Below are positions 1 through 64,000 of a stretch of DNA of 64,000 nt, one piece after another. The notes beneath the pieces were generated by a model. It was not told the origin of the DNA and did no database searches. It saw only the letters and a program-made list of their open reading frames with translations. The position numbers and the translations under genes were made by a program. The stretch lies in assembly GCA_009845425.1 (NCBI GenBank), contig VXZQ01000014.1, forward strand, positions 207,783-271,782, written 5' to 3'. This DNA comes from Holophagales bacterium (GTDB lineage: Bacteria > Acidobacteriota > Thermoanaerobaculia > Multivoradales > Multivoraceae). The number at the start of each line of letters is the position of its first letter. Positions within the stretch are counted from its first letter, which is position 1.

Positions 1-167
1 GCCTGATGCTCTTCTCGCTCGTCCACAACCCCTGTTCGACGACGCTGTACACGATCTGGAAGGAAACCCGCAGCGTCCGCTGGACCGCGGTCTCGGCGCT
101 GCTGCCCATCGCCATGGGCTTCCTGCTCTGCTTCGCCGTCGCTCAGATCTGGCGAGCGCTCATGTAA
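1..167 (+). CDS. feoB: Ferrous iron transporter FeoB, C-terminal fragment (gene starts upstream of window)
   Basis: Frame 3 translates to ...[44 protein letters not shown]..., matching the conserved FeoB C-terminal gate region (HxPC...ETxSxxWT). Stop TAA at 165-167. Confidence 0.6.
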
Positions 168-222
168 CCGCGGGTCTTCTGACCCGCGATAGACAGCGCC
201 TCGAAGCGGCGACCTAGCGACG

Positions 223-465
223 CTACTTCTTCCCGTACCTGCGCTGGAACTTCTCGATCTGGCCGGCGCTGTCGACGAAGTGCTGGCGTCCCGTGTAGAA
301 GGGGTGGGACGCGGAGGAGATCTCGAGCCGGATTTCGTAGTGCTCGACGCCGTCGATGTCCCGGGTCTTCTCGCTCGTCATCGTCGACTGGGAGATGAAC
401 TCGGCATTCGCGGACGGGTCGATGTACACGACGGGGTGCAGCTTCGGATGGATATCGCTCTTCAT
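223..465 (-). CDS. rpmE2: 50S ribosomal protein L31 type B (cysteine-free, non-zinc paralog)
   Basis: MKSDIHPKLHPVVYIDPSANAEF...SSASHPFYTGRQ...FQRRYGKK has no CxxC zinc-ribbon cysteines and fits the YkgM-type L31 pattern. Start taken at the internal Met of ORF 223..549. Confidence 0.85.
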   Translation of the reverse strand: MKSDIHPKLHPVVYIDPSANAEFISQSTMTSEKTRDIDGVEHYEIRLEISSASHPFYTGRQHFVDSAGQIEKFQRRYGKK

Positions 466-550
466 GGTGTTTCTCGCTCGGGTTGGGCTCAGGAGGGCGG
501 ATACCGCGACGCCTCCGAGGGCGGGTGATGATAACTGAATTATCGTCACC

Positions 551-3142
<2,592 letters not shown>

Positions 3143-3246
3143 CTGCGTCACCTTGCGCGGTGTTGAGGCGCGGAGCCCGGGAAGCTCCGGCACGGCTGCG
3201 GAGTGTAGCGCCAGGTCCGGCCGCATCTCCGCTACCATCCAAGCTC

Positions 3247-4383
3247 ATGGATCCGCTGCACGAACAGATGAGGTCCTGGCGCCGGGACTTCCACCGACAC
3301 CCCGAGCTCGCGTTCGAGGAAGTAGAGACCAGCCGCAAGGTGGCGGCGCTGCTCGAGTCGTTCGACGGCATCGAGGTCCACCGCGGCCTCGCCGGCACGG
3401 GCGTCGTCGGCGTGCTGAAGTCCGGCTCGTCGGAGCGCAGCATTGCACTCCGCGCGGACATGGACGCGCTGCCGATCGAGGAGGAGAACGAGTTCGAGCA
3501 CCGCTCGCGGAACCCCGGCAAGATGCACGCCTGCGGCCACGACGGCCACACGGCGATGCTGCTCGGAGCGGCGAGGCACCTGAGCCGGAACCGGACCTTC
3601 GACGGCACGGTCTACTTCTTCTTCCAGCCCGCGGAGGAGAAGGACGGCGGCGCCCGCGTGATGATCGAGGAGGGCCTGTTCGAGCAGTTCCCTGCCGAGG
3701 AGGTCTACGGCGTTCACAACTACCCGGGAATGGAGGTCGGCAACTTCGGTCTGTGCGCCGGGCCGCTGATGGCCGCGATCGACGTGTTCGAGTTCGCGGT
3801 GACCAGTGCCGGCGGCCACGCTGCCTTCCCTCACGGCACGGTCGACCCGATCCCGATCGGGGCCGAGATCGTCCTCGCCCTGCAGACGATCGTGGCCCGC
3901 AACGTGGACCCGCTGCATAGCGCGGTGATCACGGTGGCCCGTGTCCATGGCGGTCACGCGGACAACGTGATCCCAAGCCGGGTCGTTCACGGCGGCTGCG
4001 TCCGGGCGTTTCTGCCCGAGGTGCAGAAGCTGGTCGAGCGGCGGATGCGCCAGATCGGCCGCGGCATCTGCACCGCCCACGGCGCCGGCTTCGAGTTTCA
4101 GTACCGCCACTACTACCCGGCCACGGTGAACCACGCCGACCAGACCGAGAAGGCGGCCAACGCCGCCCGCGAAGTCGGCAAGGAGGTCACCACCAGCCTC
4201 GCCCCCGTGATGGGTTCCGAAGACTTCGCCTACATGCTCCAGGAACGCCCCGGCGCCTTCATGTTCCTCGGCAACGGCGAAAGCGCCGGCCTGCACACCC
4301 CGCGCTACGACTTCAACGACGACGTCCTGCCCATCGGCATGCGCTACTGGACCACGCTCGTCGAGACGCAGTTGTCCGCGTAG
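3247..4383 (+). CDS. M20 family amidohydrolase (N-acyl-amino-acid / hippurate hydrolase-like)
   Basis: PELAFEE...HACGHDGH...M20D peptidase motifs. Start at the ATG at 3247 (MDPLHEQ); upstream ORF extension is low-complexity. Confidence 0.85.
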   Translation: MDPLHEQMRSWRRDFHRHPELAFEEVETSRKVAALLESFDGIEVHRGLAGTGVVGVLKSGSSERSIALRADMDALPIEEENEFEHRSRNPGKMHACGHDGHTAMLLGAARHLSRNRTFDGTVYFFFQPAEEKDGGARVMIEEGLFEQFPAEEVYGVHNYPGMEVGNFGLCAGPLMAAIDVFEFAVTSAGGHAAFPHGTVDPIPIGAEIVLALQTIVARNVDPLHSAVITVARVHGGHADNVIPSRVVHGGCVRAFLPEVQKLVERRMRQIGRGICTAHGAGFEFQYRHYYPATVNHADQTEKAANAAREVGKEVTTSLAPVMGSEDFAYMLQERPGAFMFLGNGESAGLHTPRYDFNDDVLPIGMRYWTTLVETQLSA

Positions 4384-4400
4384 CGTCGTCGGTATCACCC

Positions 4401-4582
4401 GCCCGGCACGGGGCCGCAGGGGGAGGGGTTCCCTGCGGCCGTTCGCGCTCGGTCGGATGATGGGCAGTGGGCGCTCACTTCACTCCGCTCGCTTCGGTTG
4501 GTCGGTGCTTGCCGTCAGGTCGCCGGGAGTCGCTCGCTGCGAGCCCGCAGGGCACCCCTCCCCCTGCGGCCCCGTGCCGGGC
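4401..4582. repeat. Large hairpin: 36-bp near-perfect inverted repeat (4401-4436 / 4547-4582) with a ~110-nt spacer
   Basis: gcccggcacggggccgcagggggaggggttccctgc at 4401-4436; its reverse complement gcagggcacccctccccctgcggccccgtgccgggc at 4547-4582 (35/36 match). Lies 18 bp downstream of the M20 gene stop. Confidence 0.8.
4435..4481. repeat. Left terminal inverted repeat (~47 bp) of the putative cassette
   Basis: gcggccgttcgcgctcggtcggatgatgggcagtgggcgctcacttc; its reverse complement is found at 7060-7106 with 2-3 mismatches. Confidence 0.8.
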
Positions 4583-4987
4583 TGGACCTCGTCGGGCTTC
4601 GCGCGCTCCTCTTGTGCTTGCGGTGCGGTGACCGCGATCCGGGCGCGGGTGGCTGTCTCTCGGTGGGATCCTTGTTCTCTCACGGACGCTTGACCACCGG
4701 CAATCCACTGACGGCCGGACACCTGCACGGTGGTCGGGTCACCTGCGGTGCGTTCTCGTGCGGACGACCCGCCTGCTGCGCCCGGGTGGCGCGGTCCCAG
4801 CGGGCTCGGTGCGAGCGGCGCTCGCCTCCCTTCAGAAACCAGAGTCCAACCGACGTGAGAGTCGCTCCGCAAGGGAATCGAAGAGCCTAGCGTCGTAGCG
4901 TCAGGAAGCTGGTAGAAACGGCTGTGCGGGTTCTTATGCCAAGCCAGCACACAGAGAACAGAAACGAGAACGGGGGAGGATGGCCGG

Positions 4988-5410
4988 ATGGTGAATCTAC
5001 TCAGAGAGCGGGGCTGGTTTCGAGACGTGGCTGCGGACAAGCTACTCCTCGAGACGGTTGAAGGCTACGGCATGGTGCTGGAAGCGAAGCTCGCCGACAT
5101 GGCCGAGGAGTACGCTGAGCTAGAGCCACTGGGGAACGCGGACGGTATGCTGCAGAGCTGGTGGGAGGGCGTTGAGGAGTTGATCGAAGCTGGCTTGGTC
5201 CGCAACAAGGCTCCCAAGGAGTATGCGTTGACACATGAGGGCCGAGTTCAACTCCACAGTCTTCGGGCTTCCGAGAAGCAGCAGAAGAGCTTGGAGCAGC
5301 AGCAAAGGAGCTTGGAACTTGGTCTGAAACGGCTAAGCGTGGCTCTCTGGGCTCTCGGCGCGAGTGCTCTCTTTGGGTTGCTAAACATCGCTTTACAGTG
5401 GATGGACTGA
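4988..5410 (+). CDS. Hypothetical protein, helical with C-terminal transmembrane anchor
   Basis: 140 aa. GGGGAGGA Shine-Dalgarno 7 nt upstream of ATG 4988. C-terminal hydrophobic helix LSVALWALGASALFGLLNIAL. Located in the low-GC segment. Confidence 0.55.
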   Translation: MVNLLRERGWFRDVAADKLLLETVEGYGMVLEAKLADMAEEYAELEPLGNADGMLQSWWEGVEELIEAGLVRNKAPKEYALTHEGRVQLHSLRASEKQQKSLEQQQRSLELGLKRLSVALWALGASALFGLLNIALQWMD

Positions 5411-5432
5411 ACGGTACGCGGGGATCCCCCGT

Positions 5433-5451
5433 CCGGCCCCGGAACGGGGCC
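5433..5451 (+). terminator. GC-rich stem-loop downstream of the 4988-5410 ORF
   Basis: ggcccc-ggaac-ggggcc (6-bp GC stem) about 25 nt after the stop codon. No U-tract, as is common in high-GC genomes. Confidence 0.25.
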
Positions 5452-5829
5452 AAAGGGACTCGGCTAGCTGACGAAGCAGGCGCGTCTTCGGGGTCAGCTC
5501 GCTCGTCTCGTCGAAGCCATGTGCAGTCCTCGCGTCCCTGAGCCTCCGATCCCTTGATGGATGCCGGGCCCGTTGTCACAGAGGCTGCGCTTGGTCTCCC
5601 ATGTTCGCCGCGTCCACGGAGCTGTTCTGGCTGTTGACCGAATCCTGTATGCGGCGGCGAGCCGACTCAGGGCTGCATGCCTGTGTGTGACGGCGACCGC
5701 AAAGCAGACCACGGGAAGCCCATAGCCAGATGACGATTCCCGGATGGCGCTATGATGCGTTGCCTCGCCGGCACGCCTAGCCCGGATGGCGAACCGCACT
5801 AGACACCGAATGCGCGTGGAGTAAGCACT

Positions 5830-6879
5830 ATGCCGCGTCTCTTCGTCCTCATGCCCTTTTCGCCGGACCTCGAGCCCGTCTATGAGCGCCTCTTCAAAGA
5901 GCCATTCGAGAAAGCTGGTTACGACGTGAGCAGGGCGAAGGACATCGACAGCCAGCGGAACATCCTTGAGGACATTATTGAGTCTGTACGGGATAGCGAT
6001 CTGATACTAGCGGACCTTACAGACTTGAATGCCAATGTGTTCTATGAACTAGGAATCGCACATGCCTTCGACAAGAATGTGGTTCTAGTCAGCCAAGAGA
6101 TAAGTAGCTTACCTTTCGATCTGCAATCCTACCGCGTCGTTCGCTACAGCACCAGCTTCACCGAGATGGAAGAAGCCGTCCAACACATGGAGGACCGTGC
6201 GCGGAAGATCATCTCCGGCGGGATGAAGTTCGCCAATCCAGTTGCGGACTTCGCGGACTCGGTGGCTTCACCTTTCGCGGAAGCGGAAGAGGAGGACGCT
6301 CCAACTGAAGAGGACGAGGACGAGCGTCGCGGCATTCTGGACTTTCAGGCTGACTTCCTAGAGAACGTGGAAACCCTCGGAGCCCTGGTTGGCGACGGCA
6401 CCAAGCGAATTGAGGGTATGAGCGAACGCGTTTCGGCTGCCAACGAACGCATCACGGGAGTCGAGTTCGGCCAGCCTAGTCGGCAGCGTCGGACGATTCG
6501 GGACCTGGGATTCTCCCTGGAGAAAGACGCGGCATGGTTCAAGGACTTCGGTAGCAGATACTACGATGTGCTGGCGGAAGTAGAAGATGCTGTCGTCGGA
6601 ATGTTCAGCACTAAGAGGCACCTTGATGGGGAGAGCCGGGAGGAGTTGATTCTATTCATAGATGTGACGGAGAAGACAGAAAGCCAACTCTCGGATGCAG
6701 CGGCCAATTTCCAGAGCCTGATAGCGGCGATTGACGGAGTGCCGAAGATCGAGCGCAGGTTTGACCGAGGCAGTCGTGCACTGGCAAGAGAGCTTGAGAC
6801 CTACATAGACAACATCGAGTTGTCGATTGCTGTCATAACGAGATCAAGAAACCTGGCCAAGAAGATGTTGGGTGACTAG
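5830..6879 (+). CDS. DNPH1 (Rcl) / nucleoside 2-deoxyribosyltransferase-like N-terminal domain fused to an acidic linker and a ~190-aa helical domain of unknown function; candidate nucleotide-targeting defense effector
   Basis: N-terminus ...LILADLTDLNANVFYELGIAHAFDKNVVLV...PFDL... parallels the DNPH1 core (VVAEVTQPSLGVGYELGRAVALGKPILCL) including the catalytic-type YELG Glu. Acidic linker EAEEEDAPTEEDEDE. Lowest GC in the window (~47%). Confidence 0.6.
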   Translation: MPRLFVLMPFSPDLEPVYERLFKEPFEKAGYDVSRAKDIDSQRNILEDIIESVRDSDLILADLTDLNANVFYELGIAHAFDKNVVLVSQEISSLPFDLQSYRVVRYSTSFTEMEEAVQHMEDRARKIISGGMKFANPVADFADSVASPFAEAEEEDAPTEEDEDERRGILDFQADFLENVETLGALVGDGTKRIEGMSERVSAANERITGVEFGQPSRQRRTIRDLGFSLEKDAAWFKDFGSRYYDVLAEVEDAVVGMFSTKRHLDGESREELILFIDVTEKTESQLSDAAANFQSLIAAIDGVPKIERRFDRGSRALARELETYIDNIELSIAVITRSRNLAKKMLGD

Positions 6880-7059
6880 GGACTGGCCCGAGCAGTCGGC
6901 TTGGGGCGGATTGGGAAGACCGGGTTCTTGTCGCCGGACGGGCCAGCCTGACTGTCTGAGACTGGTGTGTGTTGGGGGAGCAGTTTGGAGCGCTCCCTGG
7001 CCGTTGTGCGCCGAAGGTGCGTGCGATCTTCGCCACTTCGGCACACGCAGAGGAAGGAA

Positions 7060-7106
7060 GAAGTGAGCGCCCACTCCCCATCGTCCGACCGAGCGCGAAC
7101 GGCCGC
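7060..7106. repeat. Right terminal inverted repeat (~47 bp), reverse complement of 4435-4481
   Basis: gaagtgagcgcccactccccatcgtccgaccgagcgcgaacggccgc; followed (7107-7140) by a degenerate copy of the 36-bp hairpin repeat. Confidence 0.8.
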
Positions 7107-7169
7107 CTGGGACCGCGCCCCCCGGACTCTCGGCAGGCGGGTGCTACTACCGCCGCTGCGCCGTCGGTG

Positions 7170-8075
7170 CTACGCGCAGTTGCAGAGTTCGATGAAGAAG
7201 GCGCGGACGGTGTCGAGGAACTCGGGAGAGCTCAGGGTGGTCATGTGGTTGGCGCCTTCGATGACGTGGAGGCGGTGCTCCTTCATCACGTCGACCAGGG
7301 CGTCGGCGTTGGGCTTCAGGGGATCGTCGCTGCCAATGATGTTGAGGGTCGGCACCTTGTTGATGCGGAGGAGTTCGGCGTTCACGTCGAGGGCGGGCAT
7401 GCCGCGGACGACGGCTGCCAGGGCCATCTGGTCGTTCGCGGCGACCATCGCCTGGCCGATCGCCTGAACCTGTTCAGGGGTCGGCGGTTCCTCGCCGGGC
7501 CACAGGAACTCGACGAGAGGGCCGCCGCCCTTTCCCGCCTCGAGGGAGGCGGCCAGCGCGTCGAACATCGCGTCGTCGCGCAGTTCGGGGCTCGGCCAGC
7601 CGGCGCCGCCGACCACGGCGGACATGAGCCGGTCAGGTGCCAGGGCGACGAGCTTCATCGTGATGAAGCCACCCATCGAGTAGCCGACGACGTGGGCCTG
7701 CTGCAGCCGCAGATGATCGAGCAGGTCGACGACGTCCAGAGCCATCCGTTCGCCGTAGCTCGCGGGGTCGTGGGGCTTGCCGCTCATGCCGTGGCCGCGC
7801 TGGTCGACGGCGATGACCTGGAACTCCTCGGCCAGCCGGCCGATGATGCCGGCGGCGCCCCAGTTCGAGGCGGCGGTGCCGGTAATGCCGTGAAGCAGCA
7901 CGACCGGGTCGCCGCGGCCTTCGACGACGTAGTGGATCTCGACGCCGTCACTGGCCGTGAACGACCGGGTCGAGGCTTCGCCTTGCGCGTGAGCGCCGGC
8001 GAAGGCGACTGTGAGCACTAGCGCCGCCAGGACGGCAGCGAACATCGACCGCGGTTTCTTCGTATGGATCATCAT
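7170..8075 (-). CDS. Secreted alpha/beta hydrolase
   Basis: Signal peptide, HG oxyanion box (VVLLHG), nucleophile elbow GYSMGG. Start chosen at MMIHTKK (8075). Confidence 0.8.
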   Translation of the reverse strand: MMIHTKKPRSMFAAVLAALVLTVAFAGAHAQGEASTRSFTASDGVEIHYVVEGRGDPVVLLHGITGTAASNWGAAGIIGRLAEEFQVIAVDQRGHGMSGKPHDPASYGERMALDVVDLLDHLRLQQAHVVGYSMGGFITMKLVALAPDRLMSAVVGGAGWPSPELRDDAMFDALAASLEAGKGGGPLVEFLWPGEEPPTPEQVQAIGQAMVAANDQMALAAVVRGMPALDVNAELLRINKVPTLNIIGSDDPLKPNADALVDVMKEHRLHVIEGANHMTTLSSPEFLDTVRAFFIELCNCA

Positions 8076-8131
8076 GGGTCCGATGTTACGCTGCCGCGGG
8101 ACGCCACTCGGATCACCAGTCGCAGGAATCC

Positions 8132-8917
8132 ATGGACATCGAGAGCGCAGCACGGCGCGTCCGCGAAGACGGCTACACCGTCGAGCCGGACTTTCTGAGC
8201 GAGGAGACGCTGGAGCGGTTGCGCCGTGATCTCGCGCCCGTCTTCGAGGCGATCGGCAGCCGGATGACGGACGACTACGGCCAGCAGACGATCCATACGC
8301 ACAACCTGCTGGCCAAGACGCGGGCCGTCGACGAGCTGCTCATGGACGATCGTCTGCTGGGGCTGGTGGAGGCGGTGCTCGGCCCCGATTACCAGGTCTC
8401 CGGCGTCGCCGCGATGCGGCCCGGACCGGGAGACCGTCCCCAGCGGATGCACCAGGACGACGGCCACTATCCGCTTCCGCGCCCGCACGTTCCGCTGATC
8501 GCCAACACGCTGATCGCCCTCGATCCGTTCACGGTGGAGAACGGGGCCACGGAGATCGTTCCCGGCAGCCATCGCTCGGCCGATCCGGTCGATCCCGACG
8601 TGCCGACGTTGACGGTGGAGATGCCGGCCGGGGCGCTCTTCCTCTGGGACGGCGCCGTCTGGCACCGGGGCGGCGGCAACTCGACGCAGAGCGGGTATCG
8701 ACGCTCCCTCAACTTCAACTTCAACCTGGCGTGGCTCAAGCAGCGGGAGAACCAGTTCGTCGGCGTGCCGTGGGAAGTCGTGGTGGAAATGCCCGAGAAG
8801 CTGCAGGCGTTGATCGGTTACAAGCTGACCAACCGCGGTCTGGGCACGGTGGACTACCGCAACCCCATCGAGACCGTGAAGCGGCGGTTGGCGGAGACAA
8901 GGGGGATGAGCAGATGA
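8132..8917 (+). CDS. Phytanoyl-CoA dioxygenase (PhyH) family Fe(II)/2-oxoglutarate oxygenase
   Basis: PhyH-like HxD...H pattern (MHQDDGHY ... VWHRGGGN). Confidence 0.75.
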   Translation: MDIESAARRVREDGYTVEPDFLSEETLERLRRDLAPVFEAIGSRMTDDYGQQTIHTHNLLAKTRAVDELLMDDRLLGLVEAVLGPDYQVSGVAAMRPGPGDRPQRMHQDDGHYPLPRPHVPLIANTLIALDPFTVENGATEIVPGSHRSADPVDPDVPTLTVEMPAGALFLWDGAVWHRGGGNSTQSGYRRSLNFNFNLAWLKQRENQFVGVPWEVVVEMPEKLQALIGYKLTNRGLGTVDYRNPIETVKRRLAETRGMSR

Positions 8918-9381
8918 CAGCAGCATCCGCGACGGAAACCAGAGATAGCGAATCGAAGCCGCGGTCGGTGGTTGAGTCGGCCGTCGAAACGGCCCACAAG
9001 GTGGCGCTCGCCGGCGCCGGCGTAGCGGGCGAGGCGGCAGATGTGGGCGCCAAGGTCTTCGACCGGCTGGTCGCCCGCGGCGCGAAGGTCGAGAGCCAGG
9101 GCAGGGAGTCCCTGAGCGACTGGCGGGACAAGGCCGAGGAGAAGGTTCAGCAGGTGCGTTCCGCGGCCGAGAAGGGGATCGAACAGACCCGGGTCAAGGC
9201 GCGGACGGGAATCGACGAGCACCTGGAGCGCCGACTCGAGAAACTCGGCGTGCCCGGCCAGGCGGACCTGGAGGCCGTGATCGAACGGCTGAGCGCGATC
9301 GAGGCGCGGCTCGATGCGCTTGAGAAGCCGAAACCGCGGCGGCGGGCGGCGAAGAAGAAGACGCCCGCGAAGGCCGGGTAG
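8914..9381 (+). CDS. Polyhydroxyalkanoate granule-associated protein (phasin, PhaF-like) with Lys/Ala-rich histone-like tail
   Basis: LAGAGVAGEA...KVFDRLVARGAKVE...LGVPGQADLEAV...AKKKTPAKAG matches the phasin family pattern. ATGA start/stop overlap with the upstream gene. Confidence 0.75.
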   Translation: MTAASATETRDSESKPRSVVESAVETAHKVALAGAGVAGEAADVGAKVFDRLVARGAKVESQGRESLSDWRDKAEEKVQQVRSAAEKGIEQTRVKARTGIDEHLERRLEKLGVPGQADLEAVIERLSAIEARLDALEKPKPRRRAAKKKTPAKAG

Positions 9382-9417
9382 GAGCCGGGTTCGCCGGCGC
9401 AGCCGGCAGGGGAGTGC

Positions 9418-12102
9418 TTACGCCGCGCGGCGGCGGGTTCGTCGTTCGACCCGCACGGCGCGGAGGATCCGGCTCACCGTGGCCGGTCGGACACCTTCGC
9501 TGATGCGTTCCTCCGCCAGCTCGAAGGCGAGCTTCCACTGCTGCCGCAGGATCGCGTGAGCGGCGAGGAAGCCGTGGCGACGGTCGTACATGTGGGTGGC
9601 CTCGGAAGTCACGCCGTTCACTTCCAGCACACGGAGACCTTCGCCGCACTGGAGGGCCTCGGCGTTCGGAACGCGCACGTCGAAGCGGCCGAAGTCGAAC
9701 CCGTCGTAGGCGGTGCAGATCGCGTTCATCGCTCGTTCCAGTTCCGGGGTGTGCAGGTCGTTGGCGTCCAGGAAGATCGTCCCGCGCGAGTGGGCGCCGA
9801 CCTGGGTCAGCTCGACTCTCTCGCCGGCGGCAGGGACATGCGTCGCCGCTTCGGGATGCTCCCGCCGGTAGATGTGCGCGATGGCGACCGCGCGCGGGTC
9901 GTCCAGGATCAACCGCTCCAGCGTGCTGGTTCCGTCGCCGGTCACGGTGGGGCGGACCTTGTGGGTGATCGAGAAGACGTGCCCGTCGCGCCGGCCTGGG
10001 TGGCGGGCCCAGAACACGCCGTACTCCTCGCCCGCCATGTATTCCTGCGCGAGCGCGGGCCCGGGGGTCGCTGCGAAGAACGTCGCCGCTTCGGCCTCGG
10101 AGCGCGCGACGGCGACGCCGCGGCCGCGCTCGCCGGTGTCCGGCTTGAGCACGACCGGGTAGCCGAGGTTCTCGTCCTCCAGGAACCGGTCCAGGGCCGC
10201 GATGCGTTCCTCCGGGCCGCCGGTCGGCATGCGCCTCCAGGCCGGCAGCGCCTCGCCGATGCCGGCCAGGCCTTCGAGGATGTCGCTCTTCGACTCTCCG
10301 AACAGGCCGCCCAGGGGCATCGCGGGGTTGATCGCAGTGAACGCCGTCAGGTTGCCGCGCCGCAGGCCCCGCCACAGGATGTAGAGGGCGAGAGGCGGGT
10401 AGAACGCCCACATCGGCCAGAACTCCCAGTGCCGGATGCGTAGCAGACGGCCGCGCCAGAGGCGGCGGCCGCGCCAGGTGAACAGCGGCACGACGACGCC
10501 ACGTACGGTGAAGATGACGAGAGCCAGAGCCAGCACGGCGCCGAGAAGGCCCCCCGGCAGGCGGCCGCCGAAGCGTTCGACCGCCTCGCGTCCCAGGACC
10601 GCGTTGACGCCGACGAAGGCCGGGGTCCAGATCGCCACGGCGAGGGCGAAGTAGAAGCAGAAGCGGAGCAGGCTCGTGCGCAGGATGCCGGCGGCGAGGC
10701 AGGTCGGCAGCCGCGTTCCGGGCAGGAACCGGCTGACCAGGACGACGACCAGGGCCCGCCGGCGCAGCCACGCCGAGGCTTCTTCGAATCTGGCCTCGCT
10801 GACCCACCACTTGAAGGGTGGCAGCCTGAGAGCCGGGCGGCCCAGGACGCGCGCCAGCCAGGCGATGCCGAGGTCGCTGCTCAGGATGCCGACGTAGCAG
10901 GCGGCGACGGCGACCGGGAAGTCGAGCCGGCCCTGGGCCACGAGCAGGCCGGCGGTGATGCAGGTCAGGTCCTCGCTGGCGTACGCGGCGAACACGAGGA
11001 GCAGGAAGACGATCAGCAGGGCCGGCCCGGTGAACGGCGGCAGGTCCAGGTCGTCGAACGGCAGTGCCGCCCGTCGTAGCCGCTCCGATTCGGCGTCGGT
11101 GCGGGTCGGCGCCTCGCCGGCCTCGACCCGGCTCAGGAAGTCCTCGATACGGGCCGCCAGGTGCTCGCCGCCGCGGAACAGGAAGAAGTGGCTGTCCGGC
11201 CGCATCCACAGCTCGCTGTGCGGCACGATCCGGTGGTGCTCCCTTGCCGCGGCGGCCGGCACCAGCGGGTCCTGCGCGCCGTGGATGATGAACACCGGCG
11301 CTTCGAGGGACTCCAGGATGCCGCGCAGCGGCCGCTGGTCCGTGTCGTAGAAGTTGCGGGCGTAGGAGCGGGCGACGGCCATGTCGAGGGCGCCGAAGTG
11401 GGGGACCAGGTTGCGCACTCCCCAGAACAGGCCGAGCTGAAGGCCGTGCAGGCCGTGGTTGACCCGGTAGTCGCCGAGGAGCTCGAGTTCCTGGACGCCG
11501 ATCGAGGACATGAGGATGACGGAGGCCACTCGCTCGGGCGCCTCGTCGGCGAGATGCAGGGCGACCGCGCCGCCCATGCTGAAGCCGAGGACGTGGAACC
11601 GTTCGACGTCCAGTCGATCGAGCAGCTTGAGCGTCGAGTCGGCGTGACCGCGCGAGGAGTAGTCGGCCACTCGGTGGTCGGAGGCGCCGAACCCGGGGAG
11701 GTCGGGCGCGATGGTACGCCGCCGGAGAGCGTCGGAGACGCCGTTTGGTTGACTCGGGGAGGAGTAGTGCACGCTGGATTTGAGGCGGTGGAAGTTCTGG
11801 GAGCTGCCGGGCGACCCATGGAGGAGCACGAGGGGCAGCGACTCCGGGTTCGGTGAGTCGGTTTCATCCCATGCGATGCGCAGTGTGTCCTCTCCGTTCG
11901 GTGCAGGGATCTCCATCGTCGGCTTGAAGCTGAATGGGGAACGCACCAGTCTGAACTCGCCGTCCGGGGCGGGAAACTCGAGCAGAGTCATGGACGGGTG
12001 CTGCTCGCGGACGAATCGCACGACCGTCGAGACAAGAAGCAGCGCGCAGTAGGCGCCAACCGCGATGCGAAGCCAGCGGCGGCGCCACCTGGAAGTCGTC
12101 AT
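9418..12102 (-). CDS. Tri-domain membrane protein: alpha/beta hydrolase + DedA/SNARE-associated membrane domain + C-terminal ATP-grasp ligase domain
   Basis: LVLLHGSPGS / GFSMGG (hydrolase). VSRFLPGTRLPTCLAAGIL (DedA R-F/I-x-P-G-x-R motif). VVLKPDTGERGRGVAV ... EYMAGEEYGVF ... LEVNGVTS (ATP-grasp). 4-nt overlap with the upstream acyltransferase gene. Confidence 0.8.
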   Translation of the reverse strand: MTTSRWRRRWLRIAVGAYCALLLVSTVVRFVREQHPSMTLLEFPAPDGEFRLVRSPFSFKPTMEIPAPNGEDTLRIAWDETDSPNPESLPLVLLHGSPGSSQNFHRLKSSVHYSSPSQPNGVSDALRRRTIAPDLPGFGASDHRVADYSSRGHADSTLKLLDRLDVERFHVLGFSMGGAVALHLADEAPERVASVILMSSIGVQELELLGDYRVNHGLHGLQLGLFWGVRNLVPHFGALDMAVARSYARNFYDTDQRPLRGILESLEAPVFIIHGAQDPLVPAAAAREHHRIVPHSELWMRPDSHFFLFRGGEHLAARIEDFLSRVEAGEAPTRTDAESERLRRAALPFDDLDLPPFTGPALLIVFLLLVFAAYASEDLTCITAGLLVAQGRLDFPVAVAACYVGILSSDLGIAWLARVLGRPALRLPPFKWWVSEARFEEASAWLRRRALVVVLVSRFLPGTRLPTCLAAGILRTSLLRFCFYFALAVAIWTPAFVGVNAVLGREAVERFGGRLPGGLLGAVLALALVIFTVRGVVVPLFTWRGRRLWRGRLLRIRHWEFWPMWAFYPPLALYILWRGLRRGNLTAFTAINPAMPLGGLFGESKSDILEGLAGIGEALPAWRRMPTGGPEERIAALDRFLEDENLGYPVVLKPDTGERGRGVAVARSEAEAATFFAATPGPALAQEYMAGEEYGVFWARHPGRRDGHVFSITHKVRPTVTGDGTSTLERLILDDPRAVAIAHIYRREHPEAATHVPAAGERVELTQVGAHSRGTIFLDANDLHTPELERAMNAICTAYDGFDFGRFDVRVPNAEALQCGEGLRVLEVNGVTSEATHMYDRRHGFLAAHAILRQQWKLAFELAEERISEGVRPATVSRILRAVRVERRTRRRAA

Positions 12103-12938
12103 GGAAACCGGCGGTCGCGGGTCGCCGCGGCGGCTTCCTCACTCGAGACCATGGGCCGGAACGCGGCCGCCATCCGCTCCCGCAGCCGGCGGGCGAGTTC
12201 CTTGCGGTCCGGGTGCCGGAACTGTCCTTCTCCGAACTCGAGTTCGGTATCGATCCTGCGGAGCTTGAGCAGCTCGGGCGCGTGCGGCGTCAGCGGCATG
12301 TCGCCCCACCAGGCGACGCTCAGGAAGGCGGGATCCTCGTCATCCGGCGTCTCGTAGCGCACAACGGCCCAGTGGACGGGCAGTTGTCTGGCGGCGGCGG
12401 GCGCGAGCAGGGAGGGCTTCAGCGTCGCCACGGCGTCTCCCGGTGTCGAGGTGCCCTCTGGGAACAGGATGACCGGATCGCCCGCCTCCAGGGCCTCGGC
12501 GATCTGGTCGGCTACCCGGGTGACGTCACGGCGCCGGCCGCGGTCGACGAAGAGGATGTCGACCGTCCGGCACACGGTTCCGGCCAGGGGCCAGTCCGCG
12601 ATCTCGGCCTTGGAGACGAAGCGCGCCGGCGAGTGTGCGGCGAGAACCAGGATGTCGATGTAAGAGATGTGGTTCGAAACCAGCAGGCAGGGCGGCGCTG
12701 GCGGCGCACCCCGGACCGTGACCCGGCAGCCGAGCACGGCCAGGCACGCGCGGCCCCAGTGGCGCATGATGCCGGAGCGGACCTTCCGCCAGGTCGGGTA
12801 GCGGCGTGCGAGAAAGGGCTTCAGGACGAACAACGGCAGCCACGCGGCCAGAGTGAGCACGAGGAACGCCGGGCCCCGCCAGAACAGCCGCCACAGCCGC
12901 ACGAGGCGCCTGGGGAAGTGGAGGTTGAGGCCGGACAC
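12099..12938 (-). CDS. PlsC-family lysophospholipid acyltransferase (OlsA-like O-acyltransferase)
   Basis: HxxxxD motif region (LVSNHISYIDILVLA) and FPEGTS motif. ATGA overlap with the downstream fusion gene. Confidence 0.8.
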   Translation of the reverse strand: MSGLNLHFPRRLVRLWRLFWRGPAFLVLTLAAWLPLFVLKPFLARRYPTWRKVRSGIMRHWGRACLAVLGCRVTVRGAPPAPPCLLVSNHISYIDILVLAAHSPARFVSKAEIADWPLAGTVCRTVDILFVDRGRRRDVTRVADQIAEALEAGDPVILFPEGTSTPGDAVATLKPSLLAPAAARQLPVHWAVVRYETPDDEDPAFLSVAWWGDMPLTPHAPELLKLRRIDTELEFGEGQFRHPDRKELARRLRERMAAAFRPMVSSEEAAAATRDRRFP

Positions 12939-12963
12939 GGAGCCTGCGACGGGCCTGACGGTT

Positions 12964-13818
12964 CTACGTGGCAGCCGGCGGCGCCGTAGCGGCCGCCGGA
13001 GCCTGGTCGAGTCCGAAGATCAGCCGGATGCGCCGGCTGAGCGTGGCCGTGTCCATCAGCACCAGGTAGTCGATCGTCTTGAAGTCGCGGTCGATTGCCG
13101 GCCGGCTGCAGACGAGGGCGCCGTAGCGCAGGTAGGTTGCGAACAGGGGTGGTATCTCGACCTCCGGAACTCTCTCGACCGTCTCGGGCGGCGCCTCGCA
13201 GCGGGCGTGCTCGAGGACCGGTACGTCGAGGTCCGGCCGGACCTTGCCCGCCGCGACGAGCTGCCGGTAGAGCCGGATGCCGGCGGCCTGATCCTGGCTG
13301 GTCAGGGAGCAGCAGCCGAACAGGTAGCGGAGCCGGTTGTGGACCATGTAGCGGGCCAGGCCCTGCCAGAGCAGGAACAGAACGGTCCGCTTCCGGTGGC
13401 GGCGATGGATGCAGGCTCGGCCGATCTCGACCGACTGATCGAGCAGGCTGCTGGGCAGGGCGTCCAGGTCGTACTCGATGGCCGAGTAGAAGCCGCGGCC
13501 GCGGGCCGCCATGGCGGCCGTCTGCATCCGGTAGGTGCCGATCATCGTGCCGTCCGTCCGCTCGACCAGCATGTGGTGGCAACTCGCGTCGAAGTCGTCC
13601 GTGTCGCGGCCGGTGTCGTAGGACTCGTCGAGACCCTCGCCCAGCTCCAGGTTGAAGACCTCGAAGCGCAGGGTCAGCAGCCGGTCGATGTCCTCGGCGG
13701 TGCGCGCGAAGCGCAGGCGGTAGGGGCCGGCTCCGATTTGTCCGTCGGGCAGGTGTTCGGGGCTGGGGATACCCGGTGAGTCGGCGTTCCGGGAGAGGAA
13801 GCCGGCCGGATCGGTCAT
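12964..13818 (-). CDS. OlsB/GlsB-family GNAT N-acyltransferase (lyso-aminolipid / N-acyl amino acid synthase)
   Basis: YRLRFARTAEDIDRLLTLRFEVFNLELGEG...DxxDxxCHHMLV is characteristic of the OlsB-like family. Start at MTDPAGF (13818). Confidence 0.7.
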   Translation of the reverse strand: MTDPAGFLSRNADSPGIPSPEHLPDGQIGAGPYRLRFARTAEDIDRLLTLRFEVFNLELGEGLDESYDTGRDTDDFDASCHHMLVERTDGTMIGTYRMQTAAMAARGRGFYSAIEYDLDALPSSLLDQSVEIGRACIHRRHRKRTVLFLLWQGLARYMVHNRLRYLFGCCSLTSQDQAAGIRLYRQLVAAGKVRPDLDVPVLEHARCEAPPETVERVPEVEIPPLFATYLRYGALVCSRPAIDRDFKTIDYLVLMDTATLSRRIRLIFGLDQAPAAATAPPAAT

Positions 13819-14597
13819 GAGCGGGTCCCCGCCGCGGCGCGAATCGACTCGGCGCCGAAGATCACAAGAAACAGGCGGTCGTCTTCGTCGTGGAGCAGGC
13901 CGGTGACTTCGACAGGCTGGCCCACCCAGTCGAGCACTTCCGGGCCGACGGGTCGGCCGGAGGCGTGCATCAGATGGACCAGTTGCCGCTCTCCGCTCTT
14001 CGTTCTGACCAGGAGGGCCGCTGGAATGCCTCCGCGGATACAGAGGGAGGCGCAGTCTCGGTGAGGCTTGCCGCGGCCCGGCTTCATCGCGCCCAGGTAG
14101 CACTTCGTGTCGACGATTTCCCCTGTGAGGGTCTGGGCGTCTCCCGGAGAGTCGGGCGCTTCCGCGGCGCCACCTTCGCCGACCTGCTCCGAGAGTTCGA
14201 AGGAGTGCACTTCGAGCATTGCGGCCTCGGGATTCCGGATCAGCGTGCCTTCGAGATCGATCTTCCGTGAGGTGCCGGACTGCGACGGCAGGCCAGGAGC
14301 CGCGTCTACGTCGAGTCCATGCTTGCCGACAGCGACCAGAAGATACCCGTCGGCCGGTCCGTCCGCCGTGATCAGCCGGGGATTGGGATCGACGACCAGT
14401 TCGCCCGAGTAGTCGCGCACCGTGCCGTACTCGAACACTCCCTCGTCGAACCGTTCGAGGAGCAGGGCCAGGCAGAGGCCGATCGCCGCGGTCAGGGCGA
14501 CCAGCCCGATCGCCAGCCGGCGCGCGAACCGGCGGATTCCGGGCGGCGTCTCGTCGACGTAGCCGACGTAGAAGCCGTCGGGGCGGTCGCCAGTCAC
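13815..14597 (-). CDS. Hypothetical membrane-anchored protein
   Basis: N-terminal TM helix (LAIGLVALTAAIGLCLALLL). GTGA overlap with the upstream gene stop and ATGA-type overlap with the downstream OlsB-like start. Start inferred at GTG 14597. Confidence 0.5.
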   Translation of the reverse strand: MTGDRPDGFYVGYVDETPPGIRRFARRLAIGLVALTAAIGLCLALLLERFDEGVFEYGTVRDYSGELVVDPNPRLITADGPADGYLLVAVGKHGLDVDAAPGLPSQSGTSRKIDLEGTLIRNPEAAMLEVHSFELSEQVGEGGAAEAPDSPGDAQTLTGEIVDTKCYLGAMKPGRGKPHRDCASLCIRGGIPAALLVRTKSGERQLVHLMHASGRPVGPEVLDWVGQPVEVTGLLHDEDDRLFLVIFGAESIRAAAGTRS

Positions 14598-15664
14598 GAA
14601 GGCTCCCCGGCGCCGGTTGCGACGTCGAGCCGTGCCGGCTCGGCGTGAGTTCCGGGCGGATTGGGCCGCGGATCGATCAGCACGCGGCTCCCTTCTACAC
14701 GGACATTGAAGGTTGGGATCGTCTCGGTGAACGGCGGCGGCGAGCAGCCGTCCTCGGGACGGTACTGGTAACCATGCCACGGGCAGGTGATGCAGCCGTC
14801 GATGACCTGGCCTTCGCCCAGCGGGCCGTTCTGGTGCTGGCAGACGTTGGAGACGGCCGCGATCCGTTCGCCGCCGTCCGCGCGATAGCGGAACACGGCC
14901 ACCCGCTCACCGCTGAGGAGGAAGATGCGGGCCCGGTCGAGCGGGATGTCGGAGACGGCACAGACGTCGACCGTGGAGCCTTCCGCCGCGGCGGCCGGCA
15001 TCGGTGCGCGCTCGCGCCAGCCGGCGACGATGTGCAACGAGGCGATGCCGGCGAAGCCGATACCCAGCAGGACGGCGAGCACCGGCGGTCGCTCCGGGGC
15101 CTGCAGGCTGCCCAGCGCGACATGCACGAGGATCAGTCCGTACGCGACGTAGACCAGCATGTGGAGCGACTTCCAGACCGGCGCGGTCAGGTTCGCGAGC
15201 CAGAAGTCGTGCGAGGTCGCCGCCAGCAGGAACAGGATGGCGAGCGCCGCGAGGCCGAGCGCCTGAAACGGGAATTGGGTCAGGCTGTCGTAGTTCCCAT
15301 TGCTCGCCAGCACGCTGACGAGTGGATTCAGGACCCCGAGGCCGTGGAACTGGACGATCGAGAATCCGCCATGGGCGAGAGCCAGCAGAAACACGCAGAC
15401 GCCGAGGTGCCGGCGGTTGTAGAGCAGGGGCAGGAACCGCGTGTCCAGCCGGCAAAGCGGTCCGATGGCGAGCACGACGTGCAGCAGCAGCAGGGCGCCG
15501 GCGCCGAAACCGCGGATCAGCAGCGTTTCGAGCGTTGCCTGAGGTCGGGTCGCGACCCCGATGCCGACGAAGAGGCCGAGGAACACGAGGATGCCGGCCG
15601 CGATCGTCAGGTCGTAGAGCTTCTTGTTGCGGTTCCAGAGGACCGCCTGGTACTCGGCGCTCAC
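14594..15664 (-). CDS. Ferric-reductase-like transmembrane domain fused to Rieske [2Fe-2S] domain
   Basis: Six predicted TM helices with paired His (MsrQ/FRD-like). C-terminal CQH-x16-CPWH Rieske motif. GTG start. Confidence 0.75.
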   Translation of the reverse strand: MSAEYQAVLWNRNKKLYDLTIAAGILVFLGLFVGIGVATRPQATLETLLIRGFGAGALLLLHVVLAIGPLCRLDTRFLPLLYNRRHLGVCVFLLALAHGGFSIVQFHGLGVLNPLVSVLASNGNYDSLTQFPFQALGLAALAILFLLAATSHDFWLANLTAPVWKSLHMLVYVAYGLILVHVALGSLQAPERPPVLAVLLGIGFAGIASLHIVAGWRERAPMPAAAAEGSTVDVCAVSDIPLDRARIFLLSGERVAVFRYRADGGERIAAVSNVCQHQNGPLGEGQVIDGCITCPWHGYQYRPEDGCSPPPFTETIPTFNVRVEGSRVLIDPRPNPPGTHAEPARLDVATGAGEPS

Positions 15665-15818
15665 GGCTCGACGGCGTCCGCCGCGACCTCACGCGCTTCG
15701 GGCAGGGCGTCCACGAGCGGCGGCTCGGGACGAAGGAGAACCGCGATGGCGAGGAGGACCGCCAGGATGGGTGCCAACACCGTCCATACAAGGCGGTGAC
15801 GCTGCCGCAGGCCGCGGA

Positions 15819-16097
15819 TCACCCGGAGGCCTGCCTCGGTCGAGCGGCGACCGCATCGCGATGAGCGTTGCTCTCCGAGGGGGCCTGCCGGCCGGCAAGC
15901 CACCTTCGCAGAAGGACGGGCCAGAGCACAGCGACGCCGGGGAGGATGATGAGCCGGAAGCCCAGGCCGGTCGATCGTGCTGCGGGATCGATGTGGCCGA
16001 CCCCGCGCCAGGCGAAGAAGGGAGCGAAGGCCAGTCCGCAGGCGATGTACACGGTGCAGAGCAGCACGACGACCTCGGCGGCGCGCACGATGGACAT
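15819..16097 (-). CDS. Small membrane protein (uncertain frame; possible frameshift with overlapping ORF 15661-16194)
   Basis: Two hydrophobic helices (VVVLLCTVYIACGLAFAPFF; FRLIILPGVAVLWPVLL). The alternative frame ends with a TM helix and a GTGA coupling to the next gene. Confidence 0.3.
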   Translation of the reverse strand: MSIVRAAEVVVLLCTVYIACGLAFAPFFAWRGVGHIDPAARSTGLGFRLIILPGVAVLWPVLLRRWLAGRQAPSESNAHRDAVAARPRQASG

Positions 16098-16183
16098 CGC
16101 GGGGAGTATACGCGCGCCATGTGCCGAATCTGCCGTAGACTCCGACCGCTTCGACAAGCAACCAGGACCCGAGGGAAGAGAAC

Positions 16184-17317
16184 ATGCCGGTCATCCATCG
16201 TTCGAACGCGTCGACACTCTTCGGTGGTCCGGACTGGATCCTGCTCGCCTCTCTGTTGCTCGCGGCGGCGCTTCCTGCCGCCGGCCAGGAGATGACCGTG
16301 GAGGCCTACGAGCCGCGTTCGAGCCTCAAGGTGCCGGGCGGTCCGGTGACCCGAGCGAAGTTCCCCTTCGTCGACGCTCACGGCCACCTCCGTGCCAGGG
16401 ATCCGGCCCGGATCGACCAGATGGTCAAGGAGATGGACGAGATGAACATGGCCGTGTTCGTCAACCTGAGCGGCGGCTCGGGCGAGGGTCTCAAGGCGAA
16501 CCTCGCCGCGACGAAGGGCCGCTACCCGAACCGGTTCGTCGTCTACGCGAACGTCGACTTCTCCGGCATCGGCGAGGCTGGCTGGGGCGAGGCGGCCGCG
16601 GCGCAGCTCGAGGCGGACTTTCATGCCGGCGCGCAGGGGCTCAAGATCTACAAGAACCTCAGCATGTTCCAGACCGACGTCGACGGCAACCGGGTGGCGG
16701 CCGACGATCGGCGCATCGATCCGGTGTGGGCGATGGCGGGTGAGCTCGGCATCCCCGTCCTGATCCACGTCGGCGAGCCGTCGCCATTCTGGGACCCGTG
16801 GGACAAGCACAACGAGCGCTGGCTGGAACTCAAGCAGTTCCCGAACCGGCGGCGCGACGACGCGACCCGCTTCGCTCCGTTCGACCAGACGATGGAGGAG
16901 CAGCACAACCTGTTCCGCAATCACCCGAACACGACGTTCATCAACGCCCATCTCGGCTGGTTCGGCAACGACCTGGGACGGCTCGGCAAACTGCTCGACG
17001 AGCTACCCAACGTCTACACGGAACTCGGCGCGGTCCTGGCCGAACTCGGCCGGCAGCCGATCACGGGCGCCGCCTTCATGGAGAAGTACCAGGACCGCGT
17101 CCTGATGGGCAAGGACTCCTGGGATCCGATCTGGGGCTATCACGTGTACTTCCGCGTGCTGGAGACGCGGGACGAGTACTTCGACTACTACCGCAAACGC
17201 CACGCCCACTGGAAGATGTACGGGCTCGGCCTGTCGGACGAGGTACTCGAGAAGGTCTACTTCCGCAACGCGCTGAAGATCATCCCCGGCCTCGACCGGA
17301 GCCTCTTCCCGGAGTAG
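16184..17317 (+). CDS. Secreted amidohydrolase-2 family (TIM-barrel metal-dependent hydrolase)
   Basis: Signal peptide. FVDAHGHL metal-binding HxH motif. Length and pattern typical of PF04909-like enzymes. Confidence 0.75.
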   Translation: MPVIHRSNASTLFGGPDWILLASLLLAAALPAAGQEMTVEAYEPRSSLKVPGGPVTRAKFPFVDAHGHLRARDPARIDQMVKEMDEMNMAVFVNLSGGSGEGLKANLAATKGRYPNRFVVYANVDFSGIGEAGWGEAAAAQLEADFHAGAQGLKIYKNLSMFQTDVDGNRVAADDRRIDPVWAMAGELGIPVLIHVGEPSPFWDPWDKHNERWLELKQFPNRRRDDATRFAPFDQTMEEQHNLFRNHPNTTFINAHLGWFGNDLGRLGKLLDELPNVYTELGAVLAELGRQPITGAAFMEKYQDRVLMGKDSWDPIWGYHVYFRVLETRDEYFDYYRKRHAHWKMYGLGLSDEVLEKVYFRNALKIIPGLDRSLFPE

Positions 17318-17327
17318 GCCCGCTGCG

Positions 17328-18524
17328 TCAGGGCCCGGTCGCTTCGCTGCCCTCCATGGCTTCCGGCTCCGGCGAACCGGTGCAGTCGCCGCAGTGGACG
17401 TCGTCGACCGCTTCGCCGGCGGCGAGCGACGCCACCCAGTCGCGGATCTTCACGCCGTCCGACTCGTACGTGTAGAACTGGGGCCGCAGCATGATCGTGT
17501 GCAGCTCGCCCGCCGCGATGTAGCTCCGGTAGTTGTCCTGGCCCTCGAGCGCCGCGTCGATGTCGGCCTCGTTCGCGTCGAGCAGCGGCTGCAGACCGCC
17601 ACTGACATCGGTGCCGGCGATCTCCAGGAACTGGATCTGGACATCGTCCTCGGCGGTGTCGTAGCGCGTGAACATCGCCTCGGGATGGGCCTTGGCGGCC
17701 TGGATGTACAGCGCCTCGAACGAGAAGTTGTCGGTGTCGACCTCGTTCATGTTCTCGAAGTGCGAGAGAGCGGCCAGCGTTCCCCAGGACTCGTGCGGCC
17801 GGCCGTCGGAGAGGTTGCGGTAGCCGCCGGCGCCGTCGCCGAGGGCGGTCACGCGGGCGTCGGGGTAGTTCTCCGCGAAGTGGCGGGCGTAGACCGGCGA
17901 GGGGATCGAACCGGCGCTCGAACCGGTGATGAACACGGTCTCGGGACCCAGGAAGTGCTCGTAGGTCCAGTCGAGAGCCGTCCGGCCGTTCGTGTATCCG
18001 CGGTGGTGGATGGTGAACTCGCGCGCCGACGCATCCTCGGTGGCCGCCGCCTCGTAGACCGTGTCGCTGTCGCCGATGTGGACGTCGCCGGTGCAGTAGG
18101 GCACGAAGACGAAGCTGTGATCGGCGAACGGGTTGTCGGAGTGATTGAAGGCGACGATGCCGTGGGCCGCGCCTTCCTCGGGCTCCGTGCCGCTCGGAGA
18201 GCGCATCTCCTCGATCGCGGTCATCGTGTAGGTCGGCCGGCCCTGCGGGTCGCAGGTTTCGGCGGTCCAGCAGCCGCCCCCGCCCTGGAGGTAGAAGACG
18301 AGCTGGGTCGGATCGGCCTTGCGGACGAAGAACCGGAACGGCGAACCGTCGGAGCAGGTCGTGCGCCCGCCCGGCGTGATGGTGTTCCACCCTTCCGCGA
18401 GATCGGCGAGCGGCGCCTCGAGGTCGACGGGTTCGGGGGCTTCCTCGGCCGGCGCGCAGGCGAATGCGGCCAGCGCCAGGAGAGCGGCGGTCACGATGAG
18501 GGAGGTGGAGTGGCGGTTCTTCAT
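17328..18524 (-). CDS. Pectin acetylesterase (PAE/Notum-like) family lipoprotein
   Basis: FYLQGGGGCWTAETC ... FVPYCTGDVHIGD are PAE family hallmarks. N-terminal signal with Cys. Confidence 0.65.
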   Translation of the reverse strand: MKNRHSTSLIVTAALLALAAFACAPAEEAPEPVDLEAPLADLAEGWNTITPGGRTTCSDGSPFRFFVRKADPTQLVFYLQGGGGCWTAETCDPQGRPTYTMTAIEEMRSPSGTEPEEGAAHGIVAFNHSDNPFADHSFVFVPYCTGDVHIGDSDTVYEAAATEDASAREFTIHHRGYTNGRTALDWTYEHFLGPETVFITGSSAGSIPSPVYARHFAENYPDARVTALGDGAGGYRNLSDGRPHESWGTLAALSHFENMNEVDTDNFSFEALYIQAAKAHPEAMFTRYDTAEDDVQIQFLEIAGTDVSGGLQPLLDANEADIDAALEGQDNYRSYIAAGELHTIMLRPQFYTYESDGVKIRDWVASLAAGEAVDDVHCGDCTGSPEPEAMEGSEATGP

Positions 18525-18553
18525 GTCGTTCTCCTTCGTTGCGATCGCGGGGC

Positions 18554-19447
18554 CTAGCGGCCGGGGGCCAGCTTCGCCAGGGCGTCGAGGTCCGCTCCCG
18601 GCTTGCCGTCGGGGCGGAACGCCTGGATGCAGACGTGGTCGGCGCCGGCGTCCCAGTGGGCCTGGATGCGCTTGCGGATCAGGTCTTCCGTGCCCCAGGC
18701 GACCAGGGCGTCGACCAAGCGGTCGCTGGCCTGGAACTCCTGCCAGTCATCCTCGGTGTAGCCCAGCTCGAGCAGGCTGTTCTGGTAGTTCGGGGCCCGC
18801 AGGTAGACGTAGAGGTTGGCGCGGCCGATCTTGCGAGCCGCCTCGGCGTCCGTGGTCAGGATCACCTTCTGCTCGGGACAGAGGAGCGGCCCGTCGCCCA
18901 TGATCCGGCGCGCCCTTCGCGTGTGCTCGGGCGTCACCAGGTAGGGATGGGCGCCGTCGGCGCCGGTGGCGGCGAGCTTCAGCATCAGCGGTCGGAGCGC
19001 GGCGATCACGATCGGCGCTTCCTGCGCAGGTTCGGGTCCGCGGTAGAACGCCTTGCCGACCGCCTCCAGGTACTCGCGCATCTTCGGCACCGGCGGCTTG
19101 TACTCGTGCCCGCGCAGGTTGGTGACCAGGTGCGGGTGGGAGACGCCGAGGCCGAGGACGAAGCGGCCTGGCAGCATCTCGGACAGCGTCTTGTGGACCG
19201 CCTTCGTCGTCATCGCGTCGCGGGCGTAGATGTTCGCGATGCCGGTGGCGTGGGTGATGCGTTCCGTGCGGGCGCCGAGGTAGGCGACCAGAGCGAACGG
19301 GTCGCGGCCGATCGCCTCCGGCGTCCACAGCGCGCCGTAGCCCTGGGCCTCGATACTGGCGGCGAACTCGGCCGCCTGGGGCGCGGAGAGGCCGTCGAGG
19401 CCGGCCCAGACTCCCAGCCGGCCGAGGTTGTGTGCCGATTCCGTCAT
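18554..19447 (-). CDS. LLM-class (luciferase-like) F420-dependent oxidoreductase
   Basis: LGVWAG...GYGALWTPE...FVLGLGVSH pattern of TIGR03620-type LLM proteins. Confidence 0.75.
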   Translation of the reverse strand: MTESAHNLGRLGVWAGLDGLSAPQAAEFAASIEAQGYGALWTPEAIGRDPFALVAYLGARTERITHATGIANIYARDAMTTKAVHKTLSEMLPGRFVLGLGVSHPHLVTNLRGHEYKPPVPKMREYLEAVGKAFYRGPEPAQEAPIVIAALRPLMLKLAATGADGAHPYLVTPEHTRRARRIMGDGPLLCPEQKVILTTDAEAARKIGRANLYVYLRAPNYQNSLLELGYTEDDWQEFQASDRLVDALVAWGTEDLIRKRIQAHWDAGADHVCIQAFRPDGKPGADLDALAKLAPGR

Positions 19448-19537
19448 CTTCGCCTGACTCCTCCGTCGCTGAACCGAGCGCAGACCGTATCAGGGGCATG
19501 CTGGGGTGAGGGCCTCCGGTGCTAACGTCCCGGCGCG

Positions 19538-20236
19538 ATGACAACCGCCGAAACCAGGCGCGCCTGGGCCTGGGAGCATTGGTTTGGCTTGACGGGGCTG
19601 GCCGCGCTGATCGCGGGCGTCTACCTCGGGCTGTTCGTGGCGCCCACCGAGCGCTTCATGGGCGAGGTCTACCGCATCCTCTACGTCCACGTGCCGCTGC
19701 AGTGGAACGCGCTGCTCTGTTTCTTCGGCGCCGGCTTCGTGGGCGCGGCTTCGCTGTGGAAGCGCAAGGCCTGGATCGACGGCATGCTGGTCGGCGTGAT
19801 CGAGGTCGGCGTGGTGCTGGAGACGGCCGGGCTGCTCTCCGGCATCGTCTGGGCCAAGCCGACCTGGGGCGTCTACTGGGCCTGGGATCCGCGGCTGACC
19901 TTCACCTTCGTCATGTGGCTGACCTTCCTGGGCGTACTGGCGCTCCGCCGCTTCGCCGAAGAGCACCGGCGCGCGCCGTGGACGGCGGCGGCGAGCATCG
20001 TCGCCTCGGTCAATGCGCCCCTCGTCTACTACTCCGTCAACTGGTGGCGGAGCATCCACCAGATGCAATCGTCGCCGGAGACGGTGCACACGACGATGAT
20101 CCTTCCGCTCAGGATCAACGCGATCGCGCTCTTCCTCGTTTGCGTCTGGTTCGTGGCGCGGCGCGCCCGGATCTCCCTGGCGCGTCGCCAGGCCGAGGCG
20201 ACCGCGCCGCCGCCCCGCATTCTCACCGTGGGCTGA
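19538..20236 (+). CDS. ccmC: Cytochrome c-type biogenesis heme exporter CcmC
   Basis: Tryptophan-rich WWD motif WGVYWAWDPRLT plus conserved His in TM2 (YVHVPLQW) and in the C-terminal loop. 232 aa. Confidence 0.8.
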   Translation: MTTAETRRAWAWEHWFGLTGLAALIAGVYLGLFVAPTERFMGEVYRILYVHVPLQWNALLCFFGAGFVGAASLWKRKAWIDGMLVGVIEVGVVLETAGLLSGIVWAKPTWGVYWAWDPRLTFTFVMWLTFLGVLALRRFAEEHRRAPWTAAASIVASVNAPLVYYSVNWWRSIHQMQSSPETVHTTMILPLRINAIALFLVCVWFVARRARISLARRQAEATAPPPRILTVG

Positions 20237-20250
20237 TCAGGAGACCTGCC

Positions 20251-21030
20251 ATGGCCGAGCCGAACTACGAACAGATCCTGGTCGAGGACCGGGGCCGTAC
20301 CCGCATCCTCACCCTGAACCGGCCGGACAAGCTGAACGCCTGGACCCGGCAGATGAACTTCGAGCTGGTGGACGCGATCGAAGCCGCCAACGAGAACCCG
20401 GAACTCGCGGCCATCGTCGTCACCGGTGCCGGACGTGGGTTCTGTGCCGGCGCCGACATCGGAGCCCAGTTCAAGGCCCGGCTCGACGGCGGCGAGGCCG
20501 GGGCGGAGGCCGACCGCAGGCCGACGCGCCCCTGGGTGGAACTGGTGCGGGAGTCGAAGCCGATGATCGCCGCGATCAACGGCGTTGCCGTTGGTGTCGG
20601 CATCACGCTCGCTCTGCCCTTCGACGTCATCGTGCTCTCGGAACGCGCCCGCGTCGGCATGTTCTTCGTACGGATGGGGCTGGTGCCGGAACTCTGTTCC
20701 TCCCACTTCCTGGTGCAGCGCGTCGGCTGGGCGAAGGCGAGCGAGATGTGCCTGACCGGACGTCTCTACGACGCCTCGGAACTCGAGGCGATGGGTTTCG
20801 CGAACGCCGTCGTGCCGCACGACGATACGCTGGAGCGGGCGCTCGAACTCGCCTCCCGGATCGGCGAGAACGCCGACAGTTCGCTTCGCGCCGTCAAGCG
20901 GTTGCTGACGAAGAACGGCTCATCGCACGACCTGGACGAAGTCCACCGCCGCGAAATGGAAGAACTGAACGCGGCCTACGCGAGCGACGCTCACCGCGAA
21001 GCAGTCGCCGCCTTCATGGCGAAGCGTTAA
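20251..21030 (+). CDS. Enoyl-CoA hydratase/isomerase (crotonase) family
   Basis: Crotonase fold motifs (VVTGAGRGFCAGADI; AAINGVAVGVG). AGGAG Shine-Dalgarno before ATG 20251. The longer N-extended ORF in the track is rejected. Confidence 0.85.
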   Translation: MAEPNYEQILVEDRGRTRILTLNRPDKLNAWTRQMNFELVDAIEAANENPELAAIVVTGAGRGFCAGADIGAQFKARLDGGEAGAEADRRPTRPWVELVRESKPMIAAINGVAVGVGITLALPFDVIVLSERARVGMFFVRMGLVPELCSSHFLVQRVGWAKASEMCLTGRLYDASELEAMGFANAVVPHDDTLERALELASRIGENADSSLRAVKRLLTKNGSSHDLDEVHRREMEELNAAYASDAHREAVAAFMAKR

Positions 21031-21709
21031 CCGTCAGCCGACACAGCAGCGTGTTCTGTGTCTCAAGGTCGGCCGACCAGATCAGGCGCGCGTCGTTCCC
21101 CCAGTCGATCGCGTCGTAGCCGCCTTTCGGCCTGACCGCCGCCGAGCTGTGCTCGACGGCTGACGGCCAGTCGCTGTCGTCGAAGCCAGGCTCGCGCCAG
21201 CCCTCGGGCTCGGCCGTCGCGGTGAACTGGCAGGGACCGACGCCGGGCTCGGGGTCGGCCTCGTCTTCGCAGGCGCGGTCGAGCGGCGCCTCGTGGACCA
21301 CCAGGCATCGCCAGGCCGAGTCGGTCACGGCGACCGGCTCCCCCGTGGCGGCGTCCGTGAACTGGGCGATGAGTCCGCCGTCGCCCATCTGCTGGTTGCC
21401 GCGGCCGATGTACTCCAGGCCCGTGTCGTTCTCCTTGAAGTCCCTGGCGACGAAGTTCAGTTGCAGCGGATAGTCCGCGTTGAAGACGAAGGCCTCGGCG
21501 TTGAACGACCGCTCCGTCGTGATCGGCACGGAGTCCTCGACGATCAGGCGGTCGCCCAGGTAGAAGGCGAACCAGTTGTCGGCCCAGACCTCGCCCTTGA
21601 TGGACGAGGTTCCCGGACCGTCGACGACCGCGACGTCGGGCGTGGCGCCGGCGCCGCCGCAACCAGCCAGAACGGCGACCAGAATCGTGAAACTGAGGGC
21701 GTTCTTCAT
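21014..21709 (-). CDS. Hypothetical lipoprotein
   Basis: Lipobox LAGC after MKNALSFTILVAV. Convergent 17-bp overlap with the crotonase gene. Confidence 0.55.
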   Translation of the reverse strand: MKNALSFTILVAVLAGCGGAGATPDVAVVDGPGTSSIKGEVWADNWFAFYLGDRLIVEDSVPITTERSFNAEAFVFNADYPLQLNFVARDFKENDTGLEYIGRGNQQMGDGGLIAQFTDAATGEPVAVTDSAWRCLVVHEAPLDRACEDEADPEPGVGPCQFTATAEPEGWREPGFDDSDWPSAVEHSSAAVRPKGGYDAIDWGNDARLIWSADLETQNTLLCRLTVNASP

Positions 21710-21752
21710 ATCTGTCAGGACGCTCCGGCGGGACGGCGTGTTTCGGGAAGCG

Positions 21753-23819
21753 TCAAGGCAGCGCGAACGCCATCAACTCCGGCACGCCGTCCGTATCGCG
21801 CCTGCCGGCGACCGTCAGCGCGATGTACTGCTTGCCTTCCCAGAGGTAGGTCATCGGCGTGCCGAGCCCGCGCGCCGGCAGCGGCACCTCGGCGATCACG
21901 TCGCCCGTCCGCTTGTCCCGGGCGACGAGGCGGTTGCCGCCATCGTCGTCCGGCGCGTGCTGGCCGTGGATCAGCAGGGTCTTCGTCAGCAGCGGTCCGG
22001 TGTAGGTGTCGCCGCCGAGCGGGGGAAGGTCGAGGTCCTTCAGTCGAGGGTGGTTGCGCAGCGTGTCGTTGGTGCCGAGCGGCTTCATCCACACGTGCTC
22101 GCCGGTGAAGAGGTCGATCGCGGTCATCCGCGTGTACGGGGGCTTGAACAGGGGCAGACCTTCCGGCATCGCGGGACGCCGGCCGCGGCCGCCGTGGGTG
22201 TAGCGGAGGGTGCCGCCTTCTAGCGGGTCGGGCGTGTAGAACGTGACCATGCTGAACGCGTTCCGCGACGGCACGTAGAGCCAGCCGGTCTCCGGATCGA
22301 CCGCGGCGCCGTACCAGTTCGCGCCACCTCCGGCTGACGGACGGAAGATCGTGCCCCGCTTGCCGCCGGGTTCGGGCAGGGACGGCGGCGTGTAGAGCGG
22401 CCCGATCCGGTAGTCCTTGATGACGTCGAGAGCCATCTGTCTGATCTCGGGCGTGAAGTCGGCCAGGTCGTCTTCAGTCACGCCCTGGTACTCGAACGGC
22501 GCTGGCTTCGTCGGGAAGGGCTGGGTGGGAGCCGCCGTGTCGCCGGGCATTGTCGCCGGGGGCACCGGCCGATCCTCGATCTCCCAGACCGGGTCGCCCG
22601 TGACGCGGTCGAAGACGTAGAGGAAACCCTGTTTGCTGACCTGGGCGACGATCTGTCGGGAGTCGGCGCCGTCGCGGCCCGGGAGGTCGATCAGGGTCGG
22701 TGCGGCCGGGAAATCGTAGTCCCAGAGGCCGTGGCGGACGGCCTGGAAGTGCCAGAGCTTCTCTCCCGTCTCGACATCGACGGCGACCAGGCTTTCGGAG
22801 TAGAGGTTGTCGCCGGGCCGGTGGCCGCCGTAGAAGTCGTTCGTGGCGGTGCCGATCGGCAGGTAGACGATGCCGTTCTCGTTGTCACCCGAGAGCATGG
22901 TCCAGACGTTCGCGTTGCCCGAGTACCGCCAGGACTCGTCCTCCCAGGTCTCGACGCCCTCGTCGCCCTCCTGGGGCACGGTGCGGAACACCCACCGAAG
23001 CTCGCCGGTGCGCGCGTCCCAGCCGCGCACCCAACCGGGTATCGACTCCCTGGTGATCCGGCGGTCGGCGATCGAGGCGCCGGTGACGACGACGTCCCGG
23101 ACCACAACCGGCGGCGACTGCATCGAGTAGAGCAGGGCGTTCAGGTAGTCCCGCTCGCCGCGGTTCGCGCGCGGCAGGTCTTCCATCAGGTCCACCCGGC
23201 CGCCGTCTCCGAAGTCCTCGTTCGGGCGGCCGGTACGGGCATCGACCGAGAGCAAGTAGCCGTCGCCAGTGCCCCAGTAGACGCGACTGTCCGCGTCGTC
23301 GCCTTCCTCTCCGTTCGTCCAGTACGCGACGCCGCGCTGGTTCCAGACCACGGTCATCGTCGTCGTGCCGCTTTCGTAGCTCTTCGGGTTGTACGCCCAG
23401 ACCGTCCGGCCGGTGCCGGGGTCGACCGCGGCACCGATCGAGATCGGCGTGTTCAGGAACAGCAGTCCCTCCTGCATCAGCGGCGTCGCCTTCAGGTTGC
23501 GGATGAAGGGAGCGCGGCCGGCGCGCCAGAGCAGCGGATCGTCGTCCTTCAGCCGGCTGAAGATGACGTCGCGGTCGGCGTACCACTCGCCGCCCGCCTC
23601 GGACTTGCTGAGGAAACCGTCGACCGACCGCCAGCGCCAGGCGACCTCGAGTTCGCCGAAGTTCGTGGCGTCGATCTGATCGAGCGGCGAGTACTTGGTC
23701 GACCCTGTGTCACCGCCGTAGCTCGGCCACTCGCCGGCCGGGGCGCCGCGCTGGGCGGCGGCCGGGGCGGCGAGCAGCAGGGCGACCAGGCCGCCGGCGG
23801 CAATCGTCGTTCTGGGCAT
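21753..23819 (-). CDS. PQQ-dependent dehydrogenase (quinoprotein alcohol/glucose dehydrogenase family), secreted
   Basis: Signal peptide, then GEWPSYGGDTGSTKYSPLDQI...LEVAWRW... PQQ beta-propeller repeats. Start at MPRTTIAAG (23819). Confidence 0.85.
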   Translation of the reverse strand: MPRTTIAAGGLVALLLAAPAAAQRGAPAGEWPSYGGDTGSTKYSPLDQIDATNFGELEVAWRWRSVDGFLSKSEAGGEWYADRDVIFSRLKDDDPLLWRAGRAPFIRNLKATPLMQEGLLFLNTPISIGAAVDPGTGRTVWAYNPKSYESGTTTMTVVWNQRGVAYWTNGEEGDDADSRVYWGTGDGYLLSVDARTGRPNEDFGDGGRVDLMEDLPRANRGERDYLNALLYSMQSPPVVVRDVVVTGASIADRRITRESIPGWVRGWDARTGELRWVFRTVPQEGDEGVETWEDESWRYSGNANVWTMLSGDNENGIVYLPIGTATNDFYGGHRPGDNLYSESLVAVDVETGEKLWHFQAVRHGLWDYDFPAAPTLIDLPGRDGADSRQIVAQVSKQGFLYVFDRVTGDPVWEIEDRPVPPATMPGDTAAPTQPFPTKPAPFEYQGVTEDDLADFTPEIRQMALDVIKDYRIGPLYTPPSLPEPGGKRGTIFRPSAGGGANWYGAAVDPETGWLYVPSRNAFSMVTFYTPDPLEGGTLRYTHGGRGRRPAMPEGLPLFKPPYTRMTAIDLFTGEHVWMKPLGTNDTLRNHPRLKDLDLPPLGGDTYTGPLLTKTLLIHGQHAPDDDGGNRLVARDKRTGDVIAEVPLPARGLGTPMTYLWEGKQYIALTVAGRRDTDGVPELMAFALP

Positions 23820-23926
23820 GTCGGCCGCCAATCGTACCGATACGACACCCACTGGGTGCGCTGGCGTCTTCGCCGGCATCCGCCGGAGGCGGAATCCGGC
23901 TCTCCGCCCGGCGGCTATGCTCCCGC

Positions 23927-25162
23927 GTGGCGATGGGGACGTCGAAGCAGCTACGCGTAGGCATCGTCGGTGCCGGCTTCCTGGCCGAAACCAGGGCCAG
24001 ATGCTGGAGGCAGGTCGTCTCGGCGAGCGTCGGCGGCGTCGCGTCACGCCGCCGCGAGCGTGCCGAGGACTACGCGCGACGTTTCGACGTCCCGGCCGTC
24101 TTCGACGACCTCGACGCCATGCTCGCGGATCCTCTGATCGACGTCGTCGATCTCTGCGTCCCCAACCGCCTGCACCGGGAGATGACCGAAGCGGCGGCCG
24201 CGGCCGGCAAGCACGTCATCTGCACCAAGCCCCTGACCGCCTACACCGGCCAGGATCTGCCGGAGGACGCGAGCGACGCCGACGTTGCCGCTCGCGACCG
24301 TCGCGAGATGCTGCAAGCCGCCGAAGCGGACGCGCGTGCCATGGTCGATGCGGCGAAACGGGCCGGCGTGCAGCTTCTCTACGGCGAGAACTGGATCCAC
24401 GCGCCGGCCTTCCGCCGCGCTCTCGGGCTGCTGGAGAAGGCGAATGCGGTTCTGCTCGAGATGCGGGGCGGGGAGTGCCACAGCGGCTCGCACTCTCCCT
24501 ACTCGCGGGTCTGGCGTCACACCGGCGGCGGCGCCCTGATCCGGCTTGCCGCCCATCCGGTCGGCGCCATGCTCCACCTGAAGCGAGTGGAAGGGCTACG
24601 GCGGTCGCGCAAGCCCGTACGACCCGCCTGGGTCAGCGCGGAGACCGCGGATCTGAGCGCCGTCGCCGGCGTCTCCGCGGACGAACTGCGCATCGCCGGG
24701 GAATGGGGTGAGGTCGAGAACTGGGGCTGCGCGGTGATCGGCTTCGACGACGGCTCACGCGCCGTCGCCTGGGGAGGGGATCACGTCCTCGGTGGAATGG
24801 AAAGCGGCCTCGATCTGTTTGCCAGCAACTGTCGGCTGCGGCTCAGCCTGAGCCCGAACGACATGCTCCGTGCGTACGCGCCGGACGGGAGTGTCTTCGA
24901 CGACGCCTACATCATGGAGAAGATCGACTCCGGCGCCGGCTGGACGACGCCGATGCCGGACGAGGACTGGACATCGGGCCAACTCGGCATGTGCCAGGCG
25001 TTTACCGCCAACCTGCTGGACGGCGTGGCCGCCGAGTCGGACGGCGAACTGGGCCTGGAGGTAGTGAAGGTGCTGTACGCCGCGTACGTGGCGTCGGCAG
25101 AAGGACAACGGGTCGACATATCAGGAGATTCAAGGGAGGACATGGATGAGAAACGGACTTAG
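23927..25162 (+). CDS. Gfo/Idh/MocA family NAD(P)-dependent oxidoreductase
   Basis: Rossmann N-terminus LRVGIVGAGFLAE and family-typical C-terminal domain. Confidence 0.8.
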   Translation: MAMGTSKQLRVGIVGAGFLAETRARCWRQVVSASVGGVASRRRERAEDYARRFDVPAVFDDLDAMLADPLIDVVDLCVPNRLHREMTEAAAAAGKHVICTKPLTAYTGQDLPEDASDADVAARDRREMLQAAEADARAMVDAAKRAGVQLLYGENWIHAPAFRRALGLLEKANAVLLEMRGGECHSGSHSPYSRVWRHTGGGALIRLAAHPVGAMLHLKRVEGLRRSRKPVRPAWVSAETADLSAVAGVSADELRIAGEWGEVENWGCAVIGFDDGSRAVAWGGDHVLGGMESGLDLFASNCRLRLSLSPNDMLRAYAPDGSVFDDAYIMEKIDSGAGWTTPMPDEDWTSGQLGMCQAFTANLLDGVAAESDGELGLEVVKVLYAAYVASAEGQRVDISGDSREDMDEKRT

Positions 25163-25757
25163 GGTCAAGACGCTGGCGTGCCTGCTGTTCCTTTCCCTGG
25201 GCGCGGTTTCGCTGGCCGCCGCCGAAGAGGTCATCGGTAAGAACCCCGGCGAGTTCAAGGGGCGGTGGCTCAAGGTGTACGACCGGGAAGCTCTCGGGAC
25301 GTTCGATGTGGTCGCGATCGGCGAAACCGTCACGGACATTGCTTGGAAGAAGGCTTCGAACGAGGCGCCTTTGCAGGAACGCGAGCTCGATGCGCAGTTG
25401 CGCGAACAGCTGTTCCGCCGACTGGACAAGTCGGGGCTGTACAGCCGGGTTCTGGCCGAGACCAGGTCCAGCCTGGAGGACGACTACCTCAGGATCGACT
25501 GCACGTTGGACGTGGAGCCGGGCAGCCGGATGCTCCGCTACGCGGCCGGTGGTGGAGCGGGGAAGTCCCGATCGGTCCTGGAGTGCGAGTTCATCGACAA
25601 CTCGGACGGCAGAGTCCTGGCGATGTACCACGGCTACGGTTCGGGCACCGGCATGGGCTTCAAGATCGGTGGCGGCGGCGCCGCCAAGATGACGAAGGAC
25701 GACAATCAGGAGAACGCCGCGAAGCTCGCTGAGCTTCTGAAGCGGGTTCTGAAGTAG
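25146..25757 (+). CDS. Hypothetical secreted protein
   Basis: Signal peptide (LACLLFLSLGAVSLAAA). GGGAGGA Shine-Dalgarno 6 nt upstream. 17-nt overlap with the upstream gene. Confidence 0.55.
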   Translation: MRNGLRVKTLACLLFLSLGAVSLAAAEEVIGKNPGEFKGRWLKVYDREALGTFDVVAIGETVTDIAWKKASNEAPLQERELDAQLREQLFRRLDKSGLYSRVLAETRSSLEDDYLRIDCTLDVEPGSRMLRYAAGGGAGKSRSVLECEFIDNSDGRVLAMYHGYGSGTGMGFKIGGGGAAKMTKDDNQENAAKLAELLKRVLK

Positions 25758-25765
25758 CGCTTCCA

Positions 25766-26680
25766 ATGAAAAGAGAAAGTCTGAACAAGTTGTGGTGGTC
25801 AGGCTGCTTCCTGACTCTGGGGGTGCTCGTCGCGGGAACGGCCGGCGCGCAGAGCGGCCCGTACATCGGGCTGGAGCTGGGAGTCGGCAACGGGGCCTCC
25901 ATGGTCCTGGATGGAACCGACAACGACGTCGCGACCACGTGCGACGGCTGGATCGTGCCGATCGACGGCACGAACGCGGGCTGCGATCCGCCGGCGTCGG
26001 CGTGGTCTTCGGACCTCGGCGGCGGCTCCGGGATGATGGGCGGCCTCGCGGTCGGCTATCGCTTCGGCAACCTCCGCGCGGAAATCGAGTACACCCACTC
26101 AGCTCTGAGCTACGACGCAGTCGCCGATCTGGCGGCGACCGACGACGTGACGGTGGACAAGGCCCAGCAGGAGCTTGAGATCGCGGAAACCAGGATCGAA
26201 ACCGTGCAGTACGAGAGCTTCTTCGCCAATGCCTATTGGGACTTCGTTCCGGGCGCCCGAGTCTCCCCTTACGTGGGCCTTGGCATCGGCACGGCGGACG
26301 CTTCGATCGACTACTTCAACCGATGGAAGCGCAACGGCGATCCGGCGGCGATCACCACGTTCGCCGGCCATCCGGACGAGGAGAGTCTGCGACGGATCGT
26401 CGCGGGGACGACGACCATCGCGAACACCAAGCTCCAGGACAGCGTTTCCGCCTACCAGTTGCTCGCGGGCGTCGACTTCTCACTAAGCGACTCGGTGACG
26501 CTCGGCATCAAGGGGCGCCTGGTCGAGTACGGCGACTTCGAGACGGGCCGCCTGCCCTGGGACCAGCTTCGAAGCCACCACTCGAGCCGAAGCCCCGGAG
26601 GAGCCGACGTCACCTATGTGATGTCGAGCGATGACCTGAGCATGTGGGCGGTCAGCTTCGGGATGAAGTACCGCTTCTAG
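25766..26680 (+). CDS. Outer-membrane beta-barrel protein
   Basis: Signal peptide, alternating amphipathic strands, C-terminal ...GMKYRF ending in aromatic Phe. Confidence 0.65.
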   Translation: MKRESLNKLWWSGCFLTLGVLVAGTAGAQSGPYIGLELGVGNGASMVLDGTDNDVATTCDGWIVPIDGTNAGCDPPASAWSSDLGGGSGMMGGLAVGYRFGNLRAEIEYTHSALSYDAVADLAATDDVTVDKAQQELEIAETRIETVQYESFFANAYWDFVPGARVSPYVGLGIGTADASIDYFNRWKRNGDPAAITTFAGHPDEESLRRIVAGTTTIANTKLQDSVSAYQLLAGVDFSLSDSVTLGIKGRLVEYGDFETGRLPWDQLRSHHSSRSPGGADVTYVMSSDDLSMWAVSFGMKYRF

Positions 26681-26732
26681 CCTGAGCTGAGACGTTTGAC
26701 CGCAAGCGAGGCGCCGGACTAGGTTACGCAGC

Positions 26733-28754
26733 TTGGCCGGCCTGACCAGAGGACTCCACGATCGCCCGGAGTCGTCTCCAACTCCGCCGCCGAAGGTCAT
26801 CGACCTGATGATCGACGCGGCCGTCCGCAATCTGCTGGGCCAGTGCCGGGATGACGGTCACTGGTGCGCGGAGCTCGAGGGCGACACGATTCTGGAGTCG
26901 GAGTACGTGCTGCTGCTCCACTTCCTGGGGCGCGGCGACGACCCGCGCGTCGCGGCGTGCTGCGGGCGGTTGCGCAGTCAACAGCAGCAGGGCGGCGGCT
27001 GGGCCATCTACCCGGACGGCCCGACCGACCCGAGCGTCTCGGTCAAGGCCTACCTGTGCCTGAAACTCGCCGGCGACGATCCTCAATCGCCGCGGATGGC
27101 CGATGCGCGCCGGGCGATCCTGCGGGCGGGCGGACTGCGCGCGTGCAACTCGTACACGAGGCTCTACCTGTCGATCTTCGGGCTGTGGACCTGGCGGCGG
27201 TCGCCCGCGGTGCCTCCGGAACTCATCCTGCTGCCGCGCTGGTTCTACTTCAACCTCCACGAGATGTCCTCCTGGACCCGGACGATCGTGGTGCCGCTGT
27301 CGGTGATCTGGGCCCTCAGGCCGAGCGTGCCGCTCGATGTGACGCTGGACGAACTTCAGGGGGATTCCAGGCCCGGACGCAAACGGACGACCGTCTACGA
27401 GTCGTTCTGGTCCTTCGTGTTCGCAGCCGTCAACGGCCTGATCAAGCTGGTGGAGGTCGTGGGCCCCGTACCCGGGTGGCGGCGCCCCGCCCTGAAGAAG
27501 GCGGAGGAGTGGCTGATTGCCCACGTCGAAGGCTCCGACGGTCTGGGTGCGATCTTCCCGGCGATGCTCAACACGGTCATCGCGCTTCGCTGCCTCGGCT
27601 ACGAGGAGAGTCATCCGCTGGTCCAGGGCCAACTGCGGGAACTCGAGCGGTTGGAGATCGAAGAGGCCGGAGAGATGCGGCTCCAGCCTTGCCTGTCGCC
27701 GGTCTGGGACACGGCGCTGTCGGTGGGCGCCCTGCTCGCGGCGGACATGGAAGGGGGCGAGGCGCCCATCCAGGATGCGCTGGCGTGGCTGCTCGAGCGT
27801 GAGGTCACGGTTCCCGGCGACTGGCGGGAGAAGAGCCTCCAGGAGGCGCCGGGTGGCTGGTGTTTCGAGTACCGGAACGATCTCTACCCCGACTGTGACG
27901 ACACGGCGGAAGTCCTGGTGTTGCTGGCCTCGGTCCGGGGCCGCACCGACGAGCTGGAGGCGCGGAGGCAGGCCGCGACGGCACGCGGGCAGCGCTGGCT
28001 ACTTGGTCTTCAGAACCCGGACGGAGGCTGGGCCTCGTTTGACCGCTGCTGCGACAAGGAGGTCCTGACCCTCATCCCCTTCGCGGACCACAACGCGATG
28101 ATCGATCCGAGCACACCCGACATTACCGCCCGGGTGATCAGCGCCCTGTTGGCTCATGGACACGATCCGCGCGATGAACCGGTCCGACGCGCGACGGACT
28201 ACCTGCTGCGCGAGCAGGAGAGGGATGGGAGCTGGCCGGGGCGCTGGGGCGCGAACGGCATCTACGGCACCTGGCTCGCCCTCTCCGCGCTGGCGCCACT
28301 TGCGGCACGCCCGGGCATCCGCGCAGGGGAACGTCTGAGCCGGGCATGCCGGCGCGGCCGGCGCTGGCTGCTTGCGGTGCAGAACGAGGACGGTGGTTGG
28401 GGGGAGTCGCTTCGCTCCTACGATGATCCCGACTTCAGGGGCCGCGGGCGCAGCACGGCTTCGCAGACCGCCTGGGCGATGATGGGTCTGATCGTGTCGC
28501 TCGAACCGCGGCCCTGGAGCGACGACGCGGCCCGGACCGTGGCGGCGCTGGACCGGGCAGTGGCCTTCCTCCAGGAGCGCCAGCGCGACGACGGTTCGTG
28601 GTACGACCGCGACTGGACCGGCGTAGGCTTCCCCGGCGTGTTCTACCTCCGCTACCACGGCTACGCGCAGTACTTCCCGCTCGAGGCGCTGGCTGCCTAC
28701 AGGCGACTGGCCGTGCCGGAGCCTGACGCGATGCCCGCGAACGGACCCTTCTGA
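26733..28754 (+). CDS. shc: Squalene-hopene cyclase
   Basis: QW repeats and the catalytic DxDDTA motif (YPDCDDTAEV). Collinear with A. acidocaldarius SHC. Start uncertain (TTG 26733 or downstream ATG 26808). Confidence 0.9.
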   Translation: MAGLTRGLHDRPESSPTPPPKVIDLMIDAAVRNLLGQCRDDGHWCAELEGDTILESEYVLLLHFLGRGDDPRVAACCGRLRSQQQQGGGWAIYPDGPTDPSVSVKAYLCLKLAGDDPQSPRMADARRAILRAGGLRACNSYTRLYLSIFGLWTWRRSPAVPPELILLPRWFYFNLHEMSSWTRTIVVPLSVIWALRPSVPLDVTLDELQGDSRPGRKRTTVYESFWSFVFAAVNGLIKLVEVVGPVPGWRRPALKKAEEWLIAHVEGSDGLGAIFPAMLNTVIALRCLGYEESHPLVQGQLRELERLEIEEAGEMRLQPCLSPVWDTALSVGALLAADMEGGEAPIQDALAWLLEREVTVPGDWREKSLQEAPGGWCFEYRNDLYPDCDDTAEVLVLLASVRGRTDELEARRQAATARGQRWLLGLQNPDGGWASFDRCCDKEVLTLIPFADHNAMIDPSTPDITARVISALLAHGHDPRDEPVRRATDYLLREQERDGSWPGRWGANGIYGTWLALSALAPLAARPGIRAGERLSRACRRGRRWLLAVQNEDGGWGESLRSYDDPDFRGRGRSTASQTAWAMMGLIVSLEPRPWSDDAARTVAALDRAVAFLQERQRDDGSWYDRDWTGVGFPGVFYLRYHGYAQYFPLEALAAYRRLAVPEPDAMPANGPF

Positions 28755-28776
28755 GAAAGGACCTGAGCCGAGACCC

Positions 28777-29778
28777 ATGCGAACACCGCTCCACATGGTG
28801 ACCGACAACCTGAGGCACCAGGCGAAGAACGCGCTCCTGGGCAGGCGCCGGTATCCGTTCGTGCTCATGCTCGAGCCGCTCTACACCTGCAACCTGGCCT
28901 GCCTGGGCTGCGCGGTGGAGAGGCACACGGGCAAGCTCAGGGACAGGCTGCCGGTTTCTGAGTGTCTCGACGCGGTGCGCGTGAGCGATGCTCCGGTCGT
29001 TTCGATCTGCGGCGGCGAGCCGACGATCTACCCCGAGCTCCCGGAGCTGATCTCCGGCATCATCGCCCGTCGGCGGCACATCTACCTCTGCACGAACGCC
29101 CTGCTCCTGGACACGAAGGTGTTCGATCGGGTGCCGCCGAACCGGCGGCTGACGCTGAACGTGCACCTCGACGGCATGCGCGAAACCCACGACTTCGTGT
29201 GCGCCCGCGAGGGCGTCTTCGACAAGGCGATCGAGATGATCCGCGCGGCGAAGGAGCGCGGCTACCACGTCACGACGAACACGACCGTGTTCAAGGAGAC
29301 GCGGATCGACGAGGTCGAGGAGCTGTGCCGGTTCCTGCGCGACCTCGACATCGACGGCATGCTGATCTCACCCGGCTACCAGTACGAGTCGGTGGACCGC
29401 GACATCTTTCTCACGCGCCAGGACACGGAGCGGAAGTTCCGGCGCATTCTCGAGATCGCGGACGAGTACAAGCTGACCTCGACCCCCATGTTCCTCGAGT
29501 TCGCGGCCGGGTTGAGGGACTACTCCTGCTCGCCGTGGAGCACCGTCACGAGAACGCCGCTCGGCTGGAAGGGGCCCTGCTACCTGATCGGCAAGGGCCA
29601 CTACGCGACCTACGAGGAGTTCTGGGAGCAGACGGACTGGGACTACTGGGAGTCGCGCCAGGATCCGCTGTGCACGAACTGCGCGATGCACTCGGGGTTC
29701 GAAGCGTCGGTGGTGCGCGAGGTCCGGAAGAGTCCGAAGGACGCGCTGCGCCTCGCCGCCTGGCACCTGTCGGGATGA
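28777..29778 (+). CDS. hpnH: Hopanoid biosynthesis radical SAM protein HpnH (adenosylhopane synthase)
   Basis: CNLACLGC radical-SAM CxxxCxxC. Highly conserved HpnH pattern. Immediately downstream of shc. Confidence 0.9.
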   Translation: MRTPLHMVTDNLRHQAKNALLGRRRYPFVLMLEPLYTCNLACLGCAVERHTGKLRDRLPVSECLDAVRVSDAPVVSICGGEPTIYPELPELISGIIARRRHIYLCTNALLLDTKVFDRVPPNRRLTLNVHLDGMRETHDFVCAREGVFDKAIEMIRAAKERGYHVTTNTTVFKETRIDEVEELCRFLRDLDIDGMLISPGYQYESVDRDIFLTRQDTERKFRRILEIADEYKLTSTPMFLEFAAGLRDYSCSPWSTVTRTPLGWKGPCYLIGKGHYATYEEFWEQTDWDYWESRQDPLCTNCAMHSGFEASVVREVRKSPKDALRLAAWHLSG

Positions 29779-29825
29779 TGGCCGCGGCGGCCCAGCCGTC
29801 GGGCCGGGCGGGCCGGCCCTGACGG

Positions 29826-30827
29826 GTGACGGTTCTCGTCACCGGCGGCACCGGGTTCGTCGGCGCGCACGTGGTTCGGGCGCTGCTCGCTCGCGGCGAG
29901 GACCGCGTGCGCTGCCTCGCGCGGCCGGGCGGAGACCGCTCCAACCTCGATGGTTGCGACGTGGAGATCGTCGAGGGCGACCTGCGGGATCCCGCGAGTC
30001 TCCGGGCAGCCTGCGCGGGTAGCGTCGAGGTCTACCACTGCGCCGCCGACTACCGGCTGTTCGTCCGCCGTCCGCGTGACATCTACGCCTCGAACGTCGA
30101 CGGCACCCGCCACCTGCTGGCCGCGGCGGCCGAGGCGGGAGCGAAGCGCATCGTCTACACGAGTTCGGTGGGCGCGCTCGGACTGGAACAGGGCGACCTT
30201 CCCGCGACCGAGACGACTCCCGTCAGCATCGCGGCGATGGTCGGGCACTACAAGCGCAGCAAGTACCTCGCCGAGCGCGCCGCCGTCGAGGCGGCCGCGG
30301 CCGGCGCTCCGGTCGTCATCGTGAATCCGTCGACACCGGTCGGTGAACTGGACGTCAAGCCGACGCCGACGGGCCGGATCATCGTCGACTTCCTGTCCCG
30401 GCGCATGCCGGCGTACGTCGACACCGGGCTCAACCTGATCGATGTGCGCGATGTCGCCCAAGGCCACCTGCTGGCCGCGGAGCACGGCCGCGTCGGCGAG
30501 AAGTACATTCTCGGGCACCGCAACGTCACCCTGGTCGAGATGCTGAGGATGCTGGCCGACATCACGGGGATGAAAGCGCCCCGCCTGCGGCTGCCGCACT
30601 GGCTGCCGGTCGGCGCCGCGGCTCTGGCGACCGGATGGGCGCGACTGGCCGGCGGCGAACCCCGCGTCCCGCTTGAGAGCGCGCGCATGGCGCGCCACAG
30701 GATGTTCTTCGATGCCGGCAAGGCGGTCAGGGAACTCGGCCTGGTCCAGAGTTCGGTCCGGGAGGCGCTCGGGCGCGCGGTGCGGTGGTTCGAGGAGAAC
30801 GGCTACGTGAATGGGCCGTGCCGGTGA
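29826..30827 (+). CDS. hpnA: Hopanoid-associated NAD-dependent epimerase/dehydratase (HpnA-like)
   Basis: VLVTGGTGFVGAHVV Rossmann motif. SDR-extended family. Position in the hpn cluster. Confidence 0.75.
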   Translation: MTVLVTGGTGFVGAHVVRALLARGEDRVRCLARPGGDRSNLDGCDVEIVEGDLRDPASLRAACAGSVEVYHCAADYRLFVRRPRDIYASNVDGTRHLLAAAAEAGAKRIVYTSSVGALGLEQGDLPATETTPVSIAAMVGHYKRSKYLAERAAVEAAAAGAPVVIVNPSTPVGELDVKPTPTGRIIVDFLSRRMPAYVDTGLNLIDVRDVAQGHLLAAEHGRVGEKYILGHRNVTLVEMLRMLADITGMKAPRLRLPHWLPVGAAALATGWARLAGGEPRVPLESARMARHRMFFDAGKAVRELGLVQSSVREALGRAVRWFEENGYVNGPCR

Positions 30828-31618
30828 CGACGGCGGGCGATACGGGGCGTCCCACACTGGGTGCGCCGGCGTCCCCGCCGGCCTCTGGAGGAGATACGGT
30901 CTACCTGGCCGCGATGAAGTCCGAGGCTTCGGCCCTGTTGCGCCGCGTGGAGGGCGCCTCGCGCGTCGGTGATGGCGCTGCCCCCGCTGCCGTCAGGGGC
31001 CGCATCGGGGACCGGCCCGTCCAGGTGGCCGTCTGCGGCGTCGGTGACCGGGCGGCGCGGCGGGCCGCCGAACGCTGCGCTCGCCTGGCCTCCCAAGGCG
31101 CCTGCGGCAGGGTGGTCTGGATCGGCATCGCCGGCGCCCTGTCGCAGGACCTCGAGGTGGGCGATCTGGTCGTCGGCCGGACCGTGATGGCTCCGGAGCA
31201 GCCGCCCATAGGCGTCGACGAGACCCTGGTCGAGGCGGCCGTGGCGCGAGGCTGCCGTCCGGGCGTTCTGGTCACCGCTTCCGGTCTGGTGGTCACCGCC
31301 TCGTCCCGCGAGGCGCTGTGGCGGAGCAGCGGCTCTCAGCCCCGGACCGTCGTCGACATGGAGACCTGGGCGGCGGCCCGGGTGCTCCACCGCGCCGGCG
31401 TTCCCTTCGTCGCGGTGCGCGCCATCAGCGACACGGCGGCGGATCGGCTTCCGTCGTGGCTCGAGCGCGCGTCGGCGTCCGGCGGCGGTTTCCCGCTGAG
31501 CCCGGTCGTTCGGGGAGCTCTGATACGTCCCTCGGCCCTTGTTCCGCTGGCGAAGATCCGCCTTCGGACGGCTCGCCTGGGCGTTCGGTTGGCCGAAGTG
31601 GCCGCGTCGCTGGCCTAG
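30824..31618 (+). CDS. hpnG: Hopanoid-associated phosphorylase HpnG (PNP/MTA nucleosidase family)
   Basis: TVYLAAMKSEA ... VRAISD motifs of the PNP/UDP family. GTGA overlap with the hpnA stop. Start ambiguous (30785/30818/30824). Confidence 0.7.
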   Translation: MTTAGDTGRPTLGAPASPPASGGDTVYLAAMKSEASALLRRVEGASRVGDGAAPAAVRGRIGDRPVQVAVCGVGDRAARRAAERCARLASQGACGRVVWIGIAGALSQDLEVGDLVVGRTVMAPEQPPIGVDETLVEAAVARGCRPGVLVTASGLVVTASSREALWRSSGSQPRTVVDMETWAAARVLHRAGVPFVAVRAISDTAADRLPSWLERASASGGGFPLSPVVRGALIRPSALVPLAKIRLRTARLGVRLAEVAASLA

Positions 31619-31691
31619 TCGACGTCGGACTCGGGGACGCGCGGTAAGGTACGCGCCCTCACCGACCACGCGACAGCACGGAGTCCCGTGA

Positions 31692-32594
31692 ATGCGTTTC
31701 AGCTACTGGCCCGCCCCCACGATGCCCTGGCCCGAGCTATTGGAGATGTCCCGGCACGTCGAGGCCACCGGCTGGGACGGCATCTGGTACGCCGACCACT
31801 TCATGCCGAACGGCGAGGACACCTCGGCGCCGTGGGCGGAGAGCTGGACCACGATCGCGGCTCTTGCGGCGGCCGTGCCGCGCGTGCGTCTCGGTCCGCT
31901 GGTCACCGGCAACACCTACCGGCATCCGGCGGTACTGGCGAAGATGGCGGCGACGATCGACCACATCTCGGGTGGCCGCGTGGTGCTGGGCCTCGGCGCC
32001 GGCTGGCAGGAGAACGAGCACCTGGCCTACGGCATCCCGTTCTACACGATGGGCGAGCGGCTCCGCCGCCTGGACGAGGCGTGCCGGGTGATCAAGGCGC
32101 TGTACGGCCAGCAGGGCGCGAGCTTCGTTGGCGATGCCTACCAGTTGGTCGACGCGCCGCTCGAGCCCAAGCCGGTCCAGGACCCGCTGCCGCTGATGAT
32201 CGGCGGCGGCGGCGAGAAGGTGACCCTGCGGATCACCGCCCAGCACGCTGACGAGTGGAACGTCTGGGGAACGGCGGACATTCTCAAGCACAAGATGGCG
32301 GTGCTCGACGCCCACTGCGAGAACGTGGGACGGGACCCGGCGGAGGTCGAGCGGTCGGCGGTGGCGCTGCTCTTCCTGAGCGACGACGAGGCGTTCCTGG
32401 CCAAGGTGCGGGCACGCGGGACGGGAATGCCGTCGAACATCGGTGGCGTCTCGGAGATCGCCGACGCGGTCGGCGCCTACCGCGACGCAGGAGTGCACGA
32501 GTTCATCGTGCCGGCGTTCAACCTGGGCGGCATGGATCGTCAGAAAGAGGTCCTCGACCGGTTCATCGAGGAGGTCGCGCCGGCATTCCGCTAG
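31692..32594 (+). CDS. LLM-class (luciferase-like) F420-dependent oxidoreductase
   Basis: Luciferase-like monooxygenase pattern (WYADHF ... GGRVVLGLGAGW). Confidence 0.75.
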   Translation: MRFSYWPAPTMPWPELLEMSRHVEATGWDGIWYADHFMPNGEDTSAPWAESWTTIAALAAAVPRVRLGPLVTGNTYRHPAVLAKMAATIDHISGGRVVLGLGAGWQENEHLAYGIPFYTMGERLRRLDEACRVIKALYGQQGASFVGDAYQLVDAPLEPKPVQDPLPLMIGGGGEKVTLRITAQHADEWNVWGTADILKHKMAVLDAHCENVGRDPAEVERSAVALLFLSDDEAFLAKVRARGTGMPSNIGGVSEIADAVGAYRDAGVHEFIVPAFNLGGMDRQKEVLDRFIEEVAPAFR

Positions 32595-32625
32595 CTGACC
32601 GCGCCAGCGTCTAGAATCCACAGCT

Positions 32626-34053
32626 ATGGGGTCACGCCCTTCCGACCTCCGGATGTCGCAGGAAGCCATGCTGGCTCTGGCCGAAAAGGCGGCGGAGCTC
32701 GCGGTGGCCCGGATCGAGAGCCTGCCCGGTGAGAGCGCCTGGGACGGGGAGTTCAAGGAAGGCCTCGAGCGACTGCTGCTCGAGAATCCGCCGGAGGAGG
32801 GCCGCCCGGCTGAGGAGGTTCTGCAGCGGGCCGTGGAGGACATCCTCCCGATGACGACCCGGCTGGACCACCCCCGCTGCTTCGGGTTCATTCCGTCGGA
32901 ACCGACGTGGCCCGGTGTGGTCGCGGACTTCCTGGCCTCCGCCTGGAACGTGAACGCCTGCACCTGGCTGGTTGCCAGCGGCCCTAGCCAGGTCGAACTC
33001 CTCGTCCTGGACTGGTTTCGGCGCTGGCTCGGCTATCCGGACGGTTCGGGCGGGTTGCTGACGAGCGGCGGTTCCGCCGCTTGCGTCGACGCTCTCGTGG
33101 CGGCCCGGGAAGCGGCCGGCGATCCCGAGCGCCCGACGGTGTACATGAGCGACCAGAGCCACAGCGTCCAGGGGCGTGCCGCGATGGTGGTCGGCGTCAG
33201 GCGTGAGGCCATTCGGCTGATCCCGACGGACGGGGACTTCCGCCTGGACATGGCGGCTCTCGCGCGTGCCGTTGCGGAGGACCGTGCCGCGAGCCTCGTG
33301 CCCATGGCAATCTGCGCGAATGCCGGTGCGCCGAGCACGGGAGCCATCGATCCCCTGCACGCCATGGCGGACTTCTGCCAGGCGGAGGGCATCTGGCTCC
33401 ACGTGGATGCCGCCTACGGCGGCTTCGCCGCGATCACGGAGAACGGCGGCGAGCTCCTCAGTGGAATCGAGCGAGCCGACTCGATCGGACTGGATCCGCA
33501 CAAGTGGTTGTTTCAACCGTACGAGGTGGGCTGCCTGCTGGTGAAGGACAGCCGCACGCTTGAGGGTCCTTTCGCCATGAGCGCGACGGTTCTTCAGGAC
33601 ACGGTCTGGGGAGCGAACCATCCGAACCTGGACGACCGCGGCCTTCAACTGAGCCGGTCGTTCCGTGCCCTGAAGATCTGGATGTCGATTCAGACCTTCG
33701 GCATGTCCGCGTTCAGACGGGCCGTCGCGAACGGGATGGAACTTGCGAAGCGAGCCGAGGAGTACGTTCGTGAGAGTCGGACCCTGGAACTGCTGACGCC
33801 GTCGTCGCTTGGCATCGTCTGCATGCGCGTCAACCCTCAAGGCGCCGATCTGAAGGCCGACACGCTCGAGGACGTCAATCGGGAGGTTCTCGCCCGTCTG
33901 TTCTGGGATGACCGCGCGTTCGTTTCGTCTACTTCGCTCCACGGGAGCCTCTCGCTGCGGCTCTGCATCATCAACCACTCGACGAGTTGGGACGACGTGC
34001 GGGAGACGCTGGAGGCGATGGAGCGGTTTGGCGCCGAGGCGCTCGCGGCCTGA
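32626..34053 (+). CDS. PLP-dependent group II decarboxylase (aromatic amino acid / diaminobutyrate decarboxylase family)
   Basis: PLP-lysine motif SIGLDPHKWL and the fold-type I decarboxylase pattern. Confidence 0.8.
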   Translation: MGSRPSDLRMSQEAMLALAEKAAELAVARIESLPGESAWDGEFKEGLERLLLENPPEEGRPAEEVLQRAVEDILPMTTRLDHPRCFGFIPSEPTWPGVVADFLASAWNVNACTWLVASGPSQVELLVLDWFRRWLGYPDGSGGLLTSGGSAACVDALVAAREAAGDPERPTVYMSDQSHSVQGRAAMVVGVRREAIRLIPTDGDFRLDMAALARAVAEDRAASLVPMAICANAGAPSTGAIDPLHAMADFCQAEGIWLHVDAAYGGFAAITENGGELLSGIERADSIGLDPHKWLFQPYEVGCLLVKDSRTLEGPFAMSATVLQDTVWGANHPNLDDRGLQLSRSFRALKIWMSIQTFGMSAFRRAVANGMELAKRAEEYVRESRTLELLTPSSLGIVCMRVNPQGADLKADTLEDVNREVLARLFWDDRAFVSSTSLHGSLSLRLCIINHSTSWDDVRETLEAMERFGAEALAA

Positions 34054-34062
34054 CGACCCGGC

Positions 34063-36549
34063 CTACGGGTAGTACCCCGACATCGTCCGGACTTCCGCGT
34101 CGCGGGCGTCGACGTCGACTCGCACCACCCGGAATTCGCTCTCGGACCTGGTGCTGGTCGACTGGTAGGTGAGCAGGTAGCGGTTCCGCAGTTCCCGCTC
34201 GATCCGCGCATAGATCGCGTCGAGCTGGCTGACGCCGTCGATGAAGAAGGCCTGGCCGCCCGTCTCCCCGGCGATGCGTTCGAGCACACGGCGCGTCGTT
34301 CGGTCCGCGGCCGCTTCCCGGAGGCCGATGGCGTAGATCGTCACTCCTGAACGTTGCGCGGCCTCGAGCGCGCTCTCGAACGTGAACGAGCTGTTCTCGT
34401 CCTTGCCGTCGGACAGGAGGAGCAGTGCCTTCTGGCCGCTGATGCCGTCGAAGTAGCTGAGAGCGAAGACGAGGCTGTCGTAGAGCGATGTCGTTCCGGT
34501 CGCCCTGAGGCCCGCCAGCGCACGCGCGAGCTGGCCCCTGTCCTTCGTGAACCGGCTCTCGACCCGCGCCCGGTTGGCGAAGGCGAGGACCGCCATCCGG
34601 TCCCTGGGTTCGAGCGTGTTGTCGACGAAGCGCTGGGCGGCGGCTCGCACTTGCCCGATCGAGTCCTGCATCGAAGCGGACGTGTCGAGCAGGAGGCCGG
34701 CGTGGAAAGGCGTGTCGTCGACCCACTCGAAGCGGCGAACCGTCTGCTCAACGCCGTCTTCGGTGATTCGGAAGCGATCCTGCGCCAGCTCCGGAATCGG
34801 GCGCCCGCGTTCGTCGACGACGCTGGCGAAGAGCTCGATGTACTGCACATCGATTCGCTCGATCGGATTCGGGCTGTTGATGAAGACCACGTCCTCCGTG
34901 CTGCTGCCGTCGGCCAGAAACGCGGCTGCGCGGAGATAGGTCAGGTTCGGACCGTCGAGCACGACCGGCTGGACCCATGGGGGCTGGTAGAGCGTCGCGA
35001 TCCGTTCCTCCCCCAGGAACAGCTCGAGGCGCTCGATCTCCTCGCCGGCCGGTACGGCGATCTCGAGGGCCGCGCGCGTGCTCTGCAGGTACTGCTCGCC
35101 GGAACGCGGTTCGATGAACCGGGCGCGGAAGCGCTGGCCGCCGCGGTTGACCGACATCTCGTCCGACGCGACGACCTTGCCGTCCTTGAGGCCTTCCACT
35201 CGAATCCGGTGCTCGGTCGGGTGCGAGCCCAGGTTCAGCTCAACGCCGTACGGCGGCCGGCGCTTGCGCAGGATCTCGCGGCCGTCGAGCGAGAAGGCGA
35301 CGGCATCGAAGTCGCCGATCGCATGGGTGGAGAAGCGCACCATGCCGACCCGCAGGCGCTCATCCCGCGGCGGCACGAGACGGAGCAGGCGTTCGCCGCG
35401 GGCCGCCGCCTGGTTGGCTTCAGCGAGGGCCGGGAAGGTCTCCAGGATGGTCTTCCGCAGCGATTGCGCCTCCTCGAGGTTCGGAACGTCGATCGTCTCG
35501 TTGATCACGGCGAACTGCTGGCCGAAGACATCCTCGATCTTGAGCCGGATCTGGACTTCTCCGGGCCGCAGGTAGCGCGTGAAGACGAGCGGGATCGGGT
35601 CCTCGGCGCTGCCGCTTGCGGGAAGCTCGAAGCGGTAGCGGAACGTCTCGAACAGATGGTCGTCGCGGATGACTTCGCCGGTCATGTGGAAGCTGTGGTA
35701 CTCGCGCTCCTGGAAGATCCTGCGGCCGGCGCTCGGCCCCGGCACCATCACGAGGCCGTGGGTGACGGTGCGCGTCTGGTTGCGGCCCGGATAGTCCCAT
35801 TCGAGGTCGATGTCGAACCGTGGGGCGCCCTCCGGGACCTCCGTGTTGAAGGCGGCGAAGGTCGCGAGCCACTCATCGGGCGGCTCGGGAGGGCCGGACA
35901 CCTCTTCGATGACGCCGTTGCTCGCCAGGTCGCGCTGGACTGCCTGTGCGGCCCATCCGAACCACTCGTCCGCGCAGAGGACGGTGATGTTCGTGGTGGG
36001 CAGGCCGCGACGGGACGTCGGGCGGCGCACGGGGCTCTCGTGCCAGAAGACGTAGGGCTTGTTGCGGCTCGTGGCCAGGAAGATGACGACGAAGTGGCGG
36101 GAGGTCCGGTCGCTGCCGCCGTAGAACCAGATCTCGAGTTCGCTGGTCCGGGAGAGGCAGTAGGCAGCGGTCCGACCGTCAGGGAGGATGAAACGCCCCG
36201 GCGGTCCGTTCAGCAGGTAGAACAGGGCGCGTGCATCCTCCAGCGTGCCCCATTGCGTGAGAGCGGCGTCGACCCGGTCTTCCCAGAGGACCTGGAGTTC
36301 GTTGAGCGGTGTTCTCGGATCCGGGTCGCGGGCCTTCCAGAAGGCCTGGATGAACGCCTCGCGCCGGTAGTCCTCCGGCAGGTTGACGAAGAACTCGCGC
36401 TCCTCGTCGCTGATCAGCGGGCCGACCCGCTCCAGCCAGCGGACGAAGCGGGAATCCAGCGGCCGCGGACTCGCGGTGTCCTGCGCGGCGGCTGCTGCGA
36501 CCAGCAGCGACGCGGCGACGGCGGATGCGATCCTGGTTCGGGCGGTCAT
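34063..36549 (-). CDS. Secreted large protein with N-terminal VWFA-related Acidobacterial-type domain and C-terminal von Willebrand factor A domain
   Basis: Signal peptide at MTARTRIASAV (start 36549). C-terminal VWA (MIDAS-like DTSASM ... LLLSDGKDENS). The Arg-rich 270-aa N-extension in the ORF track is rejected. Confidence 0.75.
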   Translation of the reverse strand: MTARTRIASAVAASLLVAAAAAQDTASPRPLDSRFVRWLERVGPLISDEEREFFVNLPEDYRREAFIQAFWKARDPDPRTPLNELQVLWEDRVDAALTQWGTLEDARALFYLLNGPPGRFILPDGRTAAYCLSRTSELEIWFYGGSDRTSRHFVVIFLATSRNKPYVFWHESPVRRPTSRRGLPTTNITVLCADEWFGWAAQAVQRDLASNGVIEEVSGPPEPPDEWLATFAAFNTEVPEGAPRFDIDLEWDYPGRNQTRTVTHGLVMVPGPSAGRRIFQEREYHSFHMTGEVIRDDHLFETFRYRFELPASGSAEDPIPLVFTRYLRPGEVQIRLKIEDVFGQQFAVINETIDVPNLEEAQSLRKTILETFPALAEANQAAARGERLLRLVPPRDERLRVGMVRFSTHAIGDFDAVAFSLDGREILRKRRPPYGVELNLGSHPTEHRIRVEGLKDGKVVASDEMSVNRGGQRFRARFIEPRSGEQYLQSTRAALEIAVPAGEEIERLELFLGEERIATLYQPPWVQPVVLDGPNLTYLRAAAFLADGSSTEDVVFINSPNPIERIDVQYIELFASVVDERGRPIPELAQDRFRITEDGVEQTVRRFEWVDDTPFHAGLLLDTSASMQDSIGQVRAAAQRFVDNTLEPRDRMAVLAFANRARVESRFTKDRGQLARALAGLRATGTTSLYDSLVFALSYFDGISGQKALLLLSDGKDENSSFTFESALEAAQRSGVTIYAIGLREAAADRTTRRVLERIAGETGGQAFFIDGVSQLDAIYARIERELRNRYLLTYQSTSTRSESEFRVVRVDVDARDAEVRTMSGYYP

Positions 36550-36599
36550 CTGAGGGCTCGTCGTCCGATTCTGCAACGAATCGGTTCCTCGGCAGATTC

Positions 36600-37343
36600 C
36601 TAGTGGCCTGAGCGGCCGCGTTTGCGCACCTGTCGCGCGACGGAAACCAGCACCATCAGCCCGAGGACGCCAGCCACGAGGCCGAGATCCTGGGTCAGCC
36701 ACGCTTTCGGGCCGAGGCCGCCGACGACGACCTGATCGACCATCCGCAGGACCAGGAACATCGAGGCGATGAGCAGCGGGGAGTTGTACTCCCGGAGGGC
36801 GACCGTCCGCCAACTGAAAGGGATCTCCGGCGCCAGCCACAATCGGGGCCGGGGCCAGAAGGTCGGCGTTCGCTCCGACCAGCGGCGGTGGGTCGCGCCG
36901 AAGCGCTCGCCGAGGAAACGCTCTTCGGCGGCGATTACCCGTTGGTAGAGCAGCCAGTAGGCGAGCAGTGCCATGACCACGAACCACCAGGACTTCAGGG
37001 CGAGCGCGAAGCCCATCAGCACGAAGAGGTTGCCGAGATAGACCGGGTGCCGGCAGAGCGAGTACATGCCGGTCACGTTCAGGCGGCTGGCGCTCGGCGC
37101 CCTGCGGCTTCGAGTGGAAGCGCCCGGAGGCGCGGAACCCAGTGCCGCCCACCGCACACCGAGTCCGAGCAGGGACACCGCGAGGCAAAGCGCGAGCCAG
37201 CCGAGTCCCGGGTCCGCAGGCAGTACCGCCGACCGTCGCTCGAGCACCGCCAGCGCCGCGGCGGGCAGCAGGCACACGACGAACAGGCTGCGGTGCCGGA
37301 ACAGGAAGAGGCCCTGGTCGGCAAGCCGCCGGCTGTCGTTCAT
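36600..37343 (-). CDS. Isoprenylcysteine carboxyl methyltransferase (ICMT) / phospholipid methyltransferase family membrane protein
   Basis: TGMYSLCRHPVYLGNLFVLMGFAL family signature. Start at MNDSRR (37343). ATGA overlap with the upstream glycosyltransferase. Confidence 0.75.
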   Translation of the reverse strand: MNDSRRLADQGLFLFRHRSLFVVCLLPAAALAVLERRSAVLPADPGLGWLALCLAVSLLGLGVRWAALGSAPPGASTRSRRAPSASRLNVTGMYSLCRHPVYLGNLFVLMGFALALKSWWFVVMALLAYWLLYQRVIAAEERFLGERFGATHRRWSERTPTFWPRPRLWLAPEIPFSWRTVALREYNSPLLIASMFLVLRMVDQVVVGGLGPKAWLTQDLGLVAGVLGLMVLVSVARQVRKRGRSGH

Positions 37344-39151
37344 CGCTCGGATCTTTCGGCCGCGGCAACACGGGCGGCCGCTTCCGGAGTCGTCAGCAGG
37401 ACGTGCCCCTGCTCGGGGTCGTGGTCGCGCGCGACCTCGACCAGGTCGAGCGGAGGCGAAAGACGCTCCAGGTTGTCCCGTTCGATGAGAAGCCAGACGG
37501 GCCGATCCGTGCGGGCGACGTAGCGTCGCAGGGCCTCTTCGTCGCCCTGATCGTGCGCCAGGATGCCGCCGTGGAGGTCGACCGCGAACCGGCCGGTGTA
37601 GAAGAGGAACCCCGCATCGGGAACAGGATAGATCGCGTAGGGCTCGCCAGGTTCCGCCCACCGGACCAGGTCGTCCGAGAGGGCGCGGGCCGACTTGAAG
37701 GCGTCCCCCAGCGGCAACAACCGCACGGCGGTCACCGACATCGTGAGTCCAAGGCCCGTCGCAAGGTACGCTACCAGCAGGTCGGGCCGCCGCCTGGCAG
37801 CGAAGTACAGGCCGATCAGACCGGCGAGGAGGGGAATGGCCGCGACCGCCTGGAGCCAGGCGATGGTGCCTTCAGGGATCGAACCTTCGGGAAGGTCTCG
37901 TGCCGCGACCGGAGCCGCGGCCGCCACGACGCCGAACAGCAGCGGTACGGTCGCTGCCGAGATCAGGAAAGCCGTGCGGTAGCGAGGCCAGCGATCCCGG
38001 ATCGCCAGCACGCCGTAGGCGACCAGCATCGCGAGCGGCGCCGCGAGCGCCAGGAGGTAGACGGTCCGCTTGCCGCCGGACACGCTGAAGAAGACGAAGG
38101 TGCTGGCGATCCAGATCAGGAGGAAGCGAATTGCCCGCGCTTCGTCGCCAGCCGACTCGCGGTGGGAAACGCGGAAGGCGGCGTAGACCGCGACGGGGGC
38201 CAGCACCGTCCAGGGCGCGAACGTGCCGGGCAGGGTCCGGAAGTAGTAGTACCAGGGCCGGGGATGGTACGTCGCTTCGGCGTAGCGCGACACGGTCTGG
38301 TCGAGGATCAGGGCGTCGAAGTAGGACTGTCCGGCGATCCACACGGCTGGCGCGAACCAGGCCAGGACGATCGCGGCCCAGACCAGCAGGCCGCGCCCCA
38401 ACCGGAGCTCGGCGACGCCGGCCCGGTCTCGTTCGAACGCGAGCCAGGTGACCACGGCGAGGAGCGGCACGATCAGCCCGACCGGCCCCTTCGCCAGGGT
38501 GGCCAGGCCGAGGCAAGCGAAGAACGGGAGATTGGCCAGGTGGCCGCCGCGACCCACGGGTGGATCGTCCGCGGCCCACGACCTGCCCCGGGCCCAGAAC
38601 AGGATGGCGAGCAACTCCAGAAAGGTAAGGGTCATGTCGATCTGGCCGACTCGCCCGTTCCACATCACCAGGGCCGAGGTCAGGAAGATCGGCGCCGCCA
38701 GCCACGCCGTCTTCCGGTCGAACAGCCGGCCGGCGAGCGCGAACACGATGAGCACCGAGCCGATGCCGGCAAGGAGCGACGGCAGACGGATCGCCACCTC
38801 GTCGACACCGCCGCGGAGCGCGCCGAACAGGGCGATGTTCCAGAAGTGAAGCGGCGGCTTGTGGTCGTACCGTTCGCCGTTCAGCCGCGGTACCAGGAAG
38901 TGCTCGATCGCCCGCGGCTCGAGCAGCATCTCCCGCGCGACTTCGGCGTAGCGTGGTTCGTCCGGATTCCACAGGTCGCGGCTGCCGATCCCGGGCAGCA
39001 GCACGGCCGTCGCTGCCACGGCGAGGACGAGGTAGGGGAGCAGGCGTCCTCGCACGGATCGATCCTGCCACAGGAGGAATCGGCGACCGCCGCGCTCCGT
39101 TGTCCTTCGCGGCGATAAGGTACCCGTTCCGTTGACAGAAGGCCGGCGCAC
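37340..39151 (-). CDS. ArnT/PMT-family (GT83/GT39-like) polyprenyl-phosphate-dependent glycosyltransferase
   Basis: WNPDEPRYAEVAREML motif and ~12 TM helices. Translationally coupled to the ICMT-like gene. Confidence 0.8.
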   Translation of the reverse strand: MRRPSVNGTGTLSPRRTTERGGRRFLLWQDRSVRGRLLPYLVLAVAATAVLLPGIGSRDLWNPDEPRYAEVAREMLLEPRAIEHFLVPRLNGERYDHKPPLHFWNIALFGALRGGVDEVAIRLPSLLAGIGSVLIVFALAGRLFDRKTAWLAAPIFLTSALVMWNGRVGQIDMTLTFLELLAILFWARGRSWAADDPPVGRGGHLANLPFFACLGLATLAKGPVGLIVPLLAVVTWLAFERDRAGVAELRLGRGLLVWAAIVLAWFAPAVWIAGQSYFDALILDQTVSRYAEATYHPRPWYYYFRTLPGTFAPWTVLAPVAVYAAFRVSHRESAGDEARAIRFLLIWIASTFVFFSVSGGKRTVYLLALAAPLAMLVAYGVLAIRDRWPRYRTAFLISAATVPLLFGVVAAAAPVAARDLPEGSIPEGTIAWLQAVAAIPLLAGLIGLYFAARRRPDLLVAYLATGLGLTMSVTAVRLLPLGDAFKSARALSDDLVRWAEPGEPYAIYPVPDAGFLFYTGRFAVDLHGGILAHDQGDEEALRRYVARTDRPVWLLIERDNLERLSPPLDLVEVARDHDPEQGHVLLTTPEAAARVAAAERSER

Positions 39152-39175
39152 CGGCAGACAAAGAGGACTCAGGCG

Positions 39176-40264
39176 ATGGGCCAGCTACCGAAGTCCGTGA
39201 CCATCACGGACGACACGATGAGGGAAGGTCTGCAGATTGAGAGCGCGGACATTCCGGTCGAGGACAAGCTGCGTCTGCTCGACGCGCTGGGCGAGACCGG
39301 AGCCAAGGTGATTTCGATCGGTTCCTACGCGCACCCCAAGTGGACGCCGCAGATGGCCTGCATCGACGAGATCGCCGAGCGCTTCGTGCCGAAGCCGGGC
39401 GTGCGCTACACGGCCGCAATCTTCAACAAGATAGGGTTCGACCGCGCCGACCGCTGGTACCCGAAGCTCGACGTCCGGCAGCGAAGGTTCGGCACCCACG
39501 TGGAGCTTTGCGACACCTTCGCCCGCCGCAACTACAACGCGACCCAGGCGCAGCAGATCGAGCGCATCCCGGGGGTGATCGAACAGGCTCGCGCCTGCGG
39601 GGCCGAGACGGGCGCGGTGGCGATCGGCAACCCGTTCGGATCGAACTTCGAGGGGGCTTTCACGCTCGAGCAGCGAATGGACCTGCTGGCGCTGATGATC
39701 GACCGCTGGCATGAAGCCGGCTTCCGGGTCACCCGCTGCGCGATCATCGAGGCGATGGGCTGGAACATGCCGCACACCGTGCGCGAGACGCTGCTCGCGA
39801 TCCGGGAGCGCTGGCCCGAGATCACGGACTTCCACTGCCACCTGCACAACACCCGCGGGGCGGCGATGGTCAGCTACTACGAGGCTCTCAAGCTGGGCGT
39901 GCGCGAGTTCGACACCTCGATCGGCGGCATGGGGGGTTGCCCCTACTGCGGCAACGGCCGCGCGGCGGGCCATGTGCCGACGGAGGACTTCGTCGATTTC
40001 TGCCACGAGCTGGGGATCGAGACCGGCTACAAGCTCGACAAGCTGATCGAGGCGGCACAGATCGCGGAGGAGGTGGTGGGCCACCCGCTCTGGGGCCACG
40101 TCTCCAAGGCCGGGCCGCGGCCGCGCGGCGCCGGCGATCTTTACCCGCGGCAGATGCCCTTCGTCGAGACGCTCGACGAGGCCTCCCACTTCCGCAAGGG
40201 ACCGCCGGTCTACGCCGGCCAGCGGTCTCCGTGGCGGCCCGACTCGGCGCTGTACCAGGCATGA
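39176..40264 (+). CDS. DRE-TIM metallolyase (HMG-CoA lyase / pyruvate carboxyltransferase family)
   Basis: TIM-barrel lyase motifs (TMREGLQ ... HCHLHNTRGAA). Family-level call only. Confidence 0.7.
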   Translation: MGQLPKSVTITDDTMREGLQIESADIPVEDKLRLLDALGETGAKVISIGSYAHPKWTPQMACIDEIAERFVPKPGVRYTAAIFNKIGFDRADRWYPKLDVRQRRFGTHVELCDTFARRNYNATQAQQIERIPGVIEQARACGAETGAVAIGNPFGSNFEGAFTLEQRMDLLALMIDRWHEAGFRVTRCAIIEAMGWNMPHTVRETLLAIRERWPEITDFHCHLHNTRGAAMVSYYEALKLGVREFDTSIGGMGGCPYCGNGRAAGHVPTEDFVDFCHELGIETGYKLDKLIEAAQIAEEVVGHPLWGHVSKAGPRPRGAGDLYPRQMPFVETLDEASHFRKGPPVYAGQRSPWRPDSALYQA

Positions 40265-42036
40265 CCGCCGCGGCAAAGAACCCGGGCGCGGGCGTTCGCT
40301 ACGAAGCGGACGGGCGGCCGCCGACAGCTCTCGCCGCGACGATGGGTCTGCAGTACGCGACCCTCTGTGTCGCCGGCATCGTGCTGACGCCGGCGATCAT
40401 CGTCCGTGCCGCCGGGGGCAGCGACGAGTACCTGGCGTGGGCGGTGTTCGCGGCGATCTTCGTGAGCGGCATCGCCACGATCCTGCAGGCGGTGCGCCTG
40501 TGGCGGATCGGCGCGGGCTACATCCTGCTCATGGGCACTTCGGGGGCGTTCATCGCGGTCAGCATCGCCGCCCTGAGCCAGGGCGGTCCCATGCTCCTCG
40601 CCAAGCTGGTCATCGTCTCATCGTTGTTCCAGTTCCTGCTTTCCGCCCGGCTCCTGCTGCTGCGGAGGTTGTTCACGACGACGGTCACGGGCACCGTGAT
40701 CATGCTGATCTCGGTCAGCGTGATGCCGATCATGTTCAACCAGTTAACCCTGGTTCCCGACGATGCGTCCCGTGCCGCTGCTCCGATCACGTTCGTCGTG
40801 GCCATCGCGGTCATGGCTGGGTTCGGCCTGCGGGCCAGGGGGATCGGAAGGCTGTGGGCGCCGGTCGCCGGCGTCGTGGCGGGTTCGATCGTTGCCGTGC
40901 CTCTTGGGCTTTACGATTTCGAGCAGGTGGCTGCGGCGGCGTGGGTCGGTGCCCCGGCCGGCGGCTGGCCCGGCTTCGACCTGTCCTTCGGGCCGGCCTT
41001 CTGGGCGTTGCTGCCGGGCTTCGTCATCGTGACGTTGATCGGCGCGGTCGAGACGATCGGTGATGCCGTGGGTATCCAGCGCGTCTCCTGGCGGACGCCG
41101 CGGGCGCCTGACTACCGGGCCGTGCAGGGCGCCGTCGCCGCCGATGGACTCGGCAACCTGCTCTCCGGTATCGCCGGCACCGTGCCGAACACGACGTACT
41201 CGAGCAGCATCTCGGTCACGGAACTCACCGGGGTGGCCTCGCGCCGGGTGGGGATGTGGATCGGGATCATCTTCCTCGGTCTGGCTTTCCTGCCCAAGGC
41301 GCTCGCCCTGATCCTCGCGATTCCCGGTCCGGTCGTGGGAGCCTACGGGTTGGTGCTGATCGCCGTCCTGTTCGTGCTCGGGGCCCGCATTGCCGGTCAC
41401 GGGGGCATCGACTACCGGAAGGCCCTCGTGATCGGCGTTTCGTTCTGGATCGGCGTCGGCTTCGAAAACGACCTGATCTTCAGCGACCAGCTCGGCGGTT
41501 GGGTGGCCTCGATCCTGGGCAACGGCATGACCGCCGGCGGCCTGACCGCCATCGGCCTGACCGCGTTTCTCGAATCGACCGGTCCGCGCCGCCGGCGGCT
41601 CGAGGTCGAGGTTACGCCCGGATCGGCCTCACGGATCGGCGGCTTTCTCCGGACCCTGGCGGAACGGGCGCGGTGGACGCCCGAGGCCTGCGATCGTCTC
41701 TGGTCGGCGGGCGAAGAGGCGCTGCTCAGCCTCGCCGGACTCGACGAGGAGGAGGGCGGCCGGAAGCGCAGCCTGCTCGTGGTCGCAAGGGTCGACCGTC
41801 AGACGGCCGAACTCGAGTTCATCGCGGCGCCCGGTGGAAGCAACATCGAGGACCGCCTGGTGGTCATGGCGCCCGATGCTCCCGTCCCCATCGAGAACGA
41901 GTTGTCGCTGCGGCTGCTGCGCCACGTGTCGACTTCGGTGCAGCACCAGCAGTACCACGATACGGATGTCCTCACGGTCATCGTCAGCAGCGACAGCCAG
42001 GAACCGACGGGTCAGGTGGACACGGCGGGAATCTAG
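40261..42036 (+). CDS. NCS2 (xanthine/uracil) family permease with ~120-aa C-terminal degenerate GHKL anti-sigma-factor-kinase-like domain
   Basis: GLQY(H) motif and ~12-14 TM helices of NCS2. The C-terminal soluble domain aligns by eye to the SpoIIAB/RsbW fold, but the N-box and G-boxes are degenerate. ATGA overlap with the upstream lyase gene. Confidence 0.7.
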   Translation: MTAAAKNPGAGVRYEADGRPPTALAATMGLQYATLCVAGIVLTPAIIVRAAGGSDEYLAWAVFAAIFVSGIATILQAVRLWRIGAGYILLMGTSGAFIAVSIAALSQGGPMLLAKLVIVSSLFQFLLSARLLLLRRLFTTTVTGTVIMLISVSVMPIMFNQLTLVPDDASRAAAPITFVVAIAVMAGFGLRARGIGRLWAPVAGVVAGSIVAVPLGLYDFEQVAAAAWVGAPAGGWPGFDLSFGPAFWALLPGFVIVTLIGAVETIGDAVGIQRVSWRTPRAPDYRAVQGAVAADGLGNLLSGIAGTVPNTTYSSSISVTELTGVASRRVGMWIGIIFLGLAFLPKALALILAIPGPVVGAYGLVLIAVLFVLGARIAGHGGIDYRKALVIGVSFWIGVGFENDLIFSDQLGGWVASILGNGMTAGGLTAIGLTAFLESTGPRRRRLEVEVTPGSASRIGGFLRTLAERARWTPEACDRLWSAGEEALLSLAGLDEEEGGRKRSLLVVARVDRQTAELEFIAAPGGSNIEDRLVVMAPDAPVPIENELSLRLLRHVSTSVQHQQYHDTDVLTVIVSSDSQEPTGQVDTAGI

Positions 42037-42112
42037 GAGAGCGCGTCCTTCCTGTAGGATTCCGCGGCGGATATGACCTCTCCGTGAAACGAACTGCGAG
42101 CGCCATAGCCAC

Positions 42113-42790
42113 GTGAGTGAGAGCCCCCACCTGACCTTCGTGGAGGAGATCCTGCTTCTTCTCCTGGACGACGATTCCGGTGCGATGAAGCGGGTCGCGC
42201 CCAACGTGATGGAGCTGCTGCTCGCCGGCGCGATCCTGATGGACCTCGCGCTGCGTGGACGCCTGGATTGCGACCTCCAGCGACTCGTCGTCGTCGATCC
42301 GACGCCCGTGGGCGAGGAGATACTGGACGGCCCGTTGGCGGAGATCGCGGAGGCCGCCGACGAGGCCGACGCCCGCACCTGGGTGGTGCGTCTCTCGGCC
42401 CGCAGCAAGCAGGTCCAGGAGGCGGCCCTGGCGCGCCTGGTCGAGCGTGGCATCCTCCGGGTCGAGGATCGGAGCTTCCTGTGGGTGTTCGGCAGCCGCC
42501 GCTATCCGATGGTCGACGACCGGGAAGAGCGGGAAGTCAAGCTGCGGATCCTCGACGTGCTCCTGAGCGACCGGATTCCGGCGCCCAGGGACGTCGCCCT
42601 CATTTGCCTGGCCGATGCGTCGAACGCCTTCCAGGTCATCCTGAGCGCGCAGGAACTGCGTCACGCCGCGGCCCGGATCGAGTTGGTGCGCGGCTTCGAT
42701 CTGATCGGTCAGGCGATGGGCCGGGCGATTCAGAAGTCCGTTCAGGACATTGCGGCCGCGACTGCGACGGCGCATCATCCCTTCTACTGA
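42113..42790 (+). CDS. GPP34/GOLPH3 family protein
   Basis: Characteristic N-terminus LTFVEEILLLLLDD...G and overall GPP34 pattern. Confidence 0.7.
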   Translation: MSESPHLTFVEEILLLLLDDDSGAMKRVAPNVMELLLAGAILMDLALRGRLDCDLQRLVVVDPTPVGEEILDGPLAEIAEAADEADARTWVVRLSARSKQVQEAALARLVERGILRVEDRSFLWVFGSRRYPMVDDREEREVKLRILDVLLSDRIPAPRDVALICLADASNAFQVILSAQELRHAAARIELVRGFDLIGQAMGRAIQKSVQDIAAATATAHHPFY

Positions 42791-42819
42791 GTGCGAACAA
42801 GACGCAAAGAGGTGTGTAC

Positions 42820-43191
42820 GTGATCGAGAGCATCAAGATCGGGAAGTCGGCAATCGGGGGCGAGACGGTTGGCGACGTAACCGTCTGGGTGCCGGAAGGG
42901 CGGGTCGACGCCTCCAGTGCTCCGGACCTGGAGCAGGCAATGACGTCCGAGATCGCGGAAGGCGGAGAGGCAGTCGTCCTCGATCTGAGCCGCACCCGCT
43001 ACATGAGCAGCGCCGGCCTCCGCGTCGTACTCGTCGTGGCTCGCCAACTGCAGGCGCGCAAGGGGAAGTTCGCCGTCTGCGGCCTGAACGACGAAGTGAA
43101 GGAGCTCTTCGAGGTTTCCGGCTTCAGCCTGATCGTGGGCATCGAGGCGGACCGCGACGCCGCGGTCGCCGCCGTCCAGCAGTCCGGCTGA
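42820..43191 (+). CDS. STAS-domain anti-sigma factor antagonist (SpoIIAA/RsbV-like)
   Basis: VLDLSRTRYMSSAGLRVVLV contains the conserved phosphorylatable Ser motif (DxS...SSxGL). AAAGAGG Shine-Dalgarno before GTG 42820. Confidence 0.75.
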   Translation: MIESIKIGKSAIGGETVGDVTVWVPEGRVDASSAPDLEQAMTSEIAEGGEAVVLDLSRTRYMSSAGLRVVLVVARQLQARKGKFAVCGLNDEVKELFEVSGFSLIVGIEADRDAAVAAVQQSG

Positions 43192-43197
43192 CCTTCG

Positions 43198-44532
43198 CTA
43201 CAGCGTCCAGCCGTCCCGGTAGGCCGGCTCGATGTACTCCCGCGGGACCTCGACGCCGTTCGTCACCTTCAGCTTCTTCGGATTCCAGACGATCTCCTGC
43301 TGCGTGCGAACCGCCAGGTTGCCGAGCAGCGCGGTCTCGGTCATCGGCCCTGCGTGATCGGCGAAGTTGGAGCCGTCGGGGTTCGTCGTACCGGCCTTGA
43401 TCGCGTCGATCCACTGCTTGTAGTGCCCTTCGGTCCGTTCGTAGACCTGGGGCAGCGGGTTCTTCGTGATCTTCTCGTGCAGCTTTGAGGGGTAGATCGT
43501 GGGCCTGCCGGCGTAGATGTCGGCGACGATCACGCCCTCGGTGCCCACGAAGAGCTGACCGCTGTTGCGTGGCGGCCACTTGCCTTCCCACACCTTGGGC
43601 ATCGCCGGCGTGAGGTTTCCGTCGCGCCAGACGACGGTCATCTTCGGCCGGTTGCCTCGAGCCGGATACTCGAACGTGATCCGCGTGGCGGCGGGAGCCG
43701 ACTCCTTGAACAGCGGCGTCGATTCGGCATGGACCGACGACGGGTCCCGCAGGTCGAAGATCCAGAACGCCGCGTCCATCGCATGGCAGGCGATGTCGCC
43801 GATGGCGCCGGTGCCGAAGTCCCACCAGCCGCGCCAGGCGAAGGGGTGGTAGTACTCGGAGTGGTAGGGGCGTTCCGGCGCCGGGCCGAGCCACAGGTCC
43901 CACTTGACATGGTCGGGCACCTCGTGGACTTCCTTGGGGCGCGGTATCGCCTGCGGCCAGATCGGCCGGTTGGTCCAGTACTCGACGCGGTTCACCTCGC
44001 CGATCACGCCACCCTCGATCCACTCGCGGATGAGGCGGGTGCCTTCGGCGGCGTGGCCCTGGTTGCCCATCTGGGTCGCCGTGCCGGCCTTGCGTGCCGC
44101 CTTGCCGACCATCCGCGCCTCTCCGATCGTGCGCGTCAGGGGCTTCTGCGTGAAGACGTGGAGGCCGCGCTCCAGAGCCGCAACGGTGATCGCGGCGTGC
44201 GTGTGGTCGGCGGTCGAGACCAGCACCGCGTCCAGGTCGCTGTGGGCGTCCAGCAGCTCCCGGTAGTCGTGGTAGCGGGCCGCGTCCGGGTGGGCGTTCA
44301 TCGTCTCCTCGGCGCGCTTCCAGTCGATGTCGCAGAGGGCGACGATGTTCTCGCTGGCGACGCCGGCGACGTCGCTGCGGCCCTTGCCGCCGGCGCCGAT
44401 GGCCGCGATGTTCAGCCGGTCGCTGGGGGCCTCCTCGCCGCGTCCGAGGACGTGGCGGGGGACGATCATCCAGCCGGCGCCAGCGGCGGCAGCGCCGAGC
44501 ACGCTGCGACGGCTCAGGTCTTGTTCGGGCAT
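43198..44532 (-). CDS. Gfo/Idh/MocA family oxidoreductase with Tat signal peptide
   Basis: Twin-arginine RRSVLGAAAAGAG, then Rossmann NIAAIGAGGKG. Confidence 0.8.
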   Translation of the reverse strand: MPEQDLSRRSVLGAAAAGAGWMIVPRHVLGRGEEAPSDRLNIAAIGAGGKGRSDVAGVASENIVALCDIDWKRAEETMNAHPDAARYHDYRELLDAHSDLDAVLVSTADHTHAAITVAALERGLHVFTQKPLTRTIGEARMVGKAARKAGTATQMGNQGHAAEGTRLIREWIEGGVIGEVNRVEYWTNRPIWPQAIPRPKEVHEVPDHVKWDLWLGPAPERPYHSEYYHPFAWRGWWDFGTGAIGDIACHAMDAAFWIFDLRDPSSVHAESTPLFKESAPAATRITFEYPARGNRPKMTVVWRDGNLTPAMPKVWEGKWPPRNSGQLFVGTEGVIVADIYAGRPTIYPSKLHEKITKNPLPQVYERTEGHYKQWIDAIKAGTTNPDGSNFADHAGPMTETALLGNLAVRTQQEIVWNPKKLKVTNGVEVPREYIEPAYRDGWTL

Positions 44533-44611
44533 GAGGAAGTGCCTTTCGCTTTGGTGGTGTTCGAGTGTGCGTTAGGTTAGCGCACTCGTGACGAACGCGA
44601 AGGTCAGTTGG

Positions 44612-46597
44612 ATGTGCGTGTTTGCGGCGGCGCTGGTCGGTTTCGTCGCCGGCGCCGCCGGGGCCGAGACCGGCGAGCAGGGTCGCTCCGTCTACGGCGA
44701 GTGGCGGCATCACGGCGGCGACCACGCCTCGAGCCGCTACTCGCCGCTGACCCAGATCGACGGTTCGAACTTCAGCCGGCTCGAGGTCGCCTGGCGCTGG
44801 CGCACAGCGGACCACGAGGTGCCGCTGGACGTGCTTCCGGGCTACGACACGGGGTTCTATCGCTCCGTTCCCTTGATGATCGGCGGCCGCCTGTTCGCAC
44901 CGACCAGCCTGGGCCAGGTCGCCCTGCTCGACCCGGCGACTGGCGAGCAGGAATGGGTCTACAACCCGAAGACCTGGGAGCGCGGCGGCACCACGATGCG
45001 GCCGGTCGGCGCTCGCGGCATCGAGTACTGGTCGGACGGCGAGAAAGAGCGCCTGTTCGTCGCCACGATCGGCCGCCAGCTCGTCTCGATCGACGCCGCC
45101 ACCGGACTGGCCGACCGCGCGTTCGGCGAGGATGGCGTGGTCGACCTGGCGCAGGATCTGGGGCCGGGCGACTACGCGATCCGCCACGTCACGCACGGCG
45201 CGCCGCCGATCGTCGTCGGCACCAGCGTGATCGTCGGCTCGAAGATCTTCGACTACTCGATCAGGAGCGACGCACCGCCCGGCCATGTGCGTGCCTACGA
45301 CGTCCACACGGGCGAGTTCAAGTGGCGCTTCAACACGATTCCCCGGGACGACGAGTACGGCGTCGAGACCTGGGAGAACGAGTCCTGGCGCACGGCCGGC
45401 AACGCGAATGTGTGGACGTCGATGAGCGCGGACCACGAACTGGGATACGTCTACCTGCCGACCAGCACGCCGTCGAACGACTACTACGGGGCCGACCGGC
45501 CGGGCGACAACCTGTTCGCCGAGAGCCTGGTCTGCGTCGACGCGGAGACGGGCGAACGCATTTGGCACTTCCAGACCGTCCGCCACGGCATCTGGGACTA
45601 CGACATCGCTTCGGCCCCGAACCTGCTCGACATCGTCGTCGACGGCAAGCTGATCAAGGCCGTCGCGCAAGTCTCGAAGACCGGCTTCACGTACGTGTTC
45701 GACCGCGCCACCGGCGAGCCGGTGTGGCCGATCGAGGACCGGCCGGTGAATCACAAGTCGACGGTGCCGGGCGAGAAGCTGTCAGAGACGCAGCCGTTCC
45801 CGACGAAGCCACCTGCCTTCGAGCGGCAGGGCGTCAGCGAGGATGACCTGATCGACTGGACGCCGGAACTGCGCGAAGAGGCACTGAAGATCGCGGAGAA
45901 GCTGGTGCTCGCGCCCATGTTCCCGCCCCTGATCGTCAAGGGTGAGGGCGGCAAGGAGGGCGTGATGGTCGTCCCGGGGGCCGCCGGTGGCGCGAACCAC
46001 CCCGGAGCGTCCGTCGACCCGAGGACCGCTGTGCTCTTCGTCGAGTCGCAGAACCGGCCCACCGGGATGTCGCTGATCGAGCCGGATGCGGCGCGCCGTC
46101 CGGACTGGCGGTACGTGATCGACTACGTCGACACGGGTGGGCCACAGGGCCTGCCCCTGACGAAGCCGCCGTACCGGACGATTACCGCGATCGACCTGAA
46201 TCGTGGCGAGCACCTCTGGCGCATCCCTGTCGGTCCGGGCCCGAAGAACCATCCGGCCATCGCTCACCTGAACCTCGGCGACATGGGCACGATCTACTTC
46301 GGTATGCCGGCGGACGGCGGTCTGCTCGTCACCCGCACGCTCCTGATCGGCTTCGTGGCCCTGCCCGACGAGGACAATCCCCGCACCAGCAGCGGCGGGC
46401 TCCTGCGCGCCTACGACAAGGCGACAGGCGAACTGCTCGCCGAAGTGAGAACGGACGTCTGGCTGCACGGCCCGCCGATGACCTACATGCATGAGGGCCG
46501 GCAGTACATCGTCATCGCCGGGGGCGGCGCCCGCAATCGCCGGATCCCCGATGAGTTGATCGCCTTTGCGTTACCGGAGTCCCCGACCGATGCTTAA
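44612..46597 (+). CDS. PQQ-dependent dehydrogenase (paralog of 21753-23819), secreted
   Basis: Same signature as the first copy (GEWRHHGGDHASSRYSPLTQI...LEVAWRW). Start at ATG 44612 after the signal-peptide Met. Confidence 0.85.
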   Translation: MCVFAAALVGFVAGAAGAETGEQGRSVYGEWRHHGGDHASSRYSPLTQIDGSNFSRLEVAWRWRTADHEVPLDVLPGYDTGFYRSVPLMIGGRLFAPTSLGQVALLDPATGEQEWVYNPKTWERGGTTMRPVGARGIEYWSDGEKERLFVATIGRQLVSIDAATGLADRAFGEDGVVDLAQDLGPGDYAIRHVTHGAPPIVVGTSVIVGSKIFDYSIRSDAPPGHVRAYDVHTGEFKWRFNTIPRDDEYGVETWENESWRTAGNANVWTSMSADHELGYVYLPTSTPSNDYYGADRPGDNLFAESLVCVDAETGERIWHFQTVRHGIWDYDIASAPNLLDIVVDGKLIKAVAQVSKTGFTYVFDRATGEPVWPIEDRPVNHKSTVPGEKLSETQPFPTKPPAFERQGVSEDDLIDWTPELREEALKIAEKLVLAPMFPPLIVKGEGGKEGVMVVPGAAGGANHPGASVDPRTAVLFVESQNRPTGMSLIEPDAARRPDWRYVIDYVDTGGPQGLPLTKPPYRTITAIDLNRGEHLWRIPVGPGPKNHPAIAHLNLGDMGTIYFGMPADGGLLVTRTLLIGFVALPDEDNPRTSSGGLLRAYDKATGELLAEVRTDVWLHGPPMTYMHEGRQYIVIAGGGARNRRIPDELIAFALPESPTDA

Positions 46598-47291
46598 GCC
46601 CGCGGCAGTTGCCCTCGTCTCTCTAGCCGCCCTGCCGGCCTCAACCATCGCCGAGTGCGAACCGCGGGAGGCCGAAGGCCCCGTCACGGTCGAGTCCTGC
46701 CCGATCGACGACGCCGACTATCCCCTCGTGCGCGCGGAGATGACGGTGCCCGGCTCGATGTCGGCGGTCATCGCTCTTCTGGACGATGCGGCGGCGTGCC
46801 CCGACTGGCAGGCCATGTGCACTGAAGAGACCGCGCAGCCGCTCGACGCCCCGTTCCAGACCCTCCGCCAGCGCGTGTCGGGCAAGGGCATCACCCGGCG
46901 GATCTCGATGAACAGCGCGGCGTGGTGGCGGACCGAGGACGGCCACGTTGTTGGCGACATGGTCGGCGCCGACGATCAGACGTCTGCCTTCAAGGGCAAG
47001 CGTGTGCTCTGCATGCGCACCCGCTGGTTCCTCTCGCCGGGCGACCAGGAAGGAACGGTCGCGGTCGTCCAGAAGAGCGTCAGCGATCCGCAGCCGCCCT
47101 TCGGCATGGGCGCCGGGGTCGTGACGCCGCGCACCGCGAAGACCCTGCTCGAGACCTTCACGAACATGAGCGCGCGACTAGCCAGCGGCCGGCACGGCGC
47201 CGGTCCGGCGATCGAGTCGCTGCCCCTGCTGGAGGACGAGCTGCCGGGCATAGGCGTTGAGTTCGCCCGCTGCCAGGCGGCGCGCAAGTAG
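46590..47291 (+). CDS. Hypothetical secreted protein
   Basis: Signal peptide MLKPAAVALVSLAALPA. Overlaps the PQQ-dehydrogenase stop by 8 nt. Confidence 0.5.
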   Translation: MLKPAAVALVSLAALPASTIAECEPREAEGPVTVESCPIDDADYPLVRAEMTVPGSMSAVIALLDDAAACPDWQAMCTEETAQPLDAPFQTLRQRVSGKGITRRISMNSAAWWRTEDGHVVGDMVGADDQTSAFKGKRVLCMRTRWFLSPGDQEGTVAVVQKSVSDPQPPFGMGAGVVTPRTAKTLLETFTNMSARLASGRHGAGPAIESLPLLEDELPGIGVEFARCQAARK

Positions 47292-47310
47292 ATCGCCGGG
47301 TGCGCGGGTC

Positions 47311-48621
47311 TCAGCCGCCCGTGTTCTCCGCTTCGCCGAACACGCCGTCGAGCACAGCGCGCACGCGTGGCAGCAGGGGATAGGTCTCCGGGTCGGAGTC
47401 CGCGGCGGTGTAGCCGACCCACACGGCGACGACGTCGCGGTCCGGGTTGACGAGCAGCCCCTGGCCGGCCCAGCCGCCCTTGTAGACGTCGTCGTTCGTG
47501 AACACGAGGTCCCACTGGTAGACGTTGTGCCTGACGCCGGGCGGCCTGCCGCCGAAGCGGGCGTTCTCGAGCAGGTCCGGCCTGCCGCCATGGAGCAGCA
47601 GGTCGATGTGCTCTTCGGGCACGATCCGCTCCGATGAGACCTTTCCGTAGCTCGGCGTGAACAGGACCCCAAACCGGGCCATGTCCCGGGGCCGCGCCAG
47701 CAGACCGCCGGAAGTCAGCGCGATCCCGTACCGGTTGGCGTAGATCGAAGCGTCCGCCTCTGCGCCGATCCGCGTCCACACCTCGCGGCTCAGCGCGTCC
47801 TGGAACGGCATACCGGTGACTTCCTCGACCAGCCAGCCAGCCACGAAGGTGTTCGTGCCCGAGTAGTCGAAGCCCTTGCCCTGTTCGGCCCAGCGGCCGA
47901 CCCGGAGGTTCGAGAGCATCGTGTAGGGGTCGTCCGGCGTCCCTTCGCTCCGCACGGCGTCGCCCAGCGAGGCCTCGAACTGGTAGTAGCAGGTGCTGCG
48001 GTCTGTGTAGTCGCCGTCCGGGCAGTCGACGCCGGAGGCCATGTCGAGCACGTTGCGGACCGTGACGCCCTCGAAGTCCGAGCCCTTGAGCGCGGGCACG
48101 TAGCGGTCTACGGGTTGGGTGGGGTCGACCAGGCCGCGGTGCTCGAGGATCGCCACCAGCGTCGCCGGCAGGACCTTCGTGACCGACCACCAGATCGGTT
48201 TCTCGTGGGGCTGCATCCGCGGGTAGCGCTCGAACACGATGTCGCCGCGATGGAGGATGACGATGCCCATCGTCGTCGAGTGTTCGCCGTGCAGGTAGGC
48301 GTCGAACGTCAACTCGCCGGCCGGCGTGTCGACGGGATAGTCGGCGATGGCGGCCAGCGGCCGAACCGCCAGCTCGCTGACCGGGCCGTCGCGGTAGACG
48401 TTCACGGTCGGCACGACCTGGTGGAGGTTCCGGTTGCGCCAGGCCATCGCCTCGCCGGTCTGCGTCCACCAGACCTCGTCGGCGGGATCGGGCAAGGCGC
48501 GGTGCTGGCGGAGATTCTCCGCGACCGTCGAAGCGGGTTCGAAGTTCGGCACGGCCTCCTCCGCGGCCGTGCAGGCCGCGAGCACCAGTGACAAGCCGAG
48601 AATGAAGGTGCTTGGTCGCAT
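47311..48621 (-). CDS. Beta-lactamase-family serine hydrolase lipoprotein
   Basis: SxxK active-site motif (WWSVTK). Lipobox LAAC. Confidence 0.7.
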   Translation of the reverse strand: MRPSTFILGLSLVLAACTAAEEAVPNFEPASTVAENLRQHRALPDPADEVWWTQTGEAMAWRNRNLHQVVPTVNVYRDGPVSELAVRPLAAIADYPVDTPAGELTFDAYLHGEHSTTMGIVILHRGDIVFERYPRMQPHEKPIWWSVTKVLPATLVAILEHRGLVDPTQPVDRYVPALKGSDFEGVTVRNVLDMASGVDCPDGDYTDRSTCYYQFEASLGDAVRSEGTPDDPYTMLSNLRVGRWAEQGKGFDYSGTNTFVAGWLVEEVTGMPFQDALSREVWTRIGAEADASIYANRYGIALTSGGLLARPRDMARFGVLFTPSYGKVSSERIVPEEHIDLLLHGGRPDLLENARFGGRPPGVRHNVYQWDLVFTNDDVYKGGWAGQGLLVNPDRDVVAVWVGYTAADSDPETYPLLPRVRAVLDGVFGEAENTGG

Positions 48622-48647
48622 CGGGGCAGTCTAAGGTGCGATCCGCG

Positions 48648-49892
48648 TCAGTCGATCGTGCCCAGGTACTGCCAGATCGCTTCGAACTGTCGCGCCGCGT
48701 CGCCGTCGAAGACATCGTAGAGCCCGGTGTAGCCGTCTTCGTCGACGAACTGGGGCATCTTCGTGCCCGGCAGGATGCGCTGGGGGTCGCGGAGGAACCA
48801 GTCGAAGAACGGGCGCCGCAGGCGCCGGCGGACGAGGTCGAAGTTGATTGCCTCCTCGGTGCCCTCGCCGCCCAGCGCCGGTTCGTCGCCCAGGGCGTGG
48901 CAGGCATGGCATCCGAGGCGGTCGCCGCGGATGAGGTCGCTACCGACCGCGGCCAGCTCGGCGTCTACGGGTTCGGGCTCGGACGGCGACGCGGCCAGCC
49001 CGTGCTGATGGTGCAGCCCGACCGCGAAGAGGTCGGTCTCGTCGGGGGAGGCGGTCGCTCGCACTTCCGGGTGTGGGCGCGGAAGGTCGGCGGGGTGGCC
49101 TGCCAGGTAGTCCGCCAGCCAGTCTCCGCGGAACTTCTCGCCGGCCCAGGTCAGGTCCGGGGGAGCGTGGGTCGGCCCAGCGTCAGGGGCCGGCGGCCCG
49201 GAGGCGGGCGCGCCGTCCCTGCTGTGACAGACGAGGCAACCGTCTCGCCGGATTCGGCGTTCCGCGTACTCGGCCGGCACGACCCGGGCGAGAGACACGG
49301 CGTCCTCGGCAACGAGATCACGCGCCGCCCGCCGGGACCGGCCCCGGTCGAGCGCCGTCGAGCCGGCGTGTCGGAGGGACGCCGGAGGCACCGGCTCCTC
49401 CGGGAGATAGTCGTTGCCCCAGGTGAGACGCATCGAAGCGTCGCCGCGGGCCGGACTGCTGTAGACCAGTTCGACCGGGTTGAGGCCCTTGATCAGTCGC
49501 ACTTCGCCGGTGGTGGCGGCCGGCGCACCGTCGCCCGGCAGAGCGTCGCCCTCGAGGACGACCTGCCCACCGATGCTCAAGCGGACGCCGCCGTTGCCGC
49601 GGATGGCGAAGCGAAAGGAGTCGTTCAGCTCGAGGTCGATGGCGCCGCGGAAGGTGGCCTCGAACGGGCCCGGTTCGAGGAACGGGCTGGATGGCTCGCC
49701 CTCGGGTACGTAGAGCGCGGCGAGCCGCGCGACGCGGGCGTCCGTCGCCTCGCTGGCGCGTGAGCGGAGAACGAGTGCCAGGCCGGGCCGGTCGAGGTCA
49801 CCCGCGGCCGCCTGCGTGGGCTGTCCGGACACCGCGTCGGCGGAGGTCGCCGCCAGCAGGGGCAGGAAGGCGAGCCCGCGGAAGAGCACCAT
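48648..49892 (-). CDS. Secreted diheme c-type cytochrome domain protein
   Basis: Two CxxCH motifs (CLVCH, CHACH). Signal peptide. Directly downstream of the sugar-dehydrogenase-like gene. Confidence 0.7.
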   Translation of the reverse strand: MVLFRGLAFLPLLAATSADAVSGQPTQAAAGDLDRPGLALVLRSRASEATDARVARLAALYVPEGEPSSPFLEPGPFEATFRGAIDLELNDSFRFAIRGNGGVRLSIGGQVVLEGDALPGDGAPAATTGEVRLIKGLNPVELVYSSPARGDASMRLTWGNDYLPEEPVPPASLRHAGSTALDRGRSRRAARDLVAEDAVSLARVVPAEYAERRIRRDGCLVCHSRDGAPASGPPAPDAGPTHAPPDLTWAGEKFRGDWLADYLAGHPADLPRPHPEVRATASPDETDLFAVGLHHQHGLAASPSEPEPVDAELAAVGSDLIRGDRLGCHACHALGDEPALGGEGTEEAINFDLVRRRLRRPFFDWFLRDPQRILPGTKMPQFVDEDGYTGLYDVFDGDAARQFEAIWQYLGTID

Positions 49893-49908
49893 GAGTCCGG
49901 CGCCCCGT

Positions 49909-52278
49909 TCAGTCGGCGCCCGCGAGAATCTCGGCGCCGCGCCGGGAGCCCAGTTCGTGGATTGTGCCGTGGACGAACTCCCGGATCCGCGCGCCGTCCC
50001 TGCTTCTCAGGTTCATCTCCAGGTGGAACTGCTGCGCCGGCAGGATGTCGGGGATCTCGATGAACACGGAGCGGCCGTCCTCCGAAAGAGTGGCGGACGG
50101 GATCGCGAGATCGTCCTCACCCACGCCCTCGCCGAGGACGCGGTAGTCCTCGGAGCCGTAGCTCGCCTGGCGCAGGTACTGCCAGATCCGCATCGAGTAG
50201 TTGCCCGGGTCGACGGCCGCGTCCGGGTCGAGTTCGGTGCTGAAGCGGACGACGATGCCGTCGCGGGCGGTCTCGTAGGCCACCGGGATGCGCAGCGGCT
50301 GGTCCGTGCGCCGCACGCGGTAGAAGCCGCCGGGCTGGGTGCGGTCGCCGGCCCAGGCGAACAGGCCGCAAACGTAGAGATGGTCGTCGGCGGGGTTGAA
50401 ACGGCCCCGGATCAGGCCGGTGGGCGCGGCCGTTACCGGCAGTTCGGCGACCGCCGCCTGGCGGGGCGGGCCGTCGCCTCGAGGAAAGGCCCGGTCGAAG
50501 AGCACGGAGAACATCTTGCCGTTGCCGTAGGAGAGGTAGATCAGGGAGGCGTCGAGTTCGCTCCAGCGCTGGCTTCGCACCCATACCGGGGCGGACGGCG
50601 AGCGGTCCACGTCGTGGTGAATCCAGGTCACCGGCTGGACGAAGTCTTCCGGGTGGTGGTCGGGCTCCCGCCAGGCTCGCATGTAGCCGTGGAACGTCCC
50701 GGGTTCGACCCAGTTGATTCGGTTCTCGGGAATCCAGTGCCCCTCCTGGTCGGTCACGATCACGCTGCCGTCCGGGTTGACGACCAGGCCGTTCGGCGCC
50801 CTGAACCCGTTGGCGACGATCTCCGTCTCGGAACCGTCGGCCGCGACCTTGAGGATCGTGCCGTGCTGGGGCACGCGGGCATCGAAGTCATGCCCGGCGC
50901 CTTTGGCGTAGTAGAAGTTGCCCTCCGCGTCCGCTTCCAGGCCGACCGCGAACTCGTGGAAGTGGGCCGAGGCCTGGGCGTCGTGGTTGAACGCCTCATA
51001 TTGGTCCGCCTCGCCGTCGCCGTTCAGGTCATGCAGTCGGGTGATCTGGTCGCGCGAGGTCACGAAGATCTCGCCGCCGCGCGTGTTCACGCCGAGCGGT
51101 TCGTACATCCCCGTGGCGAAGCGTTTCCAGGTGACGGCGCCGATCTCTTCGCCGCCCAGTCCGTCGACGATCCAGACATCACCCATCCAGGTCGCGACGA
51201 CAGCCCGCCGGCCGCCGTCGAGGAAGTCAAAGCCGCCGAGGCGCATCCAGGCGCGGTACGGATTCTCGAGTGGCGTGGTGATCGCTTCGAGTTCGAGGGG
51301 ACCGCCCCGGCGGCCGAGGACGCGGCTCTCGGTCGTGACCGTCTCGGTCCAGCGTGCGGGACCGCCACGGGTCAGTGGCTTGAGATCGATTGCCGGGTCA
51401 ACTCCCGCGGTTCGGGCCAGGAGTCCGGCGTTCGACCGGCCGCGCCGCCCGATCACGACCTTGAATCGGACCGGTTCGTCGCCGGCGTGAACTCTCAGAC
51501 GGAGGTCGTCGCCGTCGCCTTCGACCCACTGGACCGGCGGTGGCGCACCGACCAGAGCGGCGACGACGGGTCCGCTTTGCTCGCCTCGATCCGCCGCGTT
51601 CGGTCGGGGCTGGCGAAAGCCGGCGGCTTCGCCGTCGGTCCAGGCCCGGCCGCCCTGTTGATGCGCCACCTGAACGACAAGGTCCACGTTCCGGGGCCCG
51701 ATGTTCAGCGTTCGACTGAAGAGCCCGCCGCCTTCCGAGGCGCCGAGTTCCAGGATCTCCGTACCGCCCACCCGATAGTGCAGTACCACCTGGGAGCCAT
51801 GAACGTAGTGCCCGAGCCAGCGGGCGACGTCGGAATCCTGCGGTCCGAAGCGGCGGCCGCCGCGGCCCGTGATGCGGGTGTCGCGGAAGTCGTCGCCCGC
51901 CCGCGACCAGCCCGGCGCGTCCGGGTTCGTGAACACCATGTCTCCGACCAGCGCCGGCTCCACGACGTGCCTGCCGTTGTAGTTGATCGAGTTCCAGTCC
52001 ATGAGGCCGGGCCCGGTCCAGCCCGCCGCCCAGCGCAGGGTGTCCGTGTCGAACAGCAGGAACTCGGTGCCCTTGGCGACGCCTCCCGGGCCGTCGTCGA
52101 CGCGAATCGCGATGCCCTTGTTCGCGTTGTTGTCCGGTTCGACGATGTAGGAGTGGACCTTGAACGGCCCGTAGTCCATGTCGGACCAGGGGTTGCCGGT
52201 CAACTCTTGGGCGCCGGCAGCGCCGGCGAGTACAACGGCGGCTGCGACCGGCAGGCCGGCGGCGGTCAGATGTCGCAT
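49909..52278 (-). CDS. Soluble glucose/sorbosone dehydrogenase-like beta-propeller protein (putative membrane-bound dehydrogenase domain), secreted
   Basis: Signal peptide at MRHLTAAG (52278). SGDH-like motifs NGLVVNPDGSVIVTDQEGH ... WVEPGTFHGY. Confidence 0.7.
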   Translation of the reverse strand: MRHLTAAGLPVAAAVVLAGAAGAQELTGNPWSDMDYGPFKVHSYIVEPDNNANKGIAIRVDDGPGGVAKGTEFLLFDTDTLRWAAGWTGPGLMDWNSINYNGRHVVEPALVGDMVFTNPDAPGWSRAGDDFRDTRITGRGGRRFGPQDSDVARWLGHYVHGSQVVLHYRVGGTEILELGASEGGGLFSRTLNIGPRNVDLVVQVAHQQGGRAWTDGEAAGFRQPRPNAADRGEQSGPVVAALVGAPPPVQWVEGDGDDLRLRVHAGDEPVRFKVVIGRRGRSNAGLLARTAGVDPAIDLKPLTRGGPARWTETVTTESRVLGRRGGPLELEAITTPLENPYRAWMRLGGFDFLDGGRRAVVATWMGDVWIVDGLGGEEIGAVTWKRFATGMYEPLGVNTRGGEIFVTSRDQITRLHDLNGDGEADQYEAFNHDAQASAHFHEFAVGLEADAEGNFYYAKGAGHDFDARVPQHGTILKVAADGSETEIVANGFRAPNGLVVNPDGSVIVTDQEGHWIPENRINWVEPGTFHGYMRAWREPDHHPEDFVQPVTWIHHDVDRSPSAPVWVRSQRWSELDASLIYLSYGNGKMFSVLFDRAFPRGDGPPRQAAVAELPVTAAPTGLIRGRFNPADDHLYVCGLFAWAGDRTQPGGFYRVRRTDQPLRIPVAYETARDGIVVRFSTELDPDAAVDPGNYSMRIWQYLRQASYGSEDYRVLGEGVGEDDLAIPSATLSEDGRSVFIEIPDILPAQQFHLEMNLRSRDGARIREFVHGTIHELGSRRGAEILAGAD

Positions 52279-52429
52279 CGGGCCGGAGGATTCTAGCCGT
52301 GCGCGGTCCTCTCTCGACGGTGTGGTGGTAGCGTCGAACCGGCGACGGGACTCGTACTCTTGGGTGCGCTCAAGAAGCGCGGGTCGTCCGCTTGAGTTCT
52401 GTGACGGTTTCATCGAGTAGGAGCGAAGC

Positions 52430-52654
52430 ATGTCGAGCCCCAGGATCGCTGACCTGACAGTGAGTGAGTTCAAGGACCTGGTACACGAAGCCGTCACGCA
52501 CTCCATCGCCGAGTTGCTTGGCGACCCCGATCGGGGCCTGGAACTACGGAACGACTTCGCCGAGGAACTCAGGAAGTCGCTGGCCGACCCTGAGGCTGGG
52601 GGCGGGACAATGGGCCTCTCTGAGGTTGCGGCAAACCTCGGATCCCCTCATTGA
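52430..52654 (+). CDS. Putative type II antitoxin
   Basis: 74-aa ORF. TTGA overlap with the downstream RelE/ParE gene. Confidence 0.5.
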   Translation: MSSPRIADLTVSEFKDLVHEAVTHSIAELLGDPDRGLELRNDFAEELRKSLADPEAGGGTMGLSEVAANLGSPH

Positions 52655-52926
52655 CGTTCGAGGTTGCGCTCACGGCCGGAGCGGCGTCCGATCTTCGCCG
52701 TCTCGATCCCGCCGTTGCCAGCCGGATCGTCCGTAGGCTCCGCTGGTTGGCGGAGAATGCCGACTCAATCAAGCCCGAACGGTTGACAGGCCGCTGGCGG
52801 GGAGTCCTCAAGCTACGGGTGGGCGCCTACCGGGTCCTCTACACCCGCGACATCTCCGAGCGCCGGCTTGTGGTCCACTTCGTCAGACACCGGCGCGGCG
52901 TGTACAAGATCGGCGAGAAGGGCTAG
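52651..52926 (+). CDS. RelE/ParE family type II toxin
   Basis: LKLRVGAYRVLYTRDISERRLVVHFVRHRRGVYK is a RelE/ParE-fold signature. TTG start. Confidence 0.75.
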   Translation: MTFEVALTAGAASDLRRLDPAVASRIVRRLRWLAENADSIKPERLTGRWRGVLKLRVGAYRVLYTRDISERRLVVHFVRHRRGVYKIGEKG

Positions 52927-52947
52927 AGCGCGTCCGTGCCCCTCGTC

Positions 52948-53154
52948 TTACCGGAGGGGTGCCAGGTCCGGATCGAGCAGCCGATCTTCCCGGAGTTGCT
53001 TCAGGTCGATGTTGAAGCGGACCTTTCCTCGAAGCGCGAGTAGCTTCGAGTAGATGTCGGACAGGCCAGTGTGGCGGGTGCCTTCCATGCCGTTGACCGT
53101 ACCAGCTTCCCTGCCTGGCGGTTGACGCGGGAGCCGGCGGAAGCTACGTTCCAC
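52948..53154 (-). CDS. Small ORF, possible toxin-antitoxin-related remnant
   Basis: 68 aa. No recognisable motif. Adjacent to the toxin-antitoxin pair. Confidence 0.2.
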   Translation of the reverse strand: MERSFRRLPRQPPGREAGTVNGMEGTRHTGLSDIYSKLLALRGKVRFNIDLKQLREDRLLDPDLAPLR

Positions 53155-53160
53155 CGCACG

Positions 53161-53697
53161 ATGAAGAAGTCACTTCTGTGGATGGGCGCGGCGATCCTCG
53201 GCCTGGTGCTGCTCGCTATCGGCTACGGAGCTGGCTGGCTCGTCCACGCCACCGGTGTCGGGCGTACCGTTCCGCTGGAGGAACTCTCGGAGCGTGAGCG
53301 GGCGTTTGCGGAGCGGATGCAGAACGTCGACCTGGTCGGCCACTTCACGATCGAGGGGATCGAGGGCCTGGAAGATGTCGAGGGTGTCAGCCGCGACAAG
53401 AACCCGGAGCGTTACGAGATCGCAAGCGTCTCGAAGCTCGAGGGGGAGGGGGACCGCTGGCGCTTCGACGTCCGGGTCGTCTACATGACGGTCGACGTCA
53501 CTCTGCCCGTCGTCGTGCCGATCGTCTGGGCCGGTGATACGCCGATGGTCAGCATCACGGACTTCGAGCTACCGGGCCTTGGCGACCAGTTCGGGGCGCG
53601 GGTCCTGTTCTACGACGAGCGTTACGCCGGGACCTGGGACCACGGGCCGTACGGCGGCCTGATGTACGGGATGATCGAGCCAGCGGGGACCGAGTAG
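53161..53697 (+). CDS. Hypothetical membrane-anchored protein
   Basis: MKKSLLWMGAAILGLVLLAIGYGAGWLV signal-anchor. Start at ATG 53161. Confidence 0.5.
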   Translation: MKKSLLWMGAAILGLVLLAIGYGAGWLVHATGVGRTVPLEELSERERAFAERMQNVDLVGHFTIEGIEGLEDVEGVSRDKNPERYEIASVSKLEGEGDRWRFDVRVVYMTVDVTLPVVVPIVWAGDTPMVSITDFELPGLGDQFGARVLFYDERYAGTWDHGPYGGLMYGMIEPAGTE

Positions 53698-53701
53698 CCG
53701 C

Positions 53702-56700
53702 TTACCAGGTGTCGACGTTGCGGCGCTTCTTGCCGTCGCGGACCGGGGGCGGCGGCACGGAGTCGAGAGAGCGGGCGATCCAGCGCCGCGAGTCGGCAGG
53801 GTCGATCACGTCGTCGACGGCGAAGGAGGCGCCGGCAGTCAGGGCGCTGCCCCGCTCGTAGGCGGCGGCGACCAGCTCCTCGTAGCGGGCGCGGCGCTCC
53901 TCGGGGTCCTCGATCGCCGCCAGTTCGTTGCGGAAGCCGAGCTTCACCTGACCTTCCAGGCCCATGCCGCCGAACTCGGCGGTGGGCCAGGCGACGGTGA
54001 AGAAGGGCTCCTTCAGGTCGCCGCCGGCCATGGCCTGGGCGCCGAGCCCGTAGGCCTTGCGCAGCACGATCGTCAGGGATGGCACCGTGATGTTGGCGCC
54101 GACGACGAACAACCGGCAGCAGTGCCGCACCAGGGCGGTGCGCTCGATCTCGGGGCCGACCATCATGCCGGGGGTGTCGCAAAGCACGAGGACCGGAATG
54201 TCGAAGGCATCGCAGAGCTGGAGGAAGCGGGCGCCCTTGTCCGAGCCGTCGCTGTCGATGGCGCCCGAAAGGAACTCGGGGTTGTTGGCGAGAATGCCCA
54301 CCGGCCGGCCTTCGATCCGGACCAGGGCGGTCACCATTCCCAGGCCGAACTCGGGGCGCAGTTCCAGCACGCTGCCGGTGTCGGCCAAGGTGTGGATCAC
54401 TTCCCGGATGTCGTAGACGCGCAGGCGGTTCTCGGGGACGATCCGCCGCAGGAGCCGCTGATCGGGCGCTTCCCAGTCGTCCGTGCGGCCCTGGAAGTAG
54501 GACAGGTACTGCCTGGCGGCGTCGACCGCTTCCTCTTCGTTCTCGACCGCGATGTCGACGACGCCGTTCGGCACCTGAACGTCCATCGGCCCGACTTCTT
54601 CCGGCCGGAACACGCCCAGGCCGCCGCCCTCGATCAGGGCCGGGCCGCCCATGCCGATGCTCGAGTCGGCGGTGGCGATGATCACGTCGCAGCAGCCGAG
54701 CAGCGCCGCGTTGCCGGCGAAGCAGAAGCGGGACGTGATGCCGACGATCGGCACCAGGCCGGAGAGCCGCGCGAAGGAGGTGAAGGTCGGTGTGTCGAGC
54801 GGCCGGTACGTCTCGTCGCTGCGGCCCTGGCCGGCCCTGGTCGTCGAGGCGCCGCCCTTCCGCTTGCCGCCCGTGCCGGCGCGGCCGCCTCCGCCCTCGG
54901 CGAACAGTACGACCGGGCGCTTCCAGCGATGGGCCAGTTCGACCATCCGGTCGGTCTTCGGGTGGTTGATCGCGCCTTGGGTGCCGGCGAGGACGGTGTA
55001 GTCGTAGGCCATGACGACGCAGCGGGAGCGGTCGTCCGGGAACAGCTCGCCGTTGATCGAGCCGACGCCGGTGATCATCCCGTCGGTCGGGAACTTGCGG
55101 ATGACCTCTTCCTTCGGGAGGCCGGTGCCGGGTGTGAGCACGAGTTGCCCGTGCTCGACGAAGCTGCCCTCGTCGCAGAGTTGGTCGATGTTCTCGCGCG
55201 CGGTCCGCTGGTTCGTGTTGCGTCGCTTCCGGACCGCCTCGGGCCGGGCGTCGTCGAGGGTCACCGCGTGGCGCTCGAGCACCTCGGCGAGGTCGGGCCG
55301 GACGGCGTCGAGGTCGATCTCGCCCTCTTCGTCGCCGGTCGCGGCCGCCACGTCGCGTTCTTCGATCAGGGCGAGGACGTGGCCTTCCCAGACCGCATCG
55401 CCGACGGCCGCGCGAAGACCGCGGAGCACGCCGCCGACGTCCGATCGGATCTCGTGCTCCATCTTCATTGCTTCCATGACGAAGAGGATCTGGCCCTCTG
55501 CGATCTCCTGACCGGGTTCCGCCTCGAGGCTGAGCACCGTGCCCTGCATGGGCGCCCGTAGCGCGGTGAGCCCCTCGGGAACCGGCGTCGAGTCGACGGG
55601 CGGCGGTTCGACGGTCTGTAGACCCGCCGAGGGAGTGCTCGACTTGCCGTGATCGAGCACGGCGAGCGGATCGACCGAATCGACCTTGACGCCGGCAAGG
55701 CCGCGTCCCTCGCCGTCGCCGGTCTTGACCGCCTGGCAGGGGCGTTCGTCAAAGACGGTGGCGGCCTGGACCAGTTCGGGCAGCCGTTCGTCGACGAAGC
55801 GGGTGTGGACATGCCAGGCCTGAACCTCGGCGTGCTCCAGAAGTGCCCGCAGGAAGGAAGTGTTCGTGTCGATGCCGTCGGTTCTGAAGTCGCCGAGGGC
55901 GCGGGAGGTCCGGGCCAGCGCGGCGCCGAGTTCGACTCCCGGTGTGTGGCCCACGACCTTCGCGAGTAGGGAGTCGAAGCGGGGATTCGTCTGGTAACCG
56001 GCGTAACCGAAGGTGTCCGTGCGCACCCCCGGTCCGGAGGGCGGCTCGAACGCGGCCAGGATCCCTCCGCCCGGGACCACGCGGCCGTCCGCCGTCATCG
56101 TCTCCATGTTGACCCGGGCCTGGACCGCGTGGCCGCGCGGCTCGGCCGCGCCGTCCCCGCCGAAGCCCAGGTCGGCGAGCAGTTGGCCGCGGGCGAGTTC
56201 GAGCTGGAGGTGGACGAGGTCGACGCCGAACACCTCTTCGGTCACCGTGTGCTCGACCTGCAGACGGGCGTTCGCTTCGATGAAGTAGAACCGCGGCTCG
56301 GCGGAGGCCTCGCTTCCCGCTTCGACCAGGAACTCGATCGTGCCCAGGTTGCGGTAGCCGGCAGCGGCGGTGAGGGTGAGCGCCGCCTCGTGTAACGCCT
56401 GTCGCAACTCGTCCGCCAGCGCCGGCGCGGGTGCGATCTCGATCAGCTTCTGGTGGCGGCGCTGCAGGCTGCAGTCGCGGTCGCCGAAGTGGCGCACCGC
56501 GCCGCTGTCGTCGGCGGCGACCTGCACCTCCACATGGCGCACGGCCGCCAGCAGTTGCTCGACGAAGACGCCGTCCGTGTCGAACGCCGCGCCGGCCTCG
56601 GAGGTCGCGCGCCGGTAGGCGTCCTCGATCTCACCCGCCGTTCGGACGACTCTCATCCCGCGACCGCCGCCGCCCCCGACCGCCTTGACCAGCATCGAGG

Positions 56701-57151
56701 CACCGGCCGGCAGTCCGTCGAAGAACGAGCGGGCCTGTTCCAGGGTCACCGCCTCGGAGACTCCCGGAACGACCGGAATGCCCTGGCGCTCCGCGAGGTC
56801 GCGCGCCCGCGCCTTGTCGCCGAACAGCTCCAGCGCTTCCGGCGGCGGGCCGACGAAGCGGATGCCGGCATCGATGCAGGAGCGGGCGAAGCCGGCGTTC
56901 TCGCTCAGAAAGCCGTAGCCGGGATGGATCGCGTCGCAGCCGTGCTCACCGGCGACGCGGAGCAGTTCCTCGCCGTGGAGGTAGGCGGCCGGGCCGGTGC
57001 CGGAGAGCGCCGTCGACTCGTCCGTCCTCGCCGCGTGGAGCGACCGCGCGTCGTCCTCCGAGAAGACGGCGACGGTCGGGATACCGAGTTCCGCCGCGGC
57101 GCGGGCTATGCGGACCGCGATCTCGCCGCGGTTGGCGATCAGGAGCTTCAT
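53702..57151 (-). CDS. Single-chain multidomain biotin-dependent acyl-CoA carboxylase (biotin carboxylase + BCCP + carboxyltransferase; LCC-like)
   Basis: N-terminal biotin carboxylase (MKLLIANRGEIAVRI). Biotinyl-Lys motif EAMKMEHEI. C-terminal carboxyltransferase domains. 1149 aa in one ORF. Confidence 0.85.
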   Translation of the reverse strand: MKLLIANRGEIAVRIARAAAELGIPTVAVFSEDDARSLHAARTDESTALSGTGPAAYLHGEELLRVAGEHGCDAIHPGYGFLSENAGFARSCIDAGIRFVGPPPEALELFGDKARARDLAERQGIPVVPGVSEAVTLEQARSFFDGLPAGASMLVKAVGGGGGRGMRVVRTAGEIEDAYRRATSEAGAAFDTDGVFVEQLLAAVRHVEVQVAADDSGAVRHFGDRDCSLQRRHQKLIEIAPAPALADELRQALHEAALTLTAAAGYRNLGTIEFLVEAGSEASAEPRFYFIEANARLQVEHTVTEEVFGVDLVHLQLELARGQLLADLGFGGDGAAEPRGHAVQARVNMETMTADGRVVPGGGILAAFEPPSGPGVRTDTFGYAGYQTNPRFDSLLAKVVGHTPGVELGAALARTSRALGDFRTDGIDTNTSFLRALLEHAEVQAWHVHTRFVDERLPELVQAATVFDERPCQAVKTGDGEGRGLAGVKVDSVDPLAVLDHGKSSTPSAGLQTVEPPPVDSTPVPEGLTALRAPMQGTVLSLEAEPGQEIAEGQILFVMEAMKMEHEIRSDVGGVLRGLRAAVGDAVWEGHVLALIEERDVAAATGDEEGEIDLDAVRPDLAEVLERHAVTLDDARPEAVRKRRNTNQRTARENIDQLCDEGSFVEHGQLVLTPGTGLPKEEVIRKFPTDGMITGVGSINGELFPDDRSRCVVMAYDYTVLAGTQGAINHPKTDRMVELAHRWKRPVVLFAEGGGGRAGTGGKRKGGASTTRAGQGRSDETYRPLDTPTFTSFARLSGLVPIVGITSRFCFAGNAALLGCCDVIIATADSSIGMGGPALIEGGGLGVFRPEEVGPMDVQVPNGVVDIAVENEEEAVDAARQYLSYFQGRTDDWEAPDQRLLRRIVPENRLRVYDIREVIHTLADTGSVLELRPEFGLGMVTALVRIEGRPVGILANNPEFLSGAIDSDGSDKGARFLQLCDAFDIPVLVLCDTPGMMVGPEIERTALVRHCCRLFVVGANITVPSLTIVLRKAYGLGAQAMAGGDLKEPFFTVAWPTAEFGGMGLEGQVKLGFRNELAAIEDPEERRARYEELVAAAYERGSALTAGASFAVDDVIDPADSRRWIARSLDSVPPPPVRDGKKRRNVDTW

Positions 57152-57214
57152 GGAACTACGCGAACATCTCAGACCCGGAGGGGCGGCTCGGAAGGGCCGC
57201 TATCCTACGCCCCC

Positions 57215-58240
57215 ATGAAAGTCCTTCGCACTCCCGACGAACGCTTCGCCAACCTTCCCCACTTCGACTACGAGCCCCGTTACACGGTCGTCCCCAAGGG
57301 CGACGGCGAAGCCGAGGGCCTCCGGATCCACCACGTGGAGGCGGGCCCGGCCGACGGGCCGCTGGTTCTTCTCATGCACGGCCAGCCGACCTGGAGCTTC
57401 CTCTACCGCCGGATGATCCCGGTGCTCGTGGAGCGGGGAATGCGGGTGATGGCGCCCGACCTCGTCGGCTACGGCCGGTCCGACAAGCCGACCGAGCGCG
57501 AGGACTACACCTACCAGCGGCAGGTCGACTGGCTGAGCGCGTGGCTGCGCAGCAACGGCGTCGAGCACGCGACCCTGGTCGGCCAGGACTGGGGAGGACT
57601 GATCGGACTGCGGCTGGTGGCGGACGATCCGGCGCGCTTCGACCGCGTGGTTGCCGCGAACACTGGTCTGCCCCTGCCGATGAACGTGCCGCAAGAAACC
57701 GTGGAGAAGATCGCGAAGTTCCGCGCCGAGGCGCCGACGCCGACCATCATGGAAATGCAGCAGCAGATCTCGCAGATGGGCGCCGATCCGGCGATGAAGT
57801 TCGCGTACTGGCAGAAGTGGACCTGGGAGACCGAGGACATTCCGGTCGGGATGCTGCTCGCGGGCAGCGTCGACGGGGTGACCCTCACGCCCGAAGAGAT
57901 CGCGGCCTACGACGCGCCCTTCCCCGATCCCTCCTACAAGGCGGGGATTCGCGCCATGCCCAGCCGGGTCCCGATGCTGCCGACCGACCCCTCGGTGCCG
58001 GCCCAGATCGAGGCCTGGAAGGTGTTCTCGGAGTGGACCAGGCCGTTCCTCTGCGCCTTCGCCGACAACGATCCGGTGACGGGCGCGGCCCGGCGGCCGT
58101 TCGAGGAGCGTGTTCCTGGCGCGAAGGGGCAGTCGCATCGAACGATCGAGGGTGGCGGGCACTTCCTCCAGGAAGGCCGGGGCGTGGAACTGGCCACGAT
58201 TGTCGCCGACTTCATCGACTCGACGCCGGCCGAGGGGTAG
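57215..58240 (+). CDS. Haloalkane dehalogenase-like alpha/beta hydrolase
   Basis: HGQPTWSFLYR and nucleophile elbow GQDWGG, typical of the DhaA/DhlA family. Start at MKVLRTPDERF. Confidence 0.75.
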   Translation: MKVLRTPDERFANLPHFDYEPRYTVVPKGDGEAEGLRIHHVEAGPADGPLVLLMHGQPTWSFLYRRMIPVLVERGMRVMAPDLVGYGRSDKPTEREDYTYQRQVDWLSAWLRSNGVEHATLVGQDWGGLIGLRLVADDPARFDRVVAANTGLPLPMNVPQETVEKIAKFRAEAPTPTIMEMQQQISQMGADPAMKFAYWQKWTWETEDIPVGMLLAGSVDGVTLTPEEIAAYDAPFPDPSYKAGIRAMPSRVPMLPTDPSVPAQIEAWKVFSEWTRPFLCAFADNDPVTGAARRPFEERVPGAKGQSHRTIEGGGHFLQEGRGVELATIVADFIDSTPAEG

Positions 58241-58246
58241 CTGGGA

Positions 58247-58969
58247 GTGGCGATCAAGCGACGCACGGCGGTCCAGGGTGCGCAAGCAGGTGCCGCCCGG
58301 GTAGTGGCCAGGTTCCGAGTGGCGTTCAAGCGACGCACGCTCGTACTGGGTGCACTGGTTCTCGTAGCACTGACGGTGTCGACGGCCGCGGGGGTTGGCG
58401 CCTACCTCCGGTTTGCGCCCCGGCCGCCGGACACGACGGAAGCGAGACTGCTCGCCGGCGGCGGCGGCGAGGTCGACCACTGCGACCTGCCGGTCCTCGA
58501 CGGCTCGGGCCTGACCGCCGACGAGATACCGGTCGCCTACACGCCCGGTTGTGAGGGCTACACGGAATGGCCGCTTCCGGTGCTGGCCGCCTGCACCGAG
58601 CCGCTTTCCGACGACGCGCCGGACCTTCGTGGCCTTTGGCTGGACCCCAACAGCGGGCACCTTGAACGAGTCGAACAGTGCGGCGATCGCGTCGTCGTGA
58701 CCGCCGCGGGTCTGCTTCACGACATGCGGGCCGACGGCACTCTGCGGAATGGAGCCAACGACGTGAACCCGAGCTGCCTGCGGATCCGCAACCGCACGCG
58801 CTATCGGGACGGCGTCCTCGAAATGGACGGCTACGGCATCCCCTGGATCCGGGTGGAACGGTGGATGGAGGGCGACGAACTGCGCTGGACCCATCCCCAG
58901 GCCGGCAGCCACCGGATGCGCCGCATCTGCCAGGTGCCGGCGGACCGCGTGACGCGCGAGCCCTACTGA
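58247..58969 (+). CDS. Hypothetical membrane-anchored protein; N-terminus carries a 23-bp in-frame direct repeat, so the start could be 58247 or 58319
   Basis: GTG starts at 58247 and 58319, each within gagtggcgNtcaagcgacgcacg. TM helix LVLGALVLVALTVSTAAGV. Confidence 0.5.
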   Translation: MAIKRRTAVQGAQAGAARVVARFRVAFKRRTLVLGALVLVALTVSTAAGVGAYLRFAPRPPDTTEARLLAGGGGEVDHCDLPVLDGSGLTADEIPVAYTPGCEGYTEWPLPVLAACTEPLSDDAPDLRGLWLDPNSGHLERVEQCGDRVVVTAAGLLHDMRADGTLRNGANDVNPSCLRIRNRTRYRDGVLEMDGYGIPWIRVERWMEGDELRWTHPQAGSHRMRRICQVPADRVTREPY

Positions 58970-59010
58970 ACGGGGAGGGCGTCGGGCCCGCCCTGAGCTA
59001 CGATGCCGTG

Positions 59011-59616
59011 ATGCTGGGCACGACCCTCGATGCCTCGGCCTACCTCGACCGCCTGCGGGCGGAATTGGCGAGGATCGACGCGGCGGCGCTGGAGCGCTGG
59101 GCGGACTTCGTCTTCGACGTCTGGAGCCGCGGCGGCACGCTGTTCCTGGCCGGAAACGGCGGCTCCGCCGCGGCGGCGAGCCACCTGAGTGTCGACCTGG
59201 GCAAGGGCACCGTCGCGACGGACCGCCTGCGGGACGAGTCGCACCGCCGGCTGCGGGTGGTCAGCCTGACGGACAACGTGCCCTGGATCACCGCGGTCGC
59301 GAACGACCTGGACTACGAGCAGGTCTTCGTCCAGCAGTTGATGAGCGCCGCCGCCTCCGGCGATGCCCTGATCGCCTTCAGTGGCTCGGGCAACAGCCCG
59401 AACGTGCTGGCCGCCGTGGACTGGGCGAACCGCCACGGACTCCGCACCTTCGGCGTGACGGGATTCGACGGCGGCAGGCTGAAGGAGCTTCAACAGGACG
59501 GCGTCCACGTCGAGCTGGACGACATGGCCATGGTCGAGAGCCTGCACGTGAGCCTCTTTCACTGGGTCGTGGACGACGTCTACGCCCGCACCCAACAGAC
59601 CGGGCGGTACGCCTGA
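59011..59616 (+). CDS. SIS-domain phosphoheptose isomerase (GmhA/DiaA-like)
   Basis: SIS motifs (LAGNGGSAAAASH ... AFSGSGNSPNV). Confidence 0.75.
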   Translation: MLGTTLDASAYLDRLRAELARIDAAALERWADFVFDVWSRGGTLFLAGNGGSAAAASHLSVDLGKGTVATDRLRDESHRRLRVVSLTDNVPWITAVANDLDYEQVFVQQLMSAAASGDALIAFSGSGNSPNVLAAVDWANRHGLRTFGVTGFDGGRLKELQQDGVHVELDDMAMVESLHVSLFHWVVDDVYARTQQTGRYA

Positions 59617-59626
59617 GGACGACGCC

Positions 59627-60481
59627 GTGGACTCCTCGTCGACGGGCCGCCGGGTCGACCTGCTGGGCCGGGGCGCGACCTGGGCTCACGACATCGCGGG
59701 GCCGCCCGGTGCGCCTACCCTGCTGCTGCTGCATGGCCTCGCGGCCACCGCGCTTCTGAATTGGTCGACCAGCTTGGCCGCGCTGGCGCGGGGCTTCCGG
59801 GTCATCGCCCTCGATCACCGTGGCCACGGCCGCGGGATCCGGCGGATCGGCGCCTTCAAGCTGGAGGACTGCGCGGACGACGCGGCGGCACTTGCCGATC
59901 GGCTGGGCGTGGAGCGGGTGATCCCGGTCGGCTACTCGATGGGCGGCGCGGTGGCGCAGTTGTTCTGGCGCCGGCACCGGGACCGCACCGCCGGTCTCGT
60001 TCTCTGTGCGACCAGTTCGCGTTTCGGCGGACCGCGGGCCAAGCGGGCCGCTTCGACACTTGCACCGCTGCTGTCGCTCGCGGCTCGCGTGGCGCCCCAG
60101 TCGATGTGGGACAGCATGGGTGAGCGGATGCTCGAGAACGTCCAGGATCCCGGCCGGCGTCTGGCTTTGAAGGAGCAACTCGCCCCGACGGAGCCGGCTT
60201 CGGTGATCGAGGCCGCCGCCGCGCTCGCGCGCTTCGACTCCAGCGACTGGCTGGGCGACATCGACGTGCCGGCTTCGGTCGTGCTCACGCTGCGTGACGA
60301 GCACATCCCGGCGCAGTACCAGGCGGCGATGGCGGAGGCGATTCCGGGCGCGGAGGTGCACCGGGTCGATGCCGATCACTACGCCTGCGTAGCGAAGCCG
60401 CACCTGTTCGTGCCAGCCCTCATTGCGGCCTGTCGCTCCGTGGCGCTGCGCGGCGTGCCAGTGCGGGCCGTGGCGCCCTGA
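59627..60481 (+). CDS. Alpha/beta hydrolase
   Basis: LLLLHGLAAT and GYSMGGAVA nucleophile elbow. GTG start. Its 3' end overlaps the convergent RND gene. Confidence 0.75.
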   Translation: MDSSSTGRRVDLLGRGATWAHDIAGPPGAPTLLLLHGLAATALLNWSTSLAALARGFRVIALDHRGHGRGIRRIGAFKLEDCADDAAALADRLGVERVIPVGYSMGGAVAQLFWRRHRDRTAGLVLCATSSRFGGPRAKRAASTLAPLLSLAARVAPQSMWDSMGERMLENVQDPGRRLALKEQLAPTEPASVIEAAAALARFDSSDWLGDIDVPASVVLTLRDEHIPAQYQAAMAEAIPGAEVHRVDADHYACVAKPHLFVPALIAACRSVALRGVPVRAVAP

Positions 60482-63400
60482 CGGCGGCTCTAGCGGCGCG
60501 GCTCCAGGCCGTGACCTCCTCGACCGACCGGTCCACGAGGTCGTAGACGACGGGGACGACCAGCAGCGTCAGCAGCGTCGAAGTCGCCATGCCGCCCATG
60601 ATCAGCACCGCGATCGCGGCGCGGCCCTCGGAACCGGCGGCCTGGGAGAACGCGACCGGCAGCAGGCCGAAGATCAACGAGAAAGCGGTCATCAACACGG
60701 GTCGCAATCGGGCCGGGCCCGCTTCGAGAATCGCGTCCCTGCGGCTTTGTCCGTCCTGGCGCAGCTTGTTGATGTAGTCGATCAGGAGGATGCCGTTCTT
60801 CATCACCAGGCCCATCAGCACCAACAGGCCGATGCCGCTCATCATGTCGAGCGGTTGGCCGGAGAGTTTGAGCGCCAGGAAAGCACCAATGAAGGAAAGC
60901 GGCGCCGACATCATGATCGTGATCGGATGGACGAGCGAGTTGAAGAGCGACGCCAGGACCATGTAGATGGCGACGACGGCGAGCACGAACGCGAACATCA
61001 GGGACAGGCCGGTCTCCTGCATGATCACCGTCGTGCCGCTTGGCACGAGGGTGTTCGGAGGAGCGAGACCGATCTGGCGGCTGTACTCCTCGATGCGGGC
61101 CGCGAGTTCGGATTGGGCGACGCCCTCCGCGCCGTTCGTGGCGATCGTGATCTCGCGTGAACGGTTCTGCCGCCTGATCTGGACCGCGCCCTCGCCGAGC
61201 CGGATGTTGGCGACGTTCGTGATGGGCGTCAGTTGCCCGGAAGCCGTGCGGATCTGAATCAAATCGAGCTTCCCGGGTTCGTCCCGGTACTCCGGCAGCA
61301 CCTGAACGCGGACGTCGTAGCGTTCACCGCCATCCTCGAATGCGCCCAGCTCCTCACCGGCGAGCAGGGTGCGGATCGTGCGTCCGATGACCGTGGCCGG
61401 CACGCCGAGGTCGGCGGCGCGGTCCCGGTCGACGTCGATCTCGATCTCGGGCTTGCCGGTCTCCCAGGACGTGCCCACGTCGACGAAGTAGGGATCGGTT
61501 CGCATCTGCGCCACCAGCCTCTCGGAGTACAGCTCCAGGTCGGCGATGCGGGGACCGCGGAGGCTGTAGGAGACGGCGCGCGTTCCCGTCTGATCCTCGC
61601 TGCCGGCGATCCAACTGATCGGCGACACGACGATCTCCTCAGCTTCGGGGACCTCCCCGAGCAGCCGGTCACGGACCCGGTCCATGATCGCCGCCTGGCT
61701 GAGTTCGCGGTCCCGTTTGTTCGTCAACTGGACGTAGATCGAGGCTCGATGAGGCTCCTGGCGGCTGCCTCCGCCGATCGTGGCGAAGCGGTTGCGCACA
61801 TCCGGATCCCCCGCGATCAGCTCCTCCGTCCGGCGGGCGGTCTGGGACGTCACGGCCAGCGGAGTTCCGACCGGCATCTTCAGGTTGACGTTGAACTCGC
61901 TCCGGTCTTCGGTGCCGAACAGGTCGAAGGGAAGCGTGAACGCGACGAGGACGCCGCCGACCATCGCAACCACGGCGACGGCGAGCGTCAGCGCCCTGTG
62001 CCCGAGCGCCCGCCGGAGGACGATCTTGTAGAAGTGGTCGAGTGCGTCGAGGCCGCGGCCCAGGGTGCGGGTCACCGGATCGCGTCCCTGGGTCGCCTTG
62101 AGCACCCTGCTGCCGAGCATCGGAGTCAGCGTCAACGCGAACAGGCTGGAGACGCAGACGGCGATCGTCATCACCATCCCGAACTCGTAGAAGAACTGGC
62201 CGACCGTACCGCTCAGGAAGGCGATCGGCACGAACACGGCGCACAGGGCGAGCGTGGTCGAGACGACCGCCAGCAGGACCTGGCTGGCGCCCTCCTCGGC
62301 CGCCTCGCGGCGCTTCTGACCCCGCTCGATTCGCCGGTAGATGACCTCCAGCACGACGATCGCGTCGTCGATCACGACGCCGATCGAAAGAGACAGCGCC
62401 ATCAGCGTCATCACGTTCAGGGTGAACCCGGCCAGATAGAAGAACGTGAACGAAGCGATGACGGAGGAGGGAATGGCAAGCGCCGAAATGAGAGTGGAAC
62501 GCGGGTTGCGGAGGAACAGCAGCACGACCAGCACCACCAGGGCGCCGCCCCAGATCATGTTGGAGAACACCGAGTAGATGGAGTCCTCGATGAACACCGC
62601 CATGTCGCGCGTGATCAGCACCTCCATGCCCGGCGGCAGGTCCTGCCCCAGCGCCTCGACCTCGGCGCGTACTGCTTCGGCGACGACGACCGTGTTCGCT
62701 CCGCTTCGTCTGCGCACCTCGAGCGAGACGCCGCGCTGACCGTTGAAGCGCGCGATCGAGCGCTCCTCGGCCAGGCCGTCCTCGATCTTCGCCACGTCCC
62801 GCAGGTAGACCAGCCGGCCGCCGCGCTCGGCGGCGATCAGCGCGCCGAAGTCCTCGACCTGCTTGACCTTGCCGGACGTGGTGACGGTCCATTCCCGTTC
62901 GCGCCCCTCGACCCGGCCGCCGGCGGTTTCGGCGTTCTCCAGCAGGAGCGTCGAGCGCACGTCGTCGATCGACAGGCCGTAGCCGGCCAGTCGAACCGGG
63001 TCGAGCCAGATCCGGACCTCCCGCCGGCGGGAGCCGATGATCTCGATGTTGCCGACGCCCGGCAGTCTCTCGAGCCGGTCCTTGACGGTGGTTTCCGCGA
63101 GTTCGGAAAGTTCGCGGACGGAGACCGGGCCGCCGAGCATGACGGAGAGGATCGGGGTCGCGTCCGGATCGAGCTGGGTGACGACCGGGTCGTCGACGTC
63201 GACCGGCAGGTCGGCGCGAACCGGGGCGATCTTCTCCCGTACGTGCTGCGCCTTCACGTCGACGTCGTAGTCCGTCTCGAACTCGACGAAGATCTGGGAG
63301 ATGCCCTCGGACGAGACGGAACTGAGGTCGCGAATCCCCTCGATCGTGTTGATCTGCTCTTCGAGGACGTCGGTGACCTCGGTCTCGACCGTCTCTGGGG

Positions 63401-63566
63401 AAGCCCCTTCGAGCACGGTAGTGACCGTGACGAAGGGGAATTCGACATCCGGGTTCAGATCGACGTTCAGCCGGTTCAGGGACACCAGGCCGAGAGCGAC
63501 GAGCCCCACGTTCAGCATCAAGGCGAAGACCGGCCGCCGGATCGACGTGAGCGGCAGGTTCAGCAT
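60420..63566 (-). CDS. RND efflux transporter permease (AcrB/HAE1 family)
   Basis: 1048 aa, 12-TM RND architecture with two large periplasmic loops. Conserved TM4 region (LVLLFLRNPR). Confidence 0.9.
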   Translation of the reverse strand: MLNLPLTSIRRPVFALMLNVGLVALGLVSLNRLNVDLNPDVEFPFVTVTTVLEGASPETVETEVTDVLEEQINTIEGIRDLSSVSSEGISQIFVEFETDYDVDVKAQHVREKIAPVRADLPVDVDDPVVTQLDPDATPILSVMLGGPVSVRELSELAETTVKDRLERLPGVGNIEIIGSRRREVRIWLDPVRLAGYGLSIDDVRSTLLLENAETAGGRVEGREREWTVTTSGKVKQVEDFGALIAAERGGRLVYLRDVAKIEDGLAEERSIARFNGQRGVSLEVRRRSGANTVVVAEAVRAEVEALGQDLPPGMEVLITRDMAVFIEDSIYSVFSNMIWGGALVVLVVLLFLRNPRSTLISALAIPSSVIASFTFFYLAGFTLNVMTLMALSLSIGVVIDDAIVVLEVIYRRIERGQKRREAAEEGASQVLLAVVSTTLALCAVFVPIAFLSGTVGQFFYEFGMVMTIAVCVSSLFALTLTPMLGSRVLKATQGRDPVTRTLGRGLDALDHFYKIVLRRALGHRALTLAVAVVAMVGGVLVAFTLPFDLFGTEDRSEFNVNLKMPVGTPLAVTSQTARRTEELIAGDPDVRNRFATIGGGSRQEPHRASIYVQLTNKRDRELSQAAIMDRVRDRLLGEVPEAEEIVVSPISWIAGSEDQTGTRAVSYSLRGPRIADLELYSERLVAQMRTDPYFVDVGTSWETGKPEIEIDVDRDRAADLGVPATVIGRTIRTLLAGEELGAFEDGGERYDVRVQVLPEYRDEPGKLDLIQIRTASGQLTPITNVANIRLGEGAVQIRRQNRSREITIATNGAEGVAQSELAARIEEYSRQIGLAPPNTLVPSGTTVIMQETGLSLMFAFVLAVVAIYMVLASLFNSLVHPITIMMSAPLSFIGAFLALKLSGQPLDMMSGIGLLVLMGLVMKNGILLIDYINKLRQDGQSRRDAILEAGPARLRPVLMTAFSLIFGLLPVAFSQAAGSEGRAAIAVLIMGGMATSTLLTLLVVPVVYDLVDRSVEEVTAWSRAARAAVRAPRPALARRAAPRSDRPQ

Positions 63567-63585
63567 GATGTCGGCAGCGCCGTCC

Positions 63586-64000
63586 CTACGGCGACGTCTC
63601 GGACACCGCGGCGGACGTGGCGGTCTCGCGGCCCGCTTCGAGCGGCGGTGGTTCGGTGACCTCGATCGGTGCTCCGTGCGCCAGTCGATCGATGACCGGT
63701 CCGATGATCAGGGCGTCGCCGGCCTCGGCGCCACTCCTGATTTCGACCCATCGCTGACCGGTGGCGCCGACGGAAACCTCGATCTGCTCGGCTCGGCCGT
63801 CCACGGCGCTGAACACGTAGGTGCGTCCGTCGCGGTTGAGAACCGCGCTGCGTTCGACGATCACCGCGCCGTCGCGGGTCCGCGGCCGGATCTCGGCGCG
63901 GACGAAGGCGCCCGCCTTGGCCTCCGGTGTCTCCCCGGGCACCGGGGCTCGCACGCGGTAGGTCCGCGTCTCCGGATCGATTCGGGCGTTCACGGCCGCG
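63586..64000 (-). CDS. RND membrane fusion (periplasmic adaptor) protein, C-terminal part (gene continues beyond window)
   Basis: Beta-barrel/MP domain pattern typical of adaptor C-termini, immediately upstream of the RND permease. Confidence 0.7.
   Translation of the reverse strand, partial: AAVNARIDPETRTYRVRAPVPGETPEAKAGAFVRAEIRPRTRDGAVIVERSAVLNRDGRTYVFSAVDGRAEQIEVSVGATGQRWVEIRSGAEAGDALIIGPVIDRLAHGAPIEVTEPPPLEAGRETATSAAVSETSP

Follow-up and report, generated by a model that had tools for sequence, protein, structure and literature searches.

A family of long hairpin repeats bounds a low-GC cassette inserted between core genes in a sponge-associated acidobacterium

A 64-kb stretch of DNA from a sponge-associated acidobacterium (hereafter the window) carries a 2.8-kb foreign segment between two core genes. 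The segment is a genuine insertion and contains two members of an apparently undescribed repeat family, which we call E. The first, E1 (positions 4376 to 4603, plus strand), is intact and free of cargo. The second, E2 (4766 to 7162), is an inverted E unit that is split near its centre by 2,196 bp of low-GC cargo (4863 to 7058, plus strand), which relatives lack. We tentatively favour the view, to which we give a probability of about 0.45, that E1 and E2 belong to a lineage-specific, low-copy, non-autonomous MITE/MIC-like family with passenger genes, mobilised in trans or spread by homologous recombination.

The left flank is the gene of an M20-family peptidase/amidohydrolase (3247 to 4383, plus strand; 378 aa; Pfam PF01546, E = 2e-48), which ends in a stop codon at 4381–4383 and is also predicted in independent assemblies. 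Facing it is the gene of an alpha/beta hydrolase (7170 to 8072, minus strand; Pfam PF00561 and PF12697) with its stop codon at 7170–7172. These Pfam assignments bear out a position between convergent M20 peptidase and alpha/beta hydrolase genes, as proposed by an earlier reading made from the sequence alone (the sequence-only reading). The neighbours of the insertion are LeuRS, M20, hydrolase and PhyH. Using hydrolase orthologues of 73–94% identity, we fetched the corresponding loci of relatives. At no fewer than 12 of them the segment is missing, and the two stop codons are separated by 31–37 nt alone, in the form of a GC-rich terminator-like hairpin; the loaded gap in the window is about 2.8 kb. 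The nearest relative (L054) is among these empty sites, with flanks 94–96.6% identical to the window. No relative was found to carry the same two cargo genes at this site in the absence of the repeats. The same architecture was seen in the NCBI MAG, in an ENA re-assembly and in Logan contigs of SRR9841431 and SRR9841440, which excludes an assembly artefact. The contig L009 stops within an E arm, where a repeat would be expected to halt a short-read assembler.

Some loci share 98.4–99.7% of the adjacent flank with L027 and have an identical hydrolase protein; among these, the site is empty in some and occupied by a 10-kb island in others. Around the site, identity in the flanks varies as a mosaic, which points to frequent homologous recombination. 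The M20/hydrolase site is a defined natural hotspot whose alleles are empty or variously loaded, suited to study at the population level. The first 25–35 nt or so of E resemble the hairpin of the empty site, so that the outer boundary of the element is ambiguous, and the 'empty' sites could conceivably be footprints instead of naive targets. No target-site duplication could be defined when both window junctions were compared with seven empty-site sequences and the flanks of all units were inspected. In the window, L016 and L023, no direct repeat occurs outside the conserved ends; short CGTCGG-like motifs are present on either side of every copy and thus belong to the E unit itself.

The repeats described in the sequence-only reading proved to be real, but their anatomy is different. 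The core repeat at 4435–4481 recurs inverted at 7060–7106 with 45 of 47 bases matching (2 mismatches), and no shuffle of the window gave such a match. In a gapped alignment the inverted repeat grows to 104 nt at 80% identity (4378–4481 versus 7060–7161), ending near both stop codons (4383 and 7170). The inverted 36-bp repeat was likewise recovered, as arms at 4398–4438 and 4545–4585 (41 nt, 95% complementary, 106 nt between them). An additional degenerate copy of the arm at 4767–4800, missed earlier, pairs with 7107–7142 (83%). Neither repeat has further copies in the rest of the window. A chance origin of the repeats, or their creation by misassembly, has practically no probability, being refuted by the shuffles, by the agreement of independent assemblies and sequencing runs, and by homologous units in other genomes.

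An nhmmer profile of E, built from seven units, gave three matches in the window. The full unit on the plus strand is E1 (profile positions 4–226, E = 1e-51), which has the two 41-nt segments as its stem arms and the 47-nt block 4435–4481 in its conserved interior, and which folds with an energy of -146.8 kcal/mol (z = -7.3). The other two lie on the minus strand and flank exactly the low-GC cargo. One is the inner, 3' half of E2 (4766 to 4862; profile positions 110–210, E = 2.6e-7), which holds the degenerate arm 4767–4800; the other is its outer, 5' half (7059 to 7162; profile positions 5–107, E = 2.6e-17), which contains the inverted 47-nt block and the partner arm. Between E1 and E2 lies a spacer of 162 nt (4604 to 4765; 67% GC) without a profile, Rfam or repeat match. 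The earlier idea of composite terminal inverted repeats of about 80 bp, marking the ends of one element, was therefore abandoned: with two units defined by the profile, the 'composite' repeats are the 5' halves of two opposite-facing units of about 200 nt. E2 is broken after ...GCGCTCACTTC, 10 nt off the palindrome centre. A break at this very position recurs at the same site in L021 and L027/L031 with other cargo, and the 5' half of E2 is 92% identical to the matching end of the unrelated cargo island of 10 kb that L027 carries.

Inverted repeats of this kind could also delimit an invertible segment, in which recombination between the E 5' halves would flip the 2.6-kb interior as a switch. 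The 104-nt repeat with its 47-nt core at 96% identity speaks for this, as does L021, where an E1-type arm is joined to an E2-type core and, in opposite orientation, to a cargo end of the L027 type, the expected product of a crossover in the core. However, the L021 pattern is inferred between species; a single orientation is seen in each of five independent contigs of this population; there is no adjacent invertase gene; and, since both cargo genes have their own start signals, a flip would change nothing obvious. We consider a switch very unlikely.

The cargo is distinguished by its composition. Mean GC is 68.4% in the window (s.d. 3.0%, 500-nt windows) and 58.5% in the cargo, which falls to 50.7% in a 300-nt window or 54.4% in a 500-nt window and is the sole stretch below 62% in the 64 kb. 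GC3 is 0.66–0.70 in the cargo ORFs versus 0.89–0.94 in the flanking genes. The drop in GC previously placed between the repeats is thus real, but it does not set in at the left repeat, since 4376–4862 has a GC content of 67–75%. Also confirmed were two ORFs on the same strand with Shine-Dalgarno sites (GGGGGAGG and GGAG) located 7–8 nt before their ATGs. A promoter and terminator consensus scan of 4300–7300 gave no sites.

ORF1 (4988 to 5410, plus strand) encodes 140 aa with a hydrophobic C-terminal segment and a sub-threshold match to HTH_45, a weak winged-helix hit (E = 0.044). It is predicted in all assemblies, has no match in PADLOC or NCBIfam, and was not found beside ORF2 homologues in other genomes. 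ORF2 (5830 to 6879, plus strand; 349 aa) matches PF05014 below the Pfam cutoff (E = 1.5e-5) and the PADLOC TIR effector PDLC00733 (E = 1.8e-8). In an AlphaFold model (pLDDT 85.5) it combines an N-terminal domain of the nucleoside 2-deoxyribosyltransferase / DNPH1 / TIR-like fold with a C-terminal four-helix bundle, and its best Foldseek matches are NDT, DNPH1, MilB and SPARTA TIR, with TM scores of about 0.6–0.75 on the target. These fold and profile matches are weak but consistent with a TIR or NDT-like N-glycosidase domain. ORF2 homologues sit in restriction-modification/AAA_21 islands, and the nearest of them (51–54% identity) occur in defence islands that have neither E nor ORF1. ORF2 is probably a defence-type effector. 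We saw no instance of the same cargo carried with E to a second site.

The segment had been said to lack a recombinase, and ORF1 and ORF2 indeed gave no transposase match in Pfam, PADLOC or NCBIfam and no integrase match in Pfam; no recombinase was found in the cassette, among the genes within ±10 kb of it or, by Pfam and PADLOC, in the L027 island. An IS110 transposase is present 10 kb away in L027, but no E unit adjoins it. A bridge-RNA-like guide for an IS110 enzyme was considered on this account and dropped, as no complementarity between the variable loops of E and the target was visible by eye.

E units in other genomes are likewise associated with cassettes. An E unit is a hairpin of about 190–250 nt, with complementary arms of 28–41 bp around a conserved interior. 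E1 is 75–78% identical to units in L014, L016 and L023, which are 'Candidatus Multivorans' genomes. In L016 and L023, inverted full E units flank low-GC cargo, which lies between the units and not inside them (a DUF7387 protein with a 476-aa protein; a DUF4238 protein). In L014, an E unit borders an island that encodes a DNA methylase, a RelA/SpoT-domain protein and a T5orf172 protein, and only one end of the L027 island carries an E half. As the sequence-only reading had suggested, the repeat family also brackets other low-GC cargo, here in other genomes, and E was recovered beside accessory cargo at all loci found. These represent four chromosomal contexts: the M20/hydrolase site, a position after an M28 peptidase gene, the moaA–idi interval, and the interval between a beta-lactamase-like gene and topoisomerase VI. 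At every island boundary carrying E, the 5' end of E points outward.

Copies were sought with an exact 20-mer, which about half of the known units keep, in one genome per species. Among the 14 matches, those in L014, L016, L021 and L023 are real and ten are chance single matches in unrelated taxa. The 20-mer matched one locus per complete Multivorans chromosome; E appears to be a low-copy repeat with one matching locus per complete chromosome and not a ubiquitous REP-like one. So low a copy number is unusual for MITE-type elements. L032, the sole match of a two-anchor metagenome pattern, is a hairpin of similar motifs that the E profile ignores, and was discarded as a chance match. Compared by BLAST with records of plasmids and phages, E1 had no match, and scans of viral contigs yielded nothing related to E. 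No autonomous element with E ends was found in about 0.6 Mb of examined sequence, in plasmids, in phages or in viral contigs. Rfam 15 over 4200–7300 at E ≤ 1 returned only one spurious lncRNA match; L014, L016 and L023 had none at gathering score, and a tRNA/tmRNA search was negative.

Comparison of the units shows that pairing is conserved above sequence. The arms of six intact units are 92–97% complementary; the figure for unit E-a of L023 is about 81%. Arm sequence differs among copies, but complementarity within a copy otherwise stays at 90–97%, with compensatory changes in 13 of 36 stem pairs, a proportion that 0 of 500 shuffles reached. In one inner helix, 7 of 13 pairs vary on one side only, and every one of these changes leaves a standard or G-U pair on the sense strand. 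The bases preceding the arm vary (TATCA, ACGCA, TTGCA, CTACA, GAACA).

The inner-helix changes fit an alternative in which E is immobile and forms a structural or regulatory border of exchanged cassettes, namely a bidirectional terminator/insulator or a structured RNA. E would then protect cargo and convergent core genes alike against read-through, and cassettes would move solely by homologous recombination, in the core flanks or between E copies. The very stable E1 hairpin, the GC-rich terminator-like hairpin native to the empty site, the orientation of E 5' ends toward incoming core genes at most boundaries, the recombination recorded in the mosaic flanks, and the failure to find a target-site duplication or a transposase all speak for this. 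However, no U-tract terminator was detected and no Rfam family matched. In the outer stem, A-C mismatches (about 13) are as common as G-U (about 12; manual count), which gives no strand-specific RNA signal. One L016 unit is located upstream of a divergent gene, not behind a stop codon. An immobile border would also leave unexplained the identical unit architecture at four unrelated chromosomal sites and the split at one fixed central position across several cargo contexts. On balance we regard an immobile border as possible but doubtful.

The fixed split bears on another proposal, by analogy with attC/attI, in which E would be a folded-DNA site for a hairpin-recognising recombinase encoded elsewhere and cargo would enter between CACTTC and ACTC at the centre. 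The central break is shared by E2 of the window, L021 and L027, with differing cargo beyond it, and falls within a predicted unpaired linker between the inner helices. As in attC, arm complementarity is kept and arm sequence is not, and the cargo is small, promoter-proximal and defence-like. Beyond the break, however, L021 and L027 share sequence, whereas the window shares 4 nt with them; one ancestral event with later exchange of the cargo would explain the common break. Moreover, the L016/L023 cargo sits between two intact units, the units are inverted and not direct, attC R boxes are absent, and no integrase is nearby. This makes such a site unlikely. Of similarly low probability is its broader form, in which E would serve an undescribed Multivoraceae-like Acidobacteriota cassette system whose enzyme, encoded by the host or by the element, would read the hairpin shape and the conserved inner blocks, insert or exchange defence cargo at the single-stranded centre, and install units in the terminator hairpins behind core genes. 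If true, hairpin-based gene capture by E would be a platform distinct from integrons and known IS families.

We return to the non-autonomous element family. The insertion, the structure of the units, the splitting of E2, the link of the family with other cargo in other genomes and its low copy number are directly shown. Under this explanation E1 would be an empty MITE-like unit and E2 a loaded, MIC-like unit in opposite orientation, with two probable defence-type passenger genes near the hairpin centre. Both lie in the former 31–37-nt GC-rich terminator-like hairpin with their 5' ends outward, and would be, or have been, mobilised by an enzyme from another locus with specificity for their arms and conserved blocks. 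Loaded sites might then pass between related strains through homologous recombination in the flanking core genes, and recombination across the 104-nt inverted repeat, made up of the 5' halves of E1 and E2, might flip the segment between them. The sequence-only reading had pictured a non-autonomous cargo element flanked by inverted repeats. Of this, the real insertion, the lack of a recombinase and the bracketing of other cargo by the same family hold, but the terminal-repeat anatomy does not, and active transposition is something we infer, because the analysis yielded neither a target-site duplication nor a trans-acting enzyme nor an autonomous partner. For spread through homologous recombination of the flanks, the documentation in these populations is at least equally good.

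Should E-bounded cassettes prove to be actively mobile, uncultivated sponge symbionts would shuffle defence genes without a recombinase for each cassette, and E would be a structurally unusual non-autonomous element, a long low-copy hairpin with cargo near its centre. If E is merely a border or terminator module, the locus would be an ordinary but clean, well-bounded small defence island. The E profile is a compact marker of accessory and defence cassettes in this lineage.

Several known systems resemble E in part. REPs are 20–40 nt long, occur in tens to hundreds of copies per genome and are not known to bracket cargo; REPIN and REP-BIME forms are associated with RAYT transposases. Like these, E is a hairpin-forming extragenic palindrome behind genes, with a stem maintained by compensation. 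In contrast to REPs, E is 190–250 nt long, low-copy and found beside accessory cargo, and it shows neither the high dispersed copy number nor the short unit and conserved 5' tetranucleotide of REPs and REPINs. The attC sites of integrons and CALINs are imperfect palindromes, conserved in structure above sequence, that accompany small, promoterless-looking accessory cassettes. E shares the structure-conserved imperfect palindrome and the association with accessory genes, but is much longer and has inverted units; R'' (RYYYAAC) and R' (GTTRRRY) boxes are absent from both strands of 4360–4620 and 7040–7175, and the genes within ±10 kb include no integrase. In Acinetobacter plasmids, pdif sites are 28-bp XerC/D sites that bound recombinase-less modules moved by host enzymes. 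Recombinase-free cargo between inverted sites is common to both, whereas E is a hairpin of about 200 nt on the chromosome of Acidobacteriota.

Other close parallels lie with MITEs and MICs. MITE-flanked cargo is known from integron mobilisation units and from MITE-flanked class 1 integrons in Acinetobacter; the MITEs of such composites, which reside on Proteobacteria plasmids, are marked by defined IS-family ends together with target-site duplications. As in these composites, two inverted small non-coding repeats bracket cargo genes in L016 and L023, although neither defined IS-family ends nor target-site duplications could be shown for E. MIC231 of Bacillus cereus is an IS231-derived MIC. E differs from MICs and MITEs in that its arms are part of a single hairpin of about 200 nt with conserved interior blocks and are variable in sequence, in that neither a target-site duplication nor a cognate IS was found, in its presence at about one locus per genome, and, from MICs, in that the cargo in other genomes lies between two whole inverted units. 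A qnrS2-carrying MIC with MITE structure has been described in Aeromonas plasmids (PMC5444012). E has in common with MICs and MITEs that inverted repeats lie at both ends of the unit, that there is no internal transposase, that empty units are non-coding and coexist with passenger-carrying versions of the same family, and that members occupy unrelated sites and are present or absent among relatives, as the empty alleles at the window's own site illustrate, with mobilisation in trans presumed.

The cassette lies between an M20 peptidase gene (3247–4383, plus strand) and an alpha/beta hydrolase gene (7170–8072, minus strand), with LeuRS (551–3238, minus strand) on the peptidase side and a PhyH-family dioxygenase beyond the hydrolase. 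In the NCBI annotation M20 begins at 3121 and overlaps the start of the divergent LeuRS; in other gene calls it begins at 3247 (MDPLHEQ...), and this shorter version is common to the assemblies. The locus is on contig VXQW01000013.1 of MAG GCA_009838785.1 (NCBI label: Holophagales bacterium, Acidobacteriota) and was also recovered in an ENA re-assembly and Logan contigs of runs SRR9841431 and SRR9841440. Hydrolase orthologues were retrieved with their neighbourhoods for site comparison. In the related loci L026, L028, L029, L030, L033, L034, L036–L041 and L054, only 31–37 nt separate the convergent genes, bearing out the sequence-only reading that the cassette is an insertion between convergent core genes. 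The short spacer is rich in GC and forms a hairpin (CGGCGGCGGCGGG-AAC-CCGCCCGTGCCGCCGCCG in one case). The closest relatives, L054 and L026, with flanks 93–96.6% identical to the window, are both empty. The same site holds a 10-kb island of about ten ORFs, with no recognisable recombinase, in L027 and L031, and a different low-GC sequence, followed by the contig end, in L021. Since the adjacent flank of L027 is 98.4–99.7% identical to those of the empty loci L028–L030, and the hydrolase protein is the same in all four, gain or loss here was recent. Between L027 and L028 (locus coordinates 469–10876), flank identity is 99.3% beside the site, then 95.4% and 92.2% outward, a mosaic which indicates that these symbiont populations often undergo homologous recombination with one another.

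All of the repeats reported from the sequence-only reading were found. The 47-nt block at 4435–4481 recurs inverted at 7060–7106 with two mismatches, the arms at 4398–4438 and 4545–4585 are 95% complementary, and in a gapped alignment the outer inverted repeat covers 104 nt (4378–4481 against 7060–7161, 80%), spanning nearly stop codon to stop codon of the flanking genes. An extra degenerate arm copy is present at 4767–4800, and nothing like these repeats occurs elsewhere within the 64-kb window. Long-range inverted similarities between 21800–23900 and 44600–46550 (204 nt at 77%, 140 nt at 71%, 109 nt at 72%, and others) are probably due to paralogues that point in opposite directions at a distance of about 22 kb.

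A scan of the genome collection with one 20-mer query, taken from within the 47-nt block, returned chance matches for the most part, plus L021 and three 'Candidatus Multivorans' MAGs (Acidobacteriota, Thermoanaerobaculia). Window positions 4378–4609 are conserved entire in these three MAGs at 75–78% identity, with several copies per locus, and we therefore defined a repeat unit, E. It has five parts: a 5' end (GGCGTCGG-N(3-6)-CA-CCCGCC), an arm of 28–41 nt, a conserved interior with blocks GGCCGTTCGCGCTCGGTCGGA, GCGCTCACTTCACTnCGCTCGCTCCGGTT and GTCGCTCGCTnCGAGCC, a complementary arm following the interior, and a 3' end (GGGCTGG-ACGTCGCCGG). The inter-arm distance is 106–107 nt in short-type units; long-type units have about 70 additional nucleotides, which make up two small perfect hairpins. 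A small perfect palindrome of this extra module, GGTGGCGCG-N3-CGCGCCACC, occurs in the Multivorans loci L016 (708–728 and 3187–3207, one copy just outside an E unit) and L023 (1088–1108 and 3083–3103), and not in the window. A hairpin on an unrelated contig (L032 97–251; JGI Ga0210095_1024841), with 28-nt arms around a GGCCGTTCGCGCT...TGGGCGCTCAC motif, is unmatched by the E profile and is probably a chance match; a second strong palindrome lies at 404–470 of that contig.

Arm sequence varies among E copies, with complementarity kept inside each copy. Compensatory double changes affect 13 of 36 outer-stem pairs, as many as in none of 500 shuffles. By our count, G-U and A-C mismatches in this stem are about equal, and thus there is no sign of selection on one strand's RNA alone. 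The inner helices are invariant or vary only in G-U-compatible ways, too little to tell whether E acts as RNA or as DNA. The first 25–35 nt of E look like the empty-site hairpin (L033 CGGCGTCGGCGGAACCCGCCCGCA against the 5' end of L023 E-c, GGCGTCGGCGGCTACACCCGCCCGCA), which makes its outer boundary ambiguous. A rival reading, which we consider rather unlikely, makes E an immobile module: a border, a terminator or an RNA.

An E profile built from seven units matched the window three times. One match is an intact, cargo-free unit, E1 (4376–4603, plus strand, profile positions 4–226). The others, both on the minus strand, are the 5' half (7162–7059, profile positions 5–107) and the 3' half (4862–4766, profile positions 110–210) of a single inverted unit, E2, split cleanly past ...GCGCTCACTTC by a 2,196-bp low-GC cargo (4863–7058). 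Because the halves of E2 flank the cargo, the proposed 'terminal inverted repeats' exist as repeats but are the 5' halves of two different E units. Likewise, the reported drop in GC between them is real, but it does not begin until about 4863, to the right of the left repeat. The cargo is the sole stretch of the window with GC below 62%, and GC3 is 0.66–0.70 in its ORFs versus 0.89–0.94 in neighbour genes. It sits near the centre of E2, the break falling 10 nt from the palindrome centre within a predicted unpaired linker. The E break point is identical in L021 and L027/L031, as it might be if E were a hairpin that serves as a site of recombination, with insertion always at one central point, an explanation that we regard as improbable. 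Beyond the break, L021 and L027 have about 20 nt in common, which run in opposite directions with respect to the flanks; the window has just 4 nt in common with them. A mosaic E unit in L021 hints that the cassette might be an invertible segment, but five contigs of the window's population lend this no support and we judge it very improbable. Altogether, these results show that a terminator-like hairpin recently received an insertion, which is delimited by two members of a hairpin-repeat family in inverted orientation, one of them loaded near its centre.

As originally noted, no transposase or recombinase is encoded in the cassette. ORF1 (4988–5410; 140 aa) has a weak winged-helix match and a hydrophobic C-terminus, and the 419 nt between the cargo ORFs (5411–5829, 65% GC) gave no convincing ORF and no RNA-family match. 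The N-terminal domain of ORF2 (5830–6879) has a nucleoside 2-deoxyribosyltransferase/DNPH1/TIR-like fold: PF05014 matched below threshold, a PADLOC TIR effector model matched with E=1.8e-8, and Foldseek matches of the AlphaFold model (pLDDT 85.5) comprised NDT, DNPH1, MilB and the SPARTA TIR domain. Its C-terminal part is modelled as a bundle of four long helices. Full-length ORF2 homologues are widespread (30–54% identity), and the closest have restriction-modification and AAA_21 genes around them, but neither ORF1 nor E. A defence-type function of the cargo is likely.

The suggestion that the repeat family marks further cassettes was confirmed in Multivorans. E(+) at 450–666 and E(−) at 3022–3313 of L016 bracket a 73-aa DUF7387 protein and a 476-aa protein (GC down to 53%); L023 carries E(+) at 986–1269, E(−) at 2564–2787 and a third unit, E(−), at 2919–3210, with a DUF4238 protein as cargo. 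In L014, one E(+) after a peptidase gene bounds an island encoding a DNA methylase, a RelA/SpoT-domain protein and a T5orf172 protein, which extends past the end of the retrieved stretch. The 5' end of E faces outward at all island boundaries that have E. Units usually lie 5–25 nt past a core-gene stop codon, in the orientation of that gene; the exception, one L016 unit upstream of the divergent idi gene, makes the outward-facing rule a property of the cassette, not of the adjoining gene. By profile, other variable islands near the locus in the same genomes (L029 14960–20425; L039, L040 and L041 12177–20906) contain no E. Roughly half of the known units retain the exact 20-mer, which matched only one locus per complete Multivorans chromosome, and E is thus low-copy and cargo-associated; its identity as a ubiquitous REP-like element was rejected on this distribution. 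Of the variable islands without E near the locus, one follows the L31 gene (DNA methylase, NOV_C, Vsr, HATPase) and another is a block next to M20, at the usual LeuRS place (DUF8196, UvrD-like helicase, MZB). In the genome with the 10-kb island, an IS110-family transposase gene (L027 1–384), with no E unit beside it, is 10 kb away from the insertion site.

We tentatively favour, at a probability of about 0.45, E being a MITE/MIC-like non-autonomous element. It would be mobilised in trans by an enzyme not encoded inside, and loaded alleles would then spread among strains via homologous recombination, a process directly evidenced by the mosaic of flank identities. Counting against a MITE/MIC-like element are its low copy number and ambiguous outer boundary, as well as the lack of a definable target-site duplication for E insertion and of an autonomous partner among the sequences searched. 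The locus cannot be assigned to an IS family, and on testing E did not qualify as a REP/REPIN element, an integron attC site or an Rfam RNA. MIC231 is one example of a mobile insertion cassette. In operation, the locus comes nearest to such cassettes and to paired MITEs (PMC5444012).

What the first reader, a model, noticed from the sequence alone, without database searches (positions are those of the whole stretch)
4401..4582. Exceptionally long hairpin (36-bp stem, ~110-nt loop) at the cassette left end
A 35/36-bp perfect stem is far longer than a normal terminator. The loop contains the left 47-bp terminal repeat. Such structures can be recombination substrates (integron attC or hairpin-forming transposon ends) or strong bidirectional terminators insulating the insertion from the upstream M20 gene.
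Basis: seen in the sequence. Interest (0 to 1): 0.5.

Follow-up and report, generated by a model that had tools for sequence, protein, structure and literature searches.

The report
Structured hairpin repeat carrying integration site
The long hairpin is real. It is one intact copy of a roughly 210-base structured repeat that sits just after genes in Acidobacteria, its loop holds a short site where integrase-borne foreign DNA inserts, and the neighbouring 'cassette' lies inside a second, split copy.

Summary
The hairpin exists: arms 4398-4438 and 4545-4585 pair at 39 of 41 positions, with a 106-nt spacer and a folding z-score near -7.4.

It is not the end of the cassette. It is an intact copy (E1, 4384-4600, + strand) of a ~210-nt repeat family. 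I found at least 14 copies in Acidobacteriota genomes and metagenomes.

- **Structure.** Stem sequences differ between copies but stay complementary. 20 pairs show changes on both sides, and 91% of cells pair against 38-50% in slid controls. The ~105-nt loop is conserved.
- **Position.** Every informative copy starts 9-50 nt after the stop codon of a gene on the same strand.
- **Second copy.** A convergent copy (E2, minus strand) is split: half A' at 7154→7059 and half B' at 4860→4765. The 2.2-kb low-GC cassette lies in its loop, directly after GCGCTCACTTC.
- **Integration site.** In locus L142 a 9.9-kb island with a P4-type tyrosine integrase splits another copy at the same point. It is flanked by an 11-nt direct repeat, and L032 is the unoccupied ortholog.

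So the loop acts as an attB-like landing site. Close relatives have no element at this locus (8-61 nt between the genes), so it was gained.

A role as an RNA 3'-end structure is inferred, not shown. There is no match in Rfam, plasmids or phages.

The parts
4384..4600 (+). Element E1: an intact ~217-nt copy of the structured repeat. This is the hairpin of the finding. Its stem foot starts 12 nt after the M20 stop codon.
   Evidence: nhmmer with the family profile matches profile positions 4-216, E 1.9e-44.
4398..4438 (+). Left arm of the long stem (helices H1 and H2).
4545..4585 (+). Right arm of the long stem.
4439..4544 (+). Conserved 'loop' with three predicted inner helices: H3 (4441-4448 with 4471-4478), H4/5 (4490-4498 with 4522-4529; 4506-4507 with 4513-4514) and H6 (4532-4535 with 4541-4544).
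   Evidence: RNAalifold consensus on 11 copies, mapped to window coordinates. H4/5 has 29 G.T cells against 1 A.C cell.
4471..4481 (+). GCGCTCACTTC, an unoccupied attB-like core. The insertion point lies directly after 4481, in the linker between H3 and H4.
   Evidence: The same 11-mer borders inserted DNA in E2, L053 and L142, and is duplicated at both ends of the L142 island.
7059..7154 (-). Element E2, 5' half (A'): foot, left stem arm, H3 and core. It ends at GCGCTCACTTC (7070→7060). The stem foot starts 26 nt after the hydrolase stop codon.
   Evidence: nhmmer profile positions 5-100, E 4.4e-15. Core position; distance.
4765..4860 (-). Element E2, 3' half (B'): H4-H6 region and right stem arm, partly decayed. 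The second core copy and about 23 nt are missing.
   Evidence: nhmmer profile positions 105-204, E 7.8e-7. The missing stretch is seen against L142 attR. A' and B' joined in silico refold into the family-type long stem at -125 kcal/mol.
4863..7059 (.). I read it as a decayed remnant of an integrative island.
   Evidence: Composition. Boundaries. No integrase remnant by tblastn. Absent from the orthologous locus in relatives.
4988..5410 (+). Cargo ORF of 140 aa, with no family match.
5830..6879 (+). Cargo ORF of 349 aa with a TIR-like / nucleoside 2-deoxyribosyltransferase-like N-terminal domain.
   Evidence: Pfam PF05014 scores 25.5 bits, below the 28.8 cut-off. PADLOC TIR effector, E 1.8e-8. 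701 homologs, widely spread.
3247..4383 (+). Host gene upstream of E1: M20 aminoacylase-type peptidase.
7170..8072 (-). Host gene upstream of E2: alpha/beta hydrolase.

Best explanation
**What it is (shown).** The hairpin is an intact, unoccupied copy (E1) of a dispersed ~210-nt structured repeat of Acidobacteriota. Each copy has four parts:
- a conserved stem foot (CACCCGCC ... GGCTGGAC);
- a ~37-41-bp stem whose middle differs between copies but stays complementary;
- a conserved stem top;
- a conserved ~105-nt centre with three predicted small helices.

Copies lie 9-50 nt downstream of the stop codon of a co-oriented gene. They are present or absent between related genomes.

**Integration site (shown by comparison).** The linker after helix H3 carries an 11-nt core, GCGCTCACT(T/C)C. 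It serves as the chromosomal attachment site for integrative islands that encode a P4-type tyrosine integrase. In the window, the convergent sister copy E2 was hit at exactly this point. The 2.2-kb low-GC 'cassette' is what remains of that insert: the integrase and the second core copy are lost.

**Function (inferred).** The intact element is probably transcribed as the 3' end of the upstream mRNA. There it would fold into the long stem plus junction and act as a 3'-end structure that terminates transcription or blocks exonucleases. Being conserved and multi-copy, it offers integrases several landing pads. How the element itself spreads is not known.
For: **Family**
- Full copies are in L032, L074 (three), L037 (two), L107, L100, L102 (the same locus as L097 and L104), L105 and L141. 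Split or partial copies are in window E2, L053, L142/L143 and L129.

**Structure**
- RNAalifold predicts 57 pairs on 11 copies, and 20 of them show changes on both sides.
- 91.3% of cells pair, against 38-50% when partners are slid. 59 cells are compensatory, and 0 of 500 shuffles reach any measure.
- Inner helices H4/5 show 29 G.T cells against 1 A.C cell. They can therefore form only on the gene-sense strand.

**Position**
- 12 of 15 copies have a same-strand, high-GC3 ORF ending 9-50 nt before the stem foot.
- The other three are a tandem second copy, a copy 14 nt after a called gene, and one at a contig edge.

**Gain**
- The orthologous M20/hydrolase spacer is 8 nt in L139/L140, 61 nt with a plain 13-bp hairpin in L130, and 298 nt in L138. 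None of these holds the element.

**attB**
- In L142, half A (56-159) and half B (10004-10137) flank 9.87 kb.
- GCGCTCACTCC is repeated at 140 and at 10015.
- An integrase with Arm-DNA-bind_3, Phage_int_M and Phage_integrase domains lies at 8674-9810, next to attR.
- L032 is the empty site, and its two alignments to L142 overlap on the core.

**Same junction elsewhere**
- Window E2 and L053 have different inserted sequence at the same junction.
- A CSGAAGT motif lies about 20 nt into all three inserts.

**E2 halves are cognate**
- Joined in silico, they refold into the family-type stem.
Against: - There are no transcript data, so the 3'-UTR role is inference from position, orientation and wobble asymmetry alone.
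- The long stem shows no strand bias (G.T 14 against A.C 18). RNA-only selection would not predict this.
- Perfect arms with compensatory-looking changes can also arise without selection, through template switching at quasi-palindromes. That is established knowledge and was not tested here.
- Only one integrase-bearing occupied copy was found (L142, with L143 from a second sample).
- The window insert lacks an integrase and the attR core, so its origin by the same route rests on the shared junction and weak arm similarity.
- The L053 contig ends 48 nt past its junction. An inversion between E1 and E2 could also create that junction.
- In L074 and L037 the foreign genes lie between two complete convergent copies, not in a loop.
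- Copy number per genome is unknown, because seed-based scans see only copies with exact seeds.
- There is no T-tract after the stem.
Confidence: 0.7

Rival explanations
1. The element is a MITE- or REPIN-type non-autonomous transposon. Its arms would be terminal inverted repeats recognised by a transposase encoded elsewhere (for example a RAYT/TIRYT-type Y1 enzyme). The hairpin would be a by-product or a single-strand transposition intermediate. Any RNA effect and the use of the loop by integrases would be secondary.
For: - Size is about 210 bp, with long inverted ends, no coding capacity and multiple copies, including tandem and clustered ones in L074.
- It is present or absent between relatives.
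- GGCGTCGG-like motifs occur on both flanks.
- Di Nocera et al. 2013 (PMC3733652) describe TIR families flanking Y1 transposase genes. One sharply defined transposase group is in Acidobacteria.
- The long stem has symmetric G.T and A.C counts.
Against: - The middle of the arms differs strongly between copies, even within one genome, while each copy keeps its own arms complementary. This is not the pattern of protein-recognised inverted repeats.
- Orientation is strict relative to the upstream gene.
- H4/5 pair in a strand-specific way.
- The flanking motif is part of the family consensus, not a copy-specific duplication.
- No autonomous partner or transposase was seen in any locus held.
Confidence: 0.3
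2. One reading: the hairpin is the left terminal recombination structure of the cassette (attC-like, or a hairpin-forming transposon end), paired with the right 47-bp repeat.
For: About 100 nt from 4378 onward are repeated, inverted, at 7060-7161. The low-GC genes lie between them.
Against: - The profile search finds the missing 3' half of the right-hand copy at 4860→4765. The insert is therefore bounded by the two halves of one element, and E1 lies outside it.
- Intact copies occur at many gene ends with no cassette (L032, L100, L102, L105, L107, L141).
- Homologs of the cargo gene elsewhere have no such element.
- No conserved GTTRRRY/RYYYAAC motif is seen at the element ends, which read CACCCGCC and GGCTGGAC.
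Confidence: 0.05
3. The hairpin is only a locus-specific strong, possibly bidirectional, transcription terminator between convergent genes. It would have no family and no recombination role.
For: - It lies between convergent genes, directly after a stop codon, and forms a very stable GC-rich stem.
- The relative L130 has a plain 13-bp hairpin at the same place.
Against: - At least 14 homologous copies lie behind unrelated genes in several genomes, with a conserved 105-nt centre.
- There is no T-tract.
- The loop is used as an insertion site.
Confidence: 0.05
4. The element is a free-standing small RNA gene with its own promoter. Integrases would use it as they use tRNA and tmRNA genes.
For: - Sequence and structure are conserved, with strand-specific wobble pairs.
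- P4-type integrases classically target structured RNA genes. That is established knowledge.
Against: - No promoter-like site is present.
- The element starts within 9-50 nt of a co-oriented stop codon in every informative case.
- There are several copies per locus.
- There is no Rfam family and no tRNA or tmRNA.
Confidence: 0.1

Closest known systems
REP doublets / REPINs and related palindromic intergenic repeats (Bertels & Rainey 2011, PMC3116915; Di Nocera et al. 2013, PMC3733652)
   Same: - Multi-copy intergenic inverted repeats that fold into long hairpins.
- Mostly downstream of genes or between convergent genes.
- Presence and absence between strains.
- Clustered and tandem arrangements.
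   Different: - About 210 nt with a conserved ~105-nt three-helix centre, instead of two short REPs around a short spacer.
- No conserved GTAG tag next to a short stem.
- A CGTC-containing motif lies 7-10 nt before the foot in only about 7 of 11 copies.
- No RAYT was seen.
- Apparent copy density is low: 2 in 64 kb.
ERIC/IRU and Correia-type MITE-like elements that are co-transcribed with neighbouring genes
   Same: - Imperfect palindromes of 100-200 bp, transcribed with the adjacent gene.
- Length variants are made by insertions at fixed internal positions. Here a ~90-nt two-hairpin module lies at GGCCGT^GTTCGC in three copies.
   Different: - Unrelated sequence and a different phylum.
- Strict orientation behind the stop codon.
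- The loop serves as an integrase attachment site.
tRNA/tmRNA genes as attB for P4-type tyrosine integrases
   Same: - A conserved, structured sequence is used as the chromosomal site.
- There is a short identity segment (11 nt) duplicated at both island ends.
- The integrase gene lies next to one junction.
- Occupied and empty orthologous sites were both found.
   Different: - The target is not a tRNA or tmRNA.
- It is a multi-copy repeat behind protein genes, so one genome offers several equivalent sites.
- Integration splits the long stem rather than restoring an RNA gene.
Integron attC sites
   Same: - A hairpin-forming site placed right after an ORF.
- Structure is kept while stem sequence varies.
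- Associated with promoterless-looking foreign genes and a tyrosine recombinase.
   Different: - The crossover is in the loop, not at the R' box at the stem base.
- No R''/R' consensus.
- The integrase has an arm-binding domain and is not IntI-like in architecture.
- The upstream genes are housekeeping genes with host composition.
- There is no direct-repeat array.
Insertion sequences that target REP/BIME palindromes (IS1397, ISKpn1, IS621-type), recalled from the literature and not tested here
   Same: Mobile DNA is directed into a defined position of a repeated palindromic element.
   Different: Here the only enzyme seen is a tyrosine integrase on a 9.9-kb island. No IS transposase is involved.

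Membership tests
MITE (miniature inverted-repeat transposable element) | Short (<~300-500 bp), non-coding, with terminal inverted repeats | tested here: met
   About 210 nt, with arms of 37-41 nt and no credible ORF.
MITE (miniature inverted-repeat transposable element) | Copy-specific target-site duplication flanking each copy | tested here: inconclusive
   GGCGTCGG-like motifs lie on both sides. They belong to the family consensus and match each other no better within a copy than between copies.
MITE (miniature inverted-repeat transposable element) | Terminal repeats shared with an autonomous element that encodes the transposase | not testable with these tools
No transposase lies next to any copy in the loci held.
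REP / REPIN | Unpaired GTAG (or CGTC) tag directly next to a short 8-20-bp stem, with RAYT gene association | tested here: not met
   The stem foot is CACCCGCC. A CGTC-containing motif occurs 7-10 nt upstream in about 7 of 11 copies only. The architecture of long stem plus 105-nt centre differs from that in PMC3733652. RAYT association was not tested.
Integron attC | R''(RYYYAAC) ... R'(GTTRRRY) boxes at the base of the hairpin, with the crossover in R' | tested here: not met
   The element ends are CACCCGCC and GGCTGGAC, with no R''/R' motif seen there. Inserts join after GCGCTCACTTC in the loop.
Integron attC | Array of cassettes in direct orientation next to intI/attI | tested here: not met
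   The two window copies are convergent. The upstream genes are host housekeeping genes. tblastn with the L142 integrase found no relative in the window. IntI itself was not searched for separately.
Intrinsic (Rho-independent) terminator | GC-rich hairpin with a short loop, followed by a T-tract | tested here: not met
   No terminator-like site in 4200-7400. The loop is 106 nt and no T-run follows 4585.
attB of a tyrosine-integrase island | The same short core at both island junctions, an integrase gene at one end, and an unoccupied orthologous site | tested here: met
   This holds for the family in L142 against L032. For the window's own E2 only one junction keeps the core and no integrase remains. 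E1 carries the intact core.
Known RNA family (Rfam 15) / tRNA-like gene | A match to a curated covariance model, or an ARAGORN call | tested here: not met
   No relevant match at E up to 10. No tRNA or tmRNA in the window.

The most novel reading that the evidence does not exclude
The repeat may be a previously undescribed class of self-spreading structured 3'-end element. It would work as a multi-copy, exchangeable docking platform for integrase-borne defence and accessory islands in Acidobacteria, a functional counterpart of tRNA-gene hot spots or integron attC sites built on a different architecture. Its long, copy-specific stem would be actively kept perfect because it is needed for spread or for recombination, for example by bringing the two island junctions together.
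Probability: 0.2. Interest if true: 0.75.

Novelty: new variant of a known kind. Interest (0 to 1): 0.55.

Why it matters
- **It re-reads the locus.** What looked like a cassette with a giant terminal hairpin is two copies of a structured repeat, one empty and one occupied.
- **It adds a repeat family.** The family has clear covariation, comes from a poorly studied phylum (sponge-associated and free-living Acidobacteriota) and has no match in Rfam.
- **It links a dispersed palindromic repeat to site-specific integration.** A genome carrying several copies offers several equivalent landing sites for tyrosine-integrase islands. That may help explain how small defence-type gene sets (TIR-like, DUF4238, HicB-like) come to sit between convergent housekeeping genes.
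- **It gives concrete material for experiments.** These are an 11-nt core, an integrase, and an occupied/empty site pair.

Tried and rejected
- **Retron-like or effector-partner RNA for the TIR-like cargo gene.** Rejected. There is no reverse transcriptase, and cargo homologs in L133, L135 and L136 have no element nearby.
- **Integron attC.** Rejected on end motifs and crossover position.
- **tRNA or tmRNA.** None found.
- **Rfam.** No relevant match in three searches.
- **Plasmid or phage origin.** No blastn match. Viral-contig scans gave only chance matches. No relative of the L142 integrase is in viral contigs.
- **Assembly artefact.** Rejected.
- **Target-site duplication.** Looked for by eye in 11 copies, with no clear result.
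- **Integrase remnant in the window insert.** None by tblastn.
- **A 349-aa protein in L131 as a cargo homolog.** Unrelated.
- **Genome-collection scan with the 19-mer.** It returned 93 stretches, mostly chance single matches. Only L032, L037, L053 and L074 were real.
- **Searching the protein database with the translated element, to catch spurious ORFs.** Only 2 hits, but one of them was the decisive locus L142.
- **Y1 transposase (TIRYT) link suggested by PMC3733652.** Could not be tested.

Full report
**1. The observation**

The inverted repeat is real.
- The arms are 4398-4438 and 4545-4585, 41 nt each, 95% complementary, with 106 nt between them.
- The 27-nt arm core occurs only at these two places in the window, against 0.00 expected.
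- Window 4385-4600 folds at -144.9 kcal/mol as RNA (z -7.4) and -78.7 kcal/mol as DNA (z -7.3). No shuffle is as stable.
- The first part of the loop is repeated, inverted, at 7060-7122. That similarity extends to about 100 nt.

The window comes from a metagenome-assembled genome labelled Holophagales bacterium (GCA_009838785.1, contig VXQW01000013.1). The sequence is identical in the ENA record. A Logan assembly of the run breaks inside the right arm at window 4553, which I read as the behaviour expected at a true inverted repeat longer than the assembler's word size.

**2. It belongs to a repeat family**

A scan of one genome per species with a 19-mer from the loop gave mostly chance hits. 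It also gave clear relatives:
- L053, a second sponge MAG, which holds the ortholog of this very locus;
- three Candidatus Multivorans genomes (Thermoanaerobaculia): L032, L037 and L074.

A gapped loop pattern found more copies in metagenome contigs: L100, L102 (the same locus as L097 and L104), L105 and L107. The whole ~210-nt unit is conserved at about 75%, not just the arms.

An alignment of 11 full copies (A3) shows:
- a conserved foot, CACCCGCC…GGCTGGAC;
- a stem whose middle differs between copies;
- a conserved stem top;
- a conserved ~105-nt centre.

**3. Evidence for the structure**

- RNAalifold predicts the long stem (37 pairs) plus three inner helices. 20 pairs show changes on both sides.
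- With the structure fixed, 91.3% of cells pair, against 38-50% when partners are slid by 1-3 columns.
- 59 cells are compensatory, and 0 of 500 shuffles reach any measure.
- In the long stem, G.T cells (14) and A.C cells (18) are equally rare, so the arms are kept as true complements with no strand preference.
- Inner helices H4/5 show 29 G.T cells against 1 A.C cell. They can form only on the gene-sense strand.

One caveat from established knowledge: perfect arms can also be regenerated by template switching at quasi-palindromes. Covariation in the long stem alone therefore does not prove selection.

**4. Where copies sit**

- 12 of 15 copies have a same-strand ORF with host-like codon composition that ends 9-50 nt before the stem foot.
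- The other three are the second copy of a tandem pair (L074a), a copy 14 nt after a called gene (L141), and a copy at a contig edge (L142).
- The upstream genes are unrelated housekeeping genes: M20 peptidase, alpha/beta hydrolase, topoisomerase VI subunit A, MoaA, M28 peptidase and a beta-lactamase-fold protein.
- No promoter-like or T-tract terminator-like site is present.
- There is no Rfam family and no tRNA.

**5. The window holds two copies, and the cassette is inside the second**

A profile of the family (nhmmer) finds three matches in the window:
- E1 at 4384-4600, + strand, full length, E 2e-44;
- profile positions 5-100 at 7154→7059, minus strand, E 4e-15;
- profile positions 105-204 at 4860→4765, minus strand, E 8e-7.

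The second element (E2) follows the hydrolase gene on the minus strand. It is split by about 2.2 kb (4863-7059), directly after GCGCTCACTTC. Joining the two halves in silico restores a family-type long stem at -125 kcal/mol.

The insert has these properties:
- It is 56-61% GC in a 68-69% GC genome.
- It carries a 140-aa ORF with no family match.
- It carries a 349-aa TIR-like / deoxyribosyltransferase-like ORF.
- Homologs of the 349-aa protein are widespread. Elsewhere they lie in restriction/ATPase-type islands with no such element nearby.

The hairpin of the finding is therefore a separate, unoccupied copy and not the cassette's end.

**6. The loop is an integrase attachment site**

I translated the element and searched the protein collection for spurious ORFs called over it. 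This gave two hits. One led to L142/L143.

- In L142 the element is split by 9.87 kb. Half A is at 56-159 and half B at 10004-10137.
- The 11-mer GCGCTCACTCC is present at both junctions, at 140 and at 10015.
- A 378-aa tyrosine integrase with Arm-DNA-bind_3, Phage_int_M and Phage_integrase domains (phrog_1) lies next to the right junction.
- L032 is the unoccupied ortholog (M28 peptidase, element, CDGSH gene). Its two alignments to L142 overlap exactly on the core.

The junction is at the same nucleotide in three inserts with different sequence:
- window E2: …CACTTC|TTCCTTCC
- L053: …CACTTC|TTGTCGCC
- L142: …CACTCC|TTCCAACT

All three inserts share a CSGAAGT motif about 20 nt in.

The window insert has no integrase remnant. 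It lacks the second core copy plus about 23 nt of the element. I read it as a decayed, immobilised island remnant.

In E1 the core is intact at 4471-4481. It overlaps the 3' strand of H3, and the crossover boundary lies in the H3-H4 linker. In L053 the ortholog of E1 itself is interrupted there. That contig ends 48 nt later, so an inversion between the two copies cannot be excluded.

**7. The elements were gained**

At the orthologous M20/hydrolase junction, relatives at 85-92% protein identity differ widely:

| Locus | Spacer between the genes | Content |
|---|---|---|
| L139/L140 | 8 nt | no element |
| L130 | 61 nt | a plain 13-bp hairpin |
| L138 | 298 nt | no element |
| L129 | 1,027 nt | a degenerate piece of half A plus two small genes |
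| L131 | rearranged | no element detected |

In Ca. Multivorans, three copies lie within 2.3 kb in L074, two of them tandem. Three copies in two genomes share a nearly identical ~90-nt two-hairpin insertion at one fixed loop position. The family, and a smaller module nested in it, have therefore been moving. The mechanism is unknown.

**8. Interpretation**

*Shown*
- The hairpin is an intact member of a structured repeat family placed behind genes.
- Its loop carries a core used for site-specific insertion.
- The cassette lies in the sister copy.

*Inferred*
- The element acts in the upstream transcript as a 3'-end structure. This rests on orientation, proximity to stop codons and sense-strand wobble pairs.
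- Integrases exploit it because it is conserved and multi-copy.

*Open*
- How it spreads. A MITE/REPIN-like route is the main rival. The paper on REP/TIR families and Acidobacteria Y1 transposases (PMC3733652) is a lead that I could not test.
- Why foreign genes in L074 and L037 lie between two complete convergent copies rather than in a loop.

**9. Novelty**

There was no match in Rfam, plasmids or phages, or viral contigs. Full-text searches found no description of such an element.

The kind is known: palindromic intergenic repeats, and structured attB sites. New here are this architecture and the combination of a dispersed repeat with an integrase core in its loop.

Noticed in passing
L074 1051-1096 and 3095-3140; L037 3199-3244 (whole insert about 90 nt): Three copies of the hairpin element, in two Ca. 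Multivorans genomes, carry a nearly identical ~90-nt module of two small hairpins (CCGTGCGCCC…GGGCGCACGG and GGGTGGCGCG…CGCGCCACCC). In each it sits at the same loop position, GGCCGT^GTTCGC. The tandem neighbours L074a and L074b differ only by its presence, so it looks like a separate small mobile or excisable module.
   Followed up: partly
window 23851-23868 and 30856-30873; L107 701; L142 10168; L143 1427: A second small GC-rich palindromic repeat (ACTGGGTGCGCYGGCGYCCCCGCCGGC…) occurs twice in the window, where 0.03 matches are expected. In L107, L142 and L143 it lies shortly downstream of hairpin elements. It may be a REP-like family of these Acidobacteria.
   Followed up: partly
window about 21821-23768 versus 44663-46511: Several long inverted matches (204 nt at 77%, 140 nt at 71%, 109 nt at 72% and others) point to a diverged paralogous gene block of about 2 kb, present twice in inverted orientation about 21 kb apart.
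   Followed up: no
L074 1551-2411; L037 1152-1373 and 1386-2816: Low-GC foreign genes lie between two complete convergent hairpin elements. These are a DUF4238 protein in L074, and a DUF7387 protein (which I first took for HicB-like) plus a 476-aa protein with no family match in L037. They are not inside a loop, and this arrangement is unexplained.
   Followed up: partly
window 4885-4896 versus 4378-4389: A direct repeat, GCCTAGCGTCGT and GCGTAGCGTCGT. The sequence around the M20 stop codon and the E1 5' flank recurs just inside the insert, near its junction with half B'. Unexplained.
   Followed up: no
L129 1-9160, L130 1-9755, L138 1-6778: In relatives, the region upstream of the M20 gene holds a large NERD / UvrD-like helicase / MZB-domain gene cluster that looks like a defence system. 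The window has leucyl-tRNA synthetase there. The flank on that side of M20 is therefore also variable.
   Followed up: no
window 4601-4764: The 164 nt between the 3' ends of E1 and E2 match nothing in the family profile or in relatives. Their origin is unknown.
   Followed up: no
L129 11148-11214: A degenerate fragment of half A (profile positions 8-76) follows the M20 stop codon in a relative. It breaks at GTTCGC, before two small minus-strand genes. This is a different breakpoint from the GCGCTCACTTC core.
   Followed up: partly

What the first reader, a model, noticed from the sequence alone, without database searches (positions are those of the whole stretch)
4988..5410. Tail-anchored helical protein co-carried upstream of the DNPH1-like gene
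140-aa ORF with a strong Shine-Dalgarno site (GGGGAGGA), a predicted helical soluble part and a single C-terminal TM helix. It is followed by a GC stem-loop and then the effector-like gene. It could be a membrane sensor or partner, or an immunity or regulatory component of a two-gene system.
Basis: inference. Interest (0 to 1): 0.5.

Follow-up and report, generated by a model that had tools for sequence, protein, structure and literature searches.

The report
Membrane-anchored winged-helix protein on mobile cassette
The 140-aa ORF is a real gene for a small membrane-anchored winged-helix protein from a rare, unnamed family found on mobile islands, and it is not a conserved partner of the enzyme gene beside it.

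Summary
The ORF at 4988-5410 is real. It has a good ribosome-binding site and coding-type GC periodicity, and 17 diverged homologues (34-43% identity) share its architecture.

An AlphaFold model built on the family alignment (pLDDT 85.8) shows three parts:
- a helical stalk;
- a C-terminal hydrophobic helix, present in all 18 members.

So "tail-anchored" holds, and "helical soluble part" is more precisely a winged helix.

No p140 relative lies beside any of 6 independent close homologues of the 349-aa gene, or in 80 viral loci carrying its N-terminal domain. No 349-aa relative lies beside any of 5 other p140-family loci.

The two genes sit 420 bp apart in a 2.2-kb low-GC cassette (4860-7059). 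The cassette occupies a hypervariable spot between two host genes; that spot is empty in six close relatives and holds other cargo in two.

The family travels on islands carrying integrases, transposases and restriction-modification genes. Its winged-helix core is acidic in every member, which argues against classical DNA binding.

Function is unproven. My best guess is a self-associating, membrane-tethered binding module acting on its own in exclusion or defence. Interest is modest.

The parts
4972..4980 (+). Shine-Dalgarno-like GGGGGAGGA, 8 nt upstream of the ATG
   Evidence: Read directly from the sequence.
4988..5410 (+). Gene for the 140-aa tail-anchored winged-helix protein (F4060_14010 in GCA_009838785.1)
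   Evidence: ORF list. Coding GC periodicity. 18-member family. AlphaFold model with pLDDT 85.8.
5027..5233 (+). Winged-helix core, residues ~14-82: helices 14-45 and 51-67, beta-hairpin wing 71-81. Acidic.
5234..5332 (+). Polar helical stalk, residues 83-115. It starts with the family-invariant QLHSLR motif and contains a tandem 21-nt (one heptad) duplication at 5273-5314 (EKQQKSL/EQQQRSL).
   Evidence: AF2 gives one continuous helix 83-139. Invariant columns. Direct repeat D2.
5333..5401 (+). C-terminal hydrophobic helix (predicted membrane anchor), residues ~116-138, with Asn134 inside it. Only 2-4 residues follow.
   Evidence: Hydropathy. A hydrophobic tail is present in all 18 members. 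An N/Q lies exactly 30 residues after QLHSLR in 12/18 members; this protein has N at +40.
5435..5451 (+). 7-bp GC hairpin (GGCCCCG GAA CGGGGCC), 25 nt after the stop codon. No U-tract.
   Evidence: Sequence. Fold z = -1.17, not exceptional. No terminator-pattern hit.
5411..5829 (.). 419-bp spacer between the two genes. About 65% GC, higher than either gene. No Rfam family, no sigma-70-type promoter match, no exceptional fold.
5830..6879 (+). Neighbouring 349-aa gene. N-terminal NDT/TIR-like domain plus a C-terminal helical region. Belongs to a large family usually found alone in defence islands and prophages.
   Evidence: Pfam Nuc_deoxyrib_tr 1.5e-5, below the curated cut-off. PADLOC TIR effector 1.8e-8. 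phrog_3634 1.6e-26. 781 homologous clusters. Contexts. 283 viral stretches.
4860..7059 (.). 2.2-kb low-GC (52-61%) cassette carrying both genes. It is absent from nine related genomes.
   Evidence: Composition. blastn against L010-L018. Junctions against L015 at 4859/4860 and 7059/7060.
4384..4859 (.). GC-rich palindromic intergenic element on the left flank of the cassette. It includes a ~190-nt hairpin (arms 4398-4438 and 4545-4585) and the left arm (4419-4481) of a 63-nt inverted repeat.
   Evidence: Repeats. Fold z = -7.4. The element is present in L015 without the cassette.
7060..7125 (.). Right arm (7060-7122) of the 63-nt inverted repeat. It belongs to the pre-existing palindromic element, not to the cassette.

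Best explanation
ORF 4988-5410 is a genuine gene. It encodes a small tail-anchored protein with three parts:
- an N-terminal acidic winged-helix (wH) head of the PadR/MarR/Sso10a structural type;
- a short helical stalk;
- a single C-terminal hydrophobic helix with almost nothing after it.

It belongs to a rare, unannotated family of 18 clusters at 90% identity. Members ride on integrase- or transposase-bearing islands next to changing cargo such as restriction-modification genes, Fic and nucleases.

In this genome it arrived together with the 349-aa NDT/TIR-like gene in a 2.2-kb foreign cassette. The cassette dropped into a hypervariable site between two convergent host genes. The two genes are independent passengers, not a conserved pair.

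Proposed mechanism (inferred, about 0.3 on its own):
- The protein sits on the cytoplasmic face of the inner membrane, head in and tail through the membrane.
- It self-associates through the stalk and through a polar Asn/Gln inside the membrane helix.
- It uses the acidic wH head to bind a protein or other basic ligand rather than to act as a classical DNA-binding repressor.
- It acts on its own as a mobile-element accessory factor, most plausibly in exclusion or abortive-infection-type defence.
For: Shown:
- Real gene: coding GC periodicity, SD, homologues with the same architecture.
- Tail anchor: a hydrophobic C-terminal segment in 18/18 members, net positive charge before it and 3-15 residues after it.
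- Polar residue in the tail: N/Q exactly 30 residues after QLHSLR in 12/18 members.
- Acidic core: net charge -4 to -12 and pI 4.5-5.4 in all 18.
- Foreign cassette in a hotspot: low GC; six relatives have the two host genes directly adjacent; L015 has only the palindromic element; L016 and L010 carry other inserts.
- Independence from the 349 gene.
- Mobile and defence contexts of the family: integrase or an integrase fragment of one family in L095, L098/100/105 and L102. MmeI plus Fic. DDE transposases. GmrSD_C nuclease. N6_N4 methyltransferase.

Inferred: the topology, the self-association, the nature of the ligand and the biological role.
Against: - No function is demonstrated.
- There are no PADLOC or NCBIfam hits. 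The only phage-family link is phrog_4278, of unknown function.
- None of the 2.9 million IMG/VR contigs encodes a member.
- Membrane insertion rests on hydropathy alone. This member has the weakest Kyte-Doolittle tail score in the family (1.96), though not the weakest Hessa-type sum.
- Only five independent contexts of the family besides this strain could be read, one of them too short to be informative, so a variable-effector partnership cannot be excluded.
- An acidic wH does not strictly rule out DNA binding.
- All copies of this particular gene are identical, so there is no selection signal within the lineage.
Confidence: 0.6

Rival explanations
1. Two-gene system. The tail-anchored protein would be the sensor, partner, immunity or regulatory component of the downstream NDT/TIR-like effector. 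More loosely, it would be the constant module of a system with swappable effectors.
For: - Both genes are on the same strand in the same 2.2-kb cassette, with matching codon-position GC.
- In L095 a family member is followed, after a similar ~400-bp gap, by a different effector-like enzyme, a GmrSD_C HNH nuclease.
Against: - 0/6 close 349-family contexts and 0/80 viral loci have a p140-family gene.
- 0/5 other p140 contexts have a 349-family gene.
- 781 clusters against 18.
- A 420-bp spacer containing a hairpin separates the genes.
- Other downstream neighbours are an integrase fragment, a transposase on the opposite strand, or unrelated small ORFs.
- The L095 nuclease carries a signal-peptide-like N-terminus, which does not fit a cytoplasmic partner.
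Confidence: 0.12
2. Membrane-tethered transcription factor. The wH head would bind DNA and regulate cassette or island genes from the membrane, like ToxR/CadC/TcpP but without a periplasmic sensor.
For: - The wH fold is closest to MarR/PadR/Sso10a DNA-binding proteins.
- The protein has a single membrane helix.
- ToxR-type proteins show that membrane-tethered wH activators exist (PMC10629549, PMC5430869, found).
Against: - The wH core is acidic in all 18 members, and the presumed recognition helix is rich in D/E with no conserved basic residues.
- There is no OmpR-type Trans_reg_C match.
- Only 2-15 residues lie beyond the membrane helix, so there is no external sensor.
- No DNA is conserved upstream or downstream among family loci that could serve as an operator.
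Confidence: 0.15
3. Chance ORF, or the real gene lies on the opposite strand.
For: High-GC genomes produce many long spurious ORFs. An antisense 192-aa ORF (5001-5579) overlaps this one.
Against: - The codon-position GC pattern fits the + frame only.
- Protein-level homologues at 34-43% identity have conserved motifs and architecture, with E down to 1.8e-14 by single sequence and 1e-33 to 1e-53 by profile.
- The AF2 model is confident.
Confidence: 0.02

Closest known systems
Sso10a / PadR / MarR-type winged-helix proteins (Pfam HTH_45, PadR)
   Different: - No Pfam model reaches its curated cut-off.
- The core is acidic (pI 4.5-5.4), whereas these families are DNA binders.
- The C-terminal helix continues into a membrane anchor, which these soluble regulators lack.
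ToxR / CadC / TcpP membrane-bound winged-helix activators
   Same: A cytoplasmic N-terminal wH domain is tethered to the inner membrane by one transmembrane helix (papers found).
   Different: - Their wH is the OmpR type, and they carry a periplasmic sensor domain.
- Here the wH is PadR/MarR-like and acidic.
- Only 2-15 residues follow the membrane helix.
Lactococcal AbiP (recalled from memory, not tested here)
   Same: A single-gene abortive-infection protein that is membrane-anchored and has a cytoplasmic binding domain. It is a precedent for the proposed stand-alone mode of action.
   Different: AbiP is anchored at its N-terminus and binds nucleic acids through a different domain. No sequence or structural comparison was made here.
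Stand-alone TIR-like/NDT-like NADase defence genes, e.g. Swarozyc/DUF4062 (bioRxiv 10.64898/2026.05.01.722283). This applies to the neighbouring 349-aa gene.
   Same: Both are TIR/NDT-like N-terminal domains spread horizontally among defence islands next to changing neighbours, and both act without a dedicated small partner. The 349 family shows the same context pattern.
   Different: The 349-aa protein matches Nuc_deoxyrib_tr and a PADLOC TIR effector model, not DUF4062. Its activity is untested.
phrog_4278 (phage protein family of unknown function)
   Same: 13 of 18 family members match its wH-plus-stalk region, best E = 1.9e-5; the window protein scores 0.006.
   Different: The match is weak and partial. 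The phrog has no known function, and no family member was found in IMG/VR contigs.

Membership tests
Conserved two-gene (partner + NDT/TIR-like effector) system | Homologues of both genes co-occur across genomes | tested here: not met
   Profile HMMs of both families were run on all fetched loci. The two occur together only in this strain's own copies, L006-L009. 0/80 viral loci with the 349 N-terminal domain have a p140 hit.
Conserved two-gene (partner + NDT/TIR-like effector) system | Operon-like organisation (short or overlapping spacing, co-transcription) | tested here: inconclusive
   The genes are on the same strand but 420 bp apart, with a GC hairpin after the first gene. No promoter or terminator consensus was found. 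Transcription is not testable here.
PadR/MarR/Sso10a-type wHTH DNA-binding regulators | Winged-helix fold | tested here: met
PadR/MarR/Sso10a-type wHTH DNA-binding regulators | Sequence match above the family's curated threshold | tested here: not met
   HTH_45 best E = 9.5e-4 among members, and 14.2 bits against a 25.5-bit cut-off for the window protein. PadR 0.028.
PadR/MarR/Sso10a-type wHTH DNA-binding regulators | Basic DNA-contacting recognition helix or wing; DNA binding | tested here: inconclusive
   The core has net charge -4 to -12 in 18/18 members, and the recognition helix is rich in D/E. This argues against DNA binding, but binding itself is not testable here.
ToxR/CadC-like membrane-bound transcription activators | OmpR-type wHTH (Trans_reg_C) plus a periplasmic sensor domain after the TM helix | tested here: not met
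   No Trans_reg_C hit. Only 3-15 residues follow the hydrophobic segment.
Tail-anchored inner-membrane proteins | Single hydrophobic helix at the extreme C-terminus, no N-terminal signal, positive-inside flank | tested here: met
   Hydropathy and flanking charges hold in 18/18 members. This is a prediction only.
Tail-anchored inner-membrane proteins | Actual membrane insertion with N-in, C-out topology | not testable with these tools
   Needs fractionation or reporter fusions.
Known anti-phage defence systems (PADLOC-DB 2.0) | Significant match to a model of a known or candidate defence protein | tested here: not met
   No hit for the window protein. Only isolated hits at E > 0.01 for other members.
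Mobile insertion cassette / TIR-bounded transposon | Terminal inverted repeats that belong to and move with the cassette, plus a target-site duplication | tested here: not met
   The 63-nt inverted repeat (4419-4481 / 7060-7122) is present in L015, which lacks the cassette, so it belongs to the resident palindromic element. The cassette ends themselves show no inverted repeat. Only a possible 5-bp GTGAG lies at both junctions. There is no transposase or integrase remnant in the cassette.

The most novel reading that the evidence does not exclude
The p140 family could be the constant, membrane-tethered sensor module of an undescribed modular defence system. In that reading it pairs with interchangeable downstream effectors: the NDT/TIR-like enzyme here and a GmrSD_C-type HNH nuclease in L095. 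It would signal through oligomerisation of its Asn/Gln-bearing membrane helix. It would also be a split-gene analogue of the wH-plus-NDT retron Ec86 effector.
Probability: 0.1. Interest if true: 0.6.

Novelty: new variant of a known kind. Interest (0 to 1): 0.3.

Why it matters
The result removes a tempting but unsupported "sensor plus effector" annotation. The NDT/TIR-like gene should be analysed as a stand-alone module.

It also defines a small, previously unannotated protein family: an acidic winged helix, a stalk, and a tail anchor carrying a conserved Asn/Gln in the membrane. The family is confined to mobile islands of a narrow set of uncultured bacteria; several of the source records come from sponge microbiome studies.

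If the family proves to be a stand-alone exclusion or defence factor, it would add a very compact architecture to the list of membrane-acting immunity proteins.

The locus is also a clean natural example of an integration hotspot with four different occupancy states among close relatives.

Tried and rejected
1. Word-indexed homology search with the single protein found only itself. The family emerged only from the exhaustive HMMER scan and a profile search.
2. Terminal inverted repeats as the ends of a transposable cassette. Rejected because L015 has both arms without the cassette.
3. An integrase or transposase remnant inside the cassette or the 420-bp spacer. tblastn with the island integrases and neighbouring proteins found nothing in 4300-7300.
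4. An ncRNA or riboswitch in the spacers. There is no Rfam hit of note, and the spacer fold is no better than shuffles.
5. An intrinsic terminator after the ORF. There is no U-tract and the fold z is -1.17.
6. Conserved DNA around family members, such as an operator or att site. Nothing turned up beyond the coding similarity.
7. Homology between the two neighbouring proteins. None.
8. Family members in viral contigs. None. The metagenome scan added one new locus only.
9. Single-sequence AF2 gave a poor model (pLDDT 70) and was replaced by the alignment-based model. Foldseek against PDB and BFVD gave only non-significant, though consistent, winged-helix hits. The afdb50 library was unavailable.
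10. Literature searches found no described tail-anchored PadR-like family.

Full report
**The observation**

The window holds an ATG-initiated ORF at 4988-5410 (+) of 140 codons, with an in-frame stop upstream at 4913. GGGGGAGGA lies at 4972-4980, which puts the GGAGG core 8 nt before the start codon.

GC content at codon positions 1/2/3 is 0.667/0.362/0.702, the normal coding pattern. The overlapping antisense 192-aa ORF gives 0.684/0.694/0.456.

The last ~23 residues (SVALWALGASALFGLLNIALQW) form the only hydrophobic segment:
- The best 19-residue Kyte-Doolittle window scores 1.96.
- K113 and R114 precede it, and only QWMD follows.
- A summed Hessa-type score is +0.7, against +6.8 to +11.3 for the most hydrophobic 19-mers of three soluble neighbours (scale values recalled from the literature).

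A 7-bp GC hairpin (5435-5451) follows the stop codon. It has no U-tract, and the region folds no better than shuffled sequence (z = -1.17). The next gene (5830-6879) starts 420 bp downstream.

**Where it sits**

The exact protein is F4060_14010 of a Holophagales MAG (GCA_009838785.1). It recurs with identical sequence on contigs from the same set of sponge metagenome samples.

The stretch from about 4800 to 6950 has 52-61% GC, against about 69% around it. GC3 of both genes in that stretch (0.70 and 0.66) is far below the ~0.9 of flanking host genes.

I fetched nine related genomes through the adjacent M20 peptidase, at 89-99% amino-acid identity, and compared them by blastn. The site between the convergent M20 peptidase and alpha/beta-hydrolase genes shows four states:
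- **L011, L012, L013, L014, L017, L018:** the two host genes are directly adjacent.
- **L015:** holds only a ~440-bp GC-rich palindromic element. This equals window 4384-4859 plus 7060-7125.
- **L016:** holds an unrelated 950-bp two-gene insert.
- **L010:** holds a ~9.8-kb island with an AraC/diphthamide-synthase-like gene and a frameshifted tyrosine integrase.

Against L015, the window's insert is 4860-7059. So the two genes came in as one 2.2-kb foreign cassette at a hypervariable site.

The 63-nt inverted repeat that brackets the cassette (4419-4481 / 7060-7122) is part of the resident palindromic element, because L015 has both arms without the cassette. It is therefore not a transposon end. 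No integrase or transposase remnant is detectable in the cassette.

**The protein family**

A word-indexed search found only the protein itself. An exhaustive HMMER scan of 1.84 billion representatives found four relatives, with E values from 1.8e-14 to 1.4e-8. A profile search then raised this to 17 clusters besides the query.

The 18-sequence alignment shows these shared features:
- an invariant LLE..E motif in the first helix;
- a block W...L.ELI..GLV......Y.LTH.GR.QLHSLRS;
- a C-terminal hydrophobic tail in every member. The tail varies in sequence but keeps its character, with net positive charge before it and 3-15 residues after it.

In 12 of 18 members an Asn or Gln sits exactly 30 residues after the conserved QLHSLR, inside the hydrophobic tail. 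The window protein has Asn134 at +40. Its longer spacing is partly explained by a tandem 21-nt duplication at 5273-5314, which adds one heptad (EKQQKSL/EQQQRSL) to the stalk.

About half the members carry an extra Arg/Trp-rich N-terminal extension (WRRIQVWRRRRIWK...). The window protein lacks it.

**Fold**

With the family alignment, AlphaFold2 gives pLDDT 85.8. The model has helices at 14-45 and 51-67, a beta-hairpin at 71-81, and one long helix at 83-139.

- Foldseek hits against PDB and viral models are non-significant, but they are the same kind of protein.
- At sequence level, Pfam HTH_45 matches 13/18 members weakly, best E = 9.5e-4 and below its cut-off.
- A family profile hits the PadR-like RosR structures at E = 0.008.
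- phrog_4278, of unknown function, matches 13/18 members, best E = 1.9e-5.
- PADLOC and NCBIfam give nothing.

So the "helical soluble part" is a winged-helix domain on a helical stalk.

One unexpected point is that the wH core is acidic in all 18 members (net -4 to -12, pI 4.5-5.4). The helix that corresponds to the PadR recognition helix is rich in Asp/Glu and has no conserved basic residues.

**Test of the two-gene idea**

The 349-aa neighbour has an NDT/TIR-like N-terminal domain:
- Pfam Nuc_deoxyrib_tr at 1.5e-5, below the cut-off;
- a PADLOC TIR effector model at 1.8e-8;
- weak DNPH1 matches in the PDB.

It belongs to a large family of at least 781 clusters.

I read the contexts of six independent close homologues (37-54% identity). 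They lie among R-M genes, AAA_15/21 ATPases, HTH_3-peptidase_M78/DUF3368 pairs and the like. None has a small tail-anchored gene upstream.

I built profile HMMs of both families and ran them on six-frame translations of all these loci:
- Both families occur together only in this strain's own copies.
- The N-terminal domain of the 349 family is common in IMG/VR contigs, with 283 confirmed stretches. None of the best 80 loci has a p140-family hit within 4 kb.
- None of the other p140-family loci has a 349-family gene.

**What the family does travel with**

Five further independent contexts were read, one of them (L101) too short to show neighbours:
- **L095:** tyrosine integrase, then the homologue, then after ~400 bp a signal-peptide-bearing GmrSD_C-type HNH nuclease.
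- **L096/L097:** two tandem paralogues flanking a predicted tRNA-Gln, next to DDE transposases.
- **L098-L100, L105:** Fic and an MmeI-type R-M enzyme upstream, and a C-terminal fragment of the same integrase family immediately downstream.
- **L102-L104:** an integrase island with an N6_N4 methyltransferase.

The L095 integrase is 83% identical in DNA to the degraded integrase in the L010 island, which occupies the very hotspot studied here. In every locus the family gene has lower GC than its surroundings. The consistent theme is mobile islands with defence-type cargo, with no fixed neighbour.

**Most likely mechanism**

- **Shown:** a real gene; a winged-helix head, stalk and conserved hydrophobic tail; a foreign cassette; no conserved pairing.
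- **Inferred:** the protein is inserted tail-first, with the head in the cytoplasm (positive-inside flank, almost no extracytoplasmic residues). It self-associates through the stalk and the intramembrane Asn/Gln. That polar residues in membrane helices drive helix association is established knowledge; it was not tested here.
- **Inferred:** the head binds a protein or other basic ligand rather than acting as a standard DNA-binding repressor, because it is acidic throughout the family.
- **Inferred:** given its contexts, I favour a stand-alone mobile-element accessory role of the exclusion or abortive-infection type, at about 0.3.

A membrane-tethered regulator (0.15) and a variable-effector partnership (0.1-0.12) are the live alternatives.

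**Comparison with known systems**

- **PadR/MarR/Sso10a proteins.** The fold resembles them, but the protein fails their sequence thresholds, is acidic, and is membrane-anchored.
- **ToxR/CadC (papers).** The overall layout resembles them, but the OmpR-type domain and the periplasmic sensor are both missing.
- **Retron Ec86 effectors.** The wH-plus-NDT combination in these effectors, which appear among the structural hits, is a suggestive parallel to the gene pair. The wH similarity is generic, however, and the pairing is not conserved.
- **The neighbour gene.** It behaves like recently described stand-alone TIR-like NADase defence genes that move between defence islands without a dedicated partner. 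It is not a DUF4062 member by Pfam.

**Verdict**

The ORF is real and its anatomy was read essentially correctly. The proposed functional coupling to the neighbour is not supported. What remains is a rare, unannotated family with a common fold in an uncommon arrangement. I rate it a new variant of a known kind, with interest about 0.3.

**Limits**

- Only five independent contexts of the family could be read, one of them too short to be informative.
- Membrane insertion and oligomerisation are predictions.
- The AF2 model is a monomer.
- Identical copies of this gene give no selection signal within the lineage.

Noticed in passing
window 4384-4859 and 7060-7125: A GC-rich palindromic intergenic element. 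It contains a ~190-nt near-perfect hairpin (arms 4398-4438 / 4545-4585, 95% complementary; fold z = -7.4, 0/200 shuffles as stable). It also contains a 63-nt inverted repeat whose arms now bracket the cassette. The element is present without the cassette in L015 and absent from six other relatives. Its nature (MITE-like, recombination scar or att region) is unknown.
   Followed up: partly
window 4383-7170; loci L010-L018: The site between the convergent M20 peptidase and alpha/beta-hydrolase genes is an insertion hotspot with four states among close relatives: empty (six genomes), palindromic element only (L015), a 950-bp two-gene insert (L016: 117 aa with a weak ABC-3C CTD11 match, plus 158 aa), and a 9.8-kb integrase island (L010).
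   Followed up: partly
window 4855-4859 and 7063-7067: GTGAG occurs at both junctions of the 2.2-kb insert. It could be a 5-bp target duplication or microhomology. Divergence from the only 'element-only' relative (L015) prevents a firm call.
   Followed up: partly
window 5273-5314: A tandem 21-nt duplication inside the gene adds exactly one heptad (EKQQKSL/EQQQRSL) to the stalk helix. This partly explains why this protein's stalk is ~10 residues longer than in most relatives.
   Followed up: yes
L096/L097 3274-3777 and 4986-5495: Two tandem paralogues of the p140 family (about 55-70% identical to other long-form members) flank a 177-aa P-loop fragment and a predicted 79-nt tRNA-Gln at 4678-4756, next to DDE transposases.
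   Followed up: no
family members P0123, P0125-P0129, P0131, P0132, P0136: The long-form members carry a conserved, very basic Arg/Trp-rich N-terminal extension (WRRIQVWRRRRIWKRQSRT, net +8 to +14). The window protein lacks it. It could be a membrane- or nucleic-acid-binding segment, or a partner for the acidic core.
   Followed up: no
window 5830-6879; loci L107-L186: The N-terminal NDT/TIR-like domain of the 349-aa neighbour is common in IMG/VR viral and prophage contigs (283 confirmed stretches), usually in proteins of 240-345 aa. Close full-length homologues sit in R-M/AAA_15-21/HTH_3-M78 defence islands. In L092/L093 one overlaps a DUF1902 gene by 4 nt.
   Followed up: partly
L095 5895-7016 and L102 3436-4233 (-): Next to two different p140-family genes lie secreted-looking proteins that share a weakly similar region (33% over 86 aa, E = 5e-5). 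The L095 protein ends in a GmrSD_C-type HNH nuclease motif.
   Followed up: no
window 22111-23768 versus 44663-46197: A series of long imperfect inverted repeats (up to 204 nt, 71-79% complementary) about 21-24 kb apart. They probably mark paralogous genes in opposite orientation.
   Followed up: no

Follow-up and report, generated by a model that had tools for sequence, protein, structure and literature searches.

This study concerns a gene of atypical base composition in a 64,000-nucleotide stretch of Holophagales DNA (hereafter, the window). A preliminary description, made from the nucleotide letters, portrayed its 349-aa product as a DNPH1/NDT-like protein fused to an uncharacterized helical domain, and proposed that it was a nucleotide-depleting defense effector carried as cassette cargo. 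The locus thus raises three questions: whether the gene is foreign to its host, what kind of protein it encodes, and whether that protein is likely to act against phages.

The gene is carried on an acquired insert bounded by inverted repeats

We confirmed that the open reading frame exists as described (Table 1), and its product is identical to a 'hypothetical protein' in the Holophagales MAG GCA_009838785.1. In an alignment, its start codon matches the start position in homologues, and a Shine-Dalgarno-like tetranucleotide lies upstream. The GC3 value of the gene is 0.66, compared with 0.89–0.94 for host genes, and GC content in 1-kb segments of the window is lowest at 6–7 kb (0.56, against 0.64–0.74 elsewhere), in agreement with the foreign composition noted before.

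The gene belongs to a low-GC insert of ~2.75–2.8 kb, extending roughly from 4390 to 7140 (GC3 of 0.66–0.70), that separates convergent Peptidase_M20 and alpha/beta-hydrolase genes. In three relatives (loci L177, L178 and L179), whose flanking genes share 85–93% amino acid identity with the two genes of the window, the site is empty and the stop codons of the two genes are only ~25–40 bp apart. The terminal inverted repeats are missing at these empty sites, indicating that they are part of the insert. The island is present in all contigs with an identical hydrolase, and the empty site came to light in relatives of 85–87% identity. The arms of the repeats match at 89% over 63 nt (4419–4481 and 7060–7122) and their core at 96% over 47 nt in blastn, the sole such pair in the window, and gapped alignment lengthens them to ~90 bp. 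Further copies were found neither in the window nor, for a 23-mer of the repeat, in JGI metagenome contigs, and neither a target-site duplication nor a transposase was seen. The left repeat is overlapped by a hairpin element with a DNA folding energy of –78.7 kcal/mol (z = –7.3). Because empty sites in relatives, inverted repeats and atypical GC3 are found together, we conclude that the gene was horizontally acquired via an inverted-repeat-bounded insert into the Holophagales genome.

The idea of cassette cargo accordingly held for a foreign segment bounded by inverted repeats, with empty sites in relatives, but is not to be taken as pointing to an integron gene cassette: neither an integrase or transposase nor a recurrent cassette structure turned up, the bounding repeats are inverted copies at both ends and not a single attC, and the insert has no recombinase ORF. 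A 140-aa ORF was acquired together with the gene (GC3 0.70) and is annotated as a gene in public assemblies; it was rejected as a conserved partner, with no homologue across 87 related loci. Island DNA outside the focal gene had no match among ~186 other loci. An Rfam search of positions 4000–7500 returned nothing credible, the island has no tRNAs, and scans of it for sigma-70 promoters and terminators found nothing. The insert contains no mobility or replication genes, and no other recognized defense gene adjoins it in the window.

Table 1. Positions of the insert, its repeats and the parts of the focal gene within the window
Feature	Position	Strand	Basis or remark
Intergenic segment between convergent Peptidase_M20 and alpha/beta-hydrolase genes	4384..7169		Contains the acquired insert
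Left terminal inverted repeat of insert	4392..4481 (core 4435–4481)	+	Repeat search, blastn, gapped alignment
Right terminal inverted repeat of insert	7060..7149 (core 7060–7106)	–	Same repeat pair
Hairpin element of 188 nt, overlapping the left repeat	4398..4585		Repeat search; 41-nt arms, 95% complementary
Co-acquired ORF, 140 aa	4988..5410	+	Weak winged-helix match; C-terminal hydrophobic helix
Shine-Dalgarno-like GGAG	5818..5821	+	8 nt 5' of ATG; read from sequence
Focal CDS, 349 aa	5830..6879	+	ORF confirmed
N-domain, aa 1–143	5830..6258	+	NDT/DNPH1/MilB-TIR superfamily Rossmannoid fold, ThsI-head type
Predicted active-site motif N67-A-N69-V-F-Y72-E73-L-G75	6028..6054	+	E73 codon at 6046–6048
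Disordered acidic linker, aa 144–165, EAEEEDAPTEEDEDE	6259..6324	+	pLDDT and family alignment
C-domain, aa 166–349, antiparallel four-helix bundle	6325..6876	+	AF2 models, conservation

The N-domain has an NDT/DNPH1-type fold and an invariant glutamate

The focal protein consists of three parts: a Rossmann-like N-domain, a disordered acidic linker and a four-helix bundle. The model of the N-domain shows a Rossmann-like alpha/beta fold with a parallel sheet, and a conserved F-x-N-P-V-x-D-F segment forms its C-terminal edge. Foldseek matched the domain to NDTs and to DNPH1, with target-normalized TM-scores of up to 0.76 for DNPH1. The Pfam family PF05014 matched the full-length protein with E = 1.5e-5, although the scores of the full-length protein (25.5 bits) and of the N-domain alone (27.3 bits) missed its gathering threshold of 28.8 bits. 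The same family matched 28 of the 28 N-domain relatives tested (best E = 5.8e-8), and many family members have a precomputed PF05014 assignment. TIR-family profiles (clan STIR) gave no significant match to the focal protein.

The motif quoted in the preliminary description corresponds to residues 58–87. In a 60-sequence family alignment, the invariant positions comprise N67, N69, V70, Y72, E73, L74 and G75 of this motif together with M8, H78, P95, F96, D97, Y101, R102, Y106, P137 and D140. In 80 relatives that have only the N-domain, N69, V70, Y72, E73, L74 and G75 are again invariant and N67 is nearly so. When an N-domain profile was compared with PDB sequences, the match to DNPH1 (E = 7e-4) paired the two YELG motifs, which places the invariant glutamate E73 on the DNPH1 nucleophile. 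The suggestion of a catalytic YELG glutamate was thereby borne out at the level of alignment, and the complete invariance of the motif fits an enzyme in which E73 would be the catalytic nucleophile. An unrelated fold without a conserved catalytic glutamate had been named beforehand as the outcome that would speak against the description; the N-domain falls in the NDT/DNPH1 fold, with the glutamate conserved.

The likeness to DNPH1 itself, however, extends only to the superfamily. The DNPH1 phosphate-binding loop GSIRGG is absent, and the segment after strand 1 reads LMPFSPD. In DNPH1, a tyrosine enforces 2'-deoxy specificity (PMC11204291). Since the phosphate loop is absent, the substrate of the focal protein cannot be transferred from DNPH1.

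Given that metabolic NDTs and DNPH1 are the top fold matches, we considered the possibility that the gene encodes an ordinary NDT- or DNPH1-like housekeeping enzyme of nucleoside or nucleotide salvage. This is highly improbable and was rejected as the main reading, because close relatives keep the flanking genes without the focal gene, its codon usage is atypical, the neighborhoods of the family are variable, rich in restriction-modification (RM) genes and devoid of a nucleotide-metabolism operon, and the protein lacks the phosphate loop and carries an additional conserved helical domain of 184 aa.

The C-domain is a charged four-helix bundle found on more than one type of protein

The acidic linker noted earlier corresponds to residues 151–165; pLDDT values in the AF2 model fall below 50 at residues 144–147 and 150–164, and the length and sequence of the linker differ among family members. 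The four helices of the C-domain comprise 37–45 residues each, and AF2 confidence was high both for the full-length protein (pLDDT 87.6, pTM 0.75) and for the C-domain alone (91.2 and 0.84). Conserved positions include G-x-L-D at the start of the domain, N241 in helix 2, E308 after helix 3 and R338, and the family consensus around E308 is P-x-I-E-R-x-x-N-R. In accordance with the view that the helical part bears no recognizable signature, the domain had no Pfam, NCBIfam or specific PDB match, and a search for a specific structural relative yielded only generic helical bundles (FlgN-FliJ, MukF, STAT coiled-coil, prefoldin and designed bundles).

As a query in a word-indexed protein search, the C-domain alone returned nothing, whereas an exhaustive profile search recovered at least 565 clusters at E ≤ 1e-10. 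Members of this family nearly always carry a focal-type N-domain. The TM and Macro architecture, seen in one of the 150 best C-domain matches, is that of P0302, a type II Thoeris variant (2TM and ThsA_Macro PF20016, ThsA-type) that bears a focal-type C-domain with a profile E-value of 3.5e-33, in place of whose TM and Macro part the focal protein has an NDT-like domain. Immediately upstream of the P0302 gene is a ThsB_TIR gene, and both belong to a dense defense island. Judging from these profile matches, the C-domain is a mobile module found on more than one type of protein.

These observations also bear on a reversal of roles, in which the NDT-like head would be a non-catalytic sensor of a ligand or nucleotide, comparable to SLOG and Macro domains, and the bundle would kill, for example through filaments or perturbation of membranes. 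Such an arrangement seems improbable: the full nucleophile motif is invariant in more than 140 sequences, as for an enzyme, the bundle is highly charged and has no hydrophobic segment, and P0302 already possesses two TM helices that could serve as effector.

Homologues are solitary genes, often near restriction-modification systems

A role in defense or conflict had been proposed from the location of the gene, and the neighborhoods of homologues agree with it: they often contain RM and other defense genes and are not housekeeping operons, as tallied from aggregate Pfam and PADLOC counts taken without a matched background control. Type III RM genes adjoin the homologue at three loci (L001, L004 and L008). 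At another (L007), the flanks of the homologue hold a D12 methyltransferase and an inovirus prophage, and ImmA/IrrE pairs occur near some homologues. Of the two closest homologues, one lies beside HsdS and an AAA_15 ATPase and the other beside an N6_Mtase and RE_MamI system. Among 159 ORFs within 3.5 kb at 27 further loci, type IIG, I and II RM genes, IetA and DrmD were present. Several homologue loci have no obvious defense genes.

We then considered whether the gene has a conserved partner. When the 392 ORFs located up to 6 kb from the homologue at 35 full-length loci were clustered all against all, the only recurrent neighbors reflected lineage-specific synteny or were DNA methyltransferases, and a partner was accordingly rejected. 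The family is present in many phyla as a solitary gene.

Relatives of the N-domain are frequently encountered on viral contigs as well as in temperate Streptococcus and Staphylococcus phages and plasmids, and the focal gene is itself carried on an inserted element. Both observations would fit a gene that serves mobile elements, either as a counter-defense enzyme destroying host immune nucleotides or through an addiction or exclusion function. We give this explanation little credence, because the best 80 viral loci and the phage and plasmid records all lacked the two-domain architecture, the insert carries no mobility or replication genes, and defense genes on prophages and plasmids are themselves common.

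Both domains are related to parts of Thoeris effectors

ThsI, the effector of type VIII Thoeris, is described as 'CMP hydrolase and TPR' and belongs to validated anti-phage systems, and its chemistry is put forward in that preprint only as a hypothesis (bioRxiv 10.64898/2025.12.03.692087). On an E. coli IncP plasmid, we found a ThsB TIR protein sharing 56% identity with the Yersinia type VIII ThsB that had been tested (Table S2 of the same preprint). The gene just upstream encodes a 'TRAFs-binding domain' protein, whose head matched the N-domain profile in hhalign with a probability of 98.8% and E = 1e-16. A homologue on an Agrobacterium plasmid (37% identity, BLASTP E = 6e-17) has TPR-S and is located among TIR and SLATT genes. 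The comparison with ThsI was thus made via ThsI-like proteins, one of them beside the ThsB just described, and places their heads in the same family as the focal N-domain, with 31–37% identity and the common motifs RAD, AD(L/I)(T/S)xxNANxxYELGxxHA, FDL and Y. From these sequence comparisons, the resemblance to DNPH1 is at the superfamily level only, and the nearest family is the ThsI-like head.

Since both domains of the focal protein are found in Thoeris effectors that answer TIR-made signals, it might be an orphan signal-responsive effector, switched on in trans by a cADPR-type or ADPR-conjugate messenger from TIR or other proteins elsewhere in the genome, with the bundle or the head as receptor. 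Certain ThsI and ThsH effectors belong to a common TIR operon, indicating that effectors can share a signal. However, the focal gene lacks an adjacent TIR gene in the window, as do its homologues in 12 distinct neighborhoods with per-gene Pfam annotation, and three TIR seed sequences had no match in the 64-kb window. Four-helix bundles are not known to act as receptors for such signals, and the family is solitary across many phyla. An orphan effector of this kind is therefore unlikely.

Proposed function

We lean toward the interpretation that the focal protein is a stand-alone, probably abortive-infection-type anti-phage nucleotide N-glycosidase effector that is regulated or assembled via its helical domain, and we infer its catalysis, substrate, trigger, oligomerization and phenotype as follows. 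The N-domain would be an N-glycosidase of the NDT/DNPH1/MilB-TIR superfamily, within the ThsI-like head family, in which Glu73 of YELG acts as the nucleophile and the base–ribose bond of an abundant nucleotide is cut. Candidate substrates are NAD+, NMP/dNMP or a related compound, and the cleavage would drain or corrupt the nucleotide pool. Active sites of NDT-family and TIR proteins are completed across subunit interfaces. The four-helix bundle on its flexible acidic linker could be the regulatory or assembly module, as the architecture and the sharing of this domain with another effector suggest; it would hold the enzyme off until infection, and oligomerization would switch the enzyme on.

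A bolder version, which we regard as a tentative possibility, is that the family is an unrecognized, widespread and self-contained immune sensor-effector, whose bundle detects a phage cue directly and drives the ThsI-type heads into an active oligomer. The bundle would then be a new assembly or sensing module that the family shares with some Thoeris type II effectors. If true, this would reveal ThsI-class chemistry together with a new activation module.

Attack on the nucleotide pool by enzymes of the NDT/TIR superfamily is an emerging theme in immunity, as in Thoeris, retrons, Swarozyc and SARM1. The focal family presents a ThsI-type head in a one-gene format without a signaling partner, and would therefore be a simpler system in which to study substrate and activation mechanism. 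The unannotated four-helix domain, common to the family and a Thoeris Macro effector, might serve bacterial immune effectors generally as a module for assembly or regulation. Experiments are feasible, because homologues are also present in strains available in culture (Holophaga foetida DSM 6591, Geothrix alkalitolerans, Paenibacillus koleovorans and Bowmanella yangjiangensis).

Comparison with known systems

The focal protein shares only 12–22% identity with NDTs, DNPH1/Rcl and the CMP hydrolases MilB and BcmB (PF05014, clan Nribosyltransf). That group has a metabolic context, whereas the focal gene has an added helical domain and a mobile, defense-type context. In Retron-Eco1 (Ec86), an NDT-superfamily domain is an anti-phage effector that needs a reverse transcriptase and msDNA. 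A retron effector was rejected for the focal gene, as neither the insert nor the homologue loci contain a reverse transcriptase gene and the Rfam search described above gave no support.

Swarozyc, a DUF4062 TIR-like NADase, likewise combines a TIR/NDT-superfamily glycosidase head with a helical stalk in a single protein, which is autoinhibited and becomes active within a higher-order assembly (bioRxiv 10.64898/2026.05.01.722283). The likeness is one of design only, since the head family and the helical domain both differ, and membership in DUF4062/Swarozyc was rejected with no DUF4062 match at E ≤ 10.

The closest ties are to Thoeris. ThsI has a TPR-S/MAP3K_TRAF_bd sensor, is encoded next to a ThsB TIR gene and has cADPR as its trigger, whereas the focal protein has a four-helix bundle with no such Pfam match and its gene has no TIR neighbor; membership of the focal gene in Thoeris was rejected on the lack of TIR and TPR-S. 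Its head family nevertheless occurs in one Thoeris effector and its tail on another, and the focal protein is therefore most likely an undescribed stand-alone, nucleotide-attacking phage-defense protein.

The focal gene lies on an inserted segment

The GC minimum of the window falls in the 5–7 kb region, where GC3 is 0.66 for the focal gene and 0.70 for the co-acquired ORF140, compared with 0.89–0.94 for the flanking genes. The inverted repeats bounding the insert-bearing segment (4384–7169) have a 47-nt core at 96%, extending to ~90 bp when gaps are allowed. In three metagenome contigs that carry LeuRS, M20, hydrolase and PhyH genes at 85–93% amino acid identity, the site is empty, with the M20 and hydrolase stop codons ~25–40 bp apart, which identifies the entire 2.75-kb segment, together with its repeats, as an insertion. 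The preliminary description correctly recognized a repeat-bounded segment of foreign composition, but its ‘cassette’ should be taken as an insert and not as an integron cassette. The insert contains no recombinase or transposase. No target-site duplication was seen, and no further copy of the bounding repeat was found in the window or, for its 23-mer, in JGI metagenome contigs. The inner part of the left-end hairpin recurs inverted at 7060–7149; the hairpin may represent a recombination site or an element of the MITE type. ORF140 has a coiled segment rich in Gln and Glu and a hydrophobic helix at its C-terminus; it is separated from the focal gene by a 419-bp non-coding gap and has no homologue in any related locus compared. 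For the focal protein itself, an identical sequence is annotated as ‘hypothetical protein’ in the Holophagales MAG GCA_009838785.1 (contig VXQW01000013.1, 929,637 bp).

Features of the insert in the window
Feature	Position	Strand	Remarks
Insert-bearing segment	4384–7169		Between convergent Peptidase_M20 and alpha/beta-hydrolase genes; bounded by inverted repeats
Hairpin	4398–4585		188 nt, left end of insert; 41-nt arms, 95% complementary; DNA fold z = –7.3
ORF140	4988–5410	+	140 aa; weak winged-helix match (HTH_45, E = 0.044)
Shine–Dalgarno-like GGAG	8 nt 5΄ of ATG	+	Sequence reading
Focal CDS	5830–6879	+	349 aa

Fold and conservation of the N-domain

An AlphaFold2 model built with 60 homologues was confident over the full length (pLDDT 87.6, pTM 0.75). 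Residues 1–128 form a five-strand Rossmann-like domain, which is followed by a conserved F-x-N-P-V-x-D-F segment; the acidic linker noted previously corresponds to residues 151–165 and is disordered (pLDDT < 50 at 144–147 and 150–164). The sole Pfam family detected was PF05014 (Nuc_deoxyrib_tr; E = 1.5e-5, 25.5 bits), narrowly below its threshold of 28.8 bits. In PADLOC, part of one TIR effector model was matched (residues 42–114, E = 1.8e-8); NCBIfam gave no match. Among 28 N-domain relatives tested, all matched PF05014, 10 weakly matched CAP12-PCTIR_TIR and 9 weakly matched TIR_2. Foldseek against the PDB matched the N-domain to NDTs, DNPH1 (target-normalized TM-scores ≤0.76), the CMP N-glycosidase BcmB and the TIR domains of SPARTA and SARM1.

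The motif quoted in the preliminary description spans residues 58–87. In 60 full-length relatives, M8, I45, A61, L63, N67, N69, V70, Y72, E73, L74, G75, H78, P95, F96, D97, L98, Y101, R102, Y106, P137 and D140 are invariant, and N-V-x-Y-E-L-G is also invariant across 80 more distant N-domain-only relatives. The N-domain profile matched DNPH1 sequences (E = 7e-4), with the YELG of the family aligned on that of DNPH1. On this evidence, the DNPH1/NDT-like fold and the conserved Glu proposed in the preliminary description are real. The residues following strand 1 (L-M-P-F-S-P-D) are unlike the phosphate loop of DNPH1, and the DNPH1 substrate should therefore not be assumed.

The C-terminal four-helix module

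The C-terminal part was modelled as four helices of 37–45 residues (169–209, 216–260, 267–303 and 309–348), with higher scores when modelled without the rest of the protein (pLDDT 91.2, pTM 0.84). As anticipated, this helical domain lacks a recognizable signature: it has no Pfam match, and sequence and fold searches returned nothing beyond generic long helical bundles at 5–13% identity (MCP signalling domain, designed bundles, FlgN-FliJ, MukF, STAT coiled-coil and prefoldin). An exhaustive search of 1.84 billion cluster representatives with a profile from 20 C-domains gave 565 protein hits at E ≤ 1e-10, of which 127 reached E ≤ 1e-30. Nearly all are ~350-aa proteins with the architecture of the focal protein (domain at ~165–350); one (P0280) has HTH_3 ahead of the usual two domains.

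A different architecture was found in P0302 (511 aa), in which 2TM and ThsA_Macro (E = 1.6e-45) precede the C-domain (E = 3.5e-33), resembling a type II Thoeris effector with an additional C-terminal module. Its gene lies directly 3΄ of a ThsB_TIR gene (both at ena:ERZ25069412:ctg819600_2x_l, 5445–7536), in an island that also encodes HTH_3/Peptidase_M78 (ImmA/IrrE-type), a DEAD helicase with MZB, GmrSD, a SEFIR/TIR protein and an MmeI-type enzyme. Because the bundle in P0302 is attached to a Macro sensor plus TM effector, and a second sensor would be redundant there, we think it more likely to serve in assembly or regulation. The reversed arrangement, in which the head senses and the bundle acts as effector, is a less probable alternative. 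Separately, P0216 (579 aa) carries two zinc ribbons and then two tandem C-domain copies, and P0271 (458 aa) and P0248 (421 aa) each have one copy, flanked by a TM segment and a region with no annotation.

Distribution and gene neighbourhoods

A word-indexed protein search returned 781 relatives, none with a name. When one genome was scanned for each species, at least 596 loci were found, of which ~35 are full-length and the remainder share the N-domain only. The full-length loci belong to Acidobacteriota (Holophaga foetida, Geothrix), Latescibacterota, Chlorobi, Nitrospira, Dehalococcoidia, Ignavibacteriota, Paenibacillus, Clostridia, spirochaetes and proteobacteria. Among the best 80 viral loci and the phage and plasmid records, just the N-domain was found, fused to other, mostly unannotated regions. 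A function serving mobile elements is a less probable alternative for the focal protein.

No neighbouring gene is conserved across the homologue loci. At L001 and L004 (and, by synteny, L008), the homologue is followed directly by type III RM and preceded by an HTH-Peptidase_M78 gene; L002 has Peptidase_M78 and DUF4411, and L007 has both a D12 methyltransferase gene and an inovirus prophage. The two closest homologues (51–54% identity) lie beside HsdS and an AAA_15/21 ATPase, and beside N6_Mtase, RE_MamI and HTH, respectively. Among 159 ORFs within 3.5 kb at 27 additional loci, Pfam detected MmeI_Mtase (4), N6_Mtase (3), N6_N4_Mtase (2), D12 (2), HSDR_N (2), C5 methylase, Eco47II, ParE, rve, IstB and phage integrases, and PADLOC detected type IIG enzymes (E down to 0), a type I methyltransferase, IetA and DrmD. 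RM components occur within a few kb at ~10–14 of the 35 loci, an estimate of ours made without a matched background rate. Homologues often neighbour RM and other defence genes, but the annotated contexts of L005 and L006 show no clear defence genes. Plain salvage metabolism is unlikely because of these neighbourhoods, the empty sites in relatives and the atypical codon usage of the focal gene.

Close to the focal gene, positions 8132–8917 of the window encode a PhyH-family dioxygenase, and another such gene (L002, 8653–9576) is found in an unrelated genome directly upstream of a 39%-identical homologue; this recurrence is probably coincidence. Partner regions of 80 N-domain-only proteins mostly lack any Pfam match. 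In one 670-aa ORF (L036, 9068–11077), a member of the N-domain family is fused to an AbiEii nucleotidyltransferase toxin domain (E = 2.7e-45), and other single fusions involve cNMP_binding, TIR_2 and HEAT_2. Temperate phages of Streptococcus (Javan/SM1/315.2) and Staphylococcus (SAP-26, UPMK_2) encode the N-domain in unannotated proteins at 27–32% identity (phage records H28–H50; phrog_3634 and others, function unknown), and these genes may be prophage-borne defence or counter-defence.

Relationship to type VIII Thoeris

Using tblastn against plasmids, we found the N-domain inside ‘TRAFs-binding domain-containing protein’ entries. For example, a 447-aa protein of Agrobacterium sp. MA01 contains it (37% identity, E = 6e-17; motifs FVLMPF, ADLTxxNANVFYELG and PFD) ahead of MAP3K_TRAF_bd/TPR-S, and its gene is located among TIR_2, ThsB_TIR and SLATT genes. 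In type VIII Thoeris, defined in a December 2025 preprint, cADPR from the ThsB TIR switches on ThsI, annotated as ‘CMP hydrolase and TPR’; these systems protected E. coli against T2 and T6, and nucleotide-pool manipulation by ThsI is the authors' hypothesis only (bioRxiv 10.64898/2025.12.03.692087). The ThsB of the tested Yersinia system (Table S1 of the same preprint) retrieved, from an E. coli IncP plasmid, a ThsB with 56% identity, encoded immediately downstream of a gene for a TRAFs-binding-domain protein whose head matched the N-domain profile (hhalign probability 98.8%, E = 1e-16, 129 columns). By this profile match, the N-domain is assigned as a ThsI-type head, one step removed: through ThsI-like proteins, not the tested ThsI sequences. 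Thoeris effectors are thus its closest relatives among characterized proteins.

On the Agrobacterium plasmid (NZ_CP045855.1, 28487–38843), the ThsI-like and SLATT genes adjoin a cluster encoding a TIR_2 protein with a weak TGT-like region, a ‘DNA lyase’, a QueC-like 7-cyano-7-deazaguanine synthase, ThsB_TIR and a carbohydrate kinase. Together these genes may form a composite Thoeris/7-deazaguanine-type defence locus.

Comparison with known systems

With the N-domain in a ThsI-like protein and the C-domain in P0302, each occurs separately in Thoeris-type effectors; the focal protein combines them without a TIR partner. An orphan effector listening in trans to TIR-made signals is conceivable but doubtful. 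We lean towards a stand-alone conflict effector, whose catalysis, substrate, trigger and phenotype we infer, with a ThsI-type N-glycosidase head controlled via the four-helix domain. The head would act on an abundant nucleotide with Glu73 as nucleophile, and the four-helix domain would hold it in check and then activate it, probably by oligomerization.

No description of the N-domain plus four-helix architecture was found in PADLOC v2 or the searchable literature, in agreement with the preliminary description. NDT-like effectors are known from retrons. Together with the defence precedent of the head family, which is already known from ThsI, they place the focal protein as a variant, not a new kind; its most original element is the unannotated four-helix module.
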